Source: a virus
Direction: 5' to 3' (one strand)
Length of the DNA stretch: 38,331 bases
UHGV virus genome: UHGV-0375243
Shown: positions 1 through 38,331 of the stretch, one piece after another
Layout of the letters: each line of letters opens with the position of its first letter
How positions within the stretch are numbered: position 1 is the first letter of the stretch
The notes under the pieces: generated by a model
Seen by the model: only the letters and a program-made list of their open reading frames with translations
The model's database searches: none
Told to the model about the DNA's origin: nothing
Made by a program: the position numbers and the translations under genes

Positions 1-176
1 GCGCAAGCGGTTTTTTTGTATGTGAAATACAGCTACACCTATTCAATGGTGGGCTGTGTGGGGGCATCGAAAGATGCGCCAGTATCCGTTTAGGCTGGTA
101 CGCCAACCCCATACAGTTCACCACCAGTAATTGGCGTTGCTAGTGGTGATTACCCAAACTAAACGGAGTAATCATT

Positions 177-881
177 ATGACTAATCAGTTTCCTATCAAT
201 TTAAATCCTGAAATCGTTGTTAACAATAGAGGTCAAGCCGTTACCTCTTCTCAATCTGTGGCTGCATTCTTTATCAAGCGCCATGATGATGTTCTAAAGA
301 AAATACGAAACCTTGATTGCTCACCAGAATTTCATAACCGCAATTTTGCGGAGATGTCCATTAACCTAAAAATAGGCAATGGAGCCATGAGGAAAACACC
401 ATTCTTTCAAATGACTAAAAATGGATTTGTATTTTTAGTTATGGGTTTTACTGGAAAGAAAGCTGCTCAATTTAAAGAAGCCTATATTTCCGAATTTGAT
501 AGAATGGAAGCCGAACTTGCAGAAGAACGTTATTTATCAATTGGTAATTCAACAGATAAAAAAGACCTCATAGCACTTGTCGATCAACTGCAACGTACTA
601 TCCATGAAGGTGAGTTTATCCCTGCTGGGCAAGTTGCCAAAGAATATAGCTTTCCTCGCACTCGTAAAAATCGCATCGAATTACTGGATGATTTTATGCG
701 TAACCCGAAGAAAGATGTTTTACACAATCTCCTCACCTATCTAAAAAAAGACGGTCACAACGTTGATGAAGCTGAAAGAACACTGCGTTGGGTTCGTGAA
801 TCACTGTTAGAAATGAACGGTGCAATGCAAGAAATACGCACACATCATCAATATGTAGAAAGTTTGATTAGTCGGTTATAA
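177..881 (+). CDS. Rha-family phage regulatory protein or antirepressor
   Basis: The N-terminus (AVTSSQSVAAFF-KRHDDVLKKIRNL) matches the phage Rha N-domain. An RBS (GGAG) lies 8 nt upstream, and a terminator follows the gene. Confidence 0.65.
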   Translation: MTNQFPINLNPEIVVNNRGQAVTSSQSVAAFFIKRHDDVLKKIRNLDCSPEFHNRNFAEMSINLKIGNGAMRKTPFFQMTKNGFVFLVMGFTGKKAAQFKEAYISEFDRMEAELAEERYLSIGNSTDKKDLIALVDQLQRTIHEGEFIPAGQVAKEYSFPRTRKNRIELLDDFMRNPKKDVLHNLLTYLKKDGHNVDEAERTLRWVRESLLEMNGAMQEIRTHHQYVESLISRL

Positions 882-887
882 CCACGC

Positions 888-913
888 TAAGCCCCTTTCG
901 AGGGGCTTTTGTT
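888..913 (+). terminator. Rho-independent terminator after the Rha gene
   Basis: The hairpin AGCCCCT-TTCG-AGGGGCT is followed by TTTTGTTG. Confidence 0.7.
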
Positions 914-979
914 GATTTGATTATTACATAAACTCACTATATGCTCCTTCTGTTTAATCATTTTTAGTGGAGCTTATGT

Positions 980-1396
980 ATGCCAAACAAATTTTTTCTT
1001 CTTGTTTTTTCATTGCTTGTATTATCGGGATGTGACCAAAATTTAAAAACAATATATTATCCAAATACTAGTTCATTTAACGAATATGTAATTCCACTAG
1101 CAGTAAGTGATGAGTTTTTATCAAAATTTTCAACTGAATACGCTAGTTATAATAAACATCTATATGACATATCTGTTAGGAACATAAATATAAGCCATGA
1201 TGCTTTCTATAAAATGAACGTTGATTTAATTATCACAGAAACATATGAGAATGCAAAAAAATCATATTGTATAAATAATAAATCCCCTTTATTTAGACTA
1301 AACAAAGAGGATATTAAAGTAACTCTTACGTATAAAGATAAAAGCGGTCAGTCCACTTTTCTATCTTTTTCATTAAACCCAAACTCATGTAAATAG
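980..1396 (+). CDS. Putative lipoprotein (moron), function unknown
   Basis: The signal peptide ends in the lipobox LSGC (LLVLSGCDQN). The gene is very AT-rich compared with its neighbours and sits between the tail module and the regulatory genes. Confidence 0.5.
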   Translation: MPNKFFLLVFSLLVLSGCDQNLKTIYYPNTSSFNEYVIPLAVSDEFLSKFSTEYASYNKHLYDISVRNINISHDAFYKMNVDLIITETYENAKKSYCINNKSPLFRLNKEDIKVTLTYKDKSGQSTFLSFSLNPNSCK

Positions 1397-1401
1397 AAGC
1401 A

Positions 1402-4400
1402 TTATTTAAGTTGCTCCTCAACTTGATTCAATAATGGTGACAAATAAAACAAGTTTTGGAAAGGTAATAGTTTGCGCACAGATCGCACTTCTCTATCATC
1501 AAACTCACCATTTAATACACCTGATGTGATGTTTTTAATATCACCGCCAAGGTCAAATGTAGGGCCTAATAAGGCACCAATTCCATTACGGCTTTGATAA
1601 CGTGATGCTGGTGGTCCACCAAACATAGCACTCATACCATAAGTACCACCGCTAAGGTTTTCCAATACGTTATTAGGCTCACCTAGCCAGCCCATCATCC
1701 CTGACCAGTCTAACCCTTCTTTTACTAAGTTAGCCGGTTCGGTATTAATATCTCGTCCTGCCATTTTAGCCTTGAGGACATAGACTAGGGATCCAAGTGC
1801 TACCTGAAGCAATGCTCCATAGTAAAATGATGCATCACCTGATTGTATGCCTGAAACCAACGCTCTATTGTGAGTAGCAAAGAAGAAGGTTTTAAACTGC
1901 ATAACTATCTTACCTAGTTCACTGCTCATCATTAATGGTGTATCACCAATACCCGGAGTGATTACCGTAGTTCTTACATCTTTTAATACTGCCGCTTGGA
2001 AAGTTTCACGCACAACACGATCATCCCATAAGTGGCTATGCCCTGTTAACATGCCGTCTAAGTCTTCACCGTGTCGCTTAAACTGATCTGCTATACGCTT
2101 TAGCATTGATTCATCAATACCAATATGAGCCAGTTTCTTTATTTCTCGTTTACTTAACGAACCACCAGCGTCTAAAGTGTTTGCTGCTCTCAGCACCTTA
2201 GATTGAGTAATAAGCCCAGACCACATTTTCATCGTGTCTGTATATTGGTTCATTAATGTGAAGTTACCAAATTTCTGTGATGACCACTGTAAACCACGCT
2301 CTAAATAGCTACGTCTGCTATAGGGATCGCTAAGGTCAGCAATCACTTTAGAACGACTGGATAATGCATATTCAAGGCCAATACCCATTTCACGCAAATC
2401 GGCCTTAGCAATGCGCATAGCACTGATATCAGTTAGCATCTTACCCAATGGTTTTAACGCACTACGTAAACCGTGTTGCATAATCGGACGAGCCATATCA
2501 GGTAACGATGATATTGTCATCCCCCCCAATAAACGTAAAAAGTTAACGTGACGAGCCACACGGCCAGCTCGCACAAATAGACTTGCTGGATCTTTAGGTG
2601 CGCCATAAGTACCTAATAAACGGTCACGCATCGCGCGAATATCACGTAGATCCGCCTCTCTTCGTGCTTCTAATCGACTGCGTTCTTTAGGTGTGGTTGC
2701 ATCAGCAATAAGTTGGTTATATTCCTCTGTAATCGCTTTGATTTGATTATCCATATCAACACGGCCAAATTTAGCCGTGAGTTCAATTTCAGGCGCAACT
2801 TGGCGAATATAGTTTTCCATCACATAGTTAACATCTGATTCGAGATAGTCTTTAATGCGTTCATCAGGAATGTTTAAGGTTCTATCTTTTGTAAAACCAG
2901 CGCGTTTAACTAACCCATCAGGGATTAGCTCACTGGGTACAATGCCAGACGGGGCACCAATAATTTTATTAACAATATCATCTGCTGCAGCATCTAACTC
3001 TTCACGCTCTAAAGGTGTCATGCGATTTAATGCTGATTGCCTAATTCTGTCATGGCGAGTTAATGAATTTGCAGTTCGTGTTAAACGACGATGTTCATTC
3101 CTAAACTTGCGAGGGTTATCAAGAATATCAACGCTACGTTGTAACGTAGGTAATTTATTCTCAGCATCACTAATACGCTGTAATTTTCTTTGTAATGTTG
3201 CTTGTCTTCTTGTTTGTGTTTTATTTAGCTTAGTAAGGTTAGAAAGTGAATTTAGCTCAACTTCTACCGCATTCTTTTCATTAATGATTTTTTGATATTT
3301 ATTAATATCATCCATCAACAAAGATTTTTTACCTGACCAACTCTCAGCCTCTTTAATCTCAAGCCCTAAACGTTCGGCTTGTGGTGAAGCGTTACGTGCT
3401 TTATCAATACCAATTTCAGCACGATCAAGGCTACCTTTAGCTTTATTTATTGAGGTTTGATTAATCTCTTCTAACCAGTCAGCAATGATTTTCTTAAATT
3501 CAGTACGATCATTTAAAATTTTGTCGAATTTATAAATACGAGGGAAGTAGCTTTGTGCTGTTGTCACCTTTACACCTTCACGTAAGATCCCTAATTCAAC
3601 CATTCTATCTTTGGTTGCTTCGACAATAGGTCTAATAGAACGTGCTGCCTCTGCCACTTGTGGTATTGCATGAGTATCACCATTGCGCATAGCATCACCA
3701 ACAGCTTCACTAAATTGGTAATAATTCATATCACGGCCACCAGATTGACGATATTGTTTAAAGTGGTCTTTCGTTGATTCTACTTGTTTATAAACGAGAG
3801 TTTCATAACCTCTCACTTTTGTTTCAACAGCGGTAAATGTCGCAATACCTTCTTCATTTTTAGCAAAGGTAAAGTTATTTTCTGTGAGTTGTTGGTTAAT
3901 TTGTCGCGCTGTTTTAGAGGGGGATTGAGCAACACGGCCAACAGGGCTAACATTCATCGTACGATTAATAAATGATGGCCCTTTTAAGGTTTCTTGTTCT
4001 AATGTGGTGTTAGGTACTTCCATTGCACCAACACTAGAATTATCAGGAATATTGTTTGGAATATTTTGTTGCCCTGATTGTTGTTCTCCAATTAAATCAT
4101 TTCTTACTTTTGTTACCAATTCACCACGGTTTTTTACTAACTGCGCAGCTGAACCTAAGGTTCCACCGATCATGGCATCAAGTGTAATGTTAATTGCACT
4201 TTCAGTTAATGTTCGTGTTTCTTGGGTACTATGTAATGCCATTTCAGAAGCTACGCCCCCAGCAGTATTTGCCAATGCAAACTTACCTGCGGTTGTGGCC
4301 ACACTACCACCTTTTACAATGGCTCCCCCTGGTATCATCATTGCAGCAACATTAATTGGATCAATAACCCCCATAGCAATACTACTCACAACACCAGCAC

Positions 4401-4785
4401 CGCCAGCATCTGCTAACATTTGCTTATCGTTACGCTCACGATCAATACGTTGTTTTATTGCAGCGGTTTCTTGAGGAGAGTTTGAATGAATAAAGGCATC
4501 GGCATAGTCTTCATAACCTGAAATCGTTAATTCATCTTCAAATGGGTTATAGCCGTCTACATCTTCAAATTGATTAAAAGGTGCAGTAGCAATCAAGCTA
4601 CCAACTGAGTTATCGATACGAAACGCTGCATCACGTAATTCTTTAGTTTGCCGTCTATCATCAAGCGGATTAATAGGGTCATACCAAGACGGTGAAACAT
4701 TATCACCATAAGTAGGTTCAGGTTGCTGAACAGCATTAATATCCGCAGATAAAATATCATCAGGTTGTTGTTCGTAAATAGGCAT
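1402..4785 (-). CDS. Large internal virion or ejection protein (T7 gp16-like by position)
   Basis: At 1127 aa it is the last gene of the virion operon, with an ATGA start/stop overlap to the upstream gene. A Gly/Ala-rich hydrophobic segment fits a channel-forming ejection protein. Confidence 0.45.
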   Translation of the reverse strand: MPIYEQQPDDILSADINAVQQPEPTYGDNVSPSWYDPINPLDDRRQTKELRDAAFRIDNSVGSLIATAPFNQFEDVDGYNPFEDELTISGYEDYADAFIHSNSPQETAAIKQRIDRERNDKQMLADAGGAGVVSSIAMGVIDPINVAAMMIPGGAIVKGGSVATTAGKFALANTAGGVASEMALHSTQETRTLTESAINITLDAMIGGTLGSAAQLVKNRGELVTKVRNDLIGEQQSGQQNIPNNIPDNSSVGAMEVPNTTLEQETLKGPSFINRTMNVSPVGRVAQSPSKTARQINQQLTENNFTFAKNEEGIATFTAVETKVRGYETLVYKQVESTKDHFKQYRQSGGRDMNYYQFSEAVGDAMRNGDTHAIPQVAEAARSIRPIVEATKDRMVELGILREGVKVTTAQSYFPRIYKFDKILNDRTEFKKIIADWLEEINQTSINKAKGSLDRAEIGIDKARNASPQAERLGLEIKEAESWSGKKSLLMDDINKYQKIINEKNAVEVELNSLSNLTKLNKTQTRRQATLQRKLQRISDAENKLPTLQRSVDILDNPRKFRNEHRRLTRTANSLTRHDRIRQSALNRMTPLEREELDAAADDIVNKIIGAPSGIVPSELIPDGLVKRAGFTKDRTLNIPDERIKDYLESDVNYVMENYIRQVAPEIELTAKFGRVDMDNQIKAITEEYNQLIADATTPKERSRLEARREADLRDIRAMRDRLLGTYGAPKDPASLFVRAGRVARHVNFLRLLGGMTISSLPDMARPIMQHGLRSALKPLGKMLTDISAMRIAKADLREMGIGLEYALSSRSKVIADLSDPYSRRSYLERGLQWSSQKFGNFTLMNQYTDTMKMWSGLITQSKVLRAANTLDAGGSLSKREIKKLAHIGIDESMLKRIADQFKRHGEDLDGMLTGHSHLWDDRVVRETFQAAVLKDVRTTVITPGIGDTPLMMSSELGKIVMQFKTFFFATHNRALVSGIQSGDASFYYGALLQVALGSLVYVLKAKMAGRDINTEPANLVKEGLDWSGMMGWLGEPNNVLENLSGGTYGMSAMFGGPPASRYQSRNGIGALLGPTFDLGGDIKNITSGVLNGEFDDREVRSVRKLLPFQNLFYLSPLLNQVEEQLK

Positions 4786-7700
4786 CAGTTTTTATCCCAA
4801 GAAAAATAATTATTGAATTTATTTACTCGCTCATTGTGAGCTTCTTTATATTGCTCACGGATATTTTGACGACGTTCATCAAATTCTGAGCGTGATTTAT
4901 CCAATGCTTCTTCTCGTTCCCTTTTATTCTGTGCTTCCTTAACGCTTTGCTGACGTTTTTCCATTACCTCTTTGTACATTGGTGATGATGACTGTTCTGG
5001 TTTAAAGCGAATAGGCAAGCCGTTATCTCCCGTGTATGGACGATAAATAGGGATATCATCACTACCGGTTTGTTTTATCATTATGCCGTAGCTGTAATCT
5101 CTTGGTGTCACTGCATCAGAGACAATAACGATTTCAGTGCTAGAAGAAGCACCACCAAATGACTTAGACATTAATTGCTTTTTCTCTTCCTCCCATTGGC
5201 CAGCGATCCAGTTTCCAGCACCTGATTCATTAATACCGTATACAGCTTCTGGCGCATAACGCATAACTTCTTCACTGCCATTAATATTTGATACTGCCCA
5301 TGTTCTTTTAATTTGAGCGTTAGTCATTTTCTTGGCTAGTTCTGCATCACCGCCTGTTTCAGCAAAGTTAGCGTCATACAACGTTTGATAGTCACGTAAG
5401 TAAGCACCATTTTGAGTGCCAGGCTTACTGACGTTTGGTGAAGAAAATGGTTTATACCAAGGGTAAAAATCATTGATATTAGATTGCGCCGCTTTATCTC
5501 TATCCTTGATATATCCTTTATCCCTGATTTGAGAAGCGATCATTTGCTTAGTGCGTTCATCTTGTTCAAATGTCGTCTTAAATGCAGTTTCTACCGCTTT
5601 ATCATCAGGCATACCAGCACGACTTAAACTATATACTTTTGAGTAATACGCCATTGTGCTTGATGGAATATCAGTCGCTGATGCCGGATTGTTATCAAAT
5701 ATCTGCCCATACATTTTCGCGATAGGAAGAACAACTTCTGGATCTTTAGATGTTGCCCCCATATTCAATACAGATTTAACTTGTGATGGGATAATCCCTG
5801 TTCTTGCAGTAAGTTCAGCAACGGCATTTAAGCTATTATCATCACGTAAATTAAAGCTCTGCTGAATATGTTGTTCAAAGTAATCATCTGCTGCCTGCTG
5901 ATTATTCTTATCATTAGGATCAAGCGGAAAGTTATTTTGAATGGAAAGCTGTAATCGGTTAGCTGCAAACTGTTTATCTTGTTCCTTGATGTTCCCTTCA
6001 ACGAACTTACCAAATTTCTCCCAACGTTGAATTTTGCTTTCGTAGTTTGCTGCACCCGTTTGAGGTCTAATTTGTGATAACAAAGCTTGCTGTGCTTGTG
6101 GCGACATTTCTTTAGCTGCTGACATAAAACCAGCATAACGTTTAGCTTCTTGCATATCGGCAGACATGGCTGAACCTTTGTCATAGCCAAACGCAGAGAT
6201 TAATTCATCATGAGTAGGCGCATTAGGTGCTTCAAGCCCTCTTTCCCATGCTGCGTAAGAGTCCGCTACACGAGTACCGAGTTGTTGCTGTAACTCACCT
6301 TGTTTTTGCTTACGTAGCTGTTCTGCTTGTCGTAAATATTTTGCTTGGTCAGCTTCATCTAAGGCATCGAAAGCGGCAGATCCGGTTAATAGTTTTGGTG
6401 CTTCTGATGTCGCTTGTAACTCAACAAAACCAAGTGCTGACTGTATGCCTGTTGCTATCTGCTCATCAGTGTAATTAACACGGTTACGCCCATTCTCTTT
6501 ATACATTATCGCTGTCGATAAATGCGTTAAGGTATCTAAATTCGTTAAATCTAATGGTTGATTAGGTGCAACACCAAGGTAATCAGATACATACTCAATG
6601 TATGCCTGAGTATCATTATTATCTTCTGGTGGTGCCCAGCGATTAATGATCTGCTCTGGTGTAACAAAACCTTGTCGAGCATAAGAAAGTAGATTTTTAC
6701 CTAATGCTCTAATGCCGTGCTCAGGTGTGGCAAACTTAGCAAATGCACCATCATCACCGGTTTGCCCTACCCATTTATTGCTAGATATACGAATATTACC
6801 AGGGTTGTTGTTTCTAACACCTCTTGTATCACCGTTACTAGGTGTATACATATTCTCTTGCTGTTTATGCAGATTATCAGCGTAAGCAGTAGCATCTTCA
6901 GGGTTATCAAAAATCCCTAAGTGCTTACCTGTTTGCTCGTATAACGCAATAGCTTCATCATCAGATAACAGCTTGCCATCGTCACTTACGGTAGGTATCA
7001 GCACTTCACCATCATCGGTACCAATAGAAATCGTTCTTACTGTACTAATTGAGCCGTCTTCGTTTTTAACTGTTGGCCTATTGAGTAAATTAATATTACC
7101 CTGTTGGGTCATTCCTTTAACTTTACCAACAGTACCACCATAGAACGCATTATTTCTGGTAGCACCACCAAGGCTTGAAGGTTCTCCATTTCGTTCTAAG
7201 AACCCCATATAATCAGCACCGAGTTGATTTTCAATCGCTTTACGAGCAGTTGCCACTTTGAATTCTTGTTTCTTGGCGAGGATCTGCTCTTCACCCCAAC
7301 CGTGTGATAATCCAAACTCTTCTATTTGCTGAAACACTTGTTTATGTGCAGAGATATAAGCCTGATTATCACCGTACATTGATGCGGCAGACTCTGCATT
7401 TAATGTTAGCGTTGATTGAAACTGATCTTGTTCATAAGCTTTGATTTGCCCCATCTCATGACGATTAGCTTGTGATGCAAACTGAACCCCCATTTCTTGC
7501 GCTTGTTGCATAAAGCTTTGTCGAACAATATCGTCAGGTAATGTTGATGATATTTCACCAGCATAATCACGAAATGACTGCTCATACTCATACGCTTTAC
7601 CAATCGCATTCTTACCTTGCTGTGAAAGTAATCCATTTTGCGGATTGGTCATCAGTTCATTGGCTTTTTGTCGTAGCTGTAATGCGGCATCTTGCGCCAG

Positions 7701-7868
7701 TGCAACATTGGCCCTTTGTTTTGCTTCTGCAAACAAACCAACATATTGCTCACCAACACGACCAATGCCAGCGCCAAAAGCATCAGGTGATGATTGAACA
7801 GAAAACCCATTATTCGGTAACTGCTCAGGCATAACCGTTCTATTATCGTATGTAGGAACCTTTGGCAT
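4785..7868 (-). CDS. Internal virion protein with embedded muralytic domain (T7 gp15/gp16-like by position)
   Basis: A 1027 aa protein. Residues 345-440 ([12 protein letters not shown]...[10 protein letters not shown]...[12 protein letters not shown]) are homologous to the standalone endolysin at 33908..34375. Confidence 0.5.
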
Positions 7869-7870
7869 AA

Positions 7871-8419
7871 TTAAAATCCTTTTGGTGCTTTAGCAAATGT
7901 CTTACCCGCTTTCGCAGCACCTGAGCCACCACCACCGAACGGACTCCATGTACCACCAGCCAACTGATACGCGCCATAAGCTTGAATAGGGGCTGTTAAT
8001 AACGTTGTCATTGCACCCATATTGCCTGAGCGTCTTGCCATTTTTGCATTAAGGCGATCATTCTCAGCTTGCATACGATAGCCATACGCTTCACGAGAAG
8101 CGTTATTAACCATAGTTAACGCATCAAGCTCCCCCATTGCAGCAGTATCACCTAAAATATCTAAAGCCCCAGCAGTGCTTAAATCAATGCCACTGGCTGA
8201 CATTGTTGCTGCCTGTGTACCTGCTAATTGGCGAGTGCGTCTACGCTGTTCTTGTGCCTGAGCATTGCCTTTATTAATTGCATCAAGTGCAGCATCTTCA
8301 TTAATTTTGGCGTTTTGATTAGCCACTGATGCTTGAAATTTACCATCGGTATATTGTCCGTATGCTTGCAATGCAGAAGTACCAATTACTGCTGCCGCTA
8401 ATGTTGTTGGTTCACACAT
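7871..8419 (-). CDS. Internal virion protein (gp14-like by position)
   Basis: A 182 aa Ala/Gly/Gln-rich protein lying between the tail tube and the large ejection proteins. Confidence 0.3.
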
Positions 8420-8910
8420 TATTTAGCCCTCAATGTAAAACGATGGAAAGGTAACTGAAGTAAACCTGCTGGCTTTGCTTCTTCAATCTGAAACCCCAAC
8501 CAATGGAGCCACGCCTTAGCAATATGATTACGTTCATCGACATAATTCATCAGTATTGAGTATTGCCCTAACATCTGTTTTAAGATGGGTTTACAGCGTC
8601 GTAGAAAGGTTTTCTGATGTTGCTCTAATAAGTTAGAACCCACCAACCAAGGAACACCTAAGCCAGTAAGTAATGAGCCAGAAGCAACACCAAAAATAGT
8701 CACGACTTCATCATTAATAATGCCGGCATAAGCTTTAGTAGAAACAGATAAGCCATGTCGTAATACCTGCTCAGGTGTTTGCATTGACATAGCGTAGAAC
8801 TCATCAACATCAGCTTGTCTTACATGTGGTAATAAACGAACAATATGTTCATGAGTAGCAGGAATAATTTGTACATGATGTTTTTTCATATCAGAAACCA
8901 CCAGCATCAA
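8419..8910 (-). CDS. Hypothetical virion protein (gp13-like by position)
   Basis: A 163 aa ORF that is translationally coupled within the structural operon. Confidence 0.3.
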   Translation of the reverse strand: MMLVVSDMKKHHVQIIPATHEHIVRLLPHVRQADVDEFYAMSMQTPEQVLRHGLSVSTKAYAGIINDEVVTIFGVASGSLLTGLGVPWLVGSNLLEQHQKTFLRRCKPILKQMLGQYSILMNYVDERNHIAKAWLHWLGFQIEEAKPAGLLQLPFHRFTLRAK

Positions 8911-11353
8911 TACGCGGAATAACAGAGAGCACCGCTAACGGTAACGGATCAACCTGTCTAATAAAGACACGTCCGTTTTTGCTCCAATCTGCATCTAAAT
9001 TAATTTCAACAATGCCTGTGGCATCATCAACAGGATTGTCGTAAAACTCGAATTGGCGTTGAGGATACTCATATAACCGTTCTTTTTCAGTACCAGCCCA
9101 AATACCCCGACTACTATTTACAATTAAGCTGGCAACCTTAATAAGTTTCTTCTTATCAAGTAATGTTTCTTGCCCATTAATATGGATATCAAGTGTTTCT
9201 AATTCACTGGTAATAGGTAATCCAATATGTACAACGGCTGATGGTGTATCAATTTCCACTGCGCCATTGATGACAATGGCCTGCGGTGAAACATTAGCAT
9301 CAGAGAGAATATTAACTGTCTTACCTTCAAGATGATTTAAGCCAGCAAAGCGATAGCGGGCAATGCTCCATTCAGTAGTGGGTGTATTTTGTAATGCTGG
9401 TGGGATATTGCGATTAGCAGAAATAACCACTTGATTTGCAGATATATATTGAACAATCTTACAGCGAAGCTCTTTATGTTCATTATCTGCAAAATAAGGA
9501 ATATTGACGGCACTACCGATATCAGAAGCGCTAAAGACTGGATCGCCTGAAACCACTAATTGATAGTTTTCTTGATAGTTCCACTCACCCGCTCCACCAG
9601 TGATGGTTGCTGTTTTTGATACATCAGTATTTCTACCGTCATAACTTAAGCCAGAATCCACAAAGAAAGCATCTTCTGTACGAGTAAATAAACGGCTGGC
9701 TAACCGTTCTACATACCGAACCTGTTTACCGTTTACTGTGCGCTGAACAATAAAATAAGCTGAATCTTCATTGCCTTCACTGATCGAACACGTTGACTCA
9801 AATTTCCCTTCTGTCGATTGTGGCGCCCATGCAAAAACTTGTTGTTCTCTTAAATAGGTTAAAGCCAGCATTAACCCATCGTCACGTATACACCATGCAA
9901 TAGAATATGGAACTGTAGTAAATGACCAATCAACAATACGATGACGTTGAAATAGGTGATTTGCCAACATAGTTAAGTCAGTGCCTTGATACCCATCAAC
10001 ATCAAAGGAATACGATAAATCACGCACAGCACTACCTTTCTCTTGTACGTAAAGCGCAATATTCGCAACAGAGATTGGCGGTAAATCACTTGAGCCGTTA
10101 GCCCCTTGTGATGACATTGAAAAACTGGAAGGTGTAAGTACTTTATTCTGATCGCCTGTGATTTGATATTCACCACCAGAGGTCAATGCCACCAGCGAAC
10201 CGACATCGATCAAATGGCGAATTTCATTTACTTGACGGCCTGCATACGTGTAGATAATGCGATCATCATCTTGGATAGGGTTGTTACGTCCAAAGTCTTT
10301 ATAGTCACCGCTACGACTGGCCCATATCGTTTGTGGATAGGCACGAGAGCCGGCAAAGAATAAACGTTGTTGGTAATAAACAACGGTGCTTGGATAACCA
10401 TCAACATCATTCCACACTGCACGCGCCCATTTATGGCTTGCATTATCTTCACCAACGGCATTGGATGGAATATAAGAGAGCACCTTTCCTGTGGCTGTTT
10501 TGCCATCTTCACTAACAGTTTCAATTTTTACGATACCAAAACCACTATGCAAATATTCCCACTGGATCCCTGTATCACCACCCCAACCATCCCAACTCAT
10601 TCCTTCCGTGTGAGAAGGTCTTAGTGTTCCTGTTTTACCGCCACTATTGGCACGATAGTAGTTACTGTCAGCACGGCGTTGATCATTAAGGTTGGTTGTT
10701 TTATCTGTTTCCCATACAGGAACCGCATCAATATCACGTTGCTCTAAATAGAACTGTTTACCTATTTGCTCGCTACCAAAAATATCATGCGTAGACGTTA
10801 ACGTAATTTGCCCTGTGCTTGCACTGGCATAGACTTTCATTGCCTTATCGGTATTGATATCTTCAAAGGGGCCGTTCTTGGTTTCAACGGAGACTAACTT
10901 CCAATCATCATGATCGTAACGCTGTAACTCCATTGGTGGATAATCAGTATGAACAATCGTCATAACATCGGCTGATTGCGTATACTTCAAATCAAATAAA
11001 TCAGCTTCTTTATAAGGTGTCGCTAATTCAAACACTTCGCCTTTATGTTCACCATCAGCATAGAGAACCTGCCCACCATCTTTAAACACGCGAATATAAC
11101 GATCACCAAACTCTAACGCATAGGTTTGTACGGTGCTGAATTGGAAAGGAATAAGGCGAGACTTCTTATTTTGATACTTTGTTTCAGCAATAAATCGTGT
11201 GCCTGGTCTATTCTCAACGCCACCATATTGACGAACAATAAAGTTATGGCACTTGCGCAGTGCAGTTGAATACTTCGCAAGATCAACACGACCATATAGG
11301 CTTGGTGCAATTTCACCGCCTGAAAAACTAGGTTGAATAAGACTAAATGGCAT
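8891..11353 (-). CDS. Tail tubular protein B (T7 gp12-like)
   Basis: An 820 aa protein whose N-terminus (MPFSLIQPSFSGGEIAPSLYGR) follows the pattern of the gp12 N-terminus. It is placed after the tail tubular protein A gene. Confidence 0.5.
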   Translation of the reverse strand: MPFSLIQPSFSGGEIAPSLYGRVDLAKYSTALRKCHNFIVRQYGGVENRPGTRFIAETKYQNKKSRLIPFQFSTVQTYALEFGDRYIRVFKDGGQVLYADGEHKGEVFELATPYKEADLFDLKYTQSADVMTIVHTDYPPMELQRYDHDDWKLVSVETKNGPFEDINTDKAMKVYASASTGQITLTSTHDIFGSEQIGKQFYLEQRDIDAVPVWETDKTTNLNDQRRADSNYYRANSGGKTGTLRPSHTEGMSWDGWGGDTGIQWEYLHSGFGIVKIETVSEDGKTATGKVLSYIPSNAVGEDNASHKWARAVWNDVDGYPSTVVYYQQRLFFAGSRAYPQTIWASRSGDYKDFGRNNPIQDDDRIIYTYAGRQVNEIRHLIDVGSLVALTSGGEYQITGDQNKVLTPSSFSMSSQGANGSSDLPPISVANIALYVQEKGSAVRDLSYSFDVDGYQGTDLTMLANHLFQRHRIVDWSFTTVPYSIAWCIRDDGLMLALTYLREQQVFAWAPQSTEGKFESTCSISEGNEDSAYFIVQRTVNGKQVRYVERLASRLFTRTEDAFFVDSGLSYDGRNTDVSKTATITGGAGEWNYQENYQLVVSGDPVFSASDIGSAVNIPYFADNEHKELRCKIVQYISANQVVISANRNIPPALQNTPTTEWSIARYRFAGLNHLEGKTVNILSDANVSPQAIVINGAVEIDTPSAVVHIGLPITSELETLDIHINGQETLLDKKKLIKVASLIVNSSRGIWAGTEKERLYEYPQRQFEFYDNPVDDATGIVEINLDADWSKNGRVFIRQVDPLPLAVLSVIPRIDAGGF

Positions 11354-11958
11354 TATGACAACCTCGCTTGTGTGAATTCATCCATATAATCAGTTGGCTC
11401 TGCTGACTCACTTAATGAATGTGCTGCTGCGCTTTTAATAACACCTTGGTAAATTTGTAGTGCTTCACCACCAATACCCGCATTTGATGCCAATGGACGA
11501 GCCAATTCAGCAGCTAAACGCCATGCAAGCGCATCTTTAAATAACGCATCAAACATATTGACGTCAGTAATACGTGCAACATACTCAAGCCATGCACTAG
11601 GATGATCAGTAAAAATTAATCGACCTGTACCGTTTTCATCTGAACCAACATGAAAATGGATTGCTGTATCTGGTCTACGGTACTTTTGATGATGTTCGAC
11701 AATACCAATGGCTTTTAGGCAATCATTAGGATAACGATAGGCATACGCCCAATTAGGTGGGGGATTATTTGTATTGGCTAATGCCACCTTTTTAGTCGCA
11801 AAGTTCCAAGGAAAATCGGCAAGCACACTATCACGGCATTGCGCATAATGAAGGTTACATTGAACGGCTTCTTTGCTGGCTTCAGTCATGCTATTAATTG
11901 AACGACTATTACCAATGCGACTTAATGCAATATTGCAAATTTCAATTTCTGAGGCCAT
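11353..11958 (-). CDS. Tail tubular protein A (T7 gp11-like)
   Basis: A 201 aa protein whose N-terminus (EICNIALSRIG) resembles that of gp11. It is coupled to the gp12-like gene. Confidence 0.45.
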   Translation of the reverse strand: MASEIEICNIALSRIGNSRSINSMTEASKEAVQCNLHYAQCRDSVLADFPWNFATKKVALANTNNPPPNWAYAYRYPNDCLKAIGIVEHHQKYRRPDTAIHFHVGSDENGTGRLIFTDHPSAWLEYVARITDVNMFDALFKDALAWRLAAELARPLASNAGIGGEALQIYQGVIKSAAAHSLSESAEPTDYMDEFTQARLS

Positions 11959-12269
11959 TACTCACCCCCATCAAAAAGAACATCTGCCGTTGATTTTGTG
12001 TCGCCTGCACCTAGAGCCAGATCGGTTATTTGTAACTCTACATATACTGACTTCTTACCTTCACGTTCATTAATGGATTTAGACAGTATTTTGGCAACAG
12101 CAGACAGCTCAATACTTTCACCAACATCAGGAATAGAAACACCTAATTTTTCTATTGTGTCGTTTTCAAGTGAAATACGTAGCCCGTATGGATATTCTTC
12201 ACGAGTTTCTTTTTCACCTTTGGCATTTTCATACGTTTCTGTGCTGGTTTTTAGATTGATTAGTTTCAT
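11958..12269 (-). CDS. Hypothetical structural protein
   Basis: A 103 aa ORF coupled to the downstream tail-tube gene. It is the first gene after the internal terminator. Confidence 0.3.
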   Translation of the reverse strand: MKLINLKTSTETYENAKGEKETREEYPYGLRISLENDTIEKLGVSIPDVGESIELSAVAKILSKSINEREGKKSVYVELQITDLALGAGDTKSTADVLFDGGE

Positions 12270-12290
12270 TGGATATCTCTCGGCTCAGGT

Positions 12291-12320
12291 AGAAAATAAA
12301 AAAGGGGCTTTCGCCCCCTT
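12291..12320 (-). terminator. Intrinsic terminator inside the structural module
   Basis: On the minus-strand RNA, the stem GGGGGC-GAAA-GCCCC is followed by UUUUUUAUUUU. Confidence 0.7.
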
Positions 12321-12332
12321 TATCATCGGGGG

Positions 12333-12674
12333 TTAAACCCCAAGTTCTTTCCGCTTTTCATCTATTGCGGTGCGCATTTTATCTGCGCCCATATTGTGAT
12401 GAGGTGCTTTACCAAATAGCTGGGTATATTGCTCACGAAGCGCATCAAGGCTTGAATCAATTGCCACACCTGAACCGCTAACAGCAATATTACTTATTCC
12501 TTCACCAGTATTATCACCAGCTCCATCAGCCACACTATGAGTATTAAGTCGAGCATCAGCGCCACCAATTAACGCTAAGTTATCACCAGCTATACCGTCG
12601 TACTCAACCTCTTCACCGATTTCAAGTAGACGCCCAGCGATAAATGATTTTTTTAAAACCTTATATCGTGACAT
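12333..12674 (-). CDS. Hypothetical protein
   Basis: A 113 aa ORF with an RBS and no overlap with neighbouring genes. Confidence 0.3.
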   Translation of the reverse strand: MSRYKVLKKSFIAGRLLEIGEEVEYDGIAGDNLALIGGADARLNTHSVADGAGDNTGEGISNIAVSGSGVAIDSSLDALREQYTQLFGKAPHHNMGADKMRTAIDEKRKELGV

Positions 12675-12682
12675 GTCACACC

Positions 12683-13114
12683 TTATTGAGTTACAGCATC
12701 GTAAATAGGATGAGCATCAACAGTTAGGTTAATGCCCGCAGTGAACTTACCCGCCGTTAATGGACCTTCTGCAACAACATATTGCAGGCGCAGGTACTTC
12801 AGAACGCCTTGAGGTACTTTCGCCACAATACGTTTACCTGCATTTAAATCAGCAATTGGCATTGCCACAGATTCAAAGATAGATTTAGCATCAGAGAATT
12901 TATCATCTGTCGCGGTTTCTAACTTAATTTGAATAGTCGCTTCACCTGCTGCTTTAGCCTGTTCAGTCACTTGTGCAAACAGCTCTAATGGCTCACCAAT
13001 ACCGATATCACGAAATGCACCATGCACTGGCGTTAAGTCGATAATTTGCTTACTTACAGCAGATGCAGTAACCGCCTGATCCAGTGAAAAAAGCGTTTCT
13101 TTATCTAAAATCAT
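12683..13114 (-). CDS. Hypothetical head-associated protein
   Basis: The start was moved to the internal Met at 13114, which has GGAG 8 nt upstream. The longer ORF given in the track overlaps the capsid gene stop. Confidence 0.3.
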   Translation of the reverse strand: MILDKETLFSLDQAVTASAVSKQIIDLTPVHGAFRDIGIGEPLELFAQVTEQAKAAGEATIQIKLETATDDKFSDAKSIFESVAMPIADLNAGKRIVAKVPQGVLKYLRLQYVVAEGPLTAGKFTAGINLTVDAHPIYDAVTQ

Positions 13115-13172
13115 TTTGACTATCTCCAAATAAATGAAAGTTAGCGGAGCCGTTAAACGACACCGCAATAAC

Positions 13173-14153
13173 TTATTTCACCTGATCTTCAGTCGTTAAG
13201 ATGGCATCAACACGGCGAACAGGAATTTCATCGAATGAAACAACTTTCTTACCGGCAACTTCTGCCATGGAAATATTGACGTTTTTGCTGTTTTTAATTT
13301 GACGACGCATCCAGCTACGAATTTGCTGGTTACAATAAAAAACAGGACGCCCCATAGAGAGGTTAGGGATCTTCTCAATTGCTTGAATAAACAAGTCTGG
13401 CAAATCGAGTGTGTCCGCTTTTTCTGGATCTTTACCAATTTTGGATAAATCAATATTGGCGATACGGACAACATAACGCCAGTCACGAACTGAGATACCA
13501 TTTTTCCATTGGAAGTGAGTACGAAAGCCTTGGTATTTACCTTTGTTCTCATCTTCTAAAGTAACTTCACCTAAATGGTTTTGCTCTAAACCTGCTTTAG
13601 AACCTTTAGGGAAAATACCGTGAACCGTGTTTTCTCCCCATACCACTAACCACACAGAAGTTAAGTTACTGCCAGTACCACCAGCATCAATGATGTTGAC
13701 TGCATTCTTTGCTTTCATATCGTTAAAGCGTGCAGCTAAGCCCGTAAAGCGCTGAGGATGAACCGTCGCATCACCATAAATAACCGTTTCCGCCATTTGC
13801 TGGTTCATTGACTCTAAGAACGCAATTGATTCAGACAATAGAAATTCATTCTTTTGCCCGTTCAAGTTAGCAAGATCTTTATCAACCTCAGAATAGGTTT
13901 CAAGCATACCAATCGCATCAGTAACCTGTGCTGTGGTTGATTTGCTTGGTGGTACACCATAGTTAAGCAAGCGCCATGTTGCAGATGGTAAACCGGTACG
14001 AACGGTTGTACGGTGACCCGTTGGTAAGTTACCTTCAACGAAAACCATATCATCAAGAATTTCATTAGACTGATTCAGCAATTCGACGATCTTCGCTTGC
14101 TTGCTGTCAGGGCCTTGTCGTTTAGCCCAATCAACGAGAGTTAAAGCAGGCAT
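13173..14153 (-). CDS. Major capsid protein
   Basis: A 326 aa protein placed after the scaffold gene. It carries an FYC-like motif and has the overall character of T7 gp10-like capsid proteins. Confidence 0.55.
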   Translation of the reverse strand: MPALTLVDWAKRQGPDSKQAKIVELLNQSNEILDDMVFVEGNLPTGHRTTVRTGLPSATWRLLNYGVPPSKSTTAQVTDAIGMLETYSEVDKDLANLNGQKNEFLLSESIAFLESMNQQMAETVIYGDATVHPQRFTGLAARFNDMKAKNAVNIIDAGGTGSNLTSVWLVVWGENTVHGIFPKGSKAGLEQNHLGEVTLEDENKGKYQGFRTHFQWKNGISVRDWRYVVRIANIDLSKIGKDPEKADTLDLPDLFIQAIEKIPNLSMGRPVFYCNQQIRSWMRRQIKNSKNVNISMAEVAGKKVVSFDEIPVRRVDAILTTEDQVK

Positions 14154-14845
14154 GTTATTTCCTCTTTGTTTCCAAATAAAACATCAGCAGCACTTTTACT
14201 GCCGTTACTGTTGCCAGTGACAAGACCGTCCTCTGACATTGCTTTGCCTATCTTGGCAAAAGCCCTAATAATCTCTGGGTGATTACCTAACCCTGTTTCT
14301 GTTAAATACAATTTCAAATCATCAGAACCATAGGTATCTAATGCCTTTTGTGCTGCACCAATAGACTCATTTGATCCTAATTCTTCATCTGCTTTAACAG
14401 TTTCAGCCCATTGCTCAGTCTGCTTTTGCCAACCATCATTGATTTGTTTCTGAATAGCAGGCATGATTTTAGAGCCATAAACATCAACCAGTTTTTGCGC
14501 TTGTTCGTTGTTTAAATTCAGCTCACGAGCAATCGGCTCAAAGACTTCTAATGCACCTTTATCAAGCTCTTGCCCTTCTTCTGGTGCTTTAAATTCATAC
14601 TTTTCAGGCGCACCTACATCTGATTTATTGGCATCATTTTTCTTATCAGCCGGCTTGCCCTGCTCTCCACCATTCTCTTTTTCAGTGCTTTTAGTAGGAT
14701 CATCACTATTTGCTGGTGGCTCATTTTTATCTGTTGCTGATGTTTCTTGAGTAGGTTCCGTTGCTGTACCGCCACCGCCTTCACCTCCCTCGCTGTGTTG
14801 CTCGTTATACAAACGACGCATAATTAATTTCTGCCATAAGTTCAT
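14141..14845 (-). CDS. Scaffolding protein
   Basis: A 234 aa acidic, low-complexity protein with a Gly-rich N-terminus, placed between the portal and capsid genes. Confidence 0.45.
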   Translation of the reverse strand: MNLWQKLIMRRLYNEQHSEGGEGGGGTATEPTQETSATDKNEPPANSDDPTKSTEKENGGEQGKPADKKNDANKSDVGAPEKYEFKAPEEGQELDKGALEVFEPIARELNLNNEQAQKLVDVYGSKIMPAIQKQINDGWQKQTEQWAETVKADEELGSNESIGAAQKALDTYGSDDLKLYLTETGLGNHPEIIRAFAKIGKAMSEDGLVTGNSNGSKSAADVLFGNKEEITCLL

Positions 14846-14862
14846 GACTGTTTCTCCCCTTG

Positions 14863-15177
14863 TTAAACGCTTGGTGTAGTTGCTTCATTTGCCATTTGCG
14901 CATAAAGCTCAGGGCAAACTTGGTGTAATTGATTGAAAACTTTTAACCCATAGTTACGTTCTCCCTCTCTAAATGCCATTGCATAGGGATCATTAGAAAA
15001 AGAGCTACGAAATACGCCAGAGTCAGAAATCAAACGCCAAATAACAGCACGCCCAGCTTCTGTGGACATAACATCTTTTAGCTGTTGTTCCTCTTTCTCT
15101 TGCCTATTTTTTTGTTGAATATCGTATTCAGTGCGAGCAATTCTCTCGTCTTCATACGCATCGAATGGATGTGTCAT
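14863..15177 (-). CDS. Hypothetical protein
   Basis: A 104 aa ORF between the portal and scaffold genes. Confidence 0.3.
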   Translation of the reverse strand: MTHPFDAYEDERIARTEYDIQQKNRQEKEEQQLKDVMSTEAGRAVIWRLISDSGVFRSSFSNDPYAMAFREGERNYGLKVFNQLHQVCPELYAQMANEATTPSV

Positions 15178-16844
15178 TGAGCACCTCCACCAGCCATAGC
15201 TGACAAGGCACTATCATTATCAATATTGGTATCACTGAGGGTTTTAGCACCATCAATAGCGGACTGCGCCATTTGCATCTGAGCCATTTGTTGTTGCTGT
15301 GCTTGTCGTTGTTGACGTATGGCTTGTACTTGCTCATTGGTTGCAACGATAGTTGGAGAGACACCAATAGCAGACGCATAATTATCAATGGCATCATCAG
15401 CATTAAGCTTATCAAGGGCTTCAGGCTTAACTTTTGCCAGATTGCCAACAAAGCCAGCAAAGCGTTCGATACTGCCAACACCAATCGCTTTCTGTGCCTG
15501 AGCCATTACAGAAATGTACTCAACCTTTAGATCCATTCCCTGCATTTCATCAGGCGCAATAGGTAGTAAATTTTTGTTTACCAAGATTGAGAAAGTGCGA
15601 TTAATCAGTTTGTCGAGTAATTCAGAATCAAGACGTTGCAGAACAGGCCCTAATTGCAATAGCTTCTCTTCTCGCATCTCAACAACGGCTTCAATCGGCA
15701 TAGAGCGCGTATTCACCATTTGCATCATGCGGAATAAATCGACAAAGTAAGCTGTATCAATCAGTTGACGGGTATCTTGAACATCTTCAAGTAGTGCTTT
15801 CAATGCTACGGGTTGAACATCAAAAATCGTTTGAATTTTATTAGTAGGATTTACCTCATCAAGATAGTTAATGCCTCCGGGTATGGTATTTACCCGTTGG
15901 TTTTTTAATGAGGCTGGCACTTGTAAAGGTGGATTGGTCAGCTTATCAATCATCTGCGCTTTACGTTTCTGCATTAATTGAAGTGCTTTAGTACCACCTA
16001 ACGCCAACATACCAGGGCAAGATGAACCGTAAACATCTTCACCATTGACTTCCCAACGTGGCGCCATGATAGGAAATTCATCATAGCCAGACTCACGTAA
16101 CACTTTCTCGTGATCACCCGCCACTTCAAGATAAACGGATTTAAAAGGCTTGTGCTTCGCCTCTAACTTTCCTGTTTGTCGTTCAAGGTTTGGATATACG
16201 GCATGAACCACTTCAACCCATTGGCTGTACTGGCTTGAATTCCACATTGATTTAACAGTGTCGCTAACGCTATCAATCCCGAACTCCATTACCAACTGGC
16301 GAACGGTCATCGTAAATTTGCGATAGCAAACATCAACACTCAGGCTTGGGCTATTCGCAATGTAGTAACTGCCAAGAGGGAAATGAACGGTACGGATAAT
16401 ACGCTGGCTATCTTCAACAACTGCCATTGCTGCAGTGCCAAAGGTACCTAAATCCCCATACATCAACGGTAATGACTGATAGAGATTAGAACGATTGAAC
16501 ACTTCGTTCATGCGTTGTTCTGTGGTTTCTAGCCAAAGTTTTACAGGGCCATAATCCATTAAATCAGGATCAGGTGTCGCTAAACGAAACCAAGGACGAG
16601 CAGGACTTGTAATGCCTGACATCATGCCACTTGAAAGCACCGATGAAGCTAAAGACGCCGTAGGGTCAATGATCTTACTATTACGGCGATCACCTCGATT
16701 AACCTCAGATGCAGTAAAGCGCGTACTACGAGGACGAGTGAAATCTGACAATTCACGCCAATGCGGTTCAAATGAGCTACGCTCTGTTTCCAACTGATTA
16801 AGTTGTTGCAGTAGCTGTTGTTTCAATGGCGTTGACATAGTCAC
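15174..16844 (-). CDS. Portal or head-to-tail connector protein (T7 gp8-like)
   Basis: A 556 aa protein. Its Gln/Met/Ala-rich C-terminal tail (QRQAQQQQMAQMQMAQSAIDGAK) resembles the gp8 C-terminus, and it sits directly after TerL. Confidence 0.6.
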   Translation of the reverse strand: MTMSTPLKQQLLQQLNQLETERSSFEPHWRELSDFTRPRSTRFTASEVNRGDRRNSKIIDPTASLASSVLSSGMMSGITSPARPWFRLATPDPDLMDYGPVKLWLETTEQRMNEVFNRSNLYQSLPLMYGDLGTFGTAAMAVVEDSQRIIRTVHFPLGSYYIANSPSLSVDVCYRKFTMTVRQLVMEFGIDSVSDTVKSMWNSSQYSQWVEVVHAVYPNLERQTGKLEAKHKPFKSVYLEVAGDHEKVLRESGYDEFPIMAPRWEVNGEDVYGSSCPGMLALGGTKALQLMQKRKAQMIDKLTNPPLQVPASLKNQRVNTIPGGINYLDEVNPTNKIQTIFDVQPVALKALLEDVQDTRQLIDTAYFVDLFRMMQMVNTRSMPIEAVVEMREEKLLQLGPVLQRLDSELLDKLINRTFSILVNKNLLPIAPDEMQGMDLKVEYISVMAQAQKAIGVGSIERFAGFVGNLAKVKPEALDKLNADDAIDNYASAIGVSPTIVATNEQVQAIRQQRQAQQQQMAQMQMAQSAIDGAKTLSDTNIDNDSALSAMAGGGAQ

Positions 16845-16847
16845 CCC

Positions 16848-17057
16848 TTATTGACCAAGTAAGGTTTTACCGCTGGTGGATGCTGAACTTGTCGCACCCT
16901 GTGCACCTGTTAGTAACGTAGACTTACGACCTGCGGCTGCACGGCGACGACGCATTTCATCATCACGACTACCCGTTACTGCCGCATCTTGTTCTTGAGG
17001 TGCTGCCTGAACTGGTGGAGGAGTAGTAATTTTTGGAGTTGAGCCTAATCCGCACAT
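16848..17057 (-). CDS. Small hypothetical protein
   Basis: A 69 aa ORF rich in Pro, Ala and Arg, immediately upstream of the portal gene. Confidence 0.2.
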   Translation of the reverse strand: MCGLGSTPKITTPPPVQAAPQEQDAAVTGSRDDEMRRRRAAAGRKSTLLTGAQGATSSASTSGKTLLGQ

Positions 17058-17218
17058 AATTCACCCATAGATTAAATTAACCAACATTGCATATTAAATT
17101 AATAATACATGTTATTTGACAATATTGAAAACTATAACTACCATTTTGGTTATGCAATGCCACTGCATTTTTTCTCGGTATTGTTACCACAACAGCGTGC
17201 TTTACCTTAGGATTGTTT

Positions 17219-17244
17219 GCCCTCTACTCAAGAGGGCTTTTTTT
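17219..17244 (+). terminator. Plus-oriented intrinsic-terminator-like hairpin between terL and the portal gene
   Basis: The hairpin GCCCTCT-ACTCA-AGAGGGC is followed by TTTTTTT, which is canonical only on the plus strand. It overlaps the terL stop codon. Confidence 0.5.
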
Positions 17245-18727
17245 ATGCGAATGGATCGTAATCTGAATTGCTGACATTAACGCCAGAATGAAGTGAAGAG
17301 TAATTTCTATCTATTTTGGTGACTGGATAGGCGAATGTCAGTGCGAGCGCATCACCTTTACCCGGTGAACGACCAAGACGTTTTTTAATTTCTGTTTTAT
17401 CTTCTAGTACAATCTTGCTATCGATAACACGAACTTTGTATTCACCACATGACAAATCATCTGCGGTTTCCTGATCATCAATAGCCCCGCCAATTTTAAG
17501 CCATGTCTTAACGCTGTTATACATCTCACCACGTTTGTTTAGCATTTGTGGATCTGTTGATGCACCACCAAACTTAACTAAACGCCACACGCGCCCCCAA
17601 CTTGTTCCAATAGAGTGAATACCGGTACCGTAACCAAAATCGATATGCACAGCGTCAGCCTTGTATTGATCTTCAAAGTCAGCAATGCGCTTTGCCATAA
17701 CAACATCGTCAGTTGTTTTAAAGCCCGTCCACAAACATTTACTAAATAAACCTTGGCGCAGATAAATCACCGCATCATCAGCACCGGAGTATGCAGGGTC
17801 AACACCAATAATTACGGGAGCATGAGCAACCTCTGCCTGTGTGACAATGCGCTTCATGGCTTCATCCGTCAAACCTGTTGGAATAAACTGCAACTCTGAT
17901 GCTGACGGGAACACACCACGAACACGGACTTTAAAGAAGTCACTATCTTCGCCGTAGTCCTCTTCCCAGTTTTTAATCTGCTCTTTGTTGCTACCTTCAA
18001 CGGTACGGCTATCAATCTGCTTAGTATTCCAACGATGTTTAAACTTACGAAAGCACTCACGAAAACGCCCTGTGTTACGGGTTGGGTTACCAAATGCAAT
18101 CCAAATGATTTCGGTACCTTCATCCGTTAACGCCCCTTCTGCAACTTCCCATACCAGATCGGCAATATTAGACGCTTCATCAAACACGAGGATGATACGC
18201 TTGCCTTTATTGTGAAGCCCTGCGAATGCCTCTGTATTGTTCTCTGACCACGGTACCGCATCAGCACGCCAAGCATTAGCATGATTAGGATCGTTTGAGT
18301 AGATAGCTGTCTTAGTGCAAGTAAACCAATTATTAGTTAGTGATAGGCGTTGCCACTTCGCTATTTCTGGCCACGTTTTAGTACGTAGCTGATTTTCGGT
18401 GTTAGCAGTGACGACTACCTTACAATCTTCGCAGGTATCCATACCCCACTTGATGATCATTGAAATAAATGCAGATTTACCGATACCGTGACCAGAAGCA
18501 CGAGCAAGTAACAATGGCTGGTGGCGTGTCTTTGGATTGCGTAGATGTTCACCGATTTCATTTAATGCTTCGGCTTGCCACTGACGAGGACCATTGTATT
18601 CTTCAAGTTCTCCACCAGCTTCACCCCACGGAAATGCGTAATACGCATAGCCTAATGGATCATGCGTAAATGATGCGATATCTTCAATGAGTTGTTCTTC
18701 TGGTGACTTCTGTAAAGCTTCTGACAT
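17243..18727 (-). CDS. terL: Terminase large subunit
   Basis: A Walker A motif (ASGHGIGKSAF) is present, the protein is 494 aa, and it is coupled to the upstream TerS gene. Confidence 0.75.
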   Translation of the reverse strand: MSEALQKSPEEQLIEDIASFTHDPLGYAYYAFPWGEAGGELEEYNGPRQWQAEALNEIGEHLRNPKTRHQPLLLARASGHGIGKSAFISMIIKWGMDTCEDCKVVVTANTENQLRTKTWPEIAKWQRLSLTNNWFTCTKTAIYSNDPNHANAWRADAVPWSENNTEAFAGLHNKGKRIILVFDEASNIADLVWEVAEGALTDEGTEIIWIAFGNPTRNTGRFRECFRKFKHRWNTKQIDSRTVEGSNKEQIKNWEEDYGEDSDFFKVRVRGVFPSASELQFIPTGLTDEAMKRIVTQAEVAHAPVIIGVDPAYSGADDAVIYLRQGLFSKCLWTGFKTTDDVVMAKRIADFEDQYKADAVHIDFGYGTGIHSIGTSWGRVWRLVKFGGASTDPQMLNKRGEMYNSVKTWLKIGGAIDDQETADDLSCGEYKVRVIDSKIVLEDKTEIKKRLGRSPGKGDALALTFAYPVTKIDRNYSSLHSGVNVSNSDYDPFA

Positions 18728-19299
18728 TACTCAATGCTCCCTTGCTGAGCACGTTTACGAGCAGATGCCAACTTATCAGCCAATGATACATTTACATCGA
18801 CCTGTACCCTGTCTCTAAAGGCATTGATATCAACATGCTTACCAATCAGCTCAAGTACCTTAATTTTATCCAGTAACTTTACTTTTTTAATACGTGTATC
18901 ACCGTCAATATCAATGATATCGAAAGCAGCAACACTTTTACGCCAAATAGGTGACCATTCAGATATTGGTTTAATATCGCCTTTCTCATTAAGAATATCG
19001 GCAATATCTGCATCAAGCATATCAACCAAGCGTTTGAGTACATTGTCAGCACTCATCTTGGTTCGCTTATTGCGCTGTTGCATAAGTTGTGCGATACGCT
19101 CTTGAATACGGGGATCAGCCATTAGCTGTGATGCGCGCTTGCAAGCACTGCCAGATGCATATCCAGCAGAGATTGCAGCATCAGTTTGATTATCGGGGGA
19201 TTTGATATATTCCTGACAGAAACGTTCCATCTTGTCGTTGATAGGCGTTGGCTGTCGTGCAGGTTTCTTTCTTGGTCTTTTGATAGTCATAATCATCAC
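18727..19299 (-). CDS. terS: Terminase small subunit
   Basis: The N-terminal HTH motif (ERFCQEY...AAISAGYA) is typical of the Terminase_2 family. The gene lies immediately upstream of terL. Confidence 0.65.
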   Translation of the reverse strand: MMIMTIKRPRKKPARQPTPINDKMERFCQEYIKSPDNQTDAAISAGYASGSACKRASQLMADPRIQERIAQLMQQRNKRTKMSADNVLKRLVDMLDADIADILNEKGDIKPISEWSPIWRKSVAAFDIIDIDGDTRIKKVKLLDKIKVLELIGKHVDINAFRDRVQVDVNVSLADKLASARKRAQQGSIE

Positions 19300-19364
19300 C
19301 TCTTTGGTTATTATGGCTATTCAAAATATAACATTCAAATTTTATAAGCATTACCTAAACTTAT

Positions 19365-19390
19365 TTGGTTGACAAAATCGCGTCAACCAA
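19365..19390. promoter_or_regulatory. Perfect palindrome TTGGTTGAC-N8-GTCAACCAA upstream of the late operon
   Basis: The two 9-bp arms are exact reverse complements. A third copy, GTCAACCAA, lies at 19413..19421. Confidence 0.5.
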
Positions 19391-19394
19391 ATTT

Positions 19395-19754
19395 CTATTT
19401 TGCTATCGTTTTGTCAACCAAGTTAAGCTGTAATTCGCGATATCCATAAGTTACCCAACATTTAGCATCACCAGATAAACAGCATTGCTGAACGGGTAAC
19501 TGCTCACCACAACGCTCACACTTACGCTTAGATAGTTCCTCAGCTTGTCGCTTATACTCCGCATCATCTTTACGAATAAGCATCTGCAAGTATTCAACAT
19601 TATCATACGGTTCACGACCAGGCATACGTAGAACACAATTACGCTGTAACATCTCCAGCTCTTGATTATCCACCAGCAATTCAATCTTTGTTACACCAAG
19701 TTCCTTTTGGCGCTTACGTTGTAGTGCCTTACGTTCAGCAGGTGATTTAGCCAT
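19395..19754 (-). CDS. Cys-rich putative regulator (candidate late-gene activator)
   Basis: A 119 aa protein with a CERCGEQ...QQCCLSGDAKC metal-binding-like cluster. It is the last early gene before the terminase operon. Confidence 0.3.
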   Translation of the reverse strand: MAKSPAERKALQRKRQKELGVTKIELLVDNQELEMLQRNCVLRMPGREPYDNVEYLQMLIRKDDAEYKRQAEELSKRKCERCGEQLPVQQCCLSGDAKCWVTYGYRELQLNLVDKTIAK

Positions 19755-20056
19755 TAGACTAATTCCTCTATCAAATTGCTTTGAAAGATGCTTTCACCAT
19801 CATCAAGCAACATTAATTCACTTTCAGAAAAAACACTAACACCACTGAATTGCCCATCTAAATAAACAGATACATCACCACTAACTAGCCACTGGTATGT
19901 TTTGGTTGCATTATCACATCGATATTCATTGCCATCTGGCGCTTTAAAATATTCTCCATCATACAATCTTCTGATTAGTGTTACGCATTTACCTATTTCT
20001 GATGGATTCAGTGAAAATATTACTAAAGCTAGCTTTCCAGCCTTATATTTAGCCAT
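19754..20056 (-). CDS. Hypothetical protein
   Basis: A 100 aa ORF, coupled to its neighbours. Confidence 0.3.
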   Translation of the reverse strand: MAKYKAGKLALVIFSLNPSEIGKCVTLIRRLYDGEYFKAPDGNEYRCDNATKTYQWLVSGDVSVYLDGQFSGVSVFSESELMLLDDGESIFQSNLIEELV

Positions 20057-20411
20057 TTAATAGCTCCTTTGGCACATCGACTTCACCACCTAACACCACA
20101 GCAATAGTAGCGCGACAAATTGCCTCTTGAGGTGTATCACCATCGTAATAATCATCTTGTAAGTAATTGCAGATAGCAGACCATGCAATTTGATAATGTC
20201 CGAAATCGTTACTCAACATCTCATTGATAAGTTCGATAGCGTAAGTCTCAATAAACTCACCACACTTTAACCAGTCACTAGATGGGCTATATACGCAGTT
20301 ATTAGCATCAACAATAAACTCTTTGCCAATACGAACATCAACACCAACGGCTTTACCTACCGCAAAATCAAGCGCTAATCCTTTTAGTTTTGAGGTTTTA
20401 ATTTTCATCAT
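20049..20411 (-). CDS. DUF2591-like phage protein
   Basis: The N-terminus (KTSKLKGLALDFAVGKAVG) resembles the DUF2591 signature. Confidence 0.35.
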   Translation of the reverse strand: MMKIKTSKLKGLALDFAVGKAVGVDVRIGKEFIVDANNCVYSPSSDWLKCGEFIETYAIELINEMLSNDFGHYQIAWSAICNYLQDDYYDGDTPQEAICRATIAVVLGGEVDVPKELLNG

Positions 20412-20668
20412 TCACCTTCTGGCATTGGTGGGAGTGGCAGATCGCCCCAGTAGATAACGTCTGAATAATCAAACCACTGTGATATTTTTATGCTGTAAAA
20501 ACCGCATCCTTCATCAATCCTCCATCCGGCGTGAGTTTCACCGCCTGCATAGAACAAAATTAGCTTACCCCTCTCTGGATATTTCTCACTCACCTTAACC
20601 CAATTAGTTCCCTGCATTAGATGCCTCCTGTTAGAATTTTTTCCCGCCCTTCTTGATACGGTTTTCAC
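20408..20668 (-). CDS. DUF551-like protein
   Basis: A WVKVSEKYPERGKLILFY motif is typical of DUF551 proteins. Confidence 0.4.
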   Translation of the reverse strand: MKTVSRRAGKNSNRRHLMQGTNWVKVSEKYPERGKLILFYAGGETHAGWRIDEGCGFYSIKISQWFDYSDVIYWGDLPLPPMPEGE

Positions 20669-20966
20669 GCTGATGATCTGCTCTATGTTTGTTGTATTCG
20701 AGCTTTTCAGTTATTGCACCCTCAATGTCATAACCAAAGGCTCCGGCATAATCCAAAATACGAATAACTGCATCAGCAAGTTCAACCTCTGCCATTTTTC
20801 TATGTGGCAAATGGTCATCCATTAAGTCTTTGCGCTCACCCTCCATCGCCTCACTGATTTCTGAGTGAATAAGGCAAAGTAATGTCCCTTTTTCGCGTGG
20901 ATTATCCCACCATCCTGCATCGATGTTTTGCTGATGGATCTGTTGTTGCAATTGTTTAATATTCAT
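20631..20966 (-). CDS. MazG-like nucleotide pyrophosphohydrolase
   Basis: An LIHSEISEAMEG...ELADAVIRILD motif matches the MazG core. Confidence 0.65.
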   Translation of the reverse strand: MNIKQLQQQIHQQNIDAGWWDNPREKGTLLCLIHSEISEAMEGERKDLMDDHLPHRKMAEVELADAVIRILDYAGAFGYDIEGAITEKLEYNKHRADHQRENRIKKGGKKF

Positions 20967-20990
20967 CTAAAAATCCTCTTGCGTGACATG

Positions 20991-21266
20991 TCACGATTGT
21001 TTGTTTATTTGAATTAACGGAATATCGAAACCTATGTGATTACCTTCAGTTAACTGTTCAAACTCTTTCTTGACTGCACTAATTACTTCACCTTCGCTAT
21101 CCATAAATGCCACAGGGTTTTGTTGAGTAAATGTGAGATTTTCACGTACTAGCTCATCGAGATATGTACAAATGGCATATACCTCTTCTGATGAGATATT
21201 TTCTGGCGATACAGAACCATCAAGAATGTCGTAACAAAGCCTAATAGCATCAATTTCTTGGCTCAT
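20991..21266 (-). CDS. Highly acidic hypothetical protein
   Basis: A 91 aa protein with about 17 acidic and 6 basic residues. Confidence 0.3.
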   Translation of the reverse strand: MSQEIDAIRLCYDILDGSVSPENISSEEVYAICTYLDELVRENLTFTQQNPVAFMDSEGEVISAVKKEFEQLTEGNHIGFDIPLIQINKQS

Positions 21267-21313
21267 AATTTCTTCCCAAACTCATTCAACGATTAATTAA
21301 CTCAGTCACGAAC

Positions 21314-21709
21314 TTAACGAATGGTAATAAGTTCATGATTTTCTGTATTTTCAGGTAACGTTACCCCTATCTTCCCCTGCTCACCCCAAAGCTTTGACGC
21401 GCTGATATTCCACACCCTGCAATCTTCATCAAAGATGGCGTCCATAACGGCTTTAATCAGATTATCGACATCAGGACGTTGCTGGTGGGGTTTGCCATTC
21501 ATCTCAATACGTTTTTTCTTGCTCCATGATTTAGGCATAGGGATAACAAACGTTAGGTGAGCACCGCTTTCCGGTAGCGTAAAACGGTTAGCTCTCATCT
21601 CGTCACAAAAAGCGTGGTACTTAACGACAACGGGTCTTTTCTTCCATGCGTCACGTTGTGTCATACGTGGCTTCGGTACAGGGTTGATATAATAAATTTG
21701 CTGTTTCAT
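21314..21709 (-). CDS. rusA: RusA-family Holliday junction resolvase
   Basis: The motifs PVPKPRMTQRD and DVDNLIKAVMDA match RusA signatures. Confidence 0.7.
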   Translation of the reverse strand: MKQQIYYINPVPKPRMTQRDAWKKRPVVVKYHAFCDEMRANRFTLPESGAHLTFVIPMPKSWSKKKRIEMNGKPHQQRPDVDNLIKAVMDAIFDEDCRVWNISASKLWGEQGKIGVTLPENTENHELITIR

Positions 21710-22119
21710 GCGCGTACCGCCACCAGCATCGCGTTCATACGGTTATGAATATCAGCAATCTTTCCATGCTGTAACGGTGGTAAGCTCTTTCTGACGTAGG
21801 TTAGTGAGCCTTTCTGACAGATAACATGCTTATCCGTAGGTTTTGCTGGCTTCTTTGTCATCAGTGATGCTTCTTTTTTGATATCTAATTCACGTAGGCG
21901 CTCCATGTAATCAGGCGTTAGTTTGTAGACATACCCAATGCCAACTACCGCTTTGCGTTCTACAACGGAGCTTTCAATCAATTTAATCAGTGCATAATTG
22001 GTTGTTGAGCGGTTCTTCTTTCCCTTGAGATCAGAAGCAATTGCCGTTATCTCGTTAACTGACAATGATTTTTTATTGTCACGTAAAATATCAACAACAA
22101 AATCCTGCATAAATTTCAT
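21706..22119 (-). CDS. Hypothetical protein
   Basis: A 137 aa ORF. Confidence 0.3.
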   Translation of the reverse strand: MKFMQDFVVDILRDNKKSLSVNEITAIASDLKGKKNRSTTNYALIKLIESSVVERKAVVGIGYVYKLTPDYMERLRELDIKKEASLMTKKPAKPTDKHVICQKGSLTYVRKSLPPLQHGKIADIHNRMNAMLVAVRA

Positions 22120-22365
22120 ATACGATAACCCTTAAGAGATTAATCATTATGGTTAATATATCCAATTTGGTTATGTTTTCAAGTATAAAAAAACAGAGTT
22201 TTTAATTAAACTCATACCCACTTAAAACGCTCTCAAATCGCCTATACGCTGTTTTCACAACTCAGTCACCCAATCGCATACCTACAACAAATAAAACTCA
22301 CTAGTGTTTATTACGCTAAGGATTTTGATATCCAACAACCCCTATTCGATTTTTAGTTTACGAAA

Positions 22366-23091
22366 TTACTTAACTGAACGCCGATAGCTTTGCCATGTGA
22401 AATTTATCGTTGTTGGATTTCCCATTCTGAGTCGATCTATTACTCGTTCATCCAACACTTTGGATAGTTGGGTATAATTTAGGTTTGTAAGCACTCCAAC
22501 AGGCTTTTTGTTTGCTAGTCTTCGATCCACTACTTGAAATATAATTAATTCCTCATTGAGGTTTCCACGTTGCACACCCACATCATCAAGCACTAGCAAA
22601 TCAACATCACACAGATCATCTATCAGTTTTGACTCTGTTGTTTTAGCATCCTTTTGATAGGTTTCACGAACCTTCATCATTATGTCAGGCAGTGTAGCGA
22701 TCAGAATACTTTTCCCTTTTTGGATAATGTGGTTGCCTATGGCTGACGCTAAATGATTTTTCCCAGTACCAGGATTACCACTGAAAATGAACCCACCAAA
22801 TGATTTACCAAATTGCTCAGCGTATCTCTTAGCTTTGTACAACGCTCTTTGTTGGTCTTCACATGTAACGTCATAATTATCGAATGAACAATTTTGGTGT
22901 AATGGGCTAATACCTGATCTACCCATGATTTTATTTAAACGAGCTACTCGGTTTTCATTTGCGATCCTCATTGAATCAATTTCACCCTGCTCTCGTTGCC
23001 ATGCCATTAATTCAGCAGAAGTAGTAAATTTAGGTTTAATATGCTCAGGCATTATTCGCTTTAGCCTTGCTAAGGTTGATGATGCAGTCAT
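22366..23091 (-). CDS. DnaC-like replicative helicase loader (IstB-like ATPase)
   Basis: A Walker A motif (GNPGTGKNHLASAIG) and a Walker B motif (LLVLDDVG) are present. The gene is coupled to the upstream initiator gene. Confidence 0.8.
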   Translation of the reverse strand: MTASSTLARLKRIMPEHIKPKFTTSAELMAWQREQGEIDSMRIANENRVARLNKIMGRSGISPLHQNCSFDNYDVTCEDQQRALYKAKRYAEQFGKSFGGFIFSGNPGTGKNHLASAIGNHIIQKGKSILIATLPDIMMKVRETYQKDAKTTESKLIDDLCDVDLLVLDDVGVQRGNLNEELIIFQVVDRRLANKKPVGVLTNLNYTQLSKVLDERVIDRLRMGNPTTINFTWQSYRRSVK

Positions 23092-23933
23092 CAGAAGTCC
23101 TCCGGTATAAACTCATCGTTCTTTTGAGATTGAATGATCCGTTGTGGTGGTGAAACGTTTGGTTTGAATAGTCCTTGCCAGCCATTGGTAATGGTTTTGC
23201 TAATTATTTCTTCAGGTGAAAAACCTAACTCATAACACTCAGTGAGTAATTTTATTTGTCCACTGAACGTTTGTTTCGATTTTATCGGGTGCTTGATTTC
23301 CTTTCGGTACTCAATCCACTTCTCCCAAACTTCAGGATTTAGCCAATCAGGTATTTTTTCTTCCAGGATATTAAAACCTCGCTTTTGTACCGACTTTTTT
23401 TTCAAGGGGGATTTAGGGGGTTTTATATCTTGTTCTTGTTCCTGCTCCTGTTCTTGGCTTCGTAGGGTCTTCAAAGCCCCTTCCAAGCCCCTTTCATTTT
23501 TTATAGATGATTCTCTTGCAGAACTTAAATTAAAAGCATCTTTATACTTATCATAAAACATTGATAGAAATTGATTTTTAGGCTGAGAGTCATACTCTCT
23601 TTGTATACCGATACACCGGTTATCTGATGGCTTCAAAGATGATGCTATTTGATATTTTGCCATCTCGATCACCCAAACAACTTCAGCATCCTCATCATAG
23701 TGGCAAAAACCTGCTTCAATGCACCTTAGAAGCCCCTTAGAAGCCCCTTCTAAACCTAGCCCTGTTTCGTGCGCCATATAGATAATAGGTAGGTAATACA
23801 TTCCGATCATATTGGCGTGAGGATTGGTTAATAAGTACATAGAGACAATAAGTGCTTCATGCCCTTTTTCTCTTATTTCCTTACCTGTTTTTCCTATCCA
23901 AAATTGTGGGGAAACTTTTCCATAGTCACGCAT
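23091..23933 (-). CDS. Replication initiation or replisome organizer protein (lambda O-like position)
   Basis: A 280 aa protein upstream of the DnaC-like gene, with an (EQ)4 linker encoded by a simple repeat near 23431..23456. Confidence 0.45.
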   Translation of the reverse strand: MRDYGKVSPQFWIGKTGKEIREKGHEALIVSMYLLTNPHANMIGMYYLPIIYMAHETGLGLEGASKGLLRCIEAGFCHYDEDAEVVWVIEMAKYQIASSLKPSDNRCIGIQREYDSQPKNQFLSMFYDKYKDAFNLSSARESSIKNERGLEGALKTLRSQEQEQEQEQDIKPPKSPLKKKSVQKRGFNILEEKIPDWLNPEVWEKWIEYRKEIKHPIKSKQTFSGQIKLLTECYELGFSPEEIISKTITNGWQGLFKPNVSPPQRIIQSQKNDEFIPEDF

Positions 23934-23943
23934 AAAACACCAT

Positions 23944-24129
23944 TCACTTAGCGCTGTTAATTAATTGCTTTAACACAGAGCGATAGACTGTTGAATTTTC
24001 AAAGTTGCATTTAACGCAAACACCATTACAAACATAACGTTCAGCAACATGACCGTTCTTGCATTTCTTACCTGTAAAAAATTTTCCAAGCCCTTTTGAC
24101 GCAGCTTCTTTTCGACTAATAATCTCCAT
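23944..24129 (-). CDS. Small zinc-finger protein (cII-position regulator?)
   Basis: A 61 aa protein with the motif CKNGH...CNGVCVKC. Confidence 0.3.
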   Translation of the reverse strand: MEIISRKEAASKGLGKFFTGKKCKNGHVAERYVCNGVCVKCNFENSTVYRSVLKQLINSAK

Positions 24130-24210
24130 TTCAACCTCATTTGATTATGTGTATGTGCAAATGCTATCCGTTATTTTAAAATAGATCAACCTAAAAAGAT
24201 TTATTGGTTA

Positions 24211-24245
24211 TCAATAAAAAATTAAGGACCACCGAAGTGATCCTT
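24211..24245 (-). terminator. tR1-like intrinsic terminator downstream of the cro-like gene
   Basis: The hairpin AAGGACCAC-CGAA-GTGATCCTT is followed, in the minus sense, by a T-run (AATTTTTTATTG). Confidence 0.5.
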
Positions 24246-24268
24246 ATCTATAAACAGCCTTTGAATTA

Positions 24269-24547
24269 TTATCGAATAAAGAAATTGATTAATTGCTCTC
24301 TGGTTGTATCTGCACCGAACTCAACACAAATATCATATAACTTATTGAGTTTACTTAGTGAAGGCTTACGTTTTGCATAGCGTAGCTGATGTGATAGATA
24401 CAATTGGCTATACCCCGTTCTTTGAGAAAATGCTTCTCTTTGCTTAATCGTTAAGCTATTCCAAAATTTTTTAAAGTCGAAAACTTCCATAATTTCACCA
24501 ATTTGATTAACCAATAAATAATAGTAACCGTTTAGGTACTTTACCAA
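24269..24547 (-). CDS. Cro-like HTH regulator (YdaS-like)
   Basis: An HTH motif (IKQREAFSQRTGYSQLYLS) is present. The start codon appears to be TTG. The gene is divergent from the CI-like gene. Confidence 0.45.
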   Translation of the reverse strand: MVKYLNGYYYLLVNQIGEIMEVFDFKKFWNSLTIKQREAFSQRTGYSQLYLSHQLRYAKRKPSLSKLNKLYDICVEFGADTTREQLINFFIR

Positions 24548-24624
24548 AAGGGTTATTTGTTTGTTTAATACACCATAACTTAATCAAATTTGTATAAATA
24601 ATAGACACCAAAGGACTTGGAAAA
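24548..24624. promoter_or_regulatory. Divergent switch region between the cro-like and cI-like genes
   Basis: A 77-bp AT-rich intergenic region with a TGTATAAAT extended -10-like element ahead of the cI-like gene. Confidence 0.35.
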
Positions 24625-25233
24625 ATGAAAAGCATTGCTGAAATTAGAAAAGATAACCTGATTTATATTATTGAACGCTACTACAACGGCAAACAAAAAT
24701 TACTTGCTGATGCGTTAGGCGTAGCACCAAGTATGATCTCTCGTTACCTATCACCAAAAGATTTAAAAAGCCATCGTGAACTCACCGATCCAATGTCACG
24801 TAAAATTGAATATGTGACTAGAATTAGCAAATATTGGATGGATGTAGACCATTTAAAAGAAGGTCATGCAGAGTCAGAAAAAGAAGAATATATTCCGACT
24901 GAAATTGGCAAGATACTCTCAGATAACATCACAACATTCATGTTAAATGATGGAATAAAATCAAGAGTTAAGCTTTCTGTCGATTCAGGGCTTGCACAAT
25001 CAACAGTTAACCGCATTATCAATTGTGAAGCCAGCGCCACCGCTGAAAGCATTGATGCCATTGCAAAAGCAATGGGTCGCCAAGCCTATGAACTACTGAT
25101 CCCTAAAAATGATAAAGGCACTATTAACTATGATAGAAGAGCCTATTCAAAACTTCCCGCCAGCGAACAAGCCGCTATTGAAAACTTCATTGAATTTATC
25201 ATTAATAAAAACCAGCCCATCTCCCACGACTAA
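24625..25233 (+). CDS. CI-like repressor with two HTH_XRE domains and no S24 peptidase domain
   Basis: The two HTH motifs are QKLLADALGVAPSMISRYL and QSTVNRIINCEASATAESIDAIAKAMG. Confidence 0.5.
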   Translation: MKSIAEIRKDNLIYIIERYYNGKQKLLADALGVAPSMISRYLSPKDLKSHRELTDPMSRKIEYVTRISKYWMDVDHLKEGHAESEKEEYIPTEIGKILSDNITTFMLNDGIKSRVKLSVDSGLAQSTVNRIINCEASATAESIDAIAKAMGRQAYELLIPKNDKGTINYDRRAYSKLPASEQAAIENFIEFIINKNQPISHD

Positions 25234-25314
25234 CCCTCTCCATTAAAAAGAAGTCATATCTTGGCTTCTTTTTACTCTTAATAAATAATTAAATTTCATA
25301 GTGATAAAAACAAA

Positions 25315-25333
25315 CATAACCATATTGGTGATT
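25315..25333. promoter_or_regulatory. Operator-like dyad, copy A (CATAACCATATTGGTGATT)
   Basis: Near-palindromic half-sites ATAACCA and TGGTGAT. The site lies 17 bp upstream of the -35 element of the recE promoter. Confidence 0.5.
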
Positions 25334-25349
25334 TATTTGTTTTTTACGG

Positions 25350-25377
25350 TTGACAATGGTTAATTTATGGTTATGAT
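25350..25377 (+). promoter_or_regulatory. Sigma70-like promoter for the recombination operon
   Basis: TTGACA, a 16-nt spacer, then TATGAT. The spacer contains TGGTTA half-sites. Confidence 0.55.
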
Positions 25378-25389
25378 TAAAAGTATAAG

Positions 25390-25406
25390 TTAACCAATAC
25401 GGTTAA
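25390..25406. promoter_or_regulatory. Perfect palindrome TTAACC-AATAC-GGTTAA
   Basis: It shares the TAACC half-site with the operator family. Confidence 0.4.
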
Positions 25407-25458
25407 TTTGCTCTTTAACAATATGGATAAAAGAGACTGATTTTTTAATGCGCTCAGA

Positions 25459-25477
25459 CATAACCAATTTGGTGATT
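25459..25477. promoter_or_regulatory. Operator-like dyad, copy B (CATAACCAATTTGGTGATT)
   Basis: It matches copy A at 17 of 19 positions. Confidence 0.5.
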
Positions 25478-25481
25478 AGTC

Positions 25482-25643
25482 ATGATCTTTTATATCAAAG
25501 ACGGTAAGCATGTATTTACCTTATCTGGCTTAAATGAGTCACAGTCATTTGACAATTTTAAAGCCGGTATTGAGTGGGCTTATGTAAGAAAGCTCGCATT
25601 ACAAACAGAACAATTAGTAGGTAAACAAAATGTCAGACACTAA
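25482..25643 (+). CDS. Small ORF (53 aa) overlapping the recE start
   Basis: An ATG at 25482 gives MIFYIKDGKHVFTLSGLNESQSFDNFKAGIEWAYVRKLALQTEQLVGKQNVRH. It is below the size cutoff of the ORF track. Confidence 0.25.
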   Translation: MIFYIKDGKHVFTLSGLNESQSFDNFKAGIEWAYVRKLALQTEQLVGKQNVRH

Positions 25644-27354
25644 GCACTTAAATGTGTTGATTGCAAAAGCTCTTTTACTTAACCAAGATATTACTGATAG
25701 CGAACAAGTAGATATGCTAACAGCTCATATCAACGGTGATATTGAAAAAGAAGAGTTTAAGCAATATGACCACTTTATTAATATCACGTTACTTGCACTT
25801 TCATTGGTTCCTAATATCAGTAGTGAACTCAGTGAAGAACAAATCGTTAACGCTATTATGTCATTTATTGATAACCCTGATATGCGTAGCGTTCGTCATA
25901 GAGTTAATCACTTTAACTCATTAATAAATCCAAAAACCACCTCAAATGAGGTAGAAAAAAAGGAAGCACCTCAGGAAGAGGTGATTTTTAACGCCAATAA
26001 AGATAACCAAAACGGTCAATCAAAGGAAGCGGAAGATATTCCAAAGGAAGAAAATGACCAACCTGCTTATTTTGAACCTGGTCGTTATCCCGATATTCCT
26101 AACGAGGTGTATCACAGTTCAAACGGCATCAGTAGTTCGATGCTAAAAGATGCTCGTATTAGTTTGATGTATTACGAGTTACGCCATATAACAAAAGTCA
26201 TTGAGCGTGAAAATAAGCGTTGTTTCGATTTAGGTAGTGCGTTTCACACGTTAACAATGGAACCTGAAAAGTTTGATGCTGAATTCAGTGTTAAGCCAAT
26301 CATTCCAGAAGGTGCCTTTACAACAACGGAAACAATGAAGTCATGGATTGACGAATACAATAATAAGTTGCCTAAAAAGCTCTCACAGGATGAGTTAAAA
26401 GCAATTATTGAAGAACATAATGCCACTCTGACACCGCAACTTTCCACCAGCGGAAAAGCCGAAGAGCTAGGTCAGATATACATGCAGTTGCCCGATGAAT
26501 TTAAAACCATCCCTGAAGATGGAAAATTCACAGGTGCAGCAATGAAAGCCTGTATCAAAGCCTATAACGATACTTTGCCAACACCATTGAAAACCTCAGG
26601 TAATACAGACGCATTACTTGATCAGATATACTTCCACATCAACCCTGAATTATATTTGGCAGAAACACATAAGCCTGAGCCACTTAGAAAACCCGTCAAG
26701 AAAGATGATCTCATGCAGGTCATTAAAGAAGTAAAACCTGATGCTGTATTTGAAGATGAAATCATTAGCCAATGGCTTAGTGACGATTCAAAAATTCACG
26801 TTCAAACCGTTGACTATGAAATGGCAAATAACATGCGTAACGCTGTTATGAACCACAAAGAAGCATCCAGTTTATTAAACCACCCTAACCGCGTATCAGA
26901 AGTGAGCTACTACGGCATTGATGAAGATACTGGTCTTGAAATTCGAGTTCGTCCTGATATCGAAATTCAAACAGAAAATAATCGATTAGGTTTTGACCTC
27001 AAATCGGTAGCACTTGGTCGATTTAAACAAGATGCCATTGAATCCATGATCCGCAGAGAAATCATTAATCGCGATTATCACATCAGTGCAGCTATGTATT
27101 GTGATGTGGCAATGCTTGACCAGTTCTTCTGGATATTCGTTAACAAAGACGAGCATTACCACTGGGTCGCTATCGTTGAAGCCTCTCCTGAATTACTTGA
27201 ACTGGGTCGCTCTGAGTACAAAAAGACACTGCGTGATATCCGTGAAGCTATGGATACAGGATATTGGCCAGCGCCTATCACCACTACTCTCACTATCGGT
27301 ATCACTGACTTTGAGCAGAGAAAGTTAGAAGAACTGCAAAACGAAGTCGCTTAA
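25630..27354 (+). CDS. RecE-like PD-(D/E)XK exonuclease (PDDEXK_1/DUF3799 core)
   Basis: The motifs YPDIPNEVYHSSNGISSSMLKD, DLGSAFHTLTMEPEKFD, RVRPDIE and FDLKSV mark the nuclease core. There is an N-terminal extension and an internal tandem duplication (MKxxIxxYNxxLPxxL...QIY, twice). Confidence 0.6.
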   Translation: MSDTKHLNVLIAKALLLNQDITDSEQVDMLTAHINGDIEKEEFKQYDHFINITLLALSLVPNISSELSEEQIVNAIMSFIDNPDMRSVRHRVNHFNSLINPKTTSNEVEKKEAPQEEVIFNANKDNQNGQSKEAEDIPKEENDQPAYFEPGRYPDIPNEVYHSSNGISSSMLKDARISLMYYELRHITKVIERENKRCFDLGSAFHTLTMEPEKFDAEFSVKPIIPEGAFTTTETMKSWIDEYNNKLPKKLSQDELKAIIEEHNATLTPQLSTSGKAEELGQIYMQLPDEFKTIPEDGKFTGAAMKACIKAYNDTLPTPLKTSGNTDALLDQIYFHINPELYLAETHKPEPLRKPVKKDDLMQVIKEVKPDAVFEDEIISQWLSDDSKIHVQTVDYEMANNMRNAVMNHKEASSLLNHPNRVSEVSYYGIDEDTGLEIRVRPDIEIQTENNRLGFDLKSVALGRFKQDAIESMIRREIINRDYHISAAMYCDVAMLDQFFWIFVNKDEHYHWVAIVEASPELLELGRSEYKKTLRDIREAMDTGYWPAPITTTLTIGITDFEQRKLEELQNEVA

Positions 27355-27399
27355 TAAAACTGCGCTTGAACAATCAGGCGCACGTTTGGAGTAAATATT

Positions 27400-28440
27400 A
27401 TGTCAGAAGTAGCAACTCTCGAAAGAAACCAATCAGTAATGAATAACACATCATTACTTTTTAATCCCGAATCATTAGACCGTATTGTTAAATTTGCTGA
27501 GCTAATGGCATCAGGTACAGCAACGGTGCCAAGACATCTGCAAGGTAAACCATCTGATTGTCTAGCTATCACAATGCAGTCTGCACGCTGGGGAATGGAT
27601 CCTTTCGTTGTCGGTCAAAAAACACATGTCATCAATGGTGTGCTTGGTTATGAAGCCCAATTAGTAAATGCAGTTATTACCAGTTCAAATGCTGTTGTAG
27701 GTCGGTTCCATTACAAATACGGTGGCGACTGGGAAAAGATTGTAGGCATGAAAGATAAACGTGATGAATCGGGTTTATTTATTAAAGTCGGTGCAATTTT
27801 AAGAGGTGAAGAAGAAATTACATGGGGTGAGCCTGTTTACCTTGCTGATGTACAGACGAGAAACTCACCACTTTGGAAAACAATGCCTAAGCAACAAATC
27901 GCGTATCTCGCTGTAAAATATTGGGCCCGTCTTTATTGCCCTGAAGTTATTCTTGGTGTGTATACGCCAGAAGAACTTGAAGATCGCCCGATTAAAGACA
28001 TCACCCCACAGAAAGAACGTGTAAGCATTGATGAAATCACTACCCAGCAACAACCAAATAATGCTGAACCTGTAAAAGAAGCTCAAGGCGAGTTTATACC
28101 TAAGTTCGATGCTGAAGCATTTAGATTAGCTATTGATGATGTTCAGACTGTCGAAGAAGCTAAAAATATTCGCGCAGAAATTGAGAACTTAAAAAATGAA
28201 ATAGGGATCAACCTGTTTGCTGAATTAAAAAATAAAGCAGTACAGGCATACCACCGCATTGATGCACGTAATGCCTTAGAAGCTTCTATCAACTCACTTC
28301 CTGAATCTGGCTCACCCGAAGCCACCGAAGCATTTGAAAAAGTAGACAAGCTACTTAAATCAAGCAAGCGAAAACTAGGTGATGAGTTATACGAGTCTTT
28401 CTCTATCACACTTGATGATATGCGCCCTGAATACCAGTGA
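27400..28440 (+). CDS. recT: RecT-family single-strand annealing protein
   Basis: The motif GKPSDCLAITMQSARWGMDPF is characteristic of RecT. Confidence 0.7.
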   Translation: MSEVATLERNQSVMNNTSLLFNPESLDRIVKFAELMASGTATVPRHLQGKPSDCLAITMQSARWGMDPFVVGQKTHVINGVLGYEAQLVNAVITSSNAVVGRFHYKYGGDWEKIVGMKDKRDESGLFIKVGAILRGEEEITWGEPVYLADVQTRNSPLWKTMPKQQIAYLAVKYWARLYCPEVILGVYTPEELEDRPIKDITPQKERVSIDEITTQQQPNNAEPVKEAQGEFIPKFDAEAFRLAIDDVQTVEEAKNIRAEIENLKNEIGINLFAELKNKAVQAYHRIDARNALEASINSLPESGSPEATEAFEKVDKLLKSSKRKLGDELYESFSITLDDMRPEYQ

Positions 28441-28484
28441 TCCTATTTAATGCGGAGCGATACAGCTCCGCAAGGAGTTTAAAT

Positions 28485-28742
28485 ATGAATATTAAATTAC
28501 CTACCAACCCTATTCGTATGCCTGCTGTTTTAAAGCTAACAGGACTTTCTCGCTCAACTATTCGCACTTTAGAGAAGAAAGGTGATTTTCCAAAGCGTAT
28601 GTATTTGTCGGTGCGCTGTGTTGCTTGGGAAGCGGAAGAAGTTGATGAGTGGTTGAAAAAACGTTCTCAATCAAGAGAGACACCTAAATATTACACCGAA
28701 CGTAAGCGTAATGAAGCTGGGCAGTTTGTCAGTAACGCCTAA
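28485..28742 (+). CDS. AlpA-family regulator or excisionase-like protein
   Basis: The start was corrected to the ATG at 28485, which has an AGGAG RBS. The motif PAVLKLTGLSRSTIRTLEKKGDFPK...WEAEEVDEWL is typical of AlpA/Xis. Confidence 0.6.
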   Translation: MNIKLPTNPIRMPAVLKLTGLSRSTIRTLEKKGDFPKRMYLSVRCVAWEAEEVDEWLKKRSQSRETPKYYTERKRNEAGQFVSNA

Positions 28743-28788
28743 CCCCTGCCCGTTTAACCAAAGGATATAACCATTACTCAGTGCAAGG

Positions 28789-29103
28789 ATGCAAACAGGA
28801 GATAGATATATGGCTAATAAATTTAATTGCCCCGAATGTGGATCAGCTGTAAATGCATGGGCTGATCTAGATGCGACAGTAATATTTAAAATTAATAATC
28901 ACGGGAAATTAACCAAACGTGTGATTAAAAATACAAATCAGACAGATGGACGATGCGGTGTTGAATGTACTAAATGTGATTGGATTCTATATGCTGATAG
29001 CGATTATTCAGAATATCCGCATTTTGAAGAGTTGGCTTGTCAGGCTCTTGCTTATGAAGAGGAAATAGGAACCTTAAGTGTGAAGTCAAAATATAGTGAC
29101 TGA
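28789..29103 (+). CDS. Zn-ribbon protein
   Basis: CPECG...CTKCD cysteine pairs are present. The likely start is the ATG at 28810 with an AGGAG RBS. Confidence 0.3.
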   Translation: MQTGDRYMANKFNCPECGSAVNAWADLDATVIFKINNHGKLTKRVIKNTNQTDGRCGVECTKCDWILYADSDYSEYPHFEELACQALAYEEEIGTLSVKSKYSD

Positions 29104-29126
29104 CTCGCAGGGATGCAATAAGAGGA

Positions 29127-29627
29127 ATGAATATGAAAGACAGAATCAAGTTTAACGATGTAATGCTAGAGGCTGTCATGGATGGCAGAAAAACGCAGAC
29201 ACGCAGACCAATTGAGCCACAACCAAAAGTAACCGAAGATGGGTTACGCTATCTTAGCGCATGGCAAGATGGTTACACACTATCAGAGAAAGTATGCGCA
29301 GCATATCGGCATGGATTTGTTGATGTTGATTGCCCGTACGGTGAGATTGGCGACATTATCAACATTGCAAACAAGGGCGGTAATATCAAAGGAAAAATTG
29401 AAATTACTGATATTTGGTTGCAACAGGTTCAGGAAATATCACAGCAAGACGCAATGAAAGAAGGTGCGCCACCAAATCACGCCTCCATTGACGCTGTATC
29501 GCGTGAGTATGGTTTCCCTGATTTTTCGCGTTCATGGTTCGCTCAAACATGGATAGATATATACGGAAAAGATAACTGGGTAAGTAACGAATGGGTATGG
29601 GTTATTGAGTTCAAAAAGGTGGAGTGA
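29127..29627 (+). CDS. ASCH-domain-like protein
   Basis: The motif KFNDVMLEAVMDGRKTQTRRP is ASCH-like. The likely start is the ATG at 29133. Confidence 0.4.
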   Translation: MNMKDRIKFNDVMLEAVMDGRKTQTRRPIEPQPKVTEDGLRYLSAWQDGYTLSEKVCAAYRHGFVDVDCPYGEIGDIINIANKGGNIKGKIEITDIWLQQVQEISQQDAMKEGAPPNHASIDAVSREYGFPDFSRSWFAQTWIDIYGKDNWVSNEWVWVIEFKKVE

Positions 29628-29881
29628 TGGATAAATCAAGGCAGCAATTTGAAGAGTGGCGCAGTAAGAATAAATCATCAACGATAAATCTATTCGATGT
29701 ATGGCAAGCATCACGCGAGAATGCCGAGCCAGAAATTAAACATCACCAACTAAGAGAGCTCGTTAATACTGCAAGAGATACGGCAATTAAATATCAAGGG
29801 TGTCAATGCTTACGTTCAGCGTTATCAACAGCCATAAGACACAGCTTAATCTGTAATGGAGTGAAAATAAAAGATGAATAA
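29624..29881 (+). CDS. Hypothetical protein
   Basis: An 85 aa ORF, coupled to its neighbours. Confidence 0.3.
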   Translation: MMDKSRQQFEEWRSKNKSSTINLFDVWQASRENAEPEIKHHQLRELVNTARDTAIKYQGCQCLRSALSTAIRHSLICNGVKIKDE

Positions 29882-30374
29882 AAATGAACTTCAAGTATTA
29901 ATCGATTATACCAAAGGCATGATTGCAGATAATAAAGAACCAGAAAAGAAAGTTATTATTGCATTGTGTGATGAGTTGGAATCATTAATTAAAACTAATG
30001 AAGATAATAATAAGTTAATAGAGGCATTTTGCGCTGATGATGTTGATTGGAATAAATTAATAGATAAAAAGAACATGGAAAGCTCGCGATTAATTGAACT
30101 AATCATGAAGCTAGCCGATGAGCTTTGTAATAGTAAAAGAAAGCAAATGAAATTAGGCGTTATATATGCTCGTAATCATTTAATTAGTGCATACAGAGCT
30201 AACTTTATAGAGTGTGATGAGAAGCAGTTCGCTTATATCATGGCCCAATTATCTCAAATTGCAAAGGAATCTATCGATATTGAATTAATGATGGATAGTG
30301 TTTTGTCATGCAATGATGAAGCTGAAAATTGGATTAAATCAAAGTTGGTATATAAAAATGAAACCAATACTTGA
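29874..30374 (+). CDS. Hypothetical protein in the low-GC island
   Basis: A 166 aa ORF that is very AT-rich. Confidence 0.3.
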   Translation: MNKNELQVLIDYTKGMIADNKEPEKKVIIALCDELESLIKTNEDNNKLIEAFCADDVDWNKLIDKKNMESSRLIELIMKLADELCNSKRKQMKLGVIYARNHLISAYRANFIECDEKQFAYIMAQLSQIAKESIDIELMMDSVLSCNDEAENWIKSKLVYKNETNT

Positions 30375-30831
30375 TATGTGCTGTGGCTCTCGTATGTTTT
30401 ATTTTGATAAACAAGACGACCGAGTTTTATTTAATGATATTAGAGCAGAAGAACATATTTTATGTGATGGAAGAATTTTAAATATAACACCAGATATTAT
30501 TTCTGATTTTAAAAACCTTCCATTACCAGATAATACTTTTTATCAAGTACTATTTGACCCACCTCATTTAATCAGAGTTGGTAAAAATAGCTGGATGTTT
30601 AAAAAATATGGTTCGTTAAATAAAGACTCATGGAGAGAAGATTTAAGTAAAGGGTTTAGTGAAGCATTTAGAGTGTTAAGACCCGGAGGAACATTGCTGT
30701 TCAAATGGAATGAAACCCAAATACCTGTTAAACAAATTTTAGCACTAACAGACCAAAAACCAACAGCAGTACAGCGTGTAGGTAAGAACGATAAAACGCA
30801 CTGGATCTCTTTTCTTAAGGAGGTTAAATGA
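30358..30831 (+). CDS. Small SAM-dependent DNA methyltransferase (DPPH motif)
   Basis: The start was corrected to the ATG at 30358. Motif I-like (LDMCCGSRMFYFD) and motif IV (FDPPH) are present, plus LRPGGTLLFKW. Confidence 0.45.
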   Translation: MKPILDMCCGSRMFYFDKQDDRVLFNDIRAEEHILCDGRILNITPDIISDFKNLPLPDNTFYQVLFDPPHLIRVGKNSWMFKKYGSLNKDSWREDLSKGFSEAFRVLRPGGTLLFKWNETQIPVKQILALTDQKPTAVQRVGKNDKTHWISFLKEVK

Positions 30832-31469
30832 AAAAATACGACCTTATCTATTGTGATCCTCCGTGGGATTACAAAAATAAAGTTTCAAACGGTGCTGCTA
30901 AAAATCATTATCCAACAACTTCCCTCTTCAATTTAACTCATATCCCTATTCATTCTATTGCATCTGATAACGCAGTTCTTGCCATGTGGTATACAGGTAA
31001 TTTTGTACTCGAGGCTATTAAATTAGCCGAAGCGTGGGGCTTTAAAGTGCGCACAATGAAAGCTTTTACTTGGGTTAAGTTTAATCCTTTAGCATGGCAA
31101 CGAATTGATAAAGCCATTCAAAACAGCGAGTTATTTGATTATCACGACCTATTTGAACTATTAGATGCTGAAACAAAAATGAATGGGGGAAACTACACCA
31201 GAGCCAATAGTGAAGATGTTTTAATCGCTACTCGAGGTAATGGATTACAGCGCATTAGTGCTAGCGTTAAACAAATCGTATTTAGTTGTTTAGGTGAGCA
31301 TAGCGAAAAGCCGTGGGAAGTAAAAAACCGTCTTGAACAGTTGTACGGTGATGTAAATCGCATTGAGCTATTCGCTCGTGACATGTCACAAGGTTGGGAT
31401 GCATGGGGTAATCAATGTCCTAACAACAGTATCGAACTTATCAACTCTCATTTTATTTGTAAGGAATAA
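30828..31469 (+). CDS. MT-A70-family N6-adenine DNA methyltransferase
   Basis: The motif IYCDPPWDY lies at the N-terminus and SEKP downstream. An ATGA overlap links it to the upstream methyltransferase gene. Confidence 0.65.
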   Translation: MKKYDLIYCDPPWDYKNKVSNGAAKNHYPTTSLFNLTHIPIHSIASDNAVLAMWYTGNFVLEAIKLAEAWGFKVRTMKAFTWVKFNPLAWQRIDKAIQNSELFDYHDLFELLDAETKMNGGNYTRANSEDVLIATRGNGLQRISASVKQIVFSCLGEHSEKPWEVKNRLEQLYGDVNRIELFARDMSQGWDAWGNQCPNNSIELINSHFICKE

Positions 31470-31471
31470 AT

Positions 31472-31669
31472 ATGCCTGATATCGCAGATGATGCTAATGA
31501 CTTAACGGCTCTACAAATCAATACCGCATTAGCAAACAGAGAGCCACCAGCAAAAAGCTTAACGGGATTTTGTATCTGGTGTCGTGAAGAGCCTGTAACA
31601 GAGAACAGCGCTTACTGTTCTAAAGAGTGTGGTGATGATCACGCTCAGTACAAAAGGAAAAATGGCTAA
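31472..31669 (+). CDS. C4 zinc-finger protein (TraR/DksA-like?)
   Basis: The motif CIWCREEP...CSKECGDDH is present. Confidence 0.3.
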   Translation: MPDIADDANDLTALQINTALANREPPAKSLTGFCIWCREEPVTENSAYCSKECGDDHAQYKRKNG

Positions 31670-31857
31670 TGATTATTTTACTCACATTATTAGCTGTGTA
31701 CTTATGGCTTGCTGGATACCTATTTTCAGAGTCTAAGCACGAAAGCGACAATATAAAAGATATTGTGGCCAGACTGTTTTACTCAACAATCTGGCCTGTT
31801 GTTGGTGTGCTTTACCTATCGTCACTACTTGCTTATAAAACACTTGGCGAAGAATGA
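31669..31857 (+). CDS. Small membrane protein (2 TM)
   Basis: A 62 aa protein with two hydrophobic helices. Confidence 0.3.
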   Translation: MIILLTLLAVYLWLAGYLFSESKHESDNIKDIVARLFYSTIWPVVGVLYLSSLLAYKTLGEE

Positions 31858-31864
31858 CCAAGCG

Positions 31865-33079
31865 TTAATCTTTCTCTTTTATCCATTCATCCACCATATC
31901 AGCCCACTCTTGTAACATCTTCCTGCGCTGTTCAGCATATTCAGCCTTGTTGTAAACAGCTCTAACACCATTTTGAACGTGTGCTAAACATTTCTCTATC
32001 CAATCTGAGTTATAACCTGCTTCGTGCAATAGCGTACTTGCTGTGCGTCGTAAATCGTGAACGGTAACCGGTTCGAACTCAATACCCTTCTCATTGATAC
32101 GTTTTACGGTGCCATCAATCACGTTATTCAATGCAGCATTAGAAAGTGGCTTTTTAATATCATATCGACCAGGCATTAAGTAATTGCTTCCCATCGCACA
32201 AACTTTCATTCCTGTGAGGATATCCATTGCTTGGTCAGAGAGATAAATAACATGCTCTTTTCTCCCCTTCATTCGCCCTTTAGGGATCACCCATTGCCTA
32301 TTTTTAAAGTCTATTTCATCCCATGTAGCGTGAATAAACTCAGACTTTCTGACTAATGTTAGCAAGACAAACTTAACGGCCAATTTTAAGGTTGGATAAC
32401 AACTATAGTTTTCTAGTTCACGAAATAAGATACCGATTTCTTTCGGTGACATTGCCCTTTCTCGTGCCTGAAAAGTCCCTATGGAAGATGCTTTTATTGC
32501 ATCTGCTGGGTTACTAATTTCATAACCTCTATCTATGGCATAAGTAAAAACAGATCCAACAATCTCACGTACTTGTAATGCGGTCGCTTTTGCGCCTCTA
32601 TCCTTTATCTTTTCACACAAAGCTCTAAGCCGTGGTGTGGTGATCTCTTCTAGTTGAAGCTTGCCGAATACAGGATAGATTTCTTTTTCAATAATTGCTT
32701 CTTTCATGGCCCTTGTAGATTCGGCATATTGAGCATCATTAAGATATCTGACGGTATATTCACGAAACACCGTCTTATTCTTTTTCGACTCCACACCGTC
32801 ACGTTTTCTCGAAGCCGGTGATATACCTGCATTTAAGAGTTTTTTGGCTTCAATTAGCATTTCTCTCGCTTTAGCTAACGAAACACCGTCAGGACCATAA
32901 CTACCAAAGTATATCGTCTCTCTTCTCCCATTAAATCGATAGTCATATCGAAACGATAAAGTCCCGCCAGTATTGACTGCCACGTATAAACCATCTCGAT
33001 CTGCGACTTTATAAAGCTTCTCTTTTGGCTTTAAGCTTTTTAATTTTGTATCGGTTAGCATGCTTTCACCTTTCGGCAA
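31865..33079 (-). CDS. int: Tyrosine integrase (P4-type with DUF4102-like N-domain)
   Basis: The N-terminal LYVAVNTGGTLSFRYDYRFNGRR and the C-terminal HDLRRTASTLLHEAGY...HV catalytic region match this family. Confidence 0.85.
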   Translation of the reverse strand: MPKGESMLTDTKLKSLKPKEKLYKVADRDGLYVAVNTGGTLSFRYDYRFNGRRETIYFGSYGPDGVSLAKAREMLIEAKKLLNAGISPASRKRDGVESKKNKTVFREYTVRYLNDAQYAESTRAMKEAIIEKEIYPVFGKLQLEEITTPRLRALCEKIKDRGAKATALQVREIVGSVFTYAIDRGYEISNPADAIKASSIGTFQARERAMSPKEIGILFRELENYSCYPTLKLAVKFVLLTLVRKSEFIHATWDEIDFKNRQWVIPKGRMKGRKEHVIYLSDQAMDILTGMKVCAMGSNYLMPGRYDIKKPLSNAALNNVIDGTVKRINEKGIEFEPVTVHDLRRTASTLLHEAGYNSDWIEKCLAHVQNGVRAVYNKAEYAEQRRKMLQEWADMVDEWIKEKD

Positions 33080-33080
33080 A

Positions 33081-33377
33081 ACACCGTCAAAAAATAGATT
33101 TTATTGCGACGGTGTTTGGTTGAAATTATTTTTATTTATAAATGACACCGTCACATATACCGTCATTTTTTTCGGTTCTTGTCAACCATTACTAACCATA
33201 GAAAACAAAAAAGCCACCAGTAACATACTGATGGCTCTTGGTTTTTTAACCTTTATCAACTATTGCTGATAAACGTTATTTTATTCCCACTCAATTATAT
33301 TCTAGTAATTTAACTCACTGATAAATATAAATTATATCTAAATTAGATATCACTAACACCGTCACCGATACCGTCAT
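33081..33377. repeat. attP-like region with arm-type ACCGTCA repeats
   Basis: Direct ACCGTCA copies lie at 33083, 33147, 33159, 33358 and 33369. An inverted pair AACACCGTC/GACGGTGTT lies at 33080..33116, directly upstream of int. Confidence 0.45.
33201..33247 (-). terminator. Terminator (mostly minus-oriented) after the lysis cassette
   Basis: The hairpin GCCACCAGT-AACAT-ACTGATGGC is flanked by an A-run upstream and a T-run downstream on the plus strand. Confidence 0.5.
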
Positions 33378-33678
33378 TATGAAATCTGTCTACTTTTTCA
33401 TCGGTAAGAATTGAGGAGTTTTTCCTTTGCTTCCAGCTCTGAAATACAAAGGTTGAGTGTTCTGGTATTTTCATCTGCACGCTGAGCTTCACGCCCATAT
33501 CGTTCAAGTGTTTCTCGTAGTTGTCGAGAAAGTTCACTGGCTTTGGCTTTCTCAACTCGGCAGGTATTGGCGTTATCGGTACTTGCAACTTCTGTTTGCG
33601 TGGTACCGGTTGAGAGCCGCACCCTGTCAAAGTGATTAAGAACACGATCAAGCAAAGCATCTGTGCGTATCGTATCAT
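33343..33678 (-). CDS. o-spanin (Rz1-like lipoprotein), overlapped with the i-spanin gene
   Basis: The start was set to the internal Met at 33678. The signal peptide MIRYAQMLCLIVFLITLTGC carries the lipobox LTGC, and the mature part is Pro-rich. The gene starts inside the i-spanin ORF in another frame and runs 55 nt past its end. Confidence 0.55.
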   Translation of the reverse strand: MIRYAQMLCLIVFLITLTGCGSQPVPRKQKLQVPITPIPAELRKPKPVNFLDNYEKHLNDMGVKLSVQMKIPEHSTFVFQSWKQRKNSSILTDEKVDRFHNDGIGDGVSDI

Positions 33679-33892
33679 GCTGTTGTGCGTCATGGTATAT
33701 CTCCAACCTATTTTGCTGTTCATTGTCTGCTTGTTTACGCAGATCAATATTTGTGGCCATATCCTTTTCATCTAGCTGATTACCAGTAATCTGTTTACTC
33801 ATTGCTCGGTTATCAAAATAAATACCGCCAGCAACAAAGCCAGCGGTAAAGGAAACAGCCAAAGCAATTAACGCTATGACGGTTTTATTCAT
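33398..33892 (-). CDS. i-spanin (Rz-like)
   Basis: An N-terminal TM segment (VIALIALAVSFTAGFVAGGIYF) is followed by a periplasmic charged coiled-coil region. Confidence 0.55.
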   Translation of the reverse strand: MNKTVIALIALAVSFTAGFVAGGIYFDNRAMSKQITGNQLDEKDMATNIDLRKQADNEQQNRLEIYHDAQQHDTIRTDALLDRVLNHFDRVRLSTGTTQTEVASTDNANTCRVEKAKASELSRQLRETLERYGREAQRADENTRTLNLCISELEAKEKLLNSYR

Positions 33893-33907
33893 TAATCATT
33901 ACCATTA

Positions 33908-34375
33908 TTAAATTAATGAAAAAGCTCTATCGAAAACATCATCAACATAAGGTTGTTGAGCATTTTCAACAGAAATGATTGCTTTTGCCATTTTGATTGA
34001 TGTTGATTTATCAAATAGGTTTAAGCATTCGTGACGATCAAAGCCAGTATCCTTGCAAACTCGTTTAATATAATTTTCAGTATGGTTGTTATCAGATGAT
34101 GGCGCCCATCGTTCTATGATTTCTTCAACAGTATCTATTTTGTCACAACAACCAACATTAGACTTACCTTTTTGCTTACTATAAGTTTGAAGCAATTTCA
34201 TTAATGCCCGAACACCATAATAAACATTGATAAAGGTGCAAAACTTATCATCACTTTGTACTGTTGCTAGGCCTTGCCATTTAGAAGAACCATGTCGAAT
34301 ATTGCCCGGATTATTATTTCTGATACCTCTTACGCCAGTGTTAACGTAATCGTCTTTAAAAACTGACATATTCAC
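33908..34375 (-). CDS. Endolysin (unclassified muralytic domain with RNNNPGNIR motif)
   Basis: The gene sits between the holin-like genes and the spanins. It is homologous to an internal segment of the virion protein at 4785..7868. Confidence 0.5.
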   Translation of the reverse strand: MNMSVFKDDYVNTGVRGIRNNNPGNIRHGSSKWQGLATVQSDDKFCTFINVYYGVRALMKLLQTYSKQKGKSNVGCCDKIDTVEEIIERWAPSSDNNHTENYIKRVCKDTGFDRHECLNLFDKSTSIKMAKAIISVENAQQPYVDDVFDRAFSLI

Positions 34376-34644
34376 CCCTTTATAAACTTTATGACATTAC
34401 CTTTACTGACCAACAACGTTGTGCAGATCAGGATATTGGCAAAGATGTTGTAGATATCAGCGTGATAATTAGGATCGAAGTAAGCGCGAATAGGTACGCT
34501 TGAAGAGTAAGCAAGAATGAGGAAAGCTAACCATCCACCTTTTTTACAGTGTTGTCTGCCATCACGTTTAAAATAGAACACACGTAGAAAAATGACGGTA
34601 CAGATGATGGCATTAACAATAGTGAGCAATGTTTCGCATTTCAT
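34372..34644 (-). CDS. Holin- or antiholin-like small membrane protein
   Basis: A 90 aa protein with about 3 TM segments, coupled to the endolysin gene. Confidence 0.4.
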   Translation of the reverse strand: MKCETLLTIVNAIICTVIFLRVFYFKRDGRQHCKKGGWLAFLILAYSSSVPIRAYFDPNYHADIYNIFANILICTTLLVSKGNVIKFIKG

Positions 34645-35012
34645 TGTTGCCCTCCTTGTTTCGGTATATCAGCCCTTCCGTATGCTTTTACGCTTAACTT
34701 AACCACAAGCAAAGCGGAAACAAAAGCACCTACGGCATCGATATGTTCGATTTCGTATTGCTCCGGTTTCACACCGAAAAGACCAGTAACAGAAATAAAG
34801 ATAGTTGCTGCAGGGCTAAAGAATATAAGACCACAAACGAAGCTTAGAAAGGCTAATACCGATCTACGTTTAAAGCTATATTCAGTAGCTGCAGTAGTAA
34901 AGAAGATGGCTCCCAACAGCGAACCCATAACAACTTCTGCTGGAAGCCCTGCGAAGTAACCAAGAAAAGCAGTAGTGCCAATCCCAGCTTTTGTGTAGAC
35001 ATCTTCTTGCAT
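34641..35012 (-). CDS. Holin-like membrane protein
   Basis: A 123 aa protein with 3-4 TM segments and a charged C-terminus. It is the first gene of the lysis cassette. Confidence 0.4.
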   Translation of the reverse strand: MQEDVYTKAGIGTTAFLGYFAGLPAEVVMGSLLGAIFFTTAATEYSFKRRSVLAFLSFVCGLIFFSPAATIFISVTGLFGVKPEQYEIEHIDAVGAFVSALLVVKLSVKAYGRADIPKQGGQQ

Positions 35013-35014
35013 GA

Positions 35015-35054
35015 GTGTAGTACCAGTGATTAATGAATAATCATGATACTACAC
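35015..35054. promoter_or_regulatory. Nested dyad at the holin translation start
   Basis: GTGTAGTA...TACTACAC arms with a 24-nt spacer enclose TGATTA-ATGAA-TAATCA. Confidence 0.35.
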
Positions 35055-35086
35055 AACCAGAGAGATAAACAAAAATGCTTAAAAGA

Positions 35087-37321
35087 TTAAGATGAGTAAA
35101 AATCATTACTATTACTTGAATTAAATATAGTAATCATTCTTTTACCTGTTATTGTTTCAGAATTCTTTCCATTGATAGATGAGTATTGGTTCAAAGCCTG
35201 TATCTTAATTCTTTTTTCTGGGTTTTTTACAATTAATGTATACGAAAAATATAATCCTTTTCCGTATGTTAATGATGGTAAATTAACAGTAACCTCATCA
35301 TATAATGAGTTATCTATAATATAATTCTCAAAACCATTATTTAAATCAAAAGATTTATCACTTACTTCTAATGTTTGCCTTTTTAAAAAAACTAAATTAG
35401 CTCCATTTACACATGAGTAAATTTGATTTTTCAGTGTGTAAATAGAATCATGAAAATTAAGACCAATAAAGCAAGTCCCGCTTGTAACTTGAACAACCCT
35501 TCCTATGTGATTTACAAATGTGTTATCAGAAAGTAAAATGCCAGAGTTAAAACTATTGCTAGAATTTTTTGAATTAATTAAAACTCCTGTTTCTCTATCA
35601 GAAAAATACCCACACATACTAAATCTATTATTTTTAATTTCACCACATGATCCTGTATACCACACATGCGAAATTGAATGTTCAACTACGTTATTTGATA
35701 CAATACAATTAGTAATATTATGTGTAAATGTATTTCCGTCACCACCATAACTTACCGTGTCTATACTTATAGGATATCCGCAACCAAGAATATAATTACC
35801 ATCAATAAGTATATTTCTTGAGTCAATACCAGCCGTTACACCACGACTTAAATTTAAATATCTATTATTTATAGATGTCAGCCTATTTGTATAAGCAACA
35901 AAAGGCTTACTAGATGAATTTAATGATAGTATACATATATGAGTTATATTTGCCACTCCATTAATATTTATTTCAAAAGAGCTCAATGAATTAACTTTTG
36001 AATAAAAAACATTATGATTGTTTTTTGACAAAATAGATGAATTAACACTAATACTAATATCACCATCAGAAATTACATATATTGCACAAGGATTATTAAA
36101 AAATAAATTATTATTAAAAACCAACTTACCATTACCACTTACAATATTTTTATTTATATTTACCCCTCTCTTATCCCAAGAATCATCGGATTCAAGATAG
36201 TAAGCAGGAAGTACGTAGTATGGAGATGATGAATCAAAAAATTCATTTCTACATTCAATAGATATCCCCATACCTGAACTAACATGAGTAAATTCAGTAC
36301 TATCAATTATAGAGTCTTTAATCTCAAATCTAGTTTTATTATTGCTTTTATACCAATTTGTACCATTCCCGTATGCAATAGGCCCATTATCTGTTTTTGT
36401 TATACAATCATATAAACCAGTAACTCCATCTGCTGATATTGTTCCATTACTTTCACGATTACTTGATTTAAAACAACAATATTTTGAATTTTTAAAAACG
36501 CAATTATATGCGCGATAATGTCCAAGCAATGTATATATGTATGGGCTATTTAGTTTTGATTTAGAATCAAAAGAACAACCAATAAATATTATATCACCTT
36601 CTTTATTCCTAGTGTCGAATAAACCTATTTTACCATAAATACCTTCGTGTTTAATCGTACTATCTCCTGAATATAATATTTTTGTTTCATTCCCTATTAT
36701 TGTTAATTTTTTTGATTCAGAGAAATATGGTTTATCCATTTCTATCTGTCCTATATCACCAATATAGCACTTACCATACGCAATCTCTGACATTTTTAAT
36801 GCGTGATAAAAATCACCATTAAAGTTCAATATATTATAATCTGGAGAATACTTTAGTGATCCAATATTAATTAAATTATATTCGTCTGGTTTTGTATTTG
36901 GGGTAATAGTTATTTTATTTTTAGTACTGTTCTTATAATAAAACCCTTCATAAAAACATGATTCATTAACTTCTATGTTACCACCTAAATCAAATATTGT
37001 AGGGTTATTTTTTATAATACTTACCCATTTACCTTCAGGGTTATCTGGTGACCAAATACCTCCATCATTTCGAGGATCATCACCCAATTCATGTGGCAAA
37101 ACACCTCGGTATAGATACCATTCATTATTATACATAACAATTTGGTTTTGCTTTGATAGTATTTTACCTCTTTCCCATAAACCAATTGGTGATAAATAAC
37201 AATCCCCCATATAATTTATAATGTAATTAGAGACATATTCACCTAAATATTCTTTATTTACTGCATTCTTTTTTATTTTTTGGGTTATCAATATTACTAA
37301 TACGATTACCTTTAGCATCAT
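35087..37321 (-). CDS. Tailspike distal part (beta-helix-like receptor-binding or depolymerase region), out of frame with the N-terminal part
   Basis: An N/S/I/Y-rich protein with repetitive beta-helix-like segments. GC is about 28-30 percent. The 5' end overlaps ORF 37254..37724 by 68 nt, shifted +1 in frame. Confidence 0.5.
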   Translation of the reverse strand: MMLKVIVLVILITQKIKKNAVNKEYLGEYVSNYIINYMGDCYLSPIGLWERGKILSKQNQIVMYNNEWYLYRGVLPHELGDDPRNDGGIWSPDNPEGKWVSIIKNNPTIFDLGGNIEVNESCFYEGFYYKNSTKNKITITPNTKPDEYNLINIGSLKYSPDYNILNFNGDFYHALKMSEIAYGKCYIGDIGQIEMDKPYFSESKKLTIIGNETKILYSGDSTIKHEGIYGKIGLFDTRNKEGDIIFIGCSFDSKSKLNSPYIYTLLGHYRAYNCVFKNSKYCCFKSSNRESNGTISADGVTGLYDCITKTDNGPIAYGNGTNWYKSNNKTRFEIKDSIIDSTEFTHVSSGMGISIECRNEFFDSSSPYYVLPAYYLESDDSWDKRGVNINKNIVSGNGKLVFNNNLFFNNPCAIYVISDGDISISVNSSILSKNNHNVFYSKVNSLSSFEININGVANITHICILSLNSSSKPFVAYTNRLTSINNRYLNLSRGVTAGIDSRNILIDGNYILGCGYPISIDTVSYGGDGNTFTHNITNCIVSNNVVEHSISHVWYTGSCGEIKNNRFSMCGYFSDRETGVLINSKNSSNSFNSGILLSDNTFVNHIGRVVQVTSGTCFIGLNFHDSIYTLKNQIYSCVNGANLVFLKRQTLEVSDKSFDLNNGFENYIIDNSLYDEVTVNLPSLTYGKGLYFSYTLIVKNPEKRIKIQALNQYSSINGKNSETITGKRMITIFNSSNSNDFYSS

Positions 37322-37724
37322 AGTAGTTCGAGAGATAGGTAGGTTTTCGTAGACTTAGAGAGAAAGTACCTAATGCTTTTTGAATTAACATCGTTAGATA
37401 ATCAAAGGCATCTTCATGTACTTCAGCAAAGAATTTCCCCTGATTACGTAAGTCAGTTTCTTGTACAACAGGTAAATCGCGTTCTAATAATATCTTCCAG
37501 CCTTTGACTAATGGTTTATTTAAAACCACCTTACCGCCATGATAAGAACCTGCACCAACAATAGTGTAATCAGTACCATTCTTTAATGTAGTTTCATTAC
37601 CTTCGCTGTCAGCAACCACCACGGTCAAATGCTTACTTTCAAAGATACGGAATCGAAAATCAAAATCCGTTGTTACGCCATTGCCTACATACTCTTCATG
37701 GCTTAGTTCAGTAGATACCGTCAT
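37254..37724 (-). CDS. Tailspike N-terminal particle-anchor domain
   Basis: A conserved N-domain (MTVSTELSHEEYVGNGVTTDF...TDLRNQGKFFAEVHEDAFDYLTMLIQ). It ends prematurely within an A6-T-A6 tract. Confidence 0.55.
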   Translation of the reverse strand: MTVSTELSHEEYVGNGVTTDFDFRFRIFESKHLTVVVADSEGNETTLKNGTDYTIVGAGSYHGGKVVLNKPLVKGWKILLERDLPVVQETDLRNQGKFFAEVHEDAFDYLTMLIQKALGTFSLSLRKPTYLSNYYDAKGNRISNIDNPKNKKECSK

Positions 37725-37882
37725 TGCTCATCTCCTCTGGTGTTAATGAGGATATGATACGTTTAACCATAAAATATATCCATATTTGCAATAATGGTTA
37801 TCAAATAGATAATTAGATTAACCATTTAGATAAACATTTTAATGCATTTACGTTATTATAGTTTGCGTGACCGTTTTCATTA

Positions 37883-38149
37883 GTGAGGACTTTAGCAATG
37901 GAAAAGAAGTATGAATACCCTGCACCAGCTAACTATCCAGATGTAGTGAATACCGATGAAGGGATTGAAAAATTAATTACAAAATCAAACCTTGAAGCAC
38001 TTTTAACAAAGATGGGAGAAGATGGTCATGATGTATCAGCTCCACTTGTAGAACTGATAGCAATGAGAAACTTTATAGTTCAAAAGATGAGAGGCAATAA
38101 AAATATAATACCGTTAGTGGAATGTATTTTGTTTGAGCTTAAGAAGTAA
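37883..38149 (+). CDS. Hypothetical protein
   Basis: An 88 aa ORF with an RBS (AGGA) and a terminator downstream. Confidence 0.3.
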   Translation: MRTLAMEKKYEYPAPANYPDVVNTDEGIEKLITKSNLEALLTKMGEDGHDVSAPLVELIAMRNFIVQKMRGNKNIIPLVECILFELKK

Positions 38150-38155
38150 GGTAAA

Positions 38156-38180
38156 GCACCGCTTAGACGGTGCTATTTAC
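38156..38180 (+). terminator. Rho-independent terminator
   Basis: The hairpin GCACCG-CTTAGA-CGGTGC is followed by TATTTA. Confidence 0.55.
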
Positions 38181-38218
38181 TCCAAATGGTTAATAAGTAA
38201 ATAAACAAATTGCAATAA

Positions 38219-38237
38219 CATAACCATTTTGGTAATT
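38219..38237. promoter_or_regulatory. Operator-like dyad, copy C (CATAACCATTTTGGTAATT)
   Basis: It matches copy A at 25315 at 17 of 19 positions and copy B at 25459 at 16 of 19. It lies about 290 bp upstream of the Rha gene if the window is circular. Confidence 0.45.
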
Positions 38238-38331
38238 TACAACCCCTTATTTATGCGCCATAGTGATTATACATCAGCAAAATCTGATGTCGGGATTGGC
38301 GTCCTGAATCTATCTAAACGGCGCATACACC

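Follow-up and report, generated by a model that had tools for sequence, protein, structure and literature searches.

In the Salmonella phage SPC32H, the promoter of the antirepressor gene ant is under the control of the host LexA. The Rep/Ant switch of this phage was reportedly described by Kim & Ryu in 2013 and by Kim et al. in 2016. As to the repressor itself, PDB entries 5D50 and 5D4Z represent Rep of SPC32H, a protein that binds DNA with its N-terminal domain, dimerises through the middle one, and uses the C-terminal one, by way of Phe187 and Phe190, for tetramerisation and Ant binding (PMC9986798). It occupies palindromic sites as a tetramer in which the two DNA-binding domains of a pair belong to different dimers, and Ant takes the tetramer apart (PMC9638917). 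In the related phage ZX5, endolysin and holin transcripts fell by 99.97-99.99% on overexpression of the Rep homolog, an effect opposed by an antirepressor, the operators being left unmapped (PMC9782041). Overall, inactivation by an antirepressor is a property of this repressor family (PMC9638917; PMC9986798; PMC9782041).

The phage and its repressor

The DNA considered here, UHGV-0375243 (the window, meaning the whole stretch of 38,331 bp that was analysed; GC 38.9%, about 94% coding, 6.2% intergenic), belongs to a temperate podophage of Proteus mirabilis that resembles epsilon15 and phiV10, and is circularly permuted; judged from sequence, the switch of this phage is one more example of the SPC32H-type Rep/Ant system already known. 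The minus strand carries the late and the replication genes, and the plus strand carries the early recE/recT operon. The ends of the window join, as a terminator hairpin (CCGC-GCAA-GCGG-T7) crosses the junction, and the DNA from ant through isrK to C4 is contiguous in relatives. The repressor gene, rep, is 100% identical to a gene in a prophage of P. mirabilis ATCC 29906 and to genes on dozens of IMG/VR prophage contigs, while the annotated genes related to it, with 31-39% identity, come from epsilon15-, phiV10-, SPN1S-, and SPC32H-like podophages (genus Uetakevirus), where they are named "repressor". The gene order agrees with those of SPC32H and phiV10: cro-like and replication genes run leftward and rep followed by recE/recT rightward, with int further on, while ant and the tailspike gene diverge. 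As in SPC32H, the attP core (ATTCCCACTCAAT, near 33282) is that of the guaA 3' end, the site reported for epsilon15, phiV10, and ZX5 (PMC9782041). At the DNA level, megablast against the phage collection returned no close relatives, and SPC32H, phiV10, and BUCT554 showed no DNA similarity at the megablast level. A Pasteurellaceae origin, suggested by the USS-like CAAGCGGT at the window start, was ruled out, as no USS copies were found and the host is Proteus.

The original prediction had pointed to the product of 24625..25233 (plus strand, 202 aa) as the common regulator, and this protein is, on the evidence of homology, Pfam, PHROGs, and alignment, an SPC32H-Rep-type repressor. Its residues 1-197 align to residues 2-197 of PDB 5D50 chain A, named "Repressor" (phmmer E 8.3e-24), its C-terminal half also matches 5D4Z, and the best Foldseek matches, obtained with a poor AlphaFold model (pLDDT 58), are the same two structures, 5d50 and 5d4z. 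All three segments of SPC32H Rep are preserved in the alignment, and so are the tetramer-interface phenylalanines, with F188 and F191 aligned to F187 and F190 (model pLDDT 58). The two proteins are only about 30% identical and possess different recognition helices. HTH families were the only ones recognized by Pfam, with HTH_3 at residues 114-154 and no Peptidase_S24 autocleavage domain, in agreement with what had been noticed from the sequence earlier. The proposal of a dimeric reader with two HTH domains needs revision, as in SPC32H Rep it is the N-terminal part that reads DNA, the HTH_3 part that dimerises, and the tetramer that binds palindromes; from the alignment, the HTH_3 segment of the Proteus protein is likewise predicted to be the dimerisation domain and not a DNA reader. 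The CI repressors of lambda, P22, and 434 resemble this system in that an HTH reads short dyads, multiple operators are found at divergent promoters, and separated sites cooperate, but Rep differs in lacking an S24 peptidase and RecA-stimulated self-cleavage, in its other oligomerisation domains, and in being inactivated by an antirepressor.

Divergent from rep is a gene in the Cro position (24269..24490, minus strand, 73 aa), an ortholog of SPC32H_042 and phiV10p41. Homology to these two places its start at the ATG at 24490 (MEVFDFKK...) and not at the TTG at 24547, so that the sites between 24494 and 24556 discussed below are intergenic. No Pfam DNA-binding family was matched by its product.

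The 17-bp dyads and the promoters they accompany

The recurring dyads singled out in the original prediction are all present (CATAACCATATTGGTGATT at 25315, CATAACCAATTTGGTGATT at 25459, and CATAACCATTTTGGTAATT at 38219), as are the related sites (TATCCAATTTGGTTATG at 22159, CTACCATTTTGGTTATG at 17138, and TTAACCAATACGGTTAA at 25390). Their common form is a 17-bp dyad, ATAACCA-N3-TGGTTAT (ATAACCANNNTGGTTAT), with the core TAACC-N5-GGTTA. A motif search, which had been suggested as a check, found seven sites at up to two mismatches from ATAACCANNNTGGTTAT, versus 0.22 expected from 200-bp block shuffles that keep local composition, and 16 versus 3.3 expected at up to three mismatches. The related query TAACCANNNTGGTNA, at up to one mismatch, gave 18 strand-matches (12 places) versus 0.96 expected, with a shuffle maximum of five, and the pattern TWACC-N5-GGTWA, derived solely from other phages, gave 16 matches versus 3.7 expected. 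It had also been reasoned that a similar frequency inside coding regions would speak against operators; in fact, six of the seven best dyads are intergenic, in a genome in which intergenic DNA makes up 6.2% (binomial P = 4e-7), as are nine of the 16 sites at up to three mismatches and 18 of the 41 copies of the half-site TAACCA, and the recE-like gene, with its two matches (26004 and 26055), has about the number expected by chance. The left half, CATAACCA, is much better kept than the right half (TGGTGA, TGGTAA, TGGTTA, TGGATA), an asymmetry that is not obviously the product of a strictly symmetric reader. The operator strings had no match in a literal text search of the literature, outside which the primary SPC32H and epsilon15 papers lay.

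Promoters are defined here by consensus matches to the hexamers alone. One grouping of sites lies between rep and the recE/recT operon, where the TTGACA-16-TATGAT element reported earlier is indeed found, at 25350..25377 (plus strand, 11/12), serving the operon that runs from the ORF at 25482 through the recE-like gene to recT. The predicted operator O-A (ATAACCATATTGGTGAT, 25316..25332) has its centre 26 bp 5' of the -35 of this early rightward promoter, O-B (TTAACCAATACGGTTAA, 25390..25406) lies just 3' of the -10, 74 bp (7.05 turns) from O-A, and O-C (ATAACCAATTTGGTGAT, 25460..25476) follows, its right half also serving as the Shine-Dalgarno sequence for ORF 25482. The spacer of the promoter-like element itself contains two direct TGGTTA half-sites (25359-25364 and 25370-25375).

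Four further sites had been missed earlier, three of them in the gap between rep and the cro-like gene and one (19295-19311) at the 5' end of terS. In the gap, the predicted operator TTCACCAATTTGATTAA (24494..24510) lies over the +1 and Shine-Dalgarno region of a leftward promoter-like element (24547-24518, minus strand), and two operators abut each other, TAACCGTTTAGGTAC (24524-24540, weak) and TTACCAAAAGGGTTA (24540-24556), the latter spanning the -35 of that element. The sites at 24494, 24524, and 37818 are the weak ones of the set. After the replication genes, two adjacent operators, TTAATCATTATGGTTAA and ATATCCAATTTGGTTAT, occupy 22140..22174 (17-mers at 22140 and 22158), covering the spacer, the -10, and the +1 of the leftward promoter-like TTGAAA-16-TATATT (22182-22155, minus strand), which precedes 21706..22119 and rusA. 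The terS site (ATCACCTCTTTGGTTAT, 19295..19311) directly follows the -10 hexamer of a promoter-like element that points leftward (19338-19310) and overlaps the terS ribosome-binding site; as it partly coincides with the Shine-Dalgarno sequence GAGGTGA, its match is inflated. In the terL-portal gap, the predicted operator ACTACCATTTTGGTTAT (17137..17153) overlaps the -10 of the promoter-like element 17116-17144 (plus strand, antisense to the late genes), after which comes a terminator at 17219-17237; the transcript of this gap matched no known RNA family and no tRNA.

The remaining sites are located near the antirepressor-type genes. Several half-site pairs had been noted within 37725..37882. 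The conserved element of this gap is a degenerate dyad (TTAACCATTTAGATAAA, 37818..37834), which adjoins the -35 of a promoter-like element for ant (37831-37859, plus strand), is kept in 31 distinct variants, and reads TAACCAATTAGGTGA in relative L070. The half-site at 37765 in this gap is peculiar to this window, with TTTAACTA in 30/30 other distinct variants, and is thus not a conserved element. Another operator, ATAACCATTTTGGTAAT (38220..38236), abuts the -35 of the promoter-like TTTACA-17-CATAGT (38236-38264, plus strand), and the predicted start of this promoter is the 5' end of an isrK-like RNA. Together these sites make a complete, testable, predicted operator map for a prophage common in P. 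mirabilis, a urinary-tract pathogen.

Related phages and the reader of the sites

The strongest argument for Rep as the reader comes from comparison with related phages. Dyads of the same 5-N5-5 build are found at syntenic gaps in SPC32H, in phiV10 and BUCT554 (8.5-kb regions around rep), and in an Arsenophonus prophage. One example is SPC32H, whose dyads, ATTACC-N5-GGTAAT, are placed where the Proteus phage has its sites. The interval between rep and recE holds three of them around a TTGACA promoter, the third being the equivalent of O-C, and the gap between rep and the cro-like gene holds another three, including a pair 17-18 bp apart, like the 24524/24540 pair. Two more follow the replication genes, and site pairs are present in this position in phiV10 and BUCT554 as well. 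Beyond these, TTACCAAAACGGTAA is found 20 bp 5' of terS, one operator lies beside an antisense TTGACA in the terL-portal gap, and a perfect 17-bp palindrome, ATTACCTGTAAGGTAAT, is located in the ant-tailspike gap. Another example is the Arsenophonus prophage, whose Rep is 61% identical to the one studied here and which possesses ATAAAC-N5-GTTTAT in matching places.

Across these phages, the half-site co-varies with the recognition helix of Rep, in three pairs: QANLVNRW or SQNLVNRW with TTACC in phages of Salmonella, E. coli, and Enterobacter, APSMISRY with TAACC in the Proteus phage, and APNVISRY with TAAAC in Arsenophonus. Such pairs make a natural series for the study or engineering of specificity in a non-canonical tetrameric repressor. 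The placement of the sites is conserved too, with the centre of O-A 26-27 bp before the -35 (TTGAC[A/T]) in 5/5 phages (this one, SPC32H, phiV10, BUCT554, and Arsenophonus). O-A and O-B lie 62 bp (5.9 turns) apart in the enteric phages, including SPC32H, and 73-74 bp (7.0 turns) apart in the phages of Proteus and Arsenophonus, and, as the difference amounts to one helical turn, the two sites stay on the same face of the DNA. This phasing fits one tetramer bridging two operators. In the O-B position, Arsenophonus has TTAACC..GGTTAA and not its own TAAAC dyad, so that O-B might be read by another protein. The Proteus variants are too alike for footprinting; a module boundary among them begins exactly at O-A.

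Further evidence comes from a chromosomal paralog of Rep that has an identical HTH region: a perfect TAACCAAAATGGTAA is located 25 bp 5' of its start, in surroundings that are otherwise unrelated. The paralog occupies 9959..10609 of sequence L005. Given this, the homology of Rep and Ant to the SPC32H proteins, the syntenic dyads in relatives, and the co-variation of half-site and helix, the 17-bp dyads are almost certainly binding sites of the master repressor of this prophage, and their assignment to the protein of 24625..25233 is well supported by homology, synteny, and co-variation, in line with the single regulon envisaged in the original prediction. For the whole proposal, that the dyads are Rep operators, that Rep shuts their promoters, and that Ant releases them, we would give a probability of about 85%.

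Lambdoid switches are an example of CI and Cro sharing operators as a rule, and the sites may likewise be read mainly or also by the Cro-position protein, in which case the family would mark the lytic and not the lysogenic regulator. Every relative has kept the gene in question, running divergently from rep, and the gap between the two holds three sites. We nevertheless consider it rather doubtful that this protein is a reader, main or additional, as it has no Pfam DNA-binding match, as the half-site follows the N-terminal helix of Rep, and as the orphan rep paralog, with its perfect site, has no cro-like gene beside it. The two readings are compatible and not mutually exclusive.

As to the extent of the regulon, the working operators could be those of the immunity region alone (24494-25476, perhaps with 22140-22174), leaving the sites at 17137, 19295, and 37818 as look-alikes or as elements for looping or packaging. 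These three are single sites with two to four mismatches, about three chance sites are expected at three mismatches, and 19295 owes part of its match to the Shine-Dalgarno sequence. We find this restriction unlikely, given that SPC32H, with its diverged DNA, has sites in the same three places (5' of terS, between terL and portal, and between ant and tailspike), and that the Proteus variants retain all three. A host (Proteus) transcription factor as the reader is very improbable: the core ACCA-N3-TGGT is superficially like the sites of some host factors such as NtrC (TGCACCA-N3-TGGTGCA), but the dyad flanks are A/T and not GC, the half-sites shift between phages in step with the helix of the phage Rep, and the dyads are concentrated in the immunity region of the phage and at the promoter of the rep paralog itself.

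Returning to Rep as the reader, the repressor network of the SPC32H type would comprise about seven promoters, reaching beyond the immunity region, and would be shared by phages of Salmonella, E. coli, Proteus, and Arsenophonus. By analogy with the family, the N-terminal HTH domains of Rep would read both half-sites, and, as a tetramer, one molecule could hold two operators at once. Judging from the position of the sites, in the lysogen Rep would shut the rightward early promoter of recE/recT via three operators, with O-A and O-B on the same face, along with the leftward promoter of the cro-like and replication genes, an internal one that follows the replication genes, one just 5' of terS, an antisense one between terL and portal, and those of ant and of the isrK-C4-Rha cassette.

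Antirepressors, LexA, and the isrK-C4-Rha cassette

It was previously suggested that induction may go through an antirepressor, namely Rha. The first part of this suggestion agrees with the inactivation of the family by antirepressors, while the second has to be revised, as the ortholog of the SPC32H antirepressor is a gene not flagged earlier, at 37898..38149 (plus strand, 83 aa), which diverges from the tailspike gene just as ant of SPC32H does. Its product matches 5D50_E (E 3.6e-8) and SPC32H Ant (86 aa; BLASTP, 31% identity, E 5e-14), and belongs with phrog_450. By homology, Ant would bind the C-terminal domain of Rep and dismantle the tetramer.

The control of ant appears to be different. 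The ant-tailspike gap of SPC32H holds a LexA box, CTGTATAAACATACAG, whereas a search for CTGT-N8-ACAG found none in any intergenic region of the Proteus phage, and the region upstream of ant lacked one in all 31 variants. LexA control of either ant or the Rha cassette was rejected on this ground, and the missing box raises the question of the inducing signal for these prophages.

3' of ant, the order is the 38220 operator with its promoter, an isrK-like sRNA with a terminator, a C4 RNA, and a gene for a Rha-domain protein. The isrK-like sRNA (RF01394) has its 5' part at 38271..38331 (plus strand) and continues across the junction into 1..17, where its terminator (the hairpin that crosses the junction) is found; with the copy split by the window ends, scores come from contiguous relatives (72.4 bits in L003 and 66.9 in L054). 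The C4 antisense RNA (RF01695) occupies 42..128 (plus strand; 77.3 bits versus a gathering score of 45), and the last gene of the cassette, 177..881 (plus strand, 234 aa), encodes the Rha-domain protein (PF09669, E 2.8e-25). The site at 38219 had been described as lying upstream of Rha, and it does precede this gene, while its immediate location is the promoter of the isrK-like sRNA and the C4 leader. The C-terminus of Rha (residues 155-229) is weakly Ant-like (phrog_450, E 4.9e-6), with weak pairwise BLASTP matches, and a PDB search with Rha did not reach Ant, leaving a clear Ant domain in this C-terminus unsupported by that search. Rha is therefore named here as a candidate, unproven, antirepressor of Rep.

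Such a cassette has precedents. One is presented by P1 and P7, in which the C1 repressor has many dispersed operators and the immI operon, c4-icd-ant, lies behind a C1-controlled promoter. The Proteus phage is similar in its scattered operators, one of them at the promoter of a cassette of C4 RNA and an antirepressor-type gene, and it differs in that Rep and C1 are not related, the operators are 17-mers with a symmetry that those of P1 lack, an isrK-like sRNA and a Rha-type protein are present, and the phage is an integrating podovirus and not a plasmid prophage. Another precedent is the isrK-orf45-anrP region of Gifsy-1, where translation is gated by read-through and by the trans-acting short IsrK (PMC4825925). 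Likewise, an sRNA of the isrK family with its own terminator precedes an antirepressor-type gene in the Proteus phage, but here C4 stands between isrK and the protein gene, a predicted Rep operator lies at the promoter, and no link to antQ is evident.

With respect to the SPC32H type, the features that stand out are the half-site (TAACC and not TTACC), the absent LexA control, and an additional Rha cassette that may be RNA-gated and would come under the same operator, in a phage of a Proteus host. Both antirepressor-type genes appear to be under the control of Rep themselves, which, along with the missing LexA box, suggests a double-negative loop with a trigger other than the LexA input of SPC32H. 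The orphan rep paralog, found in some Proteus chromosomes at the phage attB, beside guaA, differs from Rep in its C-terminal (Ant-binding) tail. A more elaborate scheme, in which the switch was rewired off LexA, with Rep repressing both Ant and an isrK/C4-gated Rha, and with the paralog acting as an immunity factor or in mixed tetramers, seems to us a long shot. If true, it would amount to a double-negative, RNA-gated bistable switch, and the paralog would be a resident, Ant-resistant guard of the integration site or a mixed-tetramer partner of the phage Rep. In the Proteus phages of the L003 type, isrK, C4, and Rha, with two operators, are located directly 3' of rep.

A repressor paralog at the phage attachment site

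Several Proteus chromosomes encode an orphan paralog of Rep, the 202-aa repressor of the phage (24625..25233), which is 80-91% identical to the phage protein, with the HTH region identical and the C-terminal tail differing. The orphan gene (9959..10609 in locus L005, 6001..6624 in L088, and also in L004) directly adjoins the phage attB, convergent with guaA-guaB (the att region of the window is at 33197-33294), and it is surrounded by RlaP-family and other host genes, with no prophage present. A Rep paralog adjoining prophage ends is found in L006, L044, and L045. In L005, a perfect copy of the predicted Rep operator (core TAACC-N5-GGTTA) is positioned 25 bp upstream of the orphan gene. P. mirabilis ATCC 29906 yielded no such orphan.

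The antirepressor and the isrK-C4-Rha cassette

The gene at 37898..38149 encodes an ortholog of Ant, the crystallised antirepressor of the Salmonella phage SPC32H. While the ant promoter region of SPC32H contains a LexA box, this box is absent from the respective region (37725..37897) of the window phage and of all 31 variants. A single cassette spans the junction of the window, composed of an isrK-like sRNA (38271..38331, continuing through 1..17), followed by a C4 antisense RNA (42..128) and by a Rha-domain protein (177..881). In the related Proteus phages of the L003 type, the same cassette is located immediately 3' of rep.

Predicted operators and promoter-like elements

The spacer of the promoter-like element at 25350, assigned to recE/recT, is filled by two direct ATGGTTA repeats, 11 bp apart (25356..25378), the second of which overlaps the -10 hexamer; the Proteus variants retain both repeats, whereas SPC32H lacks them. 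In the Arsenophonus prophage (L087), the position equivalent to O-B, the middle one of the three predicted operators around this element (25390..25406 in the window), reads TTAACCAAATAGGTTAA (6717..6733) and resembles the O-B of the window, while the remaining operators of this prophage are of the TAAAC type. This mismatch may be due to recombination of the promoter module, or O-B may have a second reader.

The terL-portal gap (17116..17245) harbors, on the plus strand, a candidate small RNA of approximately 95 nt that runs antisense to the late operon, with a promoter-like TTGACA-17-TACCAT whose -10 is covered by a predicted operator, and with a terminator (GCCCTCT..AGAGGGC-T7). The candidate RNA has a fold z-score of -2.3, and searches against Rfam families and for tRNAs gave no match. 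The SPC32H counterpart of this gap contains a tRNA-Arg gene and an ORF besides an operator and an antisense TTGACA. Further along, a long hairpin, ATTTGGTTGAC-N8-GTCAACCAAAT (19363..19392), separates a phrog_536 ‘transcriptional regulator’ gene (19395..19754) from the terS promoter/operator, and it may represent a terminator to be overcome by late-gene activation.

Gene models and Chi octamers

A 92-aa ORF with a TTG start (24547), as called by a mechanical ORF listing, is an over-extended model of the gene in the cro position. Homology places its start at the ATG at 24490, and thus two operators, in the 24491..24547 stretch, fall outside of the ‘coding’ sequence. The tailspike is represented by two overlapping minus-strand ORFs (35087..37321 and 37254..37724), of 744 and 156 aa, sharing 68 nt. 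The matches of the shorter one, an N-terminal module, to tail proteins of 650-1080 aa are confined to the first 150 residues of these proteins. The gene may be split, or a frameshift or a sequencing error may explain the arrangement.

The 38-kb window carries 17 copies of the E. coli-type Chi octamer GCTGGTGG, between 1607 and 31544 (6 on the plus and 11 on the minus strand). The expected number is 0.59, and shuffled sequences reached 3 at most; the excess may provide protection from RecBCD. The minus-strand late/replication half holds 15 of the 17.

Follow-up and report, generated by a model that had tools for sequence, protein, structure and literature searches.

The window analysed here, the whole stretch of 38,331 nucleotides of virus genome UHGV-0375243, carries on its minus strand two overlapping ORFs that belong to a tailspike. 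The proximal ORF (37254..37724) encodes 156 aa corresponding to the N-terminal virion-anchor domain and is preceded by a strong Shine-Dalgarno sequence, GAGGAG, located 7 nt 5' of the ATG. Its product ends in ...NIDNPKNKKECSK*, the last four residues (ECSK) being out of frame and followed by the stop codon TAA. The distal ORF (35087..37321) is listed with 744 aa, its true coding part being codon 153 of the tailspike onward, and comprises the hinge DAVNKEYLG and a distal receptor-binding/enzymatic module without a recognised family. Its frame is +1 with respect to that of the proximal ORF, which it overlaps by 68 nt. Within the overlap is an A6-T-A6 tract (plus 37269..37281, T6-A-T6 on the plus strand), read on the minus strand as AAA AAT AAA AAA, i.e. 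Lys-Asn-Lys-Lys; the minus-strand sequence at the site is CCAAAAAATAAAAAAGAATGC and the coding strand over the site is CCAAAAAATAAAAAAGAATGCAGTAAATAAAG. This exact 13-mer occurs once in the window, with 0.02 occurrences expected from shuffled sequences, and amounts simply to K-N-K-K encoded by AT-rich codons, the local GC content being 25-36%. The ORF coordinates, the 68-nt overlap, the +1 frame and the position of the tract given in an initial annotation of this DNA were all reproduced. The same annotation held that dropping one A would fuse the two frames, and this was borne out: removal of one A from the second A6 run gives ...NKKNAVNKEYLG... in a computed product of 878 aa.

The phage is a temperate epsilon15/BPP-1-like podovirus of Proteus mirabilis, and the neighbouring genes fit this assignment. 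A lysis cassette (33398..35012, minus strand) directly downstream of the tailspike encodes two holins (PHROG 198/217), an endolysin (PHROG 873) and an Rz-like protein; it is followed by the integrase, and the tailspike-lysis gene order is common to all related prophages. On the other side of the tailspike, across a short variable region, are the genes of internal virion proteins of 1127 and 1027 aa, and related contigs encode a GP7-type capsid protein, Gp10-like and Bbp16 proteins and a Head-tail_con portal. In one sister prophage (L025, GCA_048014785.1), a CGA to TGA change at 9870..9872 creates a stop at codon 985 of the 1027-aa internal virion protein gene, the homologue of the window gene at 4785..7868; the product is reduced to 984 aa, and the mutation looks real. 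Three contigs (L003, L027 and L028) continue from the end of the window into its start (junction 38331/1); the window thus represents the complete genome of about 38.3 kb in circularly permuted form. The junction between the integrase and the Rz-like gene lies inside the window, with the attP region at about 33079..33343, whereas integrated relatives pass into chromosomal sequence at about 33128..33281. Among the genes examined there was no second fibre or spike gene, so that the tailspike is probably the only receptor-binding protein of the phage.

Judged from the sequence of its N-terminus and from its genome position, the gene is a predicted modular podovirus tailspike with a T7 gp17-like anchor. 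Residues 1-162 of the conceptual fusion match PHROG 1640 'tail protein' (E 7e-83), 12 further tail-protein PHROGs also match, and a PDB match was obtained to the N-terminus of the Klebsiella phage Dpo31/Dpo36 tailspike (28lx/8ck1, E 1.4e-23, residues 1-164); a T7 gp17-like N-terminal anchor is thus recognised by homology to PHROG 1640 and Dpo31/Dpo36 over about 150 aa. The Pfam profile PF03906 (Phage_T7_tail) scored 18.3 bits, under its 25.2-bit cutoff. The matched PHROGs, annotated as tail protein, fibre or spike and with about 540-1080 profile positions, align only with the first 160-190 residues, and every alignment spans the break between the two ORFs. With tailspikes of the Dpo31/Dpo36 type (PHROG 1640, 1171, 5662), the gene shares a homologous N-terminus of about 150-165 aa ending in a D-A-x-x-K-x-Y hinge, swappable distal modules behind the anchor, and a location between the internal virion protein genes and the lysis cassette. 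Unlike them, it has a distal module without a family match, and it is broken by one base. The anchor and the distal module, which in this family lie on one continuous chain, are divided between two ORFs in the window but form a continuous protein of 878 aa in at least 37 other contigs; as the allele in these contigs is near-identical, the one-chain design of the family is the ancestral state of the gene. The normal product would therefore be a single 878-aa tailspike composed of anchor, hinge and distal module. Residues 1 to about 150 may act as the conserved anchor docking the spike on the tail, as their homology suggests, the hinge would carry the invariant Asp of a D-A-[AV]-[NT]-K-x-Y motif, and the distal part might be a swappable low-GC module that binds or degrades a host surface polysaccharide, a role predicted from the homology of the N-terminus only.

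For residues 172-878, which make up the distal module, searches of Pfam, NCBIfam and PDB found no family match. Its sole distant homologue, P0002, has 46% identity and a different N-terminus. The GC content of this part (35087..37268) is 27.7% vs 38.9% for the window, and the module has the look of a receptor-binding cassette of an uncharacterised kind that was brought in from elsewhere, with the join about 8 codons past the lesion described below. An AlphaFold2 model of the intact 878-aa protein P0001, based on a 22-sequence alignment, had a mean pLDDT of 44, too poor for a fold search. With its low GC content, its single distant relative and no known family, the module is a putative surface-recognition domain of Proteus, of modest interest.

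In homologues, the gene is uniformly a single ORF. This was the case at 16 of 16 homologous genome loci (502-913 aa), sampled from Proteus, Morganella, Citrobacter, Kluyvera, Buttiauxella and others, out to Pseudomonas, and for all of the 120 best protein matches (490-1080 aa). The 156-aa ORF was also searched by HMMER against 1.84 billion cluster representatives, with a similar result: each of the 150 best hits is at least 237 aa long and has the anchor domain at its N-terminal end, in residues 1 to about 150. Neither a split gene nor an end at this point was found in the 16 genome loci, the 120 best protein hits or the 150 cluster representatives. Many Proteus alleles are 88-92% identical in the first 18% of the protein, with no identity beyond it. 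The Asp of the hinge motif D-A-[AV]-[NT]-K is kept at 15 of the 15 loci that can be aligned across the hinge, while the KNKK tract is not conserved in other species or alleles and is replaced by unrelated residues (PKLGTDAVNK, PSRPQDAATK and others). Searches at the DNA level were also made. A gapped pattern allowing any tract length (AATATTGATAACCC N10-20 TGCAGTAAATAAAG) had no hits among IMG/VR viral contigs, from which the window itself is absent, and none among JGI metagenome contigs. When the tailspike region was compared by Megablast with 50,697 phage records, no match was obtained, and the first 25 kb of the window gave short matches only, of about 46-400 bp, mostly to Proteus phages.

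These comparisons bear on the possibility that the two ORFs are a natural pair, in which a 156-aa stand-alone adaptor would bind a separately translated spike. Adaptor-plus-spike systems exist in some other podoviruses, and beyond their existence nothing specific speaks for such a design here. A stand-alone homologue of the anchor was not found among the 150 best representatives (0/150 shorter than 237 aa), the PHROG profiles cross the junction to residues 161-190, a Shine-Dalgarno sequence was looked for at both internal ATGs of the distal ORF and was absent from both, and near-identical alleles are fused. With the anchor never occurring alone in this set and the closest alleles fused, a two-protein design is effectively refuted. 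Independent homologues starting or ending at these points, which the initial annotation had named as part of the outcome that would overturn its view of one broken gene, were looked for, and none was found among the genome loci, best protein hits and cluster representatives described above.

The view of one tailspike gene broken by a 1-nt indel is upheld by the intact allele itself, which is present in many P. mirabilis genomes. The protein search with the fused product that had been proposed earlier, with an expected length of about 880 aa, was run against 5.8 billion proteins and returned P0001, a full-length P. mirabilis protein of 878 aa with about 100% identity over the whole conceptual fusion. 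P0001 and 10 close full-length variants occur on at least 37 P. mirabilis contigs, with Asp153 in all 11 proteins, and the complete gene is encoded in 24 of the 24 contigs read with the P0001 allele. P0001 differs from the conceptual fusion at residue 153 and at Thr34 only, and the Thr34 of the window is also present in another intact allele, P0133. The protein of the distal ORF is identical to residues 172-878 of P0001 (707 aa), and there is no second lesion. The natural hinge is ...NKKDAVNKEYLG with Asp153 (..NKKDAVNK..), not ...NKKNAVNK. The hinge that had been proposed for the fused protein is therefore correct as regards the fusion, which is the natural form in the intact 878-aa alleles, but incorrect at residue 153, which is Asp and not Asn.

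Comparison with intact loci also places the lesion. DNA alignments were made with eight loci carrying P0001 (L001-L008) and with three loci of higher overall similarity to the window (L025, L026 and L030; 98.7-99.98% identity). All 11 intact loci read CCAAAAAATAAAAAA-GAT-GCAG, and the window reads CCAAAAAATAAAAAA-GAAT-GCAG. An extra A (T on the plus strand) has thus entered codon 153 on the minus strand, changing GAT (Asp) to GAAT; the inserted base can be assigned to either of two positions, sense nt 458 or 459, which correspond to plus 37267 and 37266 (lesion at 37266..37267). The window at the lesion reads GAATGCAG, with the extra A on the 3' side of the tract, separated from the second run by a single G. 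The length of A6-T-A6 is the same in the window and in 11 of 11 intact loci, and since the tract is equally long in the intact alleles, the indel is not a change in tract length. The extra base had been placed inside the second A6 run, and this has to be revised: the intact loci keep A6-T-A6 and lack the A of GA[A]T. The insertion is the sole gap in 5.0-5.1 kb of DNA that is 99.3-99.9% identical to related loci, and the nearest intact relative, L030, is 99.86-99.98% identical to the window and has its Thr34 too. The insertion is private to the window, is not programmed and does not alter the tract; located in codon Asp153, one nucleotide 3' of A6-T-A6, it shifts the frame in this one sequence, whose product would be the 156-aa anchor alone, with the distal ORF left untranslated. 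The account of a slippery homopolymer, plausible as it was, is settled by aligning the intact alleles: the tract is innocent, and the lesion adjoins it.

Several further properties of the site were examined with respect to programmed or slippery expression. Reaching the distal ORF requires a +1 shift; the -1 frame at the tract reads CC AAA AAA TAA and stops immediately. The folding energy of the 99 nt on the 3' side of the site is -15 kcal/mol (z = -0.62 vs shuffles), which indicates no significant stimulatory RNA structure there. The G and GT tail assembly chaperone genes of phage lambda have a two-ORF layout that is conserved in all known homologues and is expressed by a programmed -1 shift. 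They resemble the window in having two overlapping ORFs in the phage tail region with an A-rich heptamer in the overlap. A -1 frameshift of this type was rejected here: the homologues are single ORFs and the two-ORF layout is unconserved, a +1 shift is what leads into the distal ORF, a -1 shift runs into a stop, and the RNA behind the site shows no significant structure.

Phage contingency loci, such as the polyG tracts of receptor-binding proteins in Campylobacter Fletchervirus and the poly-A tracts of T2/T4 agt and rIIA (PMC12633550), offer another comparison. They share with the window a coding mononucleotide repeat, which adjoins a +/-1 frameshift in a receptor-binding protein gene. Their runs, however, are polymorphic in length, both within and between populations, and consist of 7-11 G or 9 A, while those in the window are of 6 nt and invariant in 11 related loci, with the extra A outside the run and after a G. 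Transcriptional slippage is known to rescue an interrupted gene, for example tssM of Citrobacter rodentium (PMC4256274), and the window has in common with this case that an A run lies close to the break in a frameshifted gene, for which partial rescue by RNA polymerase is conceivable. The surveyed cases of slippage use eight or nine A or T, with 9A/9T in IS elements, and selection against slippery A/T runs is evident from about 9 nt in many bacteria (PMC1088944); the longest run here is 6, in two runs separated by T. Nor does the gene resemble a pseudogene with multiple hits, as the lesion is single and the distal 707 aa are identical to P0001. In the defining properties that were examined, the frameshift does not correspond to a -1 frameshift site, a contingency locus, a slippage site or a multi-hit pseudogene, and it is an ordinary single-base indel.

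A slippery tract giving variable tailspike expression had been among the readings first proposed, and it does not agree with homologues that are never split, a tract that is unconserved, a required shift of +1, a closed -1 frame and runs of 6 nt. A reversible switch or a slippage rescue, in which the A6 runs would gain or lose an A, or RNA polymerase or the ribosome would slip at AAA-AAG, is accordingly very improbable. Its outcome would be A5-GAAT, encoding ...NKKNAVNK..., in a fraction of genomes or mRNAs. Some observations are in its favour. Contig L028, which has the haplotype of the window, ends in A5-G and, with AATGC next, would be an in-frame variant; repeats of 6 or more bases in T2/T4 undergo +/-1 frameshifts at about 1e-4 to 1e-3 per genome (PMC12633550, preprint); and +1 re-pairing of tRNA-Lys from AAA to AAG may be sterically possible. 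These are outweighed by the constant tract length, which holds for the 11 related loci read and for the 11 protein variants on at least 37 contigs, and by Asp153 in 15 of 15 homologues aligning over the hinge, which would make an Asn-containing rescue product atypical. The fused A5-GAAT protein was not found by exact look-up in a collection of 15 billion proteins; nor were the canonical fusion in its Thr34 version or a partial protein guessed for ERR975240. Repeats of 6 or more bases are, moreover, under-represented in tail-fibre genes (PMC12633550, preprint). The neighbouring A runs would provide at most a low-frequency route to a compensating -1 deletion, and there is no sign of a designed switch. 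A source population made up of a mixture of A6-GAAT (off) and A5-GAAT (on, Asp153Asn), which would reversibly switch the only receptor-binding protein, is likewise very improbable, its only support being the terminal A5-G of the single contig L028.

For the private insertion, two explanations have to be weighed: an error in the deposited consensus and a genuine, very recent null mutation. An error, in the form of an indel that arose in base calling or assembly where the sequence is A-rich and of low complexity, appears slightly likelier than a real mutation, and a rough probability of one half may be assigned to it. The GAAT allele is a singleton that no other contig has, and none of the exact products of 156, 744 and 707 aa (P0132) is on record in the gene-position index. 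The distal ORF has no amino-acid change or second lesion compared with P0001, which implies that the event is either very recent or not real. Another point concerns L028 (Logan contig ERR975240_1), which alone among the contigs matches the window with 100% identity, over 6.7 kb, and is the only other sequence with its exact haplotype. At 6690..6705 (window 37270..37285) this contig stops inside the tract, ending in ...AAAAAATAAAAAG / ...CCAAAAAATAAAAAG, with A5-G vs A6-G in the window. A break and a length variant located exactly at the frameshift site suggest noisy or mixed reads in the ERR975240 sample.

A genuine null mutation is nevertheless a serious candidate, if rated somewhat below even odds. 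The strain would then truly carry GAAT, the null allele reading AAAAAAGAATGC, and only the 156-aa anchor would be made, resulting in spikeless, non-adsorbing particles; this might reflect early prophage decay or a mutant born in culture. In the 28,587 bp that could be aligned to close relatives, the GAAT insertion is the sole gap, and this alignment covers 46 of the 61 homopolymer runs of at least 6 nt in the window. With the only indel in 28.6 kb and 46 homopolymer runs correct, the assembly is not generally indel-prone and its consensus looks accurate. The insertion turns a single A into AA, which is not a change in homopolymer length and is atypical of a homopolymer miscall. An NCBI contig of 38,498 bp, probably the source record, has a 707-aa gene call, P0132, identical to the distal ORF of the window from Met38, so the frameshift was already in the deposited contig and does not stem from a later step. 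That genuine inactivating mutations arise in prophages of this lineage is something that the nonsense codon in another virion gene of the sister prophage L025 illustrates. Against a genuine mutation are the singleton status of the allele, with its exact 156-aa and 744-aa products not on record, the lack of further decay in the distal ORF, and the difference between the window and its twin contig L028 at the tract.

For annotation, the two ORFs should be treated as one frameshifted tailspike gene, either as a pseudogene or, if the reads support a correction, as a protein of 878 aa with Asp153; to label them as adaptor and spike, or to mark a recoding site, would be unwarranted. If the insertion is real, the distal module would, as the homology suggests, either not be made or be made but unable to attach, and the particles would lack functional spikes, so that the phage or prophage should be non-infectious. 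A dead tailspike would not prevent the element from being maintained, excised and replicated in the lysogen, and the circularly permuted assembly fits with this. A real insertion would matter to users of the phage or of its depolymerase.

Two other regions vary among the related prophages or lie next to them. The variable region of the window (177..1396 and 37883..38149) contains a Rha/anti-repressor-like gene and small ORFs on the opposite strand. Related prophages differ in what this region contains, with ORF6N or pRha versions and extra genes of 356-360 aa in L003 and L004. In several P. mirabilis genomes (L002, L003 and L006, 14754..17376), an island is located beside the lysis end of the prophage, outside the phage represented by the window; it encodes a tyrosine integrase, an RVT_1 reverse transcriptase and an HTH protein in a retron-like arrangement.
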